Positions 1-64,000 of a DNA stretch of 64,000 bases are shown here, piece by piece. The first letter of the stretch is position 1; every line of letters begins with the position of its first letter. Position numbers and translations under genes: made by a program. The notes under the pieces were generated by a model. It was given only the letters and a program-made list of their open reading frames with translations, made no database searches and was not told the origin of the DNA. This DNA comes from Macrostomum lignano. Taxonomy: Eukaryota. Location: the NCBI GenBank assembly GCA_002269645.1, contig NIVC01001159.1:237414-301413 (forward strand), in the 5' to 3' direction.

Positions 1-2750
1 CAAGCTGCACATCAACATTGCGTCCTATTGGATTGGGCTGAACGAGCTGGGCCAAACCAGCGGCTGGTCGTGGACCGATGGCACCGGGGTCAACTACTTC
101 AACTGGAACGTAGGTGAGCCAAACAACGCAGGCGGAGCTGAGCACTGTGGCGCTTTTTACTCCAGCAACGGACTTTGGAACGACGACCAGTGTGGAGAGC
201 GTCACCGATTCATCTGCAAGCGAAACAACGATACGAGCAGAACGGTGGCGCCTACCACTCCGATGCCAGGATATTGCCCGAAATGGTACTTCAGAGTTGG
301 CAACAAGTGCTTCAGAATTTATGAAGATCAACTGCTGACATGGGCGGATGCAAGAGCTGTGTGCGCGAACACTGGTTCAGAAAATGTTCGCGGCTATCTG
401 GCCAGCATCTCGAACGAGTACGAACAAGGTCCGTCCCGCAACATTTGATTGCTGTAACAAAATGTTATGTATTAAGCGTTTTTAATGTTTCGTAAATATG
501 TATTTCATTTTAGCCGCGCTCACCTCCTACAAGTCATACAACGATAGCAACCTATGGATTGGCCTGTTCGCTCGATACAACATACATTTGTACTACTGGC
601 TTGATAACACACCTTTTACCTACAGTAACTGGGCTTACAACGAGCCCAATAGCGTTAATGTAAGTAAATATCTTCTAAACATTTCCAAGGAACTTATTTT
701 GCTTGTTTTAACATATTTGTAAAAAATTCTAGGAAATGTGCGTCCATATGTACACCGAGAGATTTCGAGCCGGACAATGGAACGACGCAGACTGCAACAG
801 AAAAATGGGATTCGTGTGCATGACATACAAAGATAAGAGTCTCGTAACTGAATGGCAGCCGCCAACCTCCACCGTTTGCGAGGCCAACTGGAAGCCGTTT
901 GGCTCATCCTGCTACAGGTACCTACCCACTGCCAACAGCTGGAGCGACGCGCAGAGGTCTTGTGCCAGTCTTGGCGCTAACTTGGCTTCAATACACGACG
1001 TCTACGAGCAAAACTTTGCCCACTACCTGACTGAATCAATCGCCCAGGTGCCAACTTGGATTGGACTGTCCGATGTAAGCAACATGCGAGGCAACTACGA
1101 GTGGAGCGACAGATGGCACTTAACATACGTAAACTGGGGCAGCGGTCAGCCAGGCAATAATGAGCAGGCTACCTGCGTGCAGATGGACAAGACAGGCGCC
1201 TGGTTCGCCGTCAACTGCACCACTCGCCTGCCAGCCTTGTGCCGGAAAAGCAACGGCCCGATGCCAACAACACAGCCTCATCTGCCTGGCACTTGCCCGC
1301 CAGAGTTTGTCCCCCAGTTTGACAGCTGCTACTTTGCAGCCAACAGCACAGTTCGCGTCTCGGCTTCGACTGCTCAGATCGAGTGCCAGAGGCTCTACCG
1401 CTCTAACCTAGTGAGCATACTCACCCAGAGCGAGCAGAACTTTGTTGCCGGCCTAATAAATAGCAAAGTCCAACAGTCGGGCACTCGTCGGGACTATTGG
1501 ATTGGCTTGCTGCGCAGCAGCACCGGAGGCTTCGAGTGGAACGACCTCAGCCCGCTGGGCTATGTCTACTGGAGCTTGAACGAGCCGTCCAACACGCCTA
1601 ACGAAAACTGCGTTGAAATGTACGAAAGCAACAAGAAGTGGAACGATCACTATTGCAGCAAGCTCAACTCGTACGTATGCAAGATGCCCAAACTACCGTC
1701 AACGGACTCGGGAATAACGACCACTACAACAGCTACCACCAGGACAACTCAGACCACGGTCAGTGGACAGACAAGGCCTACACAGCAACTTACAACAACG
1801 CGAACTGTTACTACACAGAGTCCCGGTGTCAGAGCTATTGCAGGTGAGGGTGCAACAGTTTAGAAAATTACTAGCAAGTGATATGTACTCTAGAGATTTG
1901 TGAAATTTCCTGCTTCAAGCGCCCCTGAAATATTACAAGCGCTAAGTATACAAGCGTATGTAGAAAACACTCGATTTTCTTTAAAATGTTCAGAGGCTGA
2001 TACGGAACGTACAATGTATACTTAGCAGCAGACAAAACTGTCCATCCACCCTTTTTCGGGAGAATTTCGTCTCAGTTAAATGGCAAATCGATCTTACAAT
2101 TCGACCATAGACAAATTTCGCCTATGGGTGGGACGCTTGCTGAGAGCAAGCATGGACAAGAAAGTCTGTTTGAGGCAGAACAGTCCATTCATCTGTTGAC
2201 GAAATTCCCCGGATAAATCCCATGATTTTGTGAGCCGCGCGGCCCATGGAATCGTCAATAATGTGTCTCCGTGGTTTTGAATGCATTCCGTGACCGCTAG
2301 TTTCGTCAATGGTTAATGCTTAGTGGCGCCCCCGAAATGGTCTATGGATTTGAGGACATGAAAGAGCGAATGAGATTCCGTCTCATTACTGCCCGAAAAT
2401 CCATAAGAAGAACCATTAGTTCCATTACTTAATCCACAGTCCCACTGCATGCAATAAACCCATCTGGACTATCTCAATCACTCGCAGATCTGAAAAACGA
2501 CGCCTTGGTGATAGGCGCTGTTGTGCTGTTCCTAGCCCTGCTCATTGGAGCAGTTTTGGCCGTGTTTTTCTACCGCCGGCAAGTCGGCCCGAAGTCCGTG
2601 GGCGGCGGCGGCGGCGGCGGCGAGGAGTCCGGCTTTGCCAACGCGAACTGGTCCAGCGCCACCAACGAGGTGAGCCTGGAGACCGGCAGGTCGGGAGACA
2701 CCGAATCCAAGGACGGCTTCTCGAATCCGTCATTTGCCGGGGACAACTAA
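1..2750 (+). CDS. Multi-CTLD type I membrane C-type lectin (macrophage mannose receptor-like), 3' part; 5' end lies outside the window
   Basis: Exons <1-428, 514-659, 733-1843, 2488-2750 joined by GT-AG introns in consistent phase. Four CTLDs with WIGL and EPN/WND motifs (EPNNAGGAEHC..WNDDQC; EPNSVNEMC..WNDADC), a Thr-rich stalk, a TM helix (LVIGAVVLFLALLIGAVLAVFFY) and a tail ending GFSNPSFAGDN*. Confidence 0.92.
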
Positions 2751-3845
2751 TCAAGCCACGGGAGTTGGGAACAAAATGACAGATTACTGCTGGTAGACTG
2801 CTTTGTAAAGTGCAACAGATCTGCAACCCTAATGATCCGCTCCGAATGTTAAAAATTGTAATTGCTTAGTTTTCTGACTTGAGATGCTTATATTAAACTG
2901 AATCATGAAGCAATTTAATAGTAGAAATACCAACGCAAATAACTGCTACCTCCTATCAACACGAAGGTAAAAAATCAGAGAATTCAGAGAACTAAGGTGA
3001 CGCATTTTTAAAGTATAAGCGAGTCATCACCAGCTTAAAGTCTACTGAGGTTTGCATGGTCAAAAAATTGTTTAGAAAAAAACTTGGTATTTCTACTAAA
3101 AATTTCAGTTATTAGGCTTACTAAAGCAAAATTGATAAATGATTTTAATCGAATAATAAAAAATTCCTGATGCCTTTTCAATAATAAATACATGAAGAAC
3201 AATAATTTAACTTTGAAAACGTCAACTCAAAGTGTATTAACACTGTAATTAGCTGTCATAACACATTTAAATATTATGCCACAGAAATAAAATAAAGCGC
3301 GGGTAAATAAAGTTACTAAGACTACAATTAATTCTTCAAAACATAGTTAAACTCTACTTGAGACTTTTATAAGTAGGAATTTCTGCAAAGAAGCGTGTCT
3401 TTGTGCTCAAAGTACTCATACAAAAGCAGCTGCGCTTAGATGCCGGGCAAATTTTATACTCAGTACAGTACACAGGTAAATAAAAGCGCAACAATACGCA
3501 TTGATTGCTAATAATTAGGCACTAATGTGTGGACAAGCTTACAGGTAACAGCTGGTTTATATGATGCTTAAGCTCATGCTAATCTTCGGAAAAATATCAT
3601 TTCTTGGAATTCGATACCTTAGTCGTAATTCCTAATATTAATGCCGTGTCGTCCTTCAAATGCCTATAACTGTCGAATAACTACATAACCAAACCTACAA
3701 CTTTAGTAGTCTTTCCTATTGTTACAATGGTGATCTGCAACGATTCAAAACCGGCTCGTAAACATTCTCATCGGACTAAACCAGGCTGTAACGGGCGGCA
3801 CAGGAATTATGCAATGTTTTGTTGTCCAACAAATTTGTCCGCTGC

Positions 3846-6800
3846 TCACGCGACCAGGTGACCAACTAGTTCGTCATCTTCAGCGCGCAGATGGGGCCGG
3901 TGCAGCGGGCTCAGCCAGCGCCAGGAGGCCGGCTGGCCGAACACCCTGGCCAGTCGGTCAGAACAGCTCAAACCTTGAGCAGTTCTCTGCTCGCCTTTGA
4001 TTCGCTCGATTCCCTGGGGGGGATTTTTGTAGAAAGTAGGAAGAAAATTTCCTCCCCTCCCCATGCATCAATCAATAAGAAGCGCTGATGTACAAGTTCA
4101 AGAGAAACAGTTTCTATGCAAAGACTTAGTGGTGAAAACAAAATAGAATCATTTTATAGTTCTAGTTTACAAGACGCTCCTTGCTCTTCTTTAGCCTTGA
4201 TTATTGTGAACTATTGAATTATCGTTTTAAATTTGAGACTATTTTGATATATTCCTCATTGAGAAATCAAAGAGAAACCTTTCCCAGACAGAATTTTAAG
4301 TTTGTCCCGATAAACGACTCAGCTACCCGAAAGCTTCCTACGTAAATTAGAAGACAATGTCTTTCGAGTTTTGCACAAGCCACATCAATAAAGGAGTGCA
4401 ATTTCAAGGACTACTGTAGTACGAAGTATAACAGGAGACAAAACTCAAAGACGGTTTACTTTTTAGCCTCCGAGAAAACTACACCTTGTGCAAGTTACAA
4501 GGCCCTCTGTGCTTGCATCATCGCAAAATCAAAACTACTTGAAGTATAGACAAGAGGCACATAATTTGGACACTACAAAACATACGACACTTCACAATGT
4601 CCACTTACCGTTGTGTTGGTGAGAATAGCGCTGATCTGCGATCCCGCCATCACCGCGGTGAATATGCCAAATAAGAGGCTGAGCACAATCAGTATGAGCA
4701 GTAGCATTGTGCTCATAGCGGGAGATGGACCGCCGCTACAGGCTGAAGGGTTTAATACAACCTACTTTTTGAGCCACTGAATCAATTAGTCTTTTATGCT
4801 GTTATACAATTTCAGTTCAAATTGTACTCACCATCCCACTCAGATCTGAGACAGATTGCGAAATAGTGCAAGCACAGGTAGACCGTAAACCAACTCACTA
4901 GGGAAATGTAAGCCTGGAAATCGTGTTGTAGGGGGGTATTTCAAACAGTTAGTAACATTAATTAGTTCTATCCTGTTTAGGATGTGTTTGAAGGTATTCC
5001 CAAAGCAAACAAAATGTTCTAAATAAATAAGTAATAAAACATATTTAATAAATTATTCATTACATGTCGTTAATAACCAGCTGAGAAGTTTCGTAAGTCA
5101 AGATCGGTAGCAATCTGGGGTAAGTTAAGCAGTTAACGGGTTTGGGCGGATTTGCTTCCCCCCCCTACTATTAGTAGTTTTGGTTTCGGAAATGTGAGGA
5201 TGAGTGGATAGGTTAGTTAAGGGGTCATGTGGATTTCTAATAAGTAAAGTTGATTGCATGTTTTGACGCTAAAAGCAAGAATCAGCCGTAAAGACGGTCT
5301 CTGACTGTTTTTACCCTGACTGCCTCTCTGGTAGCTTGTCTAAGGGTTGTGCGCAATCCGATTGGCCTAGCTTCGGCTAGCCCAATAATAAGGGTCCGCC
5401 CCAAAGGGGCTGTGCCCATCTAAAAATAACCCTATTTCTCTAACGTACATTCCAATTATTTGGCCCTCGGCCTTGGGTTAGGGGGGGGTGTACCTGGAGT
5501 GAGTGTGTACTCTGGACTGCAGTGTGGCTAGAACGGGACTTGAGCCCCCCGGTCGTACCCGCCCTGCAGGAAAGAATGACCATTCACCAAGGTGTACGGT
5601 AGAGCCTAGTTGATGCCAGCCCTGAGGCTGAGCCCCGGGTTGCAGGTTGCCTCTCACCTGCTAGTAGGGTTCAGGTGCTCCTTCTGCCATTCTTTTTTCT
5701 GGGCTGGCATCCCAGCGCGGTTTTATCCCTTGCTTTTATGCTTTTATTCTTTTATCAGGCCATTAGTTTGCCTTCCAATCTTTGGAGTTATGAGCTCTGC
5801 CCTACCTGCCCGATCCATCCTGCTCTGTACTTGGTCCATCTGCTGGCTCCTCTGGTTGTCTCCCTGCCTAAGTGTCTGGCTCTCATCCTGACAGTGGATT
5901 GGAGTCCTGGGGAATGAGTTTGTCCCGAATCGGGGATACCGACTGAGTCCGGGTCCTCTTGCTCCTTTTGCCCCTTCCCGACCCCTTGGCCTGGCCTCCA
6001 ATATAGAGCTGGATAGGCGATACCCTTGGGGTTTGTAGCCGGTAGACGGTCTTCCTGCCTGGAGTCTCGCCCTCGGAAACAAGCCTTCCAGACTCGCTCC
6101 AATAGTTCAGCCATTTCCGTAGACTTCGGGGTTTCCCCGCTCTCGGACCGCTCTCAGTAGTAACCCAAGCTTTTTTCGCAATTTCCAATTTTTCTGCGCA
6201 CTCCCGAAGACTTGTCTGCTGGGTGGGTGGCCTGGGTGGACTCGGTCTCAGCACCGTCCCTGATTCCACTTTTTGGGTTGGCGGTGTCTTGTACCGTAGG
6301 TTTGGGCTAGTAGCACCAATACTCATGTTCTCACCAGAGTCCTGAGCTCTGGTCCCAATCGTGGCCTCTCGGGCTACATGCCCCTGGCAGTATGGCCCAC
6401 AGAATAGATCCAGCGGCAGAGCCCCTCTAGGGCTGATCCGCGGTAGGCCCCTGGCTTTCCTCCCCCGTTTAACAACAAAGGCAAGAATCAGGAGTTATGA
6501 GCTCTGCCCTCCCTGTCTGGTCCATCTTGGTTGCCTCGGTCCATCTGCTGGCTCCTCTGGTATAGTCTCCCTGCTTATTGTGTCTCGGCTCTCATCACTG
6601 ACAGGGGATTGGTGTCCTGGGGAATGAGTTCGTCCCGAATCGGCTGAGTCCGGTGTCCCTTTGCTCATTGTGCTCCTCACCAACCCCTTGGCCTGGGCTT
6701 ATTAGAGCTGGACAGCGAAAAAGCCTTGAGGCTTGCAGTCCTATAGGAGGATTTATGCGGTTGCCTACCTGATGGGAGACTCGCCCACCGCAATAAGCTT

Positions 6801-9336
6801 CCAGACTCGCTCCAATAGTTTAGCCTTTTCCGTAGACTCGGGTCTTTCCGCTCTCGGACTGCTTAGTAATTCCAAAACCTCTTAGAGCTGGGTAGTGAAA
6901 AAGCCTTGTGGCTTGCAGCTATATATGGGGAACTTTATAGACTTTCTGCCTCCTGATTGGAGACTCGCCCTTGGTAAACTAGCTGCTCAGACTGGCTCAA
7001 ATCTAAAGCCTTTTTCCGTAGACTTCGGGTTTTCCGCTCTGGGACCGTTTTTAAAAAATTTTCCCAAATTTTTCTCGCGCGCACACAACTCGGGTTTTGT
7101 CGTTGGGGGGGGGGGTGGCTTGGGTGGATTCGGCCCTTGCACCGTCCCTGATTCCCCTATGGGTTGGCGGTGTCTTAGTCCATAGGCTTGGGTTAGTAGC
7201 AACCAATAAGGCTTCACCAGGCCTTGAGTCCTGGTCCCAATCTGGGCCTCTCGGGCTTCGGCCCTGGTAGCATGGCCCCCTACAAGATCCAGAGGCAGAG
7301 CCCTACTTCGGCTGATCCGCTGGTAGCCCCGGCTTCCCACCCCCTTTAGCAACAGCAACAGCAACAATTGAACCGATGGACTTAAAAGCCGCTGACCAGC
7401 TAATTAAACTTACGGTAAACAGGACAAAGAATTTCTGATTGCGCAGGCCGACACAGTTGTTAATCCACGGGCAGTGATGATCCATGCGACGAATGCAGCG
7501 GCCGCAGACGCTGCAGTGATGCGTGCGGTCCGGCTTGACGCAGTCGCAGCGGGCGCAGCGGTACACGACGCGGTCACGACCGTCTGGCAGGGGGCCCAAG
7601 CGCAGCAAGTTCTCGTGGTTGGCGCTACCAAGCGGCACCGCACCCTGCGTGAACAGTTAGTTTTATATGCGAGTTTAGAGCGCGAGAGTGGGCTCGGAGG
7701 TAAATGATCACATTTAAATGATGGAGGGTTAAATGACTGGAGTTGAGGGAGTAGAGATTGAAAAGAATAGAGTTGGTGTAGGTATTTGGCAGATGGGAAT
7801 TGAGGCGATCGGGAATAAATATTGATGGGATGGAGATGGAGAACATGGAATTGAAGGATGAGGATGGGAATCGAAAGGATGGGGTTTGGGAGAGGGGTTT
7901 GAGAGGATGAAGATCGAGATGATGGGGTTAGAGGGCACGGGGTTTGGTGTGATTGGGTTTGAGGGGATGGGGATCGAGAGGATGGGGTTTGAGGGCACGG
8001 GGTTTGGTGTGATTGGGTTTGAGGGGATGGGGATCGAGAGGATGGGGTTTGAGGGGATGGGGATCGAGAGGATGGGGTTTGAGGGGATGGGGATCGAGAG
8101 GATGGGGTTTGAGGGGATGGGGATCGAGAGGATGGGGTTTGAGGGGATGGGGATCGAGAGGATGGGGTTTGAGGGGATGGGGATCGAGAGGATGGGGTTT
8201 GAGGGGATGGGGATCGAGAGGATGGGGCTTGAGGAGATGGGGTTTGAGGGGATAGGGTTTGAGGGGATGGGGTTTGAGGAGTTGGGGTTTGATGAGATAG
8301 GGTTTGAGCGTATGGGGATCGAGGGGATGGAGTTTGAGGGAATGGGGATCGAGGGGATGGGGTTTGAGGGGATGGGGATCGAGGTGATGGGGATTAAGAG
8401 GACGGGGATCGAGAGGATGGGATAGAGGGCACGGGGTTTGAGGTGATGGGGTTTGAGGGGATGGGGATAAGGGGCATGGGGTTTGATGAGATGGGGTTTG
8501 AGGAGATGGGGTTTGAGGAGATTGGGATCGAGGGGATGGGGATGGGGATCAGTGTGATGAGGATTAAGGGGATGGGGTTTGAGAAGATGAGGTTGAGGGT
8601 ATGGGGTTGAGGGGATGGCGATTTAGATGGGAATTGAGGAATTGAGATGAGATGGATTGAGAAGATGGATATTGAGTGACGGGGTGATTGAAAGAGAGTA
8701 AATCCAGAATGAATATTTGGAATGGGGATTGTGTCGGTAGGGATTAAATAGGTGGGGGATGCAGAAGAGATTTTGTGGATGGCGATCGAGCGGGTGGGAA
8801 TTAAAGTCTAAAAGCAAAAGCAAAGGCTGAAGGCAAACCGGATCGCTGAAGACAGCCCGCAGATGTGCAGTCAACGCCAGACCCATCAGTATGTGGAAGC
8901 AGATGCCGCCAAGAAGTCGGAATGTGGCAGAAGGCGCTGGGGCCAGAATGACGCAGAGGGTGATGAGTTCAGCGTAGAGCATGACAAGCCAAGCCAGGCA
9001 AAGGCAGACAAGGCCGAGACCGTCGCGTACAATCTTAATAAATCAGAATGAGAAATAACTTGTACAAAACTTCTCAGCTGCTACTAAGAGTAAAGTCTTG
9101 CTTTCACAGCTCACCCATCTGCCAGCAGCGTCTACCCGGGTCTGCCTGCCTGGCCGAGCAGTCCAGCCAGCGGCAGTGCGCACTACAATTCGTGGCCCAA
9201 CTGGCTGCTGCAAATCACTGCTAGTGGTGGTGGAGCAGTCATTTTCGTGAACCAGCTGGACTGCTGGAGACTGCTGGCCCTGCTGAATAGCTGAGGCATC
9301 TGGGTCCAAGTCGAGGAGGGTAGACTTGTCCTCCAT
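3846..9336 (-). CDS. ZDHHC3: DHHC palmitoyltransferase, ZDHHC3/7-like (~343 aa, 6 coding exons)
   Basis: Exons 9336-9115, 9033-8839, 7644-7414, 4913-4832, 4742-4609, 4013-3846 splice in frame. Contains [55 protein letters not shown] and VFG..W..P motifs typical of ZDHHC3/7. Confidence 0.93.
5286..6476 (+). mobile_element. Candidate non-coding retroposon (SINE-like) with an SL-RNA-like 5' end, full-length copy
   Basis: Flanked by a 15-bp direct repeat with 14/15 identity (AAAAGCAAGAATCAG 5271-5285; AAAGGCAAGAATCAG 6477-6491). Starts CCGTAAAGACGGTCTCT, ends in an AACAAC tail, and has many hairpins including cUUCGg loops. Confidence 0.6.
6492..7348 (+). mobile_element. Older, 5'-truncated, diverged copy of the same retroposon with an internal ~175-bp duplication
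   Basis: Colinear with 5785-6476 (shared blocks GAGTTATGAGCTCTGCCCT, GGGGAATGAGTT, GACTCGCTCCAATAGTT, CCGTCCCTGATTCC, GGTTGGCGGTGTCTT). 6702-6870 is repeated at 6882-7050. Ends in an (AGCAAC)n tail. Confidence 0.6.
7860..8700 (+). repeat. G-rich 30-bp minisatellite (GAGGGGATGGGGATCGAGAGGATGGGGTTT), degenerating at both ends, in ZDHHC intron 2
   Basis: Direct tandem repeats are visible; the periodic ORFs in the track ([10 protein letters not shown]) are artefacts of it. Confidence 0.9.
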
Positions 9337-9689
9337 CTGAAGAAAGCAATTTATTAATTAACTTCTTTTTATAATACTAAGCAAAATTTTGGGTTCATAA
9401 CTTATAATTTGACTTATAAATTATAATATAAATAATACTTTATTTGCTTGATAAACATTTATAAATAACACTTAGGTTAAAATACATGGCTTGGCTATAT
9501 TATTCTATATAGCTTACTAGGTCTATGGAAAGTGTACTGAAAAAAGTGTACTGATTTATAAGTGGGATGCTTCAAAAATGTCTAGGTCTAGGCATAATTA
9601 TAAAAAAACTTTTGACTAGCATTATCTTAGAACCACTTGATTTGTCAGCTGTGTATGAAATATAATCAGGCATATTCATGAAAAAAAGT

Positions 9690-10570
9690 TTATAATATTA
9701 AAAGTAAACAGTACACAATGAGCAAAAATACATTCATTAAAATAGATTGATATATACTGTATAATATATATATATATATACTCGTATCAATATTGATATT
9801 TTTATGTAAGTCTTAATATCAATCTGTTTTAATGAATGTATTTTTGCTCATTGTGTACTGTTTACTTTTAATATTATACACAATGAGCAAAAATACATTC
9901 ATTAAAACAGATTGATATTATCTGTTTTAATGATATACACATATACACATATACAGTACATACACACAATACAGTACACATATATATATATACAAAATAT
10001 ATATACAAAATTTAAAATCCATTCAAATCCAGATCAAATACATTCATTAAAATAGATTGACTAGTATCATTGTGTACTGTGAAAATGAATGAATTTAATG
10101 AAAAAAAGTTTATAATATTAAAAGTAAACAGTACACAATGAGCAAAAATACATTCATTAAAATAGATTTTAATGAATTAATAATATTAATATTAATATAA
10201 AATTAATATAAAAGCTTATATTGATATTATAAACATTTTTTCATTAAATTCATTCATTTTCACAGTACACAATGAGCAAAAATATATTCATTAAAACAGA
10301 TTGATATTAAGACTTACATAAAAATATCAATAATGATATATGCAGTATATATCAGTTTATATGTCTTATATCTTATATGTCTTATCTGTTTATTGTAAGT
10401 CTTAATACAGTGATATTAATACATTAATACATTATAAGATATAATATACATTATTACATTAATATACCCTAATACAATAGGGATACATTAATACATTAAT
10501 ACAATCTGTTTTAATGAATGTATTTTTGCTCATTGTGTACTGTTTACTTTTAATATTATAAACTTTATAT
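9690..10570. repeat. AT-rich cluster of ~60-bp direct and inverted duplications
   Basis: Unit CAGTACACAATGAGCAAAAATACATTCATTAAAA recurs in both orientations; near-perfect inverted arms at 9691-9752 and 9816-9878. Confidence 0.85.
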
Positions 10571-10902
10571 AAGTAAACAGTTAAACATAACAGTTTAACA
10601 TAACATAATGTAACATAGGCCTAATGTAACGTAACATAACATAACATAACATAACATAACAGTTTAACATAACAGTTTAACTGTTTAACAGTTTAAGTTA
10701 AACAGTAAACATAAAACTTATATATAACACACTTATATATAAGTGTGTTCAGACTTAAATATCTAAATAAAAATATCTTTTAAAATATCATACTTCATAA
10801 TGAAAAATGCAATAGACTTGCTTTTGCATTTTGGTTGTGCTTCCCAGACTTTACTAATAAATAAAAACCAATTGGTTCATAATAGCAGACAAATTAATAA
10901 TT

Positions 10903-11340
10903 GATTGAAGTTAAATTTCAGATCCTAGAATAGAGAAGTAAGTATGCTGCCATGAATTTGTGTGTTCCGCAGTGCTGAGTGAGTTTGCTTCTGAGGCCTG
11001 CTGAACTGTATAGTAAATTCTTAGATTTTAGAGTTTTTCGACATTTTAAATCGATTGAAGTTAAATTTTAGATCCTAGAATAGAGAAGTAAGTATGCTGC
11101 CATGAATTTGTGTGTTTCGCAGTGCTGAGACTCAGTGAGTTTGCTTCTGAGGCCTGCTGAACTGTATAGTAAATTCTTAGATTTTAGAGTTTTTCGACAT
11201 TTTAAATCGATTGAAGTTAAATTTCAGATCCTAGAATAGAGAAGTAAGTATGCTGCCATGAATTTGTGTGTTTCGCAGTGCTGAGTGAGTTTTCTTATGA
11301 GGCCTGCTGAACTGTATAGATAGTAAATTCTTAGATTTTA
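10903..11340 (+). repeat. Three tandem copies of a ~150-bp unit
   Basis: ATTGAAGTTAAATTT(C/T)AGATCCTAGAATAGAGAAGTAAGT... recurs with periods of 150 and 156 bp. Confidence 0.9.
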
Positions 11341-12887
11341 GCGATTTTAAAAATGTACATAAAAATTTCGCTGTTAAAATATAACAAAAATGCACTTTGT
11401 TATTAAATAGGGATTAATTAAGCGCTATATCAATATAAAAACAGTTTCAAAAAATAAATTTACTTAAAAATCACCGTAACGCGTAAGAAACACTTAAAAC
11501 ATTTAAATTTCTTTGAAAGCAACACAGCGCATTTCAACAATTGCTTCGCGTGGCTCTGCGCGCGCGCGCGGTGGTTTTCATACGTAGTTTGTAGATCGAT
11601 GGTGATCGAGGACGGTGTGGTTTAGCCAACTGATAAAATAAAATATGTTAATATATTACTCTTATTCTGACTCTACTGTACAAACAAAATCCCCAATCGC
11701 TCTCGCAAGGCTAAAAAGCCATGAATTTAGAATTTCTATTTATTCATTTAATGCATGAAAATTGTAATGTAAATTAACGTTTTTATGTAAAGTAAAAGAA
11801 AATTAAATCGTCAGTGATAAACTTTTAGCTTATTTTAAATTAATAATAAATAAAATTAGTGTATTTTTTTGCTTAGAGTATTAATTTTGCATCATATTTT
11901 TTGTAAGTATAATTTAGGTTTGTTTAAATTGAAAATATTCGTAATATTTTAAAAACACTTGTCATACAAAAGCCTTTCTTAGAAAACTCTACTCGTGAAA
12001 ACCAAATGACCTTTTTTTAGGAATTTTTGGTGTACATTTTAGCGCAACTTTTTGTTTCTGGCGTACACTGGCGTACAAAGTCCTAGACGCCCGAATTTTT
12101 TCCGGCGTACACGGGTACATGATCCGCACACTGGATTTAATTTAGAATGGCATTTTGTAAAATGCAGGTTAGGCGTTAAGCCTAATAATTTTATAGACTT
12201 GCTATACTGTATAGGATTATCGACGTAGTTGACAGACATTAAATAAATATTTATTGAGAAACATCATTATATTAAACAATTAGCGCCTAAATAGGTTTTA
12301 ATGTTGCTTAAAAGCCAAGCCCAAAAAATCAAGTCAAATTTAACTATGCCCTAAAGTAGGCCATAGGGTAGGCCTACTAGCAATGTACTTAGGCCTACTT
12401 TGACTTAGCTGCAGGGGGCTCTGTGCGTCTGGAGACAGTGAGGAGGCATTGCTGCCCATTTTGCTAGGCCCTGGTGACCATGGGCAGCTAGTGCTGCAGT
12501 GTTGTGCAGGGAGTTCCAGTGGCTGAGTGGCGAGTCCAGGAGAGTCAAGGAGGTAGATTGTTGCTCGCCCAGTAGCCCTTAAGGTAGTAGACGAGCTGGT
12601 ACTAGCAATGTAAATTAAATGCTATTTGTTATTTGATAAGATTAGTCTACTTGTTAATTTAAGAAATGAAATTTATATGGCACAATTAAATAACCTATAT
12701 AACTAAGAAACTATTGTGACTACTTTATTGATCTTATTATTTTAGTTTTTAGTTAGAAATAGAATTTGAAAAGACTATTAGGCCACCCTAGCTAAGGCCT
12801 ATTTGACATTGGCACTATAAGCCTTAGACTTTGACTTTATCTAGGCCTAATGAACATGTTTTTTAGATAGGTATAATTACCAGAAAA

Positions 12888-14470
12888 TCCATGCTTTTCA
12901 ATGCCTGTGCTTTTCGGTGCCTGGCATTTTGGTGCCCCAGTTTTCTTTTTGGTGCCTAGATTATAAAGTAGAATTGGACACAAAAAGATAGAAAGTGAGC
13001 CCTAATAATTAGCAATAAGTGCTTTGCAGTACTTCTTTACTTTAAAAAAACTAATAAGGTTTTTCTATTATTCATTTTGTTAAGCTGACATGTTGCTTTA
13101 ATTTTAAAGAAAGTCTCTTATTTCCTCTAAACAAAATTTTGTCTACACTATATTTCTCAAGAAAAAAACTTGATTACATGACTAAAGAAATCAAGACTAA
13201 AATGGATTTGTCACACTTTGTAATTTTGATCAAAATTATACACAGCATAATTGATGGATTTCATCTTTACCTAACTAGGGCTTAACAGGCGCAGATCCAG
13301 GAATTTCTTGAGGGTGGGCCAACTTTTTTCATACTCTCAAGTTACAAGTATTAACTGGCAGAAGCAATCATTCAAATACGAGTATAATAGAGCAGAATTT
13401 TTTTCGAGGCAGCTGAGAGAGGGGGGCATGGCCCTTTTGCCCCCTCTCCCCAGGATCTGCCACTGGGGCCTAAGTCTTCTTAATCTTAGCATGCATGCTA
13501 AGTGCAGCTTTGTATTTACAGGATACAGCAAATGTTTGCAATTAAATCAAACATATTTTTTGAAATTTAAGAAACATCAGTTTAACAAAATGATATTTCT
13601 TTCTTTAATAATGTCCCAGGGCTCTCTTTTGCTGTATTATTATTTTTTTTACTTGCTGCCACTAAGTTGTTACAGTGCCAATATTTTTCCCTGATAAATG
13701 TCATAAAACTGTCACCAAAGTTGTCACAGTGGGTTTAATTTCTATGCTCTCTTAACTAATATAGGCCCTCTACCTTTGCATGAATGTATTTATACTTATT
13801 GGTAGTGTGACTACTTCTGTATCTACTTTTATATTAGTAGCATCTGTCTATCTATTGGTAGCATTTGTATATTCACTATACTCTTTGGCCTAAGCAATCT
13901 AATGGCATTGTCTATTCTCACTATTTACTCCTATAGAGATTGTCTCTCAGTCCTAGGCATTCCCTGGATTAGAAGGTCATAGCCTAATGCGATTTTTCCT
14001 ACCCTGAGGTGATTCTTCTGTCCTGAGATGTTCTTCCTGCCCTAAAGTGTTTCTCTTGCTTTTAGCAGGTTTCTTATACTATTCCAATAAGGTAATACTC
14101 TTGTCTAGAAAATGAATAAGGCTCTTGAATACAACAACTTAGCAATTTCAATATTGGAACAAACTATATTAGCAAGTCACAATAGTTAAACAAAAACTAA
14201 ATTTTTCTTTTAGTGCAGTTTTGAAAAACAGTTTTCTAAGAAATATAATATGCAAAAATGAGTAATTCCAAAATATTCATATAGTATTATTACAGTATTA
14301 TTAATGCTCTTCATCAGGAAAATAAAATGTTTTGTCAAGTATTTATTATTTTTGTTATTAGATTACTTTTTTATTACAAGTATTTAGGTGTCATAAACTG
14401 AGACACCAAAAAGCAAACTGGGGGACCAAAATGCCAGGCACCGAAAAGCACAGGTACCAAAAAGCATGGA
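12888..14470. mobile_element. Putative non-autonomous DNA element bounded by ~70-bp imperfect inverted repeats
   Basis: 12888-12957 (TCCATGCTTTT..CCTGTGCTTTTCGGTGCCTGGCATTTTGGT..) is the reverse complement of 14401-14470. No TSD identified. Confidence 0.5.
13286..13465. mobile_element. hAT-type MITE (180 bp)
   Basis: TIRs CAGGCGCAGATCC / GGATCTGCCACTG; 8-bp TSD GGGCTTAA (13278-13285) and GGGCCTAA (13466-13473) with one mismatch. Confidence 0.75.
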
Positions 14471-15710
14471 AACCATTACCAATATTATATATAACTTTTA
14501 ATTAAATTGGCAAATTAGCTATACTATAGAAAACCAAAATAAAAGAAAAGCAAGAGAAATGAGAATAGAAAAGTTGAAATAAAAATGTTTAAAAGGCCTA
14601 TTTGTTGTTGTTAAACGAATGGGAGTAAGGTATTGTCCCTCGGGTCAGCCCTGGGTGGGCTCTGCCGATGTATTGTTTAATATAAATTATAAATTGACGA
14701 ATATTTAATACACGAAATAAATAAGGCCTATTTAATACAATAGATTTACAATTTCTTTTGTAGCCTTTGCCCTGATTTAAGTCCTTGGTTTGTATTATAT
14801 TAGATATCATTTAAAGCATATATTTATTTTATTGAAGCTTTTAAAAATTTTATTATTTTATCAATTATTACTTTTATTATCATTATAAAAATAGCTAACT
14901 TTACTAGGTCTAAAACCAAAACAATTTTAGAATAATGTTTTAAACTAAATGTTGCAAAATAATAATAATCCTAGGCCTAACTTAAGATATATTAAATATT
15001 TTTAGAGTTTAGCAAGGTTATAGTACCCATTCTAGTAAGCAGTAATCAAAGGCTTTCATTTTTAATGTAATTTGGCTGAAAAGTTAGGTAGATTCTATTT
15101 TTGTGTATATCATATGATTCTAAGATCAATGTTAAGATCTTATTTTATCTTTAGTTAAAAACCTATTAAACATTTGGTTGGTTGGTAACTATATTGATAA
15201 AATATTAAAAAGGCAAATTTTCTTGTTTTTTATTAATAGTATTTATTTTTAGTATATTGGATTATCATAACTTTATAATTACCAAGTTTGCAACTAAGGC
15301 TCATAAATCAGTTAGGCCTATCCTAGTATATTGCACATTTATTCTAAGTCTAGATTAATGCCATTTTGTATTGAAATTCTATAATTTAGCCCTCATCACT
15401 TTCCTACTAAAAAGAGATTTCATCTTTCATAATGATTATAACCTATTAGCTAAAATTAAAATATATTAAATGCTGGCTCATATTGAGCTACAAGTTTGAT
15501 TATGAATTCACCTGAAATCCTTTGGTGAAGATAGAAAAATCAACTTTTTTTAGACCAAGCTACATCAAACTCTTCATTTTGCAGCAATCCTAGTAATGTT
15601 TTGGTTTATGGGATTATAATTGATATCTTTGAGATTGGGTACAATTGAAATTGAAAGCATTAATTTGTATTTATTCTTCATGAAGCAAGCTGGCAATCAA
15701 AGCATCATTT

Positions 15711-16176
15711 ATGGCCAAGATTGCACCGAGCACGAATGCCAGCTGCACCTTGGCCAGCATGTCCCGGCTTGCCAGCCGCTGCCTGGCCTTCCCAGTGGCC
15801 TGGAAATCTCCCCAGCCGCCATTTCTTTGTGGCCTTGAAAAGGAAAGCGCGGCACTGATCGAGCGGTGCATCTACTATCCCAGCAACCGACTGCTGCTGC
15901 TGCAGCTGCTTTCGGAGTCGGCTCTGGCCGAGTTTCTCAATCGACAGGCTTCCGCTTTAGGGTTGGTTTTTAGTTGGAGTATTTGTTGGGAATGCTGCAT
16001 CTGACGGTGGGCTCTGTTTTATTGGGCAGTTTAACAGTTTTCTCATCCTTTGGATGAAGACAGGCAGACAGACATACAGAAAGACACACACACAGAAGAC
16101 AGACACATGCGCACAAAGACAGACAGACAGAAAGACAGGCAGACAGACATACAGCTAGAGAGAGAGACAGACACTA

Positions 16177-16233
<57 letters not shown>

Positions 16234-16434
16234 GGCAGACAGACAGACATACAGCCAGAGAGAGAGAGACAGACACTAAGACAGACAGACAGACAGACAG
16301 ACATACAGCCAGAGAGAGAGACAGACACTAAGACAGACAGACAGACAGACATACAGCCAGAGAGAGAGACAGACACTAAGACAGACAGACAGACAGACAG
16401 ACAGACATACAGCCAGAGAGAGAGACAGACACTA

Positions 16435-16487
<53 letters not shown>

Positions 16488-18502
16488 TACAGCCAGAGAG
16501 AGAGACAGACAGACAGACAGACAACATGCGAATCGATAAAACTCCATGAGAAAGGCTGGCCACCCGACAACCGCCAGGCCCTGCTCAGCGGACGCAGCCA
16601 CCAGCGGTCGAGTGCGCAGCCGGGACGCGGCTCCCAGCCCGCACTATCCGGTGTTTGCTGACTTACCGCCGTCGTGGCGTCAGAAGCGTGCGCGCCGGAG
16701 CGAGTATCGTGGATGCACAGAGCAGGCAGTGCAGTTTGTCACGGTTAGCGGCCCGGCAGCTTTGGCTAGCGATGTTGTTGACGAAAGATTGGCCAATGAG
16801 GTTAGCTGGGATTTGTTCATGTTAAGTTTGTCTGAGAGTGAGATTCACTTACTCTTAGCCTGTTTGTTTTTGAAGCGATGGTTCGTACTGAAATGCGACC
16901 CTAATACAAATGGAAAGTTGCGTTTATCGACTACTATCAGTAGAAGTATAAGAAAATTAGTTAGCGATTGCAATTGAATCTGATAATCTGAGCAATAATA
17001 GCAAAAACAGCTAATAGACTATACCAAATACAGGTTGACGACAGACAGTAAATAGGCACTGGGACCAAGCAAGTTTTATCAGAATAGATGTTTATGAACT
17101 GGTGTTGACAACAAATACTAGAATAACTAGTCTAGTTACCTACATAGTCATCTGGTTGCCTATATAGTTCATCTGGTTGCCTATATAGTTCATCTGGTTG
17201 CCTATATAGTTCATCTGGTTGCCTATATAGTTCATCTAGTTGCTAAAATAGTCATCTTGTTGCTAAAATAGTCATCTGGTTGCCTAAATAGTCATCTGGT
17301 TGCCTAAACAGTCATCTGGTTACCTAAAAAGTCATCTAGTTACCTAAATAGTCATTTGTTTACCTAAATAGTCATCTGGTTACCTAAATAGTCATCTGGT
17401 TACCTAAATAGTCATCTTATTACCTAAATAGTCATGTGGTTACCTAAATAGTCATCTGGTTACCTGAATAGTCATCTTATTACCTAAATAGTCATGTGGT
17501 TACCTAAATAGTCATCTGGTTACCTAAATAGTCTTCTGTTTACCTAAATAGTCATCTGTTTACCTAAATAGTCATCTGGTTACCTAAATAGTCTTCTGTT
17601 TACCTAAATAGTCATCTGGTTACCTAAATAGTCTTCTGTTTACCTAAATAGTCATCTGGTTACCTAAATAGTCTTCTGTTTACCTAAATAGTCATCTGGT
17701 TACCTAAATAGTCATCTGGTTACCTAACTAACTAGGCTAGCCAGTTAGTTAGGTAACCAGATGCTGGTATGCTGGTATACCAGCATAGATACTTAATATG
17801 AGGCTACATTTCACTATAGCAGATTGACATAAGGCATAAAAATACCACAGCTGGTATTTTTGAGAACAGTCTGCTGTCATGGTCGCTTGGTATAAATATG
17901 GAATGCCTGATTTTTCCCTCAACTGCGCCTCCTGCACTCTGCCAGGCCAGCCTCCTGGGCCAGATGCGTACGTGGCATTCCCTGATCAGCCTCTCCGATG
18001 CCTCATCAGGCGCCAATCAGTCCCTGCTGCTGTTGCCCCGCCTGCTCCTAGCCGAGGCGTTCAACTGCCGGTTGCGGTGCTCGAAATTCCACGGCGCGAA
18101 AATTCAAATCGGCGGCTCCTGCAGTTGGGGCGGCGCTTGCATCGGCGCGGACGTCGATATGCGCGTAATGAGCTCGGAGCGCAGTAGCCTTCACGCGCTG
18201 GGCCGCTGCCTCATCCGATCGGATCCGTGGGTGACTCACCTGCTGTACCTGGGGGACCCCCGCACCAGCGTGCCCATCTGGCTGGGCCGGCACCGGCTGC
18301 TGCTGGCCTGCAAATTCGACCTGTCGCTGCAGCAGCCGGCCGCCCCGGCGCTGGAGGCCTGTCTGGCAGAGCTGTGCCGCAGCCTGCCGGACCTGCCTGT
18401 CCTGCTCACCACCGTCAAATCGCTGCTGCGACACGGCAAAAAACCACTGAAAGACACGTCGGTGTCCAGCTTCAAGGTGAGCTTTTGTTGTGTTTGATAG
18501 AG

Positions 18503-18570
<68 letters not shown>

Positions 18571-19052
18571 GGATACACAGGATATATATACTGAGCCTGC
18601 TTAACTCACCCGCGCAGGTGATCTGCCTTCTCCTGGCCCACCTGCAGCGCCTGGGCTGCCTGCCGCCAATCAACGAAGATTTATTATCGAACCCGGCGGC
18701 CTCAATATCCGCCAGTTGGCCAGCCGATTCCGCGGACCGGCTGCTGCTGGACTTTGTTGACTATCTGCTGAATTCCGGCCGCGAGCCGCTAAGCGTCCGG
18801 CACCGGCTGGCCGACTGCAGCTGGACTCGGACGGCCAACTTGTCCGCGCCGCAGATTCTGCACCCGTTCGTGCCGGAGTCCGCCGGCCCAGCTGCCAACA
18901 TCACCCGCGGCCTGAGCGCTCATGGCCTGGCCGCGCTGCGTCGGTGCCTGGCGCCCGCCAGGCCGCTGCTGCGAATGCGTTATGATGACTGCGGCGGGCT
19001 GTGGGGCCTGGCTGGCTGGCTGAGCATGCCGAAGGAGTCCTCTTTCCAGTAG
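15711..19052 (+). CDS. Non-canonical poly(A)/terminal nucleotidyltransferase, MTPAP(PAPD1)-like (~479 aa from the first ATG; a further 5' exon is possible)
   Basis: Exons 15711-15961, 16578-16800, 17946-18476, 18618-19052 splice in phase. Has the GS motif (IGGSCSWG), DxD (GADVDM), a third Asp (KFDLS), and a PAP-associated region (SSFKVICLLLAHLQRLGCLPP; LLDFVDY; QILHPF..NITR). The N-terminal region resembles the MTPAP RRM-like domain by eye. Confidence 0.7.
16060..16522 (+). repeat. Compound (AGAC)n microsatellite with a higher-order unit, in intron 1 of the MTPAP-like gene
   Basis: AGAC runs punctuated by a recurring ACATACAGCCAGAGAGAGAGACAGACACTA block. Confidence 0.9.
17143..17727 (+). repeat. 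20-21-bp minisatellite (GTCATCTGGTTACCTAAATA) in intron 2 of the MTPAP-like gene
   Basis: About 28 tandem units; 21-bp variants on the left grade into 20-bp units. Confidence 0.92.
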
Positions 19053-19085
19053 TCAGCTGGGATGCTGAGCTGCGGCATTGACAGA

Positions 19086-19643
19086 TTCAGATGGGGGACT
19101 TTGCTTGTGTCAGGTGGGTCACTGAGTGGGTATTTTAGATTTGTCAGGTGGGTCACTGAGTGGGTATTTTAGATTTGTCAGGTGGGTCACTGAGTGGGTA
19201 TTTTAGATTTGTCAGGTGGGTCACTGAGTGGGTATTTTAGATTTGTCAGGTGGGTCACTGAGTGGGTATTTTAGATTTGTCAGGTGGGTCACTGAGTGGG
19301 TATTTTAGATTTGTCAGGTGGGTCACTGAGTGGGTATTTTAGATTTGTCAGGTGGGTCACTGAGTGGGTATTTTAGATTTGTCAGGTGGGTCACTGAGTG
19401 GGTATTTTAGATTTGTCAGGTGGGTCACCGAGTAGGTATTTTAGAGACAATTGTCAGGTGGGTCACTGATTGGGAGATTTTAGAGAGATTTGTCAGGTGG
19501 GTCACTGAGAGGATATTTTAGATTTGTCAGGTGGGTCACTGAGAGGATATTTTAGATGTGTCAGGTGGGTCACTGAGAGGATATTTTAGATTTGTCAGGT
19601 GGGTCACTGAGAGGATATTTTAGATGTGTCAGGTGGGTCAGTG
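19086..19643 (+). repeat. 34-bp minisatellite (TTGTCAGGTGGGTCACTGAGTGGGTATTTTAGAT)
   Basis: About 15 head-to-tail copies with no spacers. Confidence 0.92.
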
Positions 19644-19990
19644 AATATGTAAAGCGCGCCAAGATTTTACTTGTGTGACAAATTTTTTTAAAGGCGTTTA
19701 ATTGCATTATTTTTACTAAGCAGTGCTAAACTCCGATTAGTGTTAAAGTCTGCTGCAATCGCTGTATTGTTCTGCATTTGTTCTGAATTATTATTTATTA
19801 TATACATTGTGTATAGAGATCTATTTGTCATATCAAGAATTCAAATTTTTGAAAACAGTACTCTACGGACTTGACTAACTGGATTTTAGTAGTTGTGCGA
19901 TATGTATCGTAAAACACCTCACTGTGGCCAAATACCTAAATATTGCAGCCTGCTCTAAGCCGGTCAGTTCTATTGCTAATCAGTCGCCAG

Positions 19991-22900
19991 ATGTCCGACG
20001 CCAGTCAGCTGCTGTCGGAGGCCGCCCGCCGCATCCCGCCGCTCAGCGCCGGCTCGCACAAGGGCCAGGCCCGCCGCCTCTGCGTTGTCGGAGCTGTCGC
20101 GAGTACACCGGCGCTCCCTATTTTGCCGCCGCTGCCGCTCTGCGCGTTGGCGCCGATTTGGCGCACGTGATCTGCGCCGAGGCTGCGGCGCCGGTGATCA
20201 AATCGTACAGTCCAGAGCTGATTGTGCACCCGGTGTTGGACGGGGAGTCGGCTAGCCGGGAGCTGGAGCTCTGGCTGCCCAGGTTCCACGCTGTGCTGGT
20301 TGGGCCCGGCCTGGGCCGCGGCGAGTGCGTGGCCGGGGCTGAGGCAGTGAGTCTGGCGTCTGGCAGGCTTGTTGATTTTCTTTGTTCCAGTGCACACGTT
20401 GAAAGCGATGCCGTGACGAGAATCGGTGAAGAGTCATTGCGTGTTGTCAGAAGCGCGTCGTGTGAGCTGTAGAATCGTTAAGAGTCGCGAAAGAGAGAGT
20501 CGTCCAAGAATATGAATCCAATAATCAATAATCAAAACGAGACTAACGATAATAAATATTTGTGTGACGCAAAAATGGTGTACAGTAAATTTGTTCCAAG
20601 ATCAATGGGCAGGTCCGGGACGGCAAGATTGGCAGAGCAGTGCAGTCCGTGGTCAGCTCTCTCTCTCTCAAAACAAAAAACTCCGAGAACATGGCCCGCG
20701 CCCCACTATGTTGCCTTCTTTACTACAACATCAAAAAATTAATTAATGAAAAAGTTAATCAACAACAAACTGCCAAAACTGAAAACTTCAACCCTAGTTG
20801 AACCGATCATTGTTCTTCCCTTCTTTGTTTATCCGTCTCTCATCTTTAAAGCAAAATCAGCAAACTTTGCAACAACATGCTCAACAGAAAAATCCGTGTC
20901 GTCTTTAATTCCCCCAAAATCGGTGATTTTGTCGGCCGTTTAAAGTCACATGTGCCATGCGCTCTGCGGGCGGTTGTTGTCTACCGGTTCAACTGCTCTG
21001 GTAATCAGAGCGTCTCCTACGTGGGGGTCAAAACAGATGCGCTTCAAACACAACTCAGTACAGACTCTACAGCGACTCAAGCACGCCTTAAAATACGGCA
21101 CTACTGACCTGGAGTCGCAGACAATAATTTAATTCTAATTCCAATTTAGCTCCAAATTAATGTGACTGCACTTGGGAATCGAGCCTGGGCCGCTGGTTCA
21201 TCAGAGTGAAGAGTTTAAGAGTGGTGATCAGTCACTCAAAAACTCCCACTTCTAGACTGGGGAACAAATGCCTAGGTATTTGTAAATTCAAATCGCTCGT
21301 AACTCCTACTGGAGCGTCTCCTCTTGTGGTTGCAGACGTCTGGGTCTTGCGGTGTGTGACTCTGTCTAACTTGGCTGAGCGGTAGTGACGGCCGATTTCG
21401 GTGATCAACTGTAGTCTTCTGGAGTCCTTGACTTTTATCTGTAAGTCGCCCAAAACGAGAGCGAATCAGAATTCTTGTGACGGTCCTCGAGCTCGGAATT
21501 AACAATAGAACGTGCGCCCTAATGAACAATTGAATTCTTTAAGTTTCTGTGATAGGTCCTCCTGAAGGGCGGCTTCTTCGTTACGTCCGAAACGTAACGG
21601 ATAACTCAATTAAATCAATAAATCCTCTAGGAATATCCTAGGAAACAAGGAGGCCTTTCTCAAATGCATCGACAATGAACTGCTCTCGTATAACTCAATT
21701 AATCAACTCATTAACGCTAACAATCAAAGAACTGAATCCGGTAAACGCTTACCAATTGGACAAGTGTGGTCCCTCAGAGATTGGTCTTCTTTGTTCCTTC
21801 AGAGTCTTCTTAGAGACCGCTCTGAGTCTGAATTTTTTACTCGAATTTTCACTTGTATTTATAGCAAAATTTTGGAGAAAAACCGGTTTGGGATTTGGTA
21901 TTTACTTAGGTCATGAATGTTTGATTGAGCGGTCATGCATGTTTGAACATTACCATATATGGAGTTAAACAAATACAGCTGTTGAAATCCGGTTCCTTGA
22001 TCAAACAATGTTAATCCCACGCAGGGTTCTAAATCACTGCGCGTGATTCCAAAAAGAAGATATGACTCATTTTGGAAGAAATTGACTTTCTTAGAATATT
22101 ACTTTAAGTAGAGCATTAAGGTATGGTTTAATTAATAACTCTCTACAAGAGCGCCGCGCTAAATCATTAGGCTACGCCCCCAAATATATCGGGATATAAC
22201 ATTATATCGTACTTAACTGAAGTCGGTGCTATGGACAGTATCGGAACAGACGCATTAAAAGGCCCATCTTGTACAACAAGCTAGCAAACCCTCTTATTGC
22301 GATCGTAAAAATATCTTTCAAGCTACTGATTAGTATACAGCTAGTAGCTTAAACGAGCACGTGTTGATATCATAAGTAAACTCTGCCTGTCCCGCCCTCA
22401 CACAGGCAATCAAACTGGCCGTGTCGCTAAACAAGCCCCTGGTTATTGATGCCGTAAGTCTCTTATTAGTGCATTAATGCTTTCAGTAATATTGATAAGA
22501 GCTGACGAGGCCGAACTGAAACTTGTGCACGCAGGACGGCCTGGCAGTAGTGTGCTCTCGGCCGCACCTGATCTCAGGCGCCGGTCGGGTGCTGCTCACG
22601 CCAAACATTGTTGAGCTGGGCCGCCTGCGATCCGCACTGTGCGACGGCGACTCACCTGACACTGATGAAGCCGCCGAGTCGACAGCCCGTCGGATTTCCC
22701 GCAGCCTCGGCGGCGGAGTCGCCCTGCTGTGCAAGGGACCTGTCGATGTCGCCGTTATCGACAATGATGACGGCAACGCTGCGGCGTCCTCGACGCTGAC
22801 CTGCAGCGTTGTCGGCTCGCCTCGCCGTTGCGGCGGTCAGGGCGACGTTCTCGCCGGCTTGGCGCTCGCCTTCGCCAACTGGTGCTACGCCGGGCCGGCC

Positions 22901-23080
22901 TCGCCTGCCAGCCCGCACCCCGCTCTGCTGGCCGCCTTCGCCGCCTCCGCGTTGACTCGGCGCTGCTCCGCTGCGGCCTTCAAAGTCAACCGGCGAGCTA
23001 TGCTGGCTTCGGATCTGCTGGCCCAGATCGGGCCGTGCTCGAGGGAGCTGTTCCCCGAGGCTGACGCTGTGACCGACTAA
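19991..23080 (+). CDS. NAXD: ATP-dependent (S)-NAD(P)H-hydrate dehydratase (NAXD/CARKD), with an apparent 1-nt deletion frameshift near 20092
   Basis: Exons 19991-20346, 22406-22453, 22535-23080. Motifs [71 protein letters not shown]. Confidence 0.92.
20640..21625 (+). mobile_element. Decayed 3' fragment of a Penelope-like retroelement in NAXD intron 1
   Basis: Broken ORFs read [45 protein letters not shown], resembling the linker and GIY-YIG start of PLE ORFs. A hammerhead-like motif and AATAAA (21617-21622) follow. Confidence 0.6.
21556..21606 (+). ncRNA. Degenerate minimal type I hammerhead-ribozyme-like motif of the PLE pseudo-LTR
   Basis: CTGAA-GGGC...GTCC-GAAAC-GTA: stem II GGGC/GTCC, palindromic ACGT stem III and GUA triplet. 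The CUGANGA box lacks GA and stem I is poor. Confidence 0.35.
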
Positions 23081-23309
23081 AAAAAAACAGCCTGACACTC
23101 TAATATTGCAACTGTCAAATATTGTAGTTTAATAAAGATTTGCTCCATTTTTCTAGTTTCTAACGCTCTTTAAATTTTCTAACTCGATAACTGGGCAGTT
23201 TGTCAGTGTTAGCTAATTTCATTCATTTGTAATCACTTTATCCTGTTAATAACACCAGATTAATGACTTTAGCCAGACCTTCTTATCTGTCTTCCTGGAT
23301 TCCAGAAGC

Positions 23310-23600
23310 TTTCTTCCCAGATCCTCAAATTGAGCAAGCTCCCTCCCAGATCCCCAGATCCTCAAATTGAGCAATCTCCTCCCAGATCCCCAAATTCTCA
23401 AATCGAGCAGGCTCCTCCCAGATCGCCAAATTCTCAAATCGAGCAGGCTCCTCCCAGATCCCCAAATCCTCAAATCGAGCAGGCTCCTCCCAGATCCCCA
23501 AATCCTCAAATCGAGCAGGCTCCTCCCAGATCCCCAAATTCTCAAATCGGAAGGCCTCGCTCCCAGATCCCTAAATTCTCAAATCGAGCAGGCTCCTCCC
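23310..23600 (+). repeat. 36-bp minisatellite (GAGCAGGCTCCTCCCAGATCCCCAAATCCTCAAATC)
   Basis: About 7 tandem copies, giving periodic ORFs in several frames. Confidence 0.88.
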
Positions 23601-23764
23601 AGATCCTTAGGCTGGAGCGCAAACCAGCCTCTAAGACCATAATGTTAGGTTACTACTAGCTTCTCAGAAGCTCCAAAATTTTGCTTCAGTTATGAGTGAA
23701 CTCCGCTGAACTTCCAGAAGCAACAGGCTGTTCACCAATAGTCGAAGACACCTGCCGTGCTGTC

Positions 23765-23935
23765 ATGTCCGAATTCGACGCCCAGGTGCGCTCCTGGCTG
23801 CCCTTCATTGTCCTGACTGGGATCTGCGCCTACGCAGCCAGCCGTGTGTACAGGTGGTTCCGCCCGAAAGCAGTTCCAAAGCCTAATAAACAGTTCGATG
23901 AGTTTCCTAATGAAAAGCGAAGACGTGCTGATTGA
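23765..23935 (+). CDS. Candidate 56-aa single-pass membrane micropeptide
   Basis: MSEFDAQVRSWLPFIVLTGICAYAASRVYRWFRPKAVPKPNKQFDEFPNEKRRRAD*. GC-rich exon-like codon usage in an AT-rich surround; one hydrophobic helix followed by basic residues. Confidence 0.55.
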   Translation: MSEFDAQVRSWLPFIVLTGICAYAASRVYRWFRPKAVPKPNKQFDEFPNEKRRRAD

Positions 23936-25054
23936 AAATTGATATTTGCAATAACAAATATTTTGTCCATTTTGGTCAGTTTTATTTATCACCACAGGCA
24001 TATTGTTATTCTGGTTTGGGACTGATGATTTTATCCTGATATTTTAAACAGTTCAAAGAGTATTATATTACTGTCAGTAGACATGGTTATGCATTGGATA
24101 ACTGTCAAATCTTGTTGATTCCAGTCATTTTTACATTTGTCTCTGTACAATAAATTCTATCTATTTAGCTGCCTAACTTTAGCCCATTGTGCTTTTAATT
24201 CGTGAGCAATTGTCCTAAAATATTGCAGAGTTTGTTTTTAGCCTTGATATTTTTGTCGTAGATTTTTGGTTGCATGAAGTCTGCCATCTCAGCAGTGTCT
24301 TTAATATTATCACCTTGAAATGACCTCGGTGCTAAATGAAAATAAGATTTGAAATTTTTTTACATATAAAAACTAAGAAGTGCAAACTTGTATGTTTACT
24401 TTATGACTAAGCTTAACTAGATTTGCATTGTGGTATTATTGTTGCTACTTAATTAATGACCTTTAGTCACTAGGGAAAGCTTATAGTACTTACATTAATA
24501 GGGGTACCCTGCAACTAAACTATAGCCTATGACGTGCAGTAGAATGCATTGAACAGTGATAGAGTGCTGTGTAAAAATAAATAGTATCTACGAGTTAAAC
24601 TGCCTGCTAGTGGTCCTTTCAGGGCGTCCCTGTCTGCTAGTCGTACGAGCGTAGTTGCTCATCTTCTAGCAGTAGTAGGCCATCACGCAGCCTGTTGCAA
24701 CCGGGCTGAATTTCCTGTGTTTGAATTAAAGGAAAGAAAGTAAAAAAGAAGAGACAAATTTGGTGAACAGTAAAAGCAATGAAGAAAAGTTTGCATGCAT
24801 TACTTTTAGTAGTCTGGTTCGGGTATAACTTTTTGCAAGCCTAAGTCCTATGACAGTATAACAGCAACCGGCGGCTTTCTGAGCCAAATTGAGACATTAA
24901 AACTTGTGACCGCTACTGTCACAGCACACCACATTGACAGCGTCCCGGAAATACGTATGTAATGGCTATAATGATAATCATAATTCTAATGATAATCATA
25001 ATTGAATACACTTGCCCTAATGTCAGATGTGCAACCGACAGCTCAGCCTAAAGG

Positions 25055-25289
25055 CATCTGAAAACTGCGTACGGCTGTTCAGTCCAAGGACTGGGGGGGA
25101 GGGGGGTCGCCACACATCCTCATTTACCCCAGCTAATGCTGGCACCCATTTTACAGCTGGGTGAACTGAAGCAATGCAGAGTTAAGTGTCTTGCTCAAGG
25201 ATACATACTAATTGTTTTGAGTGGCTTGAGAATCGAACCCCCGACCTTTCAGTTGTGAGTCCGACGCTCTGACCAGAAGGCTACAACCC
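25055..25289 (-). mobile_element. tRNA-derived SINE, copy 1
   Basis: On the minus strand a tRNA-like head (TAGCCTTCTGGTCAGAGC ... GGTTCGATTC) precedes a core TCCTTGAGCAAGACACTTAACTCTGCATTGC..CACCCAGCTGTAAAATGGGTGCC. Near-identical to 55545-55797. Confidence 0.8.
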
Positions 25290-25547
25290 TTACCAACATG
25301 CTGTATAGGGGTTATAATTTATGATCTATCTATTTTTTTTCTAAAAGACCATTAAGAAGGCCTTGGTCAAGGCTCTGAAACAACAGTTTTATACATTAAA
25401 ATGTGAATGTACATGTACTCCAGGTGTAACACAGGTGCGTACGTGTAATAGAAACTAACAGATTCGTCTTACCTGCTCGTTAATACAATTAAGTATAGGT
25501 TTTTGTAATGCGACAGAACTCACCTACCCTGCATCATCAGCCTTCGG

Positions 25548-36041
<10,494 letters not shown>

Positions 36042-36371
36042 CTGCTCAGAACTTGCATTTGCCTTGTTGCATAATGGACTTGCTTGCAGTCATCAGTCAC
36101 GAGCTATTTATACAAATGCTACTCTTTGAGCATCTCGGGCGGAAATGCTTCACCTGATCGGCTGTCTATGGTAGGGAGAACTCGATGTTTGAGTCGCACA
36201 AGAGCTCACATAATCAAGCATCCTGCAATGAGAATATACTCAGCAACATTTAAAACCGCAACTCCAGACCCGGTGCGCCTTGTTGCAAAACCTTGCGGCA
36301 GTGCAGTGAGCTGAAGTCAGTAGCTTTGACAGTGGTCTGAGAGTGTGTACCGCATTATACCGCAACATGAA

Positions 36372-36690
36372 ACTCCGACACTGCCCGACACTCTCTGACA
36401 CTGCCTGACACTCTCTGACACTGCCTGACACTCTCTGACACTGTCCGACACTCTCTGACACTGCCTGACACTCTGACACTGCCCGACACTCTCTGACACT
36501 GCCTGACACTCTCTGACACTGCCTGACACTCTCTGACACTGCCTGACACTCTCTGACACTGCCTGACACTCTCTGACTTTGCCCAATACTCTCTGACACT
36601 GTTTGACACTCTCTGACACTGCCAATCACTCACTAATACTCTCTGACACTGCCAATCACTCACTAACACTCTCTGACACTGCCAATCTCA
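36372..36690 (+). repeat. 20-bp minisatellite (CTCTCTGACACTGCCTGACA)
   Basis: About 15 tandem units. Confidence 0.9.
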
Positions 36691-36696
36691 CTATGA

Positions 36697-37108
36697 CCTT
36701 CACAGGTCACGGTTGCTTTGCCAGGCAATAGCTGTTTCCTCCGAGGCGTCCGCTGGAGTGAACTCTGCCCCTTCTGCAACCTCGAGAACGAAGACGCCAA
36801 GCACTTTGTCTGCTACTGCCCGGCCTTCAACCGAGACCGGCTCAACCACCTCGGGCCCAACCCGTCCCTGGACGATGTCTGCCGGCCCGAGAACATCCCA
36901 CGGCTCATCCGGTTCCTCCGGGCTACCAAGCGAGCCTCCGTCTTCCCCACCACCGAAGACAACGCTGCAGACAGGACCGGGAGACCTCCCTGACCGGCCC
37001 CGCGCCCTAGCCTATGCGGGTCTTTCAGAGATTAGCGGAGTGGGCGACGCTCGCCTCCCCGCTGCGTCTTCGGACCGCCCTGCAGCTAAGTCAAGTAAGT
37101 CAAGTCGC
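36697..37108 (+). mobile_element. 5'-truncated non-LTR retrotransposon 3' end (R1/I-group-like)
   Basis: TGHGCFARQ followed, after a frameshift, by the CCHC knuckle CPFCNLENEDAKHFVCYCP (C-x2-C-x8-H-x4-C); short AAGTC/AAGT tail at ~37088-37108. Confidence 0.75.
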
Positions 37109-37693
37109 AAAAATGCTAACGAACGCTTGGATGAAGTTTGTGCCAGGATGGCCAACTAGAAATAGGAAATTGTTTCTACCAGCTAAGCTTCTGTGTTTTG
37201 CAGCACAAAGTAACAATTTTTTGGATGATGAGCTTTCATTAGCTATTAATCTAACTGAATTTTACTGCAGTCTCTCTAAAACGCATTGAATTCGCCTCAG
37301 AAAAGGTGCCAAGCATCGGGCAGGTCGCATCAAAGGGATTTGCGCGGAGCTAATTATCTTTTAATTCCTGAAAAAGCAAGATCCGGGCAGTGAGATTTCG
37401 GCTGATGCCTGCTTGCCCCAGTCAGGCTGCCTTCCGTCTGCCGGATTAAATGGGGCTGTGATCGATTCTTTTTGAAGCTGAAATTATTGAGTCAGGTGCT
37501 ATAGGATGGATTCAGACGTTGAAGGTAAAGTCTTAGGGGTTTGTCTCAAGAAGCCGTTAGTCTCTAGAGGATCAGTCTCTGGAGGATTAGTCTCCGAAAG
37601 ATTAGTCTCCAGAGGGTTAGTGTCAGGAGGGTTAGTCTCTGGAGGGTTAGTCTGCGGACAGGTTTTTGTGTGAATCAGCTGAAAACAACTGTC

Positions 37694-37875
<182 letters not shown>

Positions 37876-37949
37876 CGAGGGGTGATCAAAAAGTTCAGCA
37901 AGTGAACTCACAACTCAGTGTTACAGCAACCACGGCGTCTAATCAGTTG

Positions 37950-39016
37950 TCACATTCCCTCAAAGTACTTTCCACCACTATCTATGCACCATCGAAATGC
38001 GTATGCACCATGTCTGAAAGCAGTCATGGTACTCCGAAGTTGGTATACCCTGTAGAGCTGAATTTACCGCTTGGGCAAGGTCTTGTATGTGTGAAAACGG
38101 CCTCCCAGAAATGATGGATTCGAACCTCGGGAACAGCCAAAAGTCGCATGATGCTAGGTCTGGAGAGTAGGGTGGATGGGGGGGGCAGCAGCCGGACCCC
38201 CTGCTGCTCCAGGTACGCCATGGTTGAGGCCACTCTGTGCGGTGCCGCATTGTGGTGCAGCAGGAGTCGAGGTCCATGCCTGGTTCGCGCACGTTCCTGC
38301 CGCTCCTGCAGCACGCCTGGCAGAACAGTGTCTGTGTAGTACCTGGCAGTCACTGTGGCACCCGCTGGAAGGATGTTTACCGATACAACACCCTGAGAGT
38401 TGAAAAAAATGGTGAATATCCGCTTCCGACTGCGGAATCCGGTCTTCAGCACCTTGGGCCTCGGGCTCATCTTCTGCAGGCCAGACCATGTTGGACTGCT
38501 TATCCTTCATGGTAAAAGAAGGAGATCCAACATTTGTCTCCTGTGATGACATCCGACAGTCGTCGTGGGCCGTGGGGCTCAAACATTTGCACCCACAAGA
38601 GACAGATGCGCACCCTCTCTGCTTTCTGCTCCGGAGTGAAGAAGATGGGGTACCCACCGAGCGCAGGTCTTTGTGCGGCCCAGTCGCTCATGCATGATGT
38701 TATGAGCACTTCCACAGCTGACACCAAGCTCATAGGCAAGGAATCTTAGCGTAATGCTCCGATCCTCACGAATTATTGCATCGGCATGGGCCACGACATC
38801 TTCGGTCACGGATGTCCAGGGTCGGCCAGACCTCGGTTCATAGTTGAAGCTGTCCCAGCCTTCCAAGAAATGGCGCAGCCAGCGGGAAACCGTGTCAAAT
38901 GATGAAGCAGAGTCAGCTAAAACATTCACCGGATCGGTTTGAATCTCAGTCACTTTGCAACCAAGTTGCATGCACATAAAGATATAGAAGCGAACACTGT
39001 CTTTTGATGTTTCCAT
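37950..39016 (-). pseudogene. Frameshifted mariner-type transposase
   Basis: Fragments in successive frames: HTH region (TVSRW..F..G..S..YEPRSGRP), RWVPHL, ITGDKCW, LLLHHNAAPH (HDNA degenerate), HPPYSPDLASCDFWLFP, C-terminal CIDSGGKYFEGM*. At least three frameshifts. Confidence 0.93.
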
Positions 39017-39747
39017 CAGCTACTGAAAACACATGGAAAATATATGGCTGTGAAATTTGAGTGGAGCACATTAGGAAGCCAAAAATGCATATAAATATAG
39101 CAAACAGATATAGCCGCATAGGTGTAAGTTTTTGGCTTTTTTCCAATATACTAAAAATGAAAATCTTGCTTGTTTGTTTGTTTGTACGCAATCGATTAGA
39201 GAAAAAATGGCTGTACCGATTTTCTTGAGACTTGCACTGTTCGATCAGAAATTTTCCCGTGACGGTACATGCATCGTGGCTAAGAAATTGCTCGATGCTA
39301 AAGGCATTAAATATTCGAAAAACATGCTTTTTTGCAAAGTTCAAGCAAACTTTTCGACTTGAAATGCATTGTAAGAATGCTAGAGAAAAAACTGACTGGT
39401 TGATTCTGATTCTGAAATAGATTGCATCATAACTGAATTGTAACTCCGACTTGAATTGAAAATGCAGTGTGGAAGCGTAGCACCAGACTTGATTTAAATT
39501 GCGTAACCATATTGTTAACTGATACTGACTGACTGAGAAACTGATTATGTCATAACTGCTTCGTGTGATTTACTCTATGCTTGGAGTTTTGAAACTTATA
39601 ATTATATTATAGAAGTGCTAAAATTCATGTTATCAAAACGATGAGAGCTAGCCTAGAGGTAAACAGACTGACTGCTAAATGCAGAGACGATGGTTCGGAT
39701 TTTTAGAGAGTTTTTTTAATTAAAGTTTTTTAACGCCAAAAAAACTA

Positions 39748-42700
39748 AAAAATCATGGAAGCGTCATGTAAAAAATCATAAAAGCGTTATGTAAAAAATC
39801 ATAGAAGCGTCATGTAAAAAATCATAAAAGCGTTATGTAAAAATCATAGAAGCGTCATGTAAACAATCATAGAAGCGTCATGTAAAAATCATAGAAGCGT
39901 CATGTAAAAAATCATAGAAGCGTCATGTAAACAATCATAGAAGCGTCATGTAAACAATCATAGAAGCGTCATGTAAAAAATCATAAAAGCGTTATGTAAA
40001 AAATCATAGAAGCGTCATGTAAAAAATCTTAGAAGCGTCATGTAATCAATCATAGAAGTGTCATGTAAACAATCATAGAAGCGTCATGTAATCAATCATA
40101 AAAGCGTTATGTAAAAAATCATAGAAGCGTCATGTAAAAAATCTTAGAAGCGTCATGTAAAAATTATAGAAGCGTCATATAAACAATCATAGAAGCGTCA
40201 TGTAAACAATCATAGAAGCGTCATGTAAAAATTATAGAAGCGTCATATAAACAATCATAGAAGCGTCATGTAAACAATCATAGAAGCGTCATGTAAAAAT
40301 CATAGAAGCGTCCTGCAGAAATCGTAGAAGCGTCATGAAATAATCATAGAAGCGTCATGTAAAAAGCATAGAAGCGTCATGTAAAAAATCATAGAAGCGT
40401 CATATAAACAATCATAGAAGCGTCATGTAAAAAATCTTAGAAGCGTCATGTAAAAATTATAGAAGCGTCATATAAACAATCATAGAAGCGTCATGTAAAC
40501 AATCATAGAAGCGTCATGTAAACAATCATAGAAGCGTCATGTAAACAATCATAGAAGCGTCATGTAAAAATCATAGAAGCGTCCTGCAGAAATCGTAGAA
40601 GCGTCATGAAATAATCATAGAAGCGTCATGTAAAAAGCATAGAAGCGTCATGTAAAAAATCATAGAAGCGTCATATAAACAATCATAGAAGCGTCATGTA
40701 AACAATCATAGAAGCGTCATGTAAAAATCATAGAAGCGTCCTGCAGAAATCGTAGAAGCGTCATGAAATAATCATAGAAGCGTCATGTAAAAAGCATAGA
40801 AGCGTCATGTAAAAAATCATAGAAGCGTCATGTAAACAATCATAGAAGCGTCATGTAAAAAATCATAAAAGCGTTATGTAAAAAATCATAGAAGCGTCAT
40901 GTAAAAAATCTTAGAAGCGTCATGTAAAAATCATAGAAGCGTCATGTAAACAATCATAGAAGCGTCATGTAAAAATCATAAAGCGTCATGTAAAAATCAT
41001 AGAAGCGTCATGTAAAAAATCTAGAAGCGTCATGTAAAAATCATAGAAGCGTCATATAAACAATCATAGAAGCGTCATGTAAAAAATCTAGAAGCGTCAT
41101 GTAAAAATCATAGAAGCGTCATATAAACAATCATAGAAGCGTCATGTAAACAATCATAGAAGCGTCATGTAAAAATCATAGAAGCGTCATGCAGAAATCG
41201 TAGAAGCGTCATGAAAAATCATAGAAGCGTCATGTAAAAATCATAGAAGCGTCATGTAAAAATCATAGAAGCGTCATATAAACAATCATAGAAGCGTCAT
41301 GTAAAAATCATAGAAGCGTCATGTAAAAATCATAGAAGCGTCATATAAACAATCATAGAAGCGTCATGTAAACAATCATAGAAGCGTCATGTAAACAATC
41401 ATAGAAGCGTCATGTAAACAATCATAGAAGCGTCATGTAAAAATCATAGAAGCGTCATGCAGAAATCATAGAAGCGTCATGAAAAAATCATAGAAGCGTC
41501 ATGTAAAAATCATAGAAGCGTCATGTAAAAAATCATAGAAGCGTCATGTAAACAATCATAGAAGCGTCATGTAAACAATCATAGAAGCGTCATGTAAACA
41601 ATCATAGAAGCGTCATGTAAAAATATAAAGCGTCATGTAAAAATCATAGAAGCGTCATGTAAACAATCATAGAAGCGTCATGTAAAAAATCATAAAAGCG
41701 TCATGTAAAAAATCATAGAAGCGTCATGTAAACAATCATAGAAGCGTCATGTAAACAATCATAGAAGCATCATGTAAACCATCATGGAAACGTCGTGTAA
41801 ACAATCATAGAAGCGTCATGTAAAAATCAAAGAAGCGTCATGTAAAAAATCATAGAAGCATCACGTAAAAATCATAGAAGCGTCATGTAAACAATCATAG
41901 AAGCGTCATGTAAAAAATCATAGAAGCGTCATGTAAACATCATAGAAGCGTCATGTAAACAATCATAGAAGCGTCATGTAAAAAATCATAGAAGCGTCAT
42001 GTAAACAATCATAGAAGCGTCATGTAAAAATATAAGCGCATGTAAAAATCCATAGAAGCGTCATGTAAACAATCATAGAAGCGTCATGTAAAAAATCATA
42101 GAAGCGTCATGAAAAAATCATAGAAGCGTCATGTAAACAATCATAGAAGCGTCATGTAAAAATCATAGAAGCGTCCTGCAGAAATCGTAGAAGCGTCATG
42201 AAATAATCATAGAAGCGTCATGTAAAAAGCATAGAAGCGTCATGTAAAAAATCATAGAAGCGTCATATAAACAATCATAGAAGCGTCATGTAAAAAAGCT
42301 TAGAAGCGTCATGTAAAAATTATAGAAGCGTCATATAAACAATCATAGAAGCGTCATGTAAACAATCATAGAAGCGTCATGTAAAAATCATAGAAGCGTC
42401 CTGCAGAAATCGTAGAAGCGTCATGAAATAATCATAGAAGCGTCATGAAAAGCATAGAAGCGTCATGTAAAAAATCATAGAAGCGTCATATAAACAATCA
42501 TAGAAGCGTCATGTAAAAAATCTTAGAAGCGTCATGTAAACATCATAGAAGCGTCATGTAAACAATCATAGAAGCGTCATGTAAAAAATCATAGAAGCGT
42601 CATATAAACAATCATAGAAGCGTCATGTAAACAATCATAGAAGCGTCATGTAAACAATCATAGAAGCGTCATGTAAAAATATAAGCGTCATGTAAAAACC

Positions 42701-45700
42701 ATAGAAGCGTCATGTAAACAATCATAGAAGCGTCATGTAAACAATCATAGAAGCGTCATAAAAAAATCATAGAAGCGTCATGTAAACAATCATAGAAGCG
42801 TCATGTAAACAATCATAGAAGCGTCATGTAAAAATCATAGAAGCGTCCTGCAGAAATCGTAGAAGCGTCATATAAACAATCATAGAAGCGTCATGTAAAC
42901 AATCATAGAAGCGTCATGTAAACAATCATAGAAGCGTCATGTAAACAATCATAGAAGCGTCATGTAAAAAATCATAGAAGCGTCATGTAAACATCATAGA
43001 AGCGTCATGTAAACAATCATAGAAGCGTCATGTAAAAAATCATAGAAGCGTCATATAAACAATCATAGAAGCGTCCTGTAAACAATCATAGAAGCGTCAT
43101 GTAAACAATCATAGAAGCGTCATGTAAAAATATAAGTGTCATGTAAAAACCATAGAAGCGTCATGTAAACAATCATAGAAGCGTCATGTAAACAATCATA
43201 GAAGCGTCATAAAAAAATCATAGAAGCGTCATGTAAACAATCATAGAAGCGTCATGTAAACAATCATAGAAGCATCATGAAGCGTCATGTAAACAATCAT
43301 AGAAGCGTCATGTAAAAATCATAGAAGCGTCATGTAAAAAATCATAGAAGCGTCATGTAAACAATCATAGAAGCGTCATGTAAAAATCATAAGCGTCATG
43401 TAAAAACATAGAAGCGTCATGTAAAAATCATAAAGCGTCATGTAAAAAATCATAGAAGCGTCATGTAAAAAATCATAGAAGCGTCATGTAAACAATCATA
43501 GAAGCGTCATGTAAAAATATAAGCGTCATGTAAAAATCATAGAAGCGTCATGTAAAAATCATAGAAGCGTCATGTAAAAATCATAGAAGCGTCATGTAAA
43601 CAATCATAGAAGCGTCATGTAAAAATCATAGAGCGCATGTAAAAATCATAGTAGCGTCATTAAAAATCATAGAAGCGTCATGTAAAAATCATAGAAGCGT
43701 CATGTAAAAAGCATAGAAGCGTCATGTAAAAAATCATAGAAGCGTCATGTAAAAAATATAGAAGCGTCATGTAAAAACCATAGAAGCGTCATGTAAACAA
43801 TCATAGAAGCGTCATATAAACATCATAGAAGCGTCATGTAAACAATCATAGAAGCGTCATGTAAACAATCAAGAAGCGTCATGTAAAAATCATAGAAGCG
43901 TCATGTAAAAATCATAGAAGCGTCATGTAAACAATCATAGAAGCGTCATGTAAAATCATAGCGTCATGTAAAAAATCATAGAAGCGTCATGTAAACAATC
44001 ATAGAAGCGTCATGTAAAAATATAGAAGCGTCATGTAAAAACATAGAAGCGTCATGTAAACAATCAGAAGCGTCATGTAAAAAATCATAGAAGCGTCATG
44101 AAAAAATCATAGAAGCGTCATGTAAACAATCATAGAAGCGTCATGTAAAAATATAAGCGTCATGTAAAAATCATAGAAGCGTCATGTAAAAATCATAAAG
44201 CGTCATGTAAAAATCATAGAAGCGTCATGTAAAAAGCATAGAAGCGTCATGTAAAAAATCATAGAAGCGTCACGTAAAAATCATAGAAGCGTCATGTAAA
44301 AAATCAGAAGCGTCATATAAACATCATAGAAGCGTCATTTAAACAATCATAGAAGCGTCATGTAAAAAATCATAGAAGCGTCATATAAACATCATAGAAG
44401 CGTCATGTAAGCAATCAAAGAAGCGTCATGTAAACAATCATAGAAGCGTCATGTAAAAATATAAGCGTCATGTAAAAACCATAGAAGCGTCATGTAAACA
44501 ATCATAGAAGCGTCATGTAAAAAATCATAGAAGCGTCATGTCAAAAATCATAGAATCGTCATGTAAAAAATATAAGCGTCATGTAAAAACCATAGAAGCG
44601 TCATGTAAACAATCATAGAAGCGTCGTGTAAACAATCATAGAAGCGTCATGTAAAAATCATAGAAGCGTCATGTAAAAATCATAGAAGCGTCATGTAAAA
44701 AATCATAGAAGCGTCATGTAAAAATTATAGAATCGTCATATAAACATCATAGAAGCGTCATGTAAACAATCATAGAAGCGTCATGTCAACAATCATAGAA
44801 GCATCATATAAACATCATAGAAGCGTCATGTAAACAACCATAGAAGCGTCATGTAAAAATCAAAGAAGCGTCATGTAATAAATCATAGAAGCGTCATGTA
44901 AAAAATCATAGAAGCGTCATGTAAACAATCATAGAAGCGTCGTGTAAACAATCATAAAAAAGCGTTATGTAAAAAATAATAGAAGCGTCATGTAAACAAT
45001 CATAGAAGCGTCATGTAAAAATCGAAGAAGCGTCATATAAAAAGCATAGAAGCGTCATATAAACAATCATAGAAGCGTCATATAAAAAATCATAGAAGCG
45101 TCATGTAAACAATCATAGAAGCGTCATGTAAAAATCATAGAAGCGTCATGTAAAAAATCATAGAAGCGTCATGTAAAAAATCATAGAAGCGTCATGTAAA
45201 CAATCATAGAAGCGTCATGTAAAAAATCATAGAAGCGTTATGTAAAAAATCATAGAAGCGTCATGTAAAAAATCTTAGAAGCGTCATGTAAACAATCATA
45301 GAAGTGTCATGTAAACAATCATAGAAGCGTCATGTAAAAAATCATAAAAGCGTTATGTAAAAAATCATAGAAGCGTCATGTAAAAAATCGTAGAAGCGTC
45401 ATGTAAAAATTATAGAAGCGTCATATAAACAATCATAGAAGCGTCATGTAAACAATCATAGAAGCGTCATGTAAAAATCATAGAAGCGTCCTGCAGAAAT
45501 CGTAGAAGCGTCATGAAATAATCATAGAAGCGTCATGTAAAAAGCATAGAAGCGTCATGTAAACAATCATAGAAGCGTCATATAAACAATCATAGAAGCG
45601 TCATGTAAAAAAATCTTAGAAGCGTCATGTAAAAATTATAGAAGCGTCATATAAACAATCATAGAAGCGTCATGTAAACAATCATAGAAGCGTCATGTAA

Positions 45701-48700
45701 ACAATCATAGAAGCGTCATGTAAACAATCATAGAAGCGTCATGTAAAAATCATAAAAGCGTCCTGCAGAAATCGTAGAAGCGTCATGAAATAATCATAGA
45801 AGCGTCATGTAAAAAGCATAGAAGCGTCATGTAAAAAATCATAGAAGCGTCATGTAAACAATCATAGAAGCGTCATGTAAAAAATCATAAAAGCGTTATG
45901 TAAAAAATCATAGAAGCGTCATGTAAAAAATCTTAGAAGCGTCATGTAAACAATCATAGAAGCGTCATGTAAACAATCATAGAAGCGTCATGTAAAAAAT
46001 CATAAAAGCGTTATGTAAAAAATCATAGAAGCGTCATGTAAAAAATCTTAGAAGCGTCATGTAAAAATTATAGAAGCGTCATATAAACAGTCATAGAAGC
46101 GTCATGTAAAAAATCTTAGAAGCGTCATGTAAAAATTATAGAAGCGTCATATAAACAATCATAGAAGCGTCATGTAAACAATCATAGAAGCGTCATGTAA
46201 AAATCATAGAAGCGTCCTGCAGAAATCGTAGAAGCGTCATGAAATAATCATAGAAGCGTCACGTAAAAATCATAGAAGCGTCATGTAAAAAATCAGAAGC
46301 GTCATATAAACAATCATAGAAGCGTCATGTAAAAAATCTTAGAAGCGTCATGTAAAAATTATAGAAGCGTCATATAAACAATCATAGAAGCGTCATGTAA
46401 ACAATCATAGAAGCGTCATGTAAACAATCATAGAAGCGTCATGTAAACAATCATAGAAGCGTCATGTAAAAATCATAGAAGCGTCCTGCAGAAATCGTAG
46501 AAGCGTCATGAAATAATCATAGAAGCGTCATGTAAAAAGCATAGAAGCGTCATGTAAAAAATCATAGAAGCGTCATATAAACAATCATAGAAGCGTCATG
46601 TAAACAATCATAGAAGCGTCATGTAAACAATCATAGAAGCGTCATGTAAAAATATAAGCGTCATGTAAAAACCATAGAAGCGTCATGTAAACAATCATAG
46701 AAGCGTCATGTAAAAAATCATAGAAGCGTCATGAAAAAATCATAGAAGCGTCATGTAAACAATCATAGAAGCGTCATGTAAAAATCAAAGAAGCGTCATG
46801 TAAAAAATCATAGAAGCATCACGTAAAAATCATAGAAGCGTCATGTAAACAATCATAGAAGCGTCATGTAAAAAATCATATAGAAGCGTCATGTAAACAT
46901 CATAGAAGCGTCATGTAAACAATCATAGAAGCGTCATGTAAAAAATCATAGAAGCGTCATGTAAACAATCATAGAAGCGTCATGTAAAAATATAAGCGCC
47001 ATGTAAAAACCATAGAAGCGTCATGTAAACAATCATAGAAGCGTCATGTAAAAAATCATAGAAGCGTCATGAAAAAATCATAGAAGCGTCATGTAAACAA
47101 TCATAGAAGCGTCATGTAAAAATATAAGCGCCATGTAAAAATCATAGAAGCGTCATGTAAAAATCATAGTAGCGTCATGTAAAAAATCATAGAAGCGTCA
47201 TGTAAACAATCATAGAAGCGTCATGTAAAAATATAAGCGCCATGTAAAAATCATAGTAGCGTCATGTAAAAAATCATAGAAGCGTCATGTAAAAATCATA
47301 GAAGCGTCATCTAAAAAGCATAGAAGCGTCATGTAAAAAATCATAGAAGCGTCATGTAAAAAATATAAGCGTCATGTAAAAACCATAGAAGCGTCATGTA
47401 AACAATCATAGAAGCGTCGTGTAAACAATCATAGAAGCGTCATGTAAAAAATCATAGAAGCGTCATATAAACATCATAGAAGCGTCATGTAAACAATCAA
47501 AGAAGCGTCATGTAAACAATCATAGAAGCGTCATGTAAAAATATAAGCGTCATGTAAAAATATAAGCGTCATGTAAAACCATAGAAGCGTCATGTAAACA
47601 ATCATAGAAGCGTCATGTAAACAATCATAGAAGCGTCATGTAAAAATATAAGCGTCATGTAAAAACCATAGAAGCGTCATGTAAACAATCATAGAAGCGT
47701 CATGTAAAAAATCATAGAAGCGTCATGAAAAAATTATAGAAGCGTCATGTAAACAATCATAGAAGCGTCATGTAAAAATATAAGCGCCATGTAAAAATCA
47801 TAGTAGCGTCATGTAAAAAATCATAAAAGCGTCATGTAAAAATCATAGAAGCGTCATCTAAAAAGCATAGAAGCGTCATGTAAAAAATCATAGAAGCGTC
47901 ACGTAAAAATCATAGAAGCGTCATGTAAAAAATCAGAAGCGTCATATAAACATCATAGAAGCGTCATGTAAACAATCATAGAAGCGTCATGTAAAAAATC
48001 ATAGAAGCGTCATATAAACATCATAGAAGCATCATGTAAACAATCAAAGAAGCGTCATGTAAACAATCATAGAAGCGTCATGTAAAAATATAAGCGTCAT
48101 GTAAAAACCATAGAAGCGTCATGTAAACAATCATAGAAGCGTCATGTAAAAAATCATAGAAGCGTCATGAAAAAATCATAGAAGCGTCATGTAAACAATC
48201 ATAGAATCGTCATGTAAAAAATATAAGCGTCATGTAAAAACCATAGAAGCGTCATGTAAACAATCATAGAAGCGTCGTGTAAACAATCATAGAAGCGTCA
48301 TGTAAAAATCATAGAAGCGTCATGTAAAAATCAAAGAAGCGTCATGTAAAAAATCATAGAAGCGTCATGTAAACAATCATAGAAGCGTCATGTAAACAAT
48401 CATAGAAGCATCATATAAACATCATAGAAGCGTCATGTAAACAACCATAGAAGCGTCATGTAAAAATCAAAGAAGCGTCATGTAAAAAATCATAGAAGCG
48501 TCATGTAAACAATCATAGAAGCGTCGTGTAAACAATCATAAAAAAGCGTTATGTAAAAAATCATAGAAGCGTCATGTAAACAATCATAGAAGCGTCATGT
48601 AAAAATCGAAGAAGCGTCATATAAAAAGCATAGAAACGTCATATAAACAATCATAGAAGCGTCATATAAAAAATCATAGAAGCGTCATGTAAAAATCATA

Positions 48701-49190
48701 GTAGCGTCATGTAAAAAATCATAGAAGCGTCATGTAAACAATCATAGAAGCGTCATATAAACAATCATAGAAGCGTCATCTAAAAAGCATAGAAGCGTCA
48801 TGTAAACAATCATAGAAGCGTCATGGAAAAAGCATAGAAGCGTCATGTAAACAATCATAGAAGCGTCATATAAACAATCATAGAAGCGTCATCTAAAAAG
48901 CATAGAAGCGTCATGTAAACAATCATAGAAGCGTCATGGAAAAAGCATAGAAGCGTCATGTAGACAATCATAGAAGCGTCATGTAAAAAATCATAGAAGC
49001 GTCATGTAAAAATCATAGAAGCGTCATGTAAACAATCATGGAAGCGTCATGTAAAAAATCATAGAAGCGTCATGTAAAAAGCATAGAAGCGTCATATAAA
49101 CAATCATAGAAGCGTCATATTAAAAATCATAGAAGCATCATGTAAAAATCATAGAAGCGTCATGAAAAATCATAGAAGCCTCATTTAAAG
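39748..49190 (+). repeat. ~9.4-kb satellite of a 22-24-bp monomer (ATCATAGAAGCGTCATGTAAA(C)A(A)), roughly 400 copies, with higher-order blocks
   Basis: Continuous tandem array; diagnostic variants such as GTCCTGCAGAAATCGTAG recur in fixed order. Confidence 0.97.
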
Positions 49191-50119
49191 ACTAATGAAA
49201 GTGTCAGTTAAAAAAATTAAGAAGCATCATGGTAGAATAAAAGAAGCGTCATGTCAGACATGAAGGTGTCATGTAAAAATTAAATGCAGTTATAATGCTG
49301 TGCTGGGGAGAAAAACTGAGACGTAAAGGCTCTCAGAGAATAACTGAGATTACGGGGGGGGTGGTTCTGAGATGTCAAAGCAAAAGTCAGAAGCTACTTC
49401 AAAGTTCATGTACTTTACTCAATTTTTTAATTACATTCTTTGTTGGCTCGCCACGGGGGGAGGCGCTGATAGAAGAAGAGTCATGTAAAAAATAAAAGTA
49501 GCACTAAGTATACATAAAAGAAAGGTCATGTCGAAGTCAAAAGATTCATTTGGGAATTGCTACGATGTCAAAGCTTGGTGGAAATCGTTATAGTGCTGTG
49601 ATTCTTAAAGAAGGAATCACTAAAATGCCAAGGCTTAGGGGAGAAGAATTGCTGAGATTTCAAGGCTTTAGGTTGGGTTAAAGTTAGGTTTAGGTCAGGT
49701 GTGGGTTGAGGGTTATATTTTATCGGGTTTCAAGGTTAACAGGGGATTTTTTAGATTTCAAGGTTTATGGGGGCCATCGCTGACATGTCAAGGCTTACGG
49801 GGGGGAATAGCTGAGATGTCAAGGCTTACGGGGGGGAATAGCTGAGATGTCAGGGCTCACTGGGGTATAAATGAGATTTCAAGGCTAAAACCAGAAGCTA
49901 CATGTAGTTTATTGAAAACTTTTTATTACATTATTTGATGCCTCCTCAGGGGAGGGATCGCTGATAAAAAAAGCGTAATGTAAAAATAAAAGAAGCTTCA
50001 TGTCGAAGTTAAGAGATTCATTTGGGAATCCCTACGATATCGAGGCTTGCAGGGAATCGCAATAATGCTGTAGTAGTGCTATTATGACTCTTAGAGAGAA
50101 TTACTGAAATTTCAATGCT

Positions 50120-50210
50120 TTAGGGTTAGGTTAGGGTTAGGGTTAGGGTTAGGGTTAGGGCTAGGGTTAGGCTAGGGTTAGGGTTAGGGTTAGGTTTGGA
50201 TTAGGGTTAG
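50120..50210 (+). repeat. Interstitial telomere-like (TTAGGG)n tract inside the mariner
   Basis: About 14 perfect or near-perfect TTAGGG units. Confidence 0.9.
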
Positions 50211-50490
50211 AAGGTTGACAGATATTTTTAGATTTTCAAGGCTTATTGGGGGCATTGCTGAGATGTCAGGGGGGGAGTTGATATGTTAAAGCTTGTGGGG
50301 GGAATTACTGACATGTCAAGGCTTACAAGGTTTGACAGGAGATTTTTTAAGATTTCAAGGATACATGTAGCTTATTAAAAAAACGTGTATTGCATTTCTT
50401 TGGCTCCCCAACGGGGGGCGTAGATTGCTAGTCTGATTCTATAACTAAAAGCTACAACAAAAGGTTGCAGAACTTTTTGATCACCCCTCG

Positions 50491-51390
<900 letters not shown>

Positions 51391-51936
51391 GTGTCAGACG
51401 CGTTCCCACTCCGCTACTCAGCCCCTTCTGCTTCAGGTTGATAAGCGGCTATCTGTGCTTTTGTCTGTCAGATGTTTGGCTCGATGATCTTCAAAACCAG
51501 ACAGCCAATCCGAGCTCTCTCAGCTCATCCCCGGCACCTCTAGATTTAAAGCCAGGTTGATAATCTCTCCCGAGTCCGCGGTGGATAACAAGACGGTTCT
51601 TGGCGCGAGACAGCACGGCCCCAGGTAATCAGTTTTATTACCCTGTTTATTTGTCAGCGGCTCCAATTATCTGAGTTATTCTCCAAGCCGGTCATAATTT
51701 GGGCTTCTCCCTTTTATCTGATCTCCAAGCAGATTGACTTCAAACGACAGAGTCAATAGAGCAATCGGGTCGAGCACTCAACTTCCTGGTATTAGCGCAG
51801 CATAGCTTGAAAAAATAAGATAAATAAAGACGACGGAGAGTCTCAACACACCGACTCTGTCTCTTATACTCACATAAAACTTTACCCTACCTGTTCAGCA
51901 AATCTGAAACAGCAGCCAGCCAACCCCGACTCTGCA

Positions 51937-53173
51937 ATGGCCCCTAGCAACTCCTTTGTGTCCTGTAAGCACCCGGCAGCTCAGTTGCTTCTGCCGATGC
52001 TGCTGCTGCTGCTGCTGCTCCCAGTCTGCCTGCGGCAGGGCGGGGCGGTGGCCGCCTTCCGAGTCGAGGCCGAGGCCGACTATCCCGACTCCGATCTGGC
52101 TGGCATCGACGATCTGCTGGTGAAAAAGCGTCTGGCAGCGGCCGACCACAGCAACTTGGACTCGCTCAAGTTCCGCCTGATCGAGGCGGGAAAGCTGCCG
52201 GCGGCCGCCACGGACGAGGATGTGGCGAGATACGTGCAGCAGATTGTGCAGATGGTGAATAGGCCGAGGTAAATCTTTTTCCACGATTTTTATAGCGTTT
52301 ACTGGTTCGTGTCTAACAGGTACATTGAAAACAAAAAAGTTTTCATTACTTCATTTGGTTTGAGTACACTGACTGGTTGAGTACACTGACTAGTTGAGTA
52401 CACTGACTAGTTGAGTACACTGACTAGTTGAGTACACTGACTAGTTGAGCACACTGACTAGTTGAGTATACTGACTAGTTGAGTACACTGACTAGTTGAG
52501 TACACTGACTAGTTGAGTACACTGACTAGTTGAGTACACTGACTGGTTGAGTACACTGACTAGTTGAGTACACACTGATTGGTTGAGTACACTGAATAGT
52601 TAAGTAGACTGAGTGACTGGTTGAGTACATTGGCTGGTTGAGTACATTGGCTGGTTGAGTACATTGGCTGGTTGAGTACATTGACTGGTTGAGTACATTG
52701 ACTGGTTGAGTACATTGGCTGGTTGAGTACATTGGCTGGTTGAGTACATTGACTGGTTGAGTACATTGACTGGTTGAGTACATTGGCTGGTTGAGTACAT
52801 TGGCTGGTTGAGTACATTGGCTGGTTGAGTACATTGACTGGTTGAGTACATTGACTGGTTGAGTACATTGACTGGTTGAGTACATTGACTGGTTGAGTAC
52901 ATTGACTGGTTGAGTACATTGACTGGTTGAGTACATTGGCTGGTTGAGTAGACTGCAGTTTATGGAGCTCCATTGCGTAAAATTTTATTTGGGTGCAGCA
53001 TCCGTAAAGATAAATTACATTCAGGACATGCAAAAACTCTTAGGCATGGTAGGAGAAGCTTAGAGATCTGTGAGGATGAAATTTGCAATGAGGTGCTATC
53101 AATCAACCTTTATCGCTTCAGGTACGGCAGAAGCGTCGACAAGCAGACAGCCCGGCACTCCAAACGACTTTAA
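51937..53173 (+). CDS. NPF: Neuropeptide Y/F family precursor (127 aa)
   Basis: Signal peptide (LLLPMLLLLLLLP) and KKR site. Exon 1 (51937-52268) ends inside the last Arg codon and splices to exon 2 (53122-53173), giving ...DEDVARYVQQIVQMVNRPR|Y-GR. The phase-2 intron in that Arg codon and the G-R amidation/cleavage signal are NPY/NPF hallmarks. Confidence 0.9.
52361..52953 (+). repeat. 17-bp minisatellite (TTGAGTACA(C/T)TG(A/G)CT(A/G)G) in the NPF intron; related short array at 54150-54243
   Basis: About 35 tandem units. Confidence 0.92.
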
Positions 53174-54769
53174 AACGAATTCGCCAGGATGCGCCAGAAT
53201 GACTCTATCAATTCAATGACTCGATAAAAATTAAAACACAATTTTCAATCTGTCCAAGACCTGAGCTCCATATCCAGCTGAGACTGATAGCAATAAATCT
53301 CTGTTCCATCCAGGAAATTGATCATTTTTCCCTCCCTAATCTCTAAAAAATGTTTTCTGTCGATTTTCCCGCTTCCTGCTTCATCCCAGGTTACTTAGCG
53401 GCCTGTTGTCGAGACCGAGTTCGGAGTGAAACAAGCAGCAGCTAAAATATAAATCTTCAAAACTTTTTGGGATGGTAAAAGTTTTAACTGTTTTGCAGGA
53501 CTTTCTCTTATTTAGCAAAGTGGGTACACGAAAGGTGATCACCTTTCCTATCACAGATTACAGCTTCAGGCCCTGCTTACAGATGCAGACTCTGCTCCTG
53601 CGCAAATTAACTAGATTGATTGCGCCGACTCTGATAGATACAAAACAAGGTGACGCATCGGCTTGCTTGCAATCCAGGTCTGAGGTCTGAAAGGAACAGG
53701 CAAAGTCATTCCATAATTTCATAATGTTCAGCCAGTGACTTGTCGAGCGTACAGAACTCATCTAGCATAATAGACAGGTGAACAGGGCGTTATACCCAAG
53801 TGGGATTGGAGGCGACTCAGTCCTGGAGGCTTCGCACGGCTTCGCGAGTCCATTAGGTTCGTCTCTGACTGAGTAAAAGATTGCCCACTAATTATAGATC
53901 CTTAGCGACTATATTCTGATAGCAATATTCTTCCTCACATGTACAAACCGTGTCGTTGTATTAAGAAGCTGCCTCTGAAGACCAGATCTATACATATAAT
54001 GTTGCATTATAGTCCTAATCTAAGTAGTCCCTGATGTTACCTGAACTCACAGATTGTCATAGTCACACAGGTTGTCCCGCCACATGTCTTTCAAGCACCC
54101 AGTTGTGTCCTAAAATTCATTCGCACCGGACCGTCGGATTTTGATTCTAACTGAGTACACTGGCTGGCTGAGTACACTGGCCGGTTGAGTACACTGGCTG
54201 GCTGAGTACACTGGCCGGTTGAGTACACTGGCCGGTTGAGTAGATTTAGAAAGTCCTAGAGGAATAAGTACAGCAGACTGCCGCCTCAATTGACTGCCTC
54301 CCACGCAAGCATGTTATCTTTGCCGTGGCAAAATGCATGTACTGGCATGTAAAACATCTCTAATTAAAACAAGTCCTTAATTAGCTAACACGTCTCCTCA
54401 ACAGTGTATCATAGGATTCATAGTCATGGTTTTCCCAATAAAATACAACGAATGTTATTTCAATACCTGTTGAACGTCTTTTAGTTTGGGCGAGGCTGCG
54501 CTTCGAGGACGTGACATGACGAAGCCAGGTAGCAAGGTTTCTTCAAGATCCTCCTGCTGACCCCACTGGGACTGCGCAGGCTCGATCCGTAACAGGCGGT
54601 TGGAGTCACGAAAAGTTGGGACCTTGCGATTTTAGGGTCGCCTTCCTAAGCTCGAAAATTCACATCGTCAAAAATCTTTCTGGCCACTTTATGAGGTTGA
54701 AATTTTACATGGTGCAAAACTCAACATTTTTAATACGATTTTTAATACGAGTAGAATCTGCGCAGGTGT

Positions 54770-55032
54770 GCGAGCTCCGATAGCTATAGGATGTCTCTGA
54801 AATGCTCCGATAGCTATAGGATGTCTCTGAAATGCTCCGATAGCTATAGGATGTCTCTGAAATGCTCCGATAGCTATAGGATATCTCTGAAATGCTCCGA
54901 TAGCTATAGGATGTCTCTGAAATGCTCCGATAGCTATAGGATATCTCTGAAATGCTCCGATAGCTATAGGATGTCTCTGAAATGCTCCGATAGCTATAGG
55001 ATGTCTCTGAAATGCTCCGATAGCTATAGGAT
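54770..55032 (+). repeat. 30-bp minisatellite (GCTCCGATAGCTATAGGATGTCTCTGAAAT)
   Basis: About 8.5 near-identical copies. Confidence 0.92.
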
Positions 55033-55544
55033 GTTATTGTTATGTTATTTTATGTTATGTTATGTTATGTTATTTTTATTGTTATTAAAATAATATAATT
55101 AAAGTGCGCGGCCAGAGAAAATCTCTCGCAGGTAAAAAGCTCTCAACCGATCCGAAAAACAACAAACAACAAAATAGTGCGTGTCCACAGTCAGTTACGG
55201 ACTTGTGGAACTGAAGCACCGATACAGGGCGTCGATACGTCACAGAGCAGGCCAGCGTGCGTCGTGTCAACTTCCTGTTCAAGCGAGTCTGGCAGTTGAT
55301 GAACCTGCAGGAGCCTCATATATGCTTCACATGTAACTATAGTTAGGTAGGATAACTGAGTTTTAATGTTCTGGATGTTCGAATGCACAATTATGAGCAT
55401 TCATTTATTCAATAAGTATGAAAAGATCGAAGAGCATCACGAAATTATATGGACTACTCTTAAATAGGACTCCATAAACGTTAATGAACAATAATACCAA
55501 TAATAGTTAATTAAACCTGCCCTAATGGCAAAATGTGCAACCGA

Positions 55545-55797
55545 GAGCTCAGCCGCAGCTATTGCGCAGCGCACCTGAAGGCTGCGTACGGCTGTTCAGT
55601 CCAAGGACTCGGGGGTCGCCACACACACCCTCAATTACCCCAGCTAATGCTGGCACCCATTTTACAGCTGGGTGAACTGGAGCAATGCAGAGTTAAGTGT
55701 CTTGCTCAAGGACACAAATTGTTCCGAGTGGGTGGAGAATCGAATCGCCGACCTTTCAGTCGTGATTCGGACGCTCTAACCATTAGGCTATGCTGAG
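55545..55797 (-). mobile_element. tRNA-derived SINE, copy 2
   Basis: Head CATAGCCTAATGGTTAGAGCG...TTCGATTC; same core and 3' body as 25055-25289. Confidence 0.8.
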
Positions 55798-55969
55798 CAC
55801 ATGAGCAAATACTAGTCAAACCGGACTGCATAATGTGTTAGTTATTGTCTATGGACATGGATATGTAATTCGCAAATTTTTTTCTATAAATGACATTTCT
55901 CGAATCAGCCTAATAATTTTAAATTTGGCTTGCGATAAAATATAGTACATTTATTTAGAAAACCTAACC

Positions 55970-57430
55970 ATGACCAACCAGTCTAGCGAGTCCGCCAACG
56001 ACTTGACAGATGAATCGAAGCACAACATCAACATGAGCTTCTACTTCACTCTGTGCCATCGAATGGCCGAGCTGGAGCCCATGCTGATTGAGTTCTACTC
56101 CAAGCTGCTGCGTCAGCTAGGCCTTCTGAACAGCGCAAATCTGATGATTGACGACTCTGAGCAGACACTCACCGAGGAACTGCTGCGGAGCGTCGTCAAC
56201 TCCAAAGAGGACGTCGCAGAGGGCGTTGAATTCCCTCTGTTCCGCGGCGCCTACATCCGGCTGTTTGAGGACGGGTCCCTGTTCCAGAGGATCATGTTCG
56301 AAGTGTTCGACGCCCTGGGTGAAGCCAGGTTGATCTGGATTCGATGGTGAGGAGCGAGCGTTGAGATTTGGGATACCCGATTGCCGATACCCGATTGCCG
56401 ATACCCGATTGCCGATACCCGATTGCCGATACCCGATTGCCGATACCCGATTGCCGATACCCGATTGCCGATACCCGATTGCCGATACCCGATTGCCGAT
56501 ACCCGATTGCCGATACCCGATTGCCGATACCCGATTGCCGATACCCGATTGCCGATACCCGATTGCCGATACCCGATTGCCGATACCCGATTGCCGATAC
56601 CCGATTGCCGATACCCGATTGCCGATACCCGATTGCCGATACCCGATTGCCGATACCCGATTGCCGATACCCGATTGCCGATACCCGATTGCCGATACCC
56701 GATTGCCGATACCCGATTGCCGATACCCGATTGCCGATACCCGATTGCCGATACCCGATTGCCGATACCCGATTGCCGATACCCGATTGCCGATACCCGA
56801 TTGCCGATACCCGATTGCCGATACCCGATTGCCGATACCCGATTGCCGATACCCGATTGCCGATACCCGATTGCCGATATCCGATTGCCGATACCCGATT
56901 GCCGATATCCGATTGCCGATACCCGATTGCCGATACCCAAATCTTATCCGGATTTCCACCTCCAATTACCCAACACGCTTTACAGGTATTCGGAATACAA
57001 GTTCAAAAACAAATCCAATCCAAAGTTGCGCACATTCTATCGCTTCATCGACTACAGCTTCATCTCGCAGCTTCCCCTGCATCACTACACGGCATTCCAG
57101 GCTGACACCCTGCTGTACTGCGAGTGGCGCTGCGCCCACCCCAACCTGATCGGCTTCCATCTGCTCATCCTCGCCTGGATGCTCGACGCCCGCGAGTTTT
57201 TCCAGTTCGCCCCGGCCGGAATCCAACAGGCCGACCCGCTGCGGAGCCCCCTGCTGCGCAGCTTCTGGCCGATGGCCGGCCAGCCCCGGATCCGCCTACT
57301 GCCTTCGGCCAAATCGCCCACAGAGGCAGCTCCGCCGTCGAGGCCGCCGCCGCGGTCGCCAGCAAAGACGCCGAGGCTGGAGGGCCGGACCGATAAACGG
57401 GCGCGGCTGGCGACCAAGAAGTCGGCCTAG
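55970..57430 (+). CDS. Uncharacterised protein, paralogue A (273 aa, 2 exons)
   Basis: Exons 55970-56346 and 56986-57430 (phase-2 GT-AG intron); colinear homology with paralogue B. Confidence 0.85.
56371..56938 (+). repeat. 14-bp minisatellite (GATACCCGATTGCC) filling the intron of paralogue A
   Basis: About 40 near-perfect units. Confidence 0.95.
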
Positions 57431-58563
57431 ACTCTGCAGGAAGTTTTGCTTTTGCTTAAAAAGTTAAAAGTACACAATGCCCGCGATATTTACTAAATAT
57501 CAAATCTTTTTTATTTGTGGAGCCTCAGTGATTTGGTGTTAAATTTTGAGGATTTGAAAGACGTTCTTTTAAAAAGTATTTGAAACCAAAAACTGTTTTT
57601 TACGCAGAACTTGATCGAGAATTCATTAGGCATTTGCTGGGTCGACACAATTCCGAATTGTCCTTTCATATTCTTTTAATATCAAATTTGACAATGACTC
57701 TGCCCTCGTGCAACGCCTTCGGCGACATCGTCCTTTAATCGTTCTTTTTAATCGCTCGGCATGTACGACGTACGACGATCATACGACGCAAGAATCACAC
57801 TTGTTTACCGCTGAGCTGCTCAGCCCCGTGTGCGACCACCTTGGACCAAGCTTATGCTGGCTTCAAAAGAGAGAAAGTGCTAATTTTTACTAAAAATTAA
57901 CAAATCACCTCTCGCTAATCGGTTGTCTACTAGATGTCTACTAGATGTCTACTAGATGTCTAGACACTCACTCAGTGCCAGCGCCGTGTGCTGCCAGCCG
58001 TTTAATGTTGTTTTTTGCCAGCAGAAACCCGCAGGCTTGCAGCTGCTGTCGAGTGCAGGTGAATTTTTTGTTTAAATAATAATGACAAGGCGCTTCCAAG
58101 CCCGCCCAGTCCGTCGCATTTTAACGATAGAATTTGTAAAATTTTGAGTCAGTGTGCAGTTTTTCCATCTCCCAATAGAGTCCTCAATTATTTAAGTGCT
58201 TCGTCTGAAACAATATTTTTTCGAGCGATTCAAGTGCGGAAAAACATAACTGACTGGCTGACTATTGAAATTCTAAAAAAATACCCTATTAGCATTCATT
58301 TGAATGCTGCTACCTTTTCAAGCACTATACGATTTTCGTAAATCTCTAATGACACTACTGAGTTTTTAAAAGTAAGTAGAGTAGACGATATTTTGCTATT
58401 TCTATGCGAAAATTTTTCTAGTCTAGTCTGTATAACCTCAGGACCACAGGCATTACACAAGGAATGAGCGCTTCTGTCTATGGCTAACACCCCTGCGGCT
58501 TAAAGAATGATGAATTTATACCAAATAATTTTTGGCTAAATTTGGCGGTCACTTCCAGTTGGC

Positions 58564-59696
58564 ATGGAGCAGCAGGACCGGGACAAGTTTATAGGTTTCT
58601 ATTTGTCACTCAGGGAGAGACAGGACGATCTCGATTATGTGATGTGGCAGTTCTTCACCCAGCTCCTCGCTGCTCTCAGGGACTACCAACAGAAGCAACT
58701 GGGCGGTAGTCAAGGCCGAGTGTCTAAAAGTCTCCTCATCGAGGAGGTGGCCCAGACCAACTTGAGCGTGAAAATCAACATGCAAAGTTTTACAGACGAC
58801 TTCGTTCTGTTCCGCGGTGCCTATATTAAAACCTTTCAGGATGGATCTGTGCCCTACAAAATACTGCACCTAATCATCGAAGCTCTGGGTGACAGCGCAG
58901 AGCCGTTGAAGGCCAAGTGAGTGTGCTGGAGTTGGAGGCTGGAGTGACATTGGAACTGAGTGACACTGGGACTGAGTGAGACTGGGACTGAGTGACACTG
59001 AGACTGAGTGACACTGAGACTGAGTGACACTGAGACTGAGTGACACTGAGACTGAGTGACACTGAGACTGAGTGACACTGGGACTGAGTGACACTGGGAC
59101 TGAGTGACACTGGGACTGAGTGACACTGAGACTGAGTGACACTGGGACTGAGTGACACTGGGACTGACTGACACTGGGACTGAGTGACACTGGGACTGAC
59201 TGACACTGGACTGGTTACTGCTTGAAGCTCAAGTGACTTGAAACAAAAAGATATATTCAAATATTCAAGATCGAAAAGTACATTGAAAGTTGGGCAGCCA
59301 ATTTGTCTCCAATTCAGAGTGCACCAGTTCGAATCCGAGGGCAAGAGCCTGCCGATGCTGCGCGCATTCTACTGGTACGTGGACGTGAACTTCATTTCGC
59401 AGCTGCCAACAGAGTTCCAGGTGGCGTTCACCGTTGACTGCCTGCTGTACGGAGAGTGGCGCATCGACCACCCGAACCTGGTCGGCCTGAACCTGCTGGC
59501 CCTGGCCTGGATGCTGGGCGAGGCCCAGTTTCACCGCTTCCTGCCCGACGGCATGAAGGACTGCCAGCCGGTGAAGAGGCCGATTTTTAAGCAGCTGCTG
59601 CCGCTGGTCGGCATTCGAGTTCGGTACAACGACAATGCCACTAAGTCCGGTCAGCAGCTGAAGGGTCAGGATAGTCAGCAGAAAAACGGGAAATAA
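58564..59696 (+). CDS. Uncharacterised protein, paralogue B (243 aa, 2 exons)
   Basis: Exons 58564-58916 and 59318-59696 (phase-2 intron at the same aligned codon as A). Shared motifs LFRGAYI..F.DGS, LR.FY...D..FISQLP, LLY.EWR..HPNL.G..LL.LAWML. Confidence 0.85.
58940..59210 (+). repeat. 16-bp minisatellite (TGACACTG(A/G)GACTGAG) in the intron of paralogue B
   Basis: About 17 tandem units. Confidence 0.92.
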
Positions 59697-59800
59697 GTTG
59701 GGGCTCTGATTTTCCAATACTTTCTTTATTCATTGAAAATTTATCAAAATATATTTTTGCTTTTTTCGAATAAAGCTAGCGTATTTAAGTTGCATTCCTC

Positions 59801-59950
<150 letters not shown>

Positions 59951-60904
59951 GTTTTGGACGCTCATTTTGTAGCTCCTTCATCATCTAGCCGAAAAAATGC
60001 TCAAGAAAAGAGCTCACACAATGATCTTCTAGCTGTAAGGAAGGTTTTTCGCGAGCTCTTTGAGCCACGCCCTTTTCTCGGCAGCTGCAGATTGCTAACG
60101 CGACTCAGCTTCTTCAGAGAGCGGTGTGAAATTACCTCGTGACTGTTTGCCTGTCATTCCATTATGCATTTGTTATTGAAGAAGAAATTACTTTAAAGGT
60201 GAAAAGCTTATTTCAAAGGTTGGAACCCATTATCTGAACAATGAACTTTAAGAGCCTTTGAACAGCAGATCAAACACGTCATGGCAAGTTTTAGTGGTAA
60301 AATTCAGTGGGCTTCCAGTTTTATTTTGCGATGACAAGTGTAGTGTCCACAGTTGTCAAATACTGAGTTGACAATACGGCTATAAAGTGCTTCCAAATAC
60401 AGTAAAAACTGCATCAAACATCAGTTGTCTCAACCAGCCGCTAAATTTTACGGGAGCATGCGGATGCTGAGACTAAAGTTGAACGTCAGGCTAAAAGCCT
60501 GGGTCACTTCAATTTTCCGGCTGGCTTGATCTATCAATATGTAATGGATTGAAACGCGTACTGCATCAGGCTAGGAAGCTAAGCTCGTAGCTTTTAAATA
60601 CAAGCTTGTTAGACAATCCTTCGTGGAGGGCTTGGACAGGGGGAGAGGATTATTAAGATAAGCTTGGGTGTGTAACGCATTAGCAGAGTTGCAGTTTATT
60701 TGGATGGATTCGAAATTGACAAGCGCATATTACAAATTAAGTTGCCCTTTAACGACAACCTGCGGATTTCAGCAACGCATCTAGTATCGACTCTACTTTA
60801 CTTTTATATATCTGTGGAAGCTGGTTAGGCTGTTCAGCGCCACTCGTTTTAATACAGCACTTGACTCACTCACGGGCAACTTGCGTAAACAAAGGGCTAA
60901 AAGG

Positions 60905-61385
60905 GGTTGGGGCTAAGCCACGCAGGGCTGAGGGTGGGGCCTAGCCACGCAGGGCTGGGGCTGGGGGGGCCTAGCCACACATGGCTGGGGGCTGGGGGTG
61001 GGGCCTAGCCACACATGGCTGGGGCTGGGGGTGGGGCCTAGCCACACATGGCTGGGGGCTGGGGGTGGGGCCTAGCCACGCAGGCCTGGGGGCTGGGGTG
61101 GGGCCTAGCCACGCAGGCCTGGGGCTGGGAACTGGGGGTGGGGCCTAGCCACACAGGGCTGGGGCTGGGGTGGGGCCTAGCCACGCAGGCCTGGGGGCTG
61201 GGAACTGGGGGTGGGGCCTAGCCACACATGGCTGGGGCTGGGGGTGGGGCCTAGCCACGCAGGCCTGGGGGCTGGGGGTGGGGCCTAGCCACGCAGGCCT
61301 GGGGGCTGGGAACTGGGGGTGGGGCCTAGCCACACAGGGCTGGGGGCTGGGGTGATGGCTAATCCACGCAGGCCTGGGGGCTGGG
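60905..61385 (+). repeat. G-rich 30-37-bp minisatellite (GGGGCTGGGGGTGGGGCCTAGCCAC...)
   Basis: About 14 tandem variants, each with several G3-G5 runs. Confidence 0.9.
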
Positions 61386-61687
61386 GGAGGAGGCACAGAG
61401 TTGAAGAGCGCGAGAGAAGAAGGGGGAGATCGAGCTAGCCAATCAGGGCCTCCGCGGCAAGAGACATAGATTGGACTGGCCCAAACGATAGAGAAACGTA
61501 AAGGGGCAGCCGTTGAAAATACAAGCGTACACAAAAACAAGAATGGAGGCTTAAGACGGGGCAGACTAGAATAAACTTACGGCAGAGCGCGAGGGTCGGG
61601 GCAAGAGCATTGTGAAGCACAGCTCAGAATTTCATCCCCAAACCAAAAAGAGCATGAAATAAAATGCATTATACAAAATCATCTCCG

Positions 61688-63565
<1,878 letters not shown>

Positions 63566-64000
63566 AGACTGAGCGAGTTTTTGAGCAGTCGCAGAGTCCT
63601 GATTCTTGAATAGTTTAACAGCAAACTTTTGATTCAAATAATATTACTTACCCAACAGTTCAGCCAAAGTGACTGCTCGTCGAATAGTCAGAATAAAAAC
63701 TTTTGCTACTTCCATTGAGCCCGTCGTGTCCCCGCGTCTGAAATGTGCAGTTGCGAGTAATCAATATATTATTAATTTTGCACTTACAGTACAACAGTGA
63801 AACAACAGTAAAACATTCAAAACAAAGCCTATGAATTAATGCTTTGAACTTACATTCGTAAGCCGCTCGTGCTACACAAATTAATAAGTGAAGTTTTATG
63901 AGCTCAGTCGAGTGGCCCATGGTAGCTATTTTCGGATTCGTTGCATCACTTTTTCTGACTTGCACGTTGCTCTGTTCCAGATTCACCTTTTCTCGCAAAA

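Follow-up and report, generated by a model that had tools for sequence, protein, structure and literature searches.

A proposed composite retroposon insertion with a spliced-leader-derived 5' end in Macrostomum lignano

At positions 5285–6476 of a 64-kb stretch of Macrostomum lignano DNA, the whole of which was analysed and is called the window here, lies a non-coding unit which starts with the first 18-23 nt of the spliced leader (SL) RNA and ends in the tail of a small family of retroposon copies. The reading we favour, to which we give about an even chance of being correct, is that this unit arose from one LINE-mediated insertion of a composite non-coding RNA of ~1.19 kb which had obtained a short SL cap by fusion. 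The features concerned are collected in Table 1.

Table 1. Positions of the features in the window
Feature	Position	Strand	Remark
Left 15-bp direct repeat AAAAGCAAGAATCAG	5271..5285	+	putative target-site duplication
SL-derived 5' cap GCCGTAAAGACGGTCTCTGACTG	5285..5307	+	Macrostomum leader nt 1-23 with T19G
Predicted 12-bp 5' hairpin	5288..5314	+	structure prediction
Rest of head, GC-rich, strongly structured, non-coding	5308..5783	+	
Body of copy A, retroposon module common to copies B and C	5784..6476	+	
Right 15-bp direct repeat AAAGGCAAGAATCAG	6477..6491	+	
Copy B, head-less body copy	6491..7367	+	73-77% identical to A (BLAST)
Copy C, severely 5'-truncated, ~77 nt	14601..14677	-	nhmmer E=0.0012

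The unit begins with (G)CCGTAAAGACGGTCTCTGACTG. The published leader of M. lignano is CCGTAAAGACGGTCTCTTACTGCGAAGACTCAATTTATTGCATG (PMC5173321), and that of M. cliftonense and M. hystrix is the same with an extra 5' G (PMC10468722 supplement), the leader being identical across three Macrostomum species. Including this G, 22 of 23 positions agree with SL nt 1-23; nt 1-18 match perfectly and T19G is the sole mismatch. The leader given in the first-pass annotation, with a 22/23 match at the 5' end, agrees with the published Macrostomum SL. The match sits at the exact 5' edge of the unit, which at a fixed position has a chance probability of ~1e-12 by our own arithmetic, and the SL 17-mer occurs a single time in the window. 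The 5' end of the unit truly derives from that of the SL RNA. Apart from two C>T changes, nucleotides 19-30 of the unit (GACTGTTTTTAC) correspond to SL nt 4-15 in reverse-complemented form. The T19G change falls within the predicted 5' hairpin and also within the 7-nt direct repeat CTGACTG, which is found twice (5301-5307 and 5316-5322, 15 nt apart); its position within this repeat is where a microhomology junction would be expected.

As references for the complete SL RNA two genes from two contaminant contigs were used (L001:615-723 and L026:1589-1698). L001 is the one authentic SL RNA gene which resulted from a scan of the metagenome. In bacterial and archaeal genomes the 17-mer was found in 43 stretches, with ~70 expected by chance (our own arithmetic), and only L026 among them, which comes from a contaminating flatworm and contains an SL RNA gene, also has the 22-nt SL pattern. 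A scan of viral contigs yielded nothing useful. The authentic SL RNA is ~109 nt long and has stem-loops I-III with an Sm-type site between II and III; its donor is ATG/GTAAG at +45 and its Sm region GTATTTTTAGC lies at ~+77. When the start of the element is aligned to the published SL, as had been suggested, nt 1-23 match and nothing aligns beyond nt 23, an abrupt end of the similarity which had been overlooked in the earlier annotation. Alignment to the authentic genes showed that leader nt 24-45 and the GTAAG donor are absent from the unit, which has neither the full 45-nt leader ending in AUG and followed by a GUAAG donor nor the arrangement of three stem-loops with an Sm site. Past nt 23, the score of the local alignment to the authentic SL RNA was reached by 35 of 300 shuffles, and global alignment gave p 0.43-0.50 against shuffles. 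With a covariance model built from both genes the unit scored only 11.6 bits at E=0.4, which places it third among the matches of this model in the window. Rfam gave no relevant match for window or region, a negative result which carries no weight since in a control it missed authentic SL RNAs too.

The donor-like TG/GTAG at 5330/5331 and the Sm-site-like AATTATTTGG at 5454-5463, both pointed out previously, are indeed present, but the former is not a homologue of the authentic donor at +45 and the latter not a positional homologue of the authentic Sm region. Together they would make up a variant SL RNA gene, working now or until recently as a leader donor, with a 46-nt leader, a CUG/GUAG donor and an Sm site at 5454-5463, a reading which we regard as extremely improbable. 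The leader of such a gene would begin with GCCGTAAAGACGGTCTCTGACTGTTTTTACC and end with CTCTG, in the context ...CCTCTCTG. GGT at +46 as compared with +45 in the real gene, the fit of AAUUAUUUGG to the UVUUUGG motif of SL RNAs from parasitic flatworms (PMC12582326), and the folding of 5285-5480, which is better than that of shuffles (z=-3.35), speak for this possibility. The candidate leader nevertheless does not end in AUG, its donor is GUAGCU and not GUAAG, the Sm-like site is located ~170 nt in as opposed to ~77 nt, and the upstream flank does not resemble that of the authentic gene. The covariance-model score is not significant, only one SL was found across three Macrostomum transcriptomes, and the unit bears the marks of a retro-insertion and is positioned in or next to a zDHHC intron.

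The break at nt 23 also bears on the possibility of a retrocopy of a transposon transcript to which the leader had been added by normal SL trans-splicing. In M. lignano trans-splicing affects about 30% of the genes (PMC8629364), and 597 loci with leader fragments on LINE and LTR elements have been listed in parasitic flatworms (PMC12582326). Trans-splicing would, however, add all 45 nt ending in ...TTGCATG, and here nt 24-45 are missing; the 5' half of the leader is retained rather than the 3' half, and the break is not at the splice junction. This origin is therefore already contradicted by the sequence, a clean internal deletion of 22 nt being needed to rescue it, and is considered very improbable.

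The 15-bp direct repeats which enclose the unit are identical in 14 of 15 positions and were confirmed in the sequence at the coordinates that the first-pass annotation had given. In the whole 64-kb window no other place matches the repeat pattern with <3 mismatches, and a match of >=14/15 at fixed offsets has a chance probability of ~4e-8 (our own arithmetic). The final G of the left repeat (5285) may instead represent SL nt 1. At the left edge of the left repeat the bottom strand reads TTTT/AG. The 3' end of the unit is TTTAACAAC(AAA), which bears out the AAC-type tail noticed earlier and is common to copies B and C; the AAA of the element overlaps the right repeat. Priming on an A-rich tail would be expected to leave such a TTTT/AG nick site together with such an overlap. 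The duplication abuts SL +1 on one side and the tail on the other, and its right repeat also abuts copy B. The right repeat lies outside the 3' end of the family because copies B and C carry different sequence after the tail. With 14 of 15 positions still identical the insertion itself should be young. Target-primed reverse transcription is supported by the 15-bp duplication, the tail common to the copies and the existence of 5'-truncated relatives. Of the earlier proposal of a target-primed copy of a non-coding RNA from SL RNA, the insertion marks and the SL 5' end hold; that the unit copies or mimics an entire SL RNA does not, as nothing aligns past nt 23. The locus lies in or beside an intron of a zDHHC gene.

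The body, which makes up the 3' 690 nt of copy A, has two further copies in the window. It contains a conserved AGCCC..GGGCT hairpin ~45 nt before its end, which is followed by TTTAACAAC; a partner LINE would be expected to have a 3' UTR ending in ...GGCAGAGCCC..GGGCTGATCCG..TTTAACAAC(AAC)n. All three copies share the AGCCC/GGGCT hairpin and end in TTTA(A/G)CAAC, after which unrelated flanks follow. Copy B, overlooked in the earlier annotation, begins exactly at the end of the right repeat, contains an internal duplication of ~184 nt (6702-6885 resembling 6882-7065) and has the tail (CAACAG)n CAACAA; no duplication flanking it was found. Unless insertions have used this site repeatedly as a hot spot, the exact contact of the right repeat with the first base of copy B would be a coincidence, which counts against the favoured reading. 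Copy C ends in ...CGTTTAACAACAACAAA before an unrelated flank, and its 77-nt stub is a typical 5' truncation. A partial tandem of the Penelope type was rejected, as full and partial units stand in the opposite of their usual order, the copies diverge by 23% and no hammerhead was found. A protein-coding body was rejected as well. In agreement with what had been said of the element strand, no ORF of either strand has a homologue, and this includes an ORF of 147 aa on the minus strand.

The junction of copies A and B allows yet another interpretation, in which members of the body family truly begin with the 15-mer (AAARGCAAGAATCAG-GGAGTTATG), a copy A' and copy B stand in head-to-tail tandem, and 5285-5783 is a separate SL-like retrocopy of 499 bp which inserted 15 nt into A'. 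In copy B the 15-mer is directly followed by GGAGTTATG, and in copy A the same two pieces are parted precisely by the head; the 14/15 match is compatible with the family identity of 77-87% (probability ~0.1, our own arithmetic). Separate insertion of the head would also fit a structured head next to an unstructured body. The head as an insertion of its own would, on the other side, have neither flanking duplication nor tail; no duplication flanking A and B as a dimer was found, by which dimer insertion was rejected; and the TTTT/AG nick site with the A-overlap at the tail fits a real duplication. Overall, this interpretation is unlikely.

The same interpretation could draw on the final 31 nt of the head (5750-5780), whose resemblance to the Sm region, the 3' hairpin and the terminal TTCCAAT of the authentic SL RNA has an empirical p of 0.003-0.013. 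This resemblance is weak since other places in the window match the 3' part of the SL RNA equally well or better, among them 5397-5452 on the antisense strand of the head. Homology to the SL RNA 3' end, be it of the head 3' end or of 5352-5388 with its hairpin and CCAATAA, was rejected as suggestive but lacking robustness: the scores of three alternative placements are similar, and a higher one is obtained with the antisense strand of the head. Directly after the SL part the sequence continues with an SL-to-TTTTTACC junction, and comparison of the head from 5308 to 5783 with SL RNA, Rfam, proteins and the rest of the window gave no match. It is lacking in copies B and C, and no second head exists in the 64 kb. 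Compared with shuffles the head folds with z=-3.0 and the body with z=-0.15. These folding predictions hint, against the favoured reading, that the head is a separate structured RNA rather than a mere upstream part of the retroposon.

The unit had been proposed as a member of a candidate SINE family headed by an SL. Its length of 1.19 kb and five T5-T6 runs on the sense strand (at 5308, 5693, 6171, 6189 and 6270) rule out a pol III SINE, and the tRNA, 7SL or 5S head, pol III promoter and freedom from terminators of a SINE in the strict sense are not what is seen here; no tRNA-like sequence was found in the head, and a tRNA-like head was rejected. A true SL-headed SINE-like family in a wider sense, in which the SL 5' end would be useful as promoter or as cap or snRNP signal and A would be the full-length and B and C the 5'-truncated members, is rather doubtful. 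A near-perfect SL nt 1-23 after which SL similarity stops could reflect constraint on 23 nt or equally a recent fusion, and the 14/15 flanking repeat makes the SL-headed insertion young. The junction of head and body at 5784 is set only by the start of copy B, and B may thus be merely truncated. In Ascaris, as Hannon et al. reportedly found in 1990, the 22-nt SL itself serves the SL RNA gene as a promoter element, which would count for such a family. That pol II snRNA heads are able to found families is known from SINEU (PMC4494074). Against a family stand the length, the T-runs and the want of a tRNA-like head, as well as the numbers: the two further copies in the window both lack the head, and the head and the SL 17-mer each occur only once in 64 kb. 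It is distinctly doubtful that the head serves as 5' module in an amplifying family of pol II retroposons derived from SL RNA, with the first 23 nt of the leader kept as an intragenic promoter or a cap/snRNP signal, or else that 5285-5783 reports a 0.5-kb gene for a structured, SL-related RNA in macrostomids. Within the 64-kb window there is no evidence for a leader-derived SINE family, and the arrangement looks like a fusion during retroposition.

According to the favoured reading of a composite RNA, the 3' 690 nt would be a non-autonomous retroposon module whose 3' hairpin and AAC-type tail are used by the reverse transcriptase (RT) of a resident LINE, and of which at least two more copies are found nearby. 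The head from 5308 to 5783 would be part of the full-length retroposon RNA. The 5' piece is only the cap-proximal 18-23 nt of the SL RNA; it would have been obtained in a fusion and come neither from a whole SL RNA nor from trans-splicing. Two routes may be envisaged for this fusion. In route (a) the RT, having arrived at the 5' end of the retroposon RNA, would jump at the CT(T/G)ACTG microhomology to an SL-bearing RNA, be it SL RNA proper or any of the numerous trans-spliced mRNAs, and run to the cap. In route (b) a retroposon copy would have resided inside a multicopy SL RNA gene at about nt 18-23 and been transcribed from the +1 of this gene, of which the deduplicated M. lignano assembly has eight copies (PMC8629364); elements inserted in SL or snRNA genes gain host 5' ends in this way. 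Both routes are compatible with the data, in which a single head-bearing copy is seen, and this copy may stem from a one-off event as well as from an amplifying master copy. Template switches usually reach the acceptor RNA at its 3' end and not 20 nt from its 5' end, and an SL piece 20 nt from the acceptor 5' end counts against a template switch. The 64-kb window yielded neither an RT ORF nor a partner LINE, nor any additional sequence matching the element at its 3' end; the lack of a partner LINE or RT ORF there counts against the favoured reading.

Several known systems resemble the unit in part. Template-switch chimeras of U6-L1 and U1/U2-Alu (Buzdin 2002, Garcia-Perez 2007, both as cited in PMC4494074) and tripartite chimeras of fungi (PMC2104539) likewise have a small RNA from its +1 upstream of a retroposon 3' part, one duplication and the retroposon tail. 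Of the features typical of snRNA-retroposon chimeras the start at +1, here of the SL, the tail and the duplication are present, and 5285-5783 may or may not represent one complete small RNA. In the snRNA/LINE chimeras, however, a full-length small RNA is joined by its 3' end, whereas here the first 18-23 nt of the SL are followed by ~480 nt of structured non-SL sequence. We know of no such chimera with SL RNA as partner. The SINEU elements of crocodilians carry U1 or U2 heads added 5', for which template switching is thought responsible (PMC4494074). They share with the unit a head of the pol II Sm class of snRNAs with no known internal pol III promoter, and internal T-runs; in contrast to the single 1.19-kb copy with its far shorter SL segment they are a proven family with many copies, common junctions and subfamilies, and are <500 bp long.

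LINEs of SL and snRNA genes are known as SLACS, CZAR and CRE in trypanosomatids, NeSL-1 in nematodes and Utopia in U2 genes, and flatworms have a NeSL-related lineage (R5/LIN) with varied targets (PMC4640811). There too a retroelement is joined to a truncated 5' part of an SL or snRNA, with transcription possible from the start of the host gene. These LINEs encode RT and endonuclease and are inserted within the target gene, sequence of which borders them at either end; the present unit is non-coding, is flanked by a non-SL duplication, and is followed downstream by the 15-mer and copy B and not by SL nt 24 onward. Neither an RT/endonuclease ORF nor SL sequence on both sides is thus seen. The partial-leader loci of parasitic flatworms, leader fragments on LINE and LTR elements in the same phylum, were discarded by their authors as not being SL RNA genes, with no duplication or junction anatomy reported (PMC12582326). 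In view of these loci it would be too strong to say that such an arrangement has never been seen. Their explanation as retroposed trans-spliced transposon RNA (PMC12582326) does not suit the 5' half-leader kept here.

If the unit is a one-off, it is a clean example of RTs capturing the leader 5' end in a trans-splicing animal, and searches for SL RNA genes which are seeded with the leader will also catch such loci. If its junction were common to many copies, it would represent the first retroposon family founded on SL RNA, offering a handle on the part of the leader which holds promoter or snRNP-assembly information and natural markers for Macrostomum genome evolution. An amplifying family with a pol II head from SL RNA would add a fifth source from which SINE-like heads are drawn, and would parasitise the trans-splicing machinery. 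As to the surroundings of the unit, a neighbouring lectin and a neighbouring fucosyltransferase have no database record, the lectin having no match at E<=1e-20, and the best match of the fucosyltransferase in UniRef is from M. lignano, at only 49%.

The element (copy A, a head followed by a body) lies between 15-bp direct repeats, a putative target-site duplication, and a pattern search of the whole window for near-matches to this 15-mer returned the two repeat copies only. When the window sequence was read again it agreed with the first-pass description of 5271-6491. The unit between the repeats starts with (G)CCGTAAAGACGGTCTCTGACTG and ends with TTTAACAAC(AAA). At the left border of the repeat the bottom-strand sequence is TTTT/AG; this sequence and the overlap of the tail AAA with the 15-bp repeat are consistent with priming on the A-rich tail. 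Nucleotides 1-23 of the published M. lignano spliced leader (SL), CCGTAAAGACGGTCTCTTACTGCGAAGACTCAATTTATTGCATG (PMC5173321), are matched by the window at 22 of 23 positions. Nucleotides 1-18 are perfect, and the sole change, T19G, is located inside a 7-nt direct repeat, CTGACTG (5301-5307 and 5316-5322). Both the SL match and the repeats are real and well beyond chance. Element nucleotides 19-30 resemble the reverse complement of SL nucleotides 4-15, with a predicted 12-bp 5' hairpin.

Two authentic SL RNA genes to compare with the element came from scans of metagenome contigs for the 22-mer (L001) and of prokaryotic genomes (L026). Each of these two flatworm-derived contigs contains a complete Macrostomum-type gene of about 109 nt, with an identical 45-nt leader which ends in ATG directly before the donor GTAAGACACCG, followed in order by a GATCCA..TGGATC stem, (G)TATTTTTAGC and an AGCCC..GGGCT stem, an anatomy in agreement with the published description (PMC8629364). 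The L001 copy, the one of the two which was folded, folds well (z=-3.6). As Rfam 15 has no family or model detecting either authentic SL RNA, the lack of Rfam matches in the element is uninformative. The source contig of L026, binned as a Flavobacteriaceae MAG, is flatworm contamination; its SL RNA gene lies about 300 bp downstream of a U1 snRNA gene on the same strand, which suggests U1-SL gene linkage in the source species. In L001 the SL RNA gene adjoins an intronless ORF (about 1785-2922).

In local alignment of the authentic gene with the element nucleotides 1-23 alone align, and beyond nucleotide 23 neither local (score reached in 35 of 300 shuffles) nor global alignment (p 0.43-0.50) was better than with shuffled sequence. 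A covariance model trained on the two authentic genes gave 11.6 bits for 5285-5388 (E=0.4), ranking third in the window. Because of this weak score and the missing similarity past nucleotide 23, GGTAG at +46 and AATTATTTGG at +170, previously noted as a donor-like and an Sm-like site, are not homologous to the real donor (+45) and Sm region (+77). Retro-insertion and a true SL-derived 5' end are retained from the first-pass interpretation, while mimicry of SL RNA is not. Similarity to the 3' end of SL RNA was seen at three places, immediately after nucleotide 23, at 5352-5388 (a hairpin plus CCAATAA) and at 5750-5780 (p 0.003-0.013); all three are regarded as unproven, since the window has equal or better matches at other places, among them the antisense strand of the head. 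On that strand, at 5397-5452 (-), TATTTTTAG agrees at every position with the 9-nt core of the authentic Sm region; a CAGCCCC..TGGGG hairpin follows, set off from it by 7 nt more than in the authentic RNA. This match to the SL RNA 3' part scores above every sense-strand match and is probably due to chance.

The body of copy A (3' 690 nt) is 73-77% identical to copy B, which has about 184 nt duplicated internally and (CAACAG)n at its end. Copies A, B and C have in common an AGCCC/GGGCT hairpin with variable loops and TTTA(A/G)CAAC, 3' of which they enter unrelated flanks; the 3' end of the family is thereby fixed just before the right 15-mer, which is not tail. Such a common 3' end, combined with 5' truncation, is characteristic of LINE-dependent retroposition. 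The head is absent from copies B and C, and folds much better than its shuffles (z=-3.0), the body not (z=-0.15). The sense strand has five T5-T6 runs, which count against a pol III transcript. ORFs of the element are without homologues, and the window contains no reverse-transcriptase ORF. Relative to a zDHHC gene, copies A and B are antisense and occupy its intron or flank; an exon of this gene is about 47 nt from the copy B tail.

The right repeat runs up to the first base of copy B, which would be explained by one nick-prone site used twice by insertions of the same family. This coincidence would disappear if the 15-mer were the body family's own 5' end and the head a separate insertion, a reading which needs a head inserted without tail and without duplication as well as a dimer without flanking duplication, none having been found around A and B.

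For the source of the 5' end an SL-retroposon fusion is favoured, a composite RNA which would have been inserted by target-primed reverse transcription. For a trans-spliced leader, or for an entire SL RNA, the SL piece is too short and cut at the wrong place, and the anatomy of the element contradicts both a retrocopy of a trans-spliced transcript and a working variant SL gene. In one route to the fusion, reverse transcriptase, having reached the retroposon RNA's 5' end, would switch template onto an SL-bearing RNA; a switch at the CT(T/G)ACTG microhomology would also account for the single mismatch. Template switching is well documented as a way in which retroposons gain snRNA sequence (PMC4494074). 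Alternatively, the retroposon would have disrupted one copy of the SL gene, and transcription would start at the +1 of that copy, as elements targeting SL or snRNA genes gain host 5' ends via transcription from the start of the gene (PMC4640811). In parasitic flatworms leader fragments have been noted on LINE and LTR elements (PMC12582326). The element is rated as a snRNA-capped chimeric retroposon, a known kind, in a new variant form with an SL piece. The SL-headed family of the first-pass annotation overreaches. Perfect nucleotides 1-18 followed by no similarity are the outcome expected if a promoter or cap signal is under selection, but equally the outcome of a recent fusion, and whereas SINEU (Kojima) was defined by many copies, a shared junction and subfamilies, one head-bearing copy is present here within 64 kb. 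Interest would be high only if copies genome-wide have the SL-body junction in common, and is otherwise moderate.

Features of the window and of the two comparison contigs
Feature	Position	Strand	Remarks
Left 15-bp repeat	5271-5285		AAAAGCAAGAATCAG
Copy A, head	5285-5783	+
Copy A, body	5784-6476	+
Right 15-bp repeat	6477-6491		AAAGGCAAGAATCAG
Copy B	6491-7367	+
zDHHC palmitoyltransferase exon	7303-7416	-	GTAAGT donor
G-rich array	7877-8618		15-nt unit; among many micro- and minisatellites
Copy C	14601-14677	-	third copy, from sensitive search of window
Short repeat	25070-25210, 55580-55720	-	85-87% over 40 nt; also L001:120-200
Two long ORFs	27265-33989	-	1760 aa and 460 aa; coiled-coil-rich, Ser-rich by eye
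Mariner/Mos1-like transposase remnant	38000-39050	-	degenerate, several frames; HTH_32, HTH_48, partial Transposase_1
Satellite array, 9.5 kb	39746-49254		23-nt unit TAAAAAATCATAGAAGCGTCATG, about 420 copies
(TAGT)n	50491-51390		among many micro- and minisatellites
SL RNA gene	L001:615-723		metagenome contig Ga0302322_100095745; 45-nt leader identical to that of M. lignano
U1 snRNA gene	L026:1121-1283		Rfam 151.7 bits
SL RNA gene, Macrostomum-type	L026:1589-1698		contig JAGQZA010000190.1

The short repeat is common to the window and the metagenome macrostomid, and its core, ..TTGAGCAAGACACTTAAC..CAGTTCACCCAGCTGTAAAATGGGT.., presumably resembles the MIR/CORE-SINE core. The two long ORFs, without Pfam domain, give the appearance of exons from a single large host gene, not of a transposon. 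The window also has a fucosyltransferase gene, whose best database match, from M. lignano, is only 49% identical.
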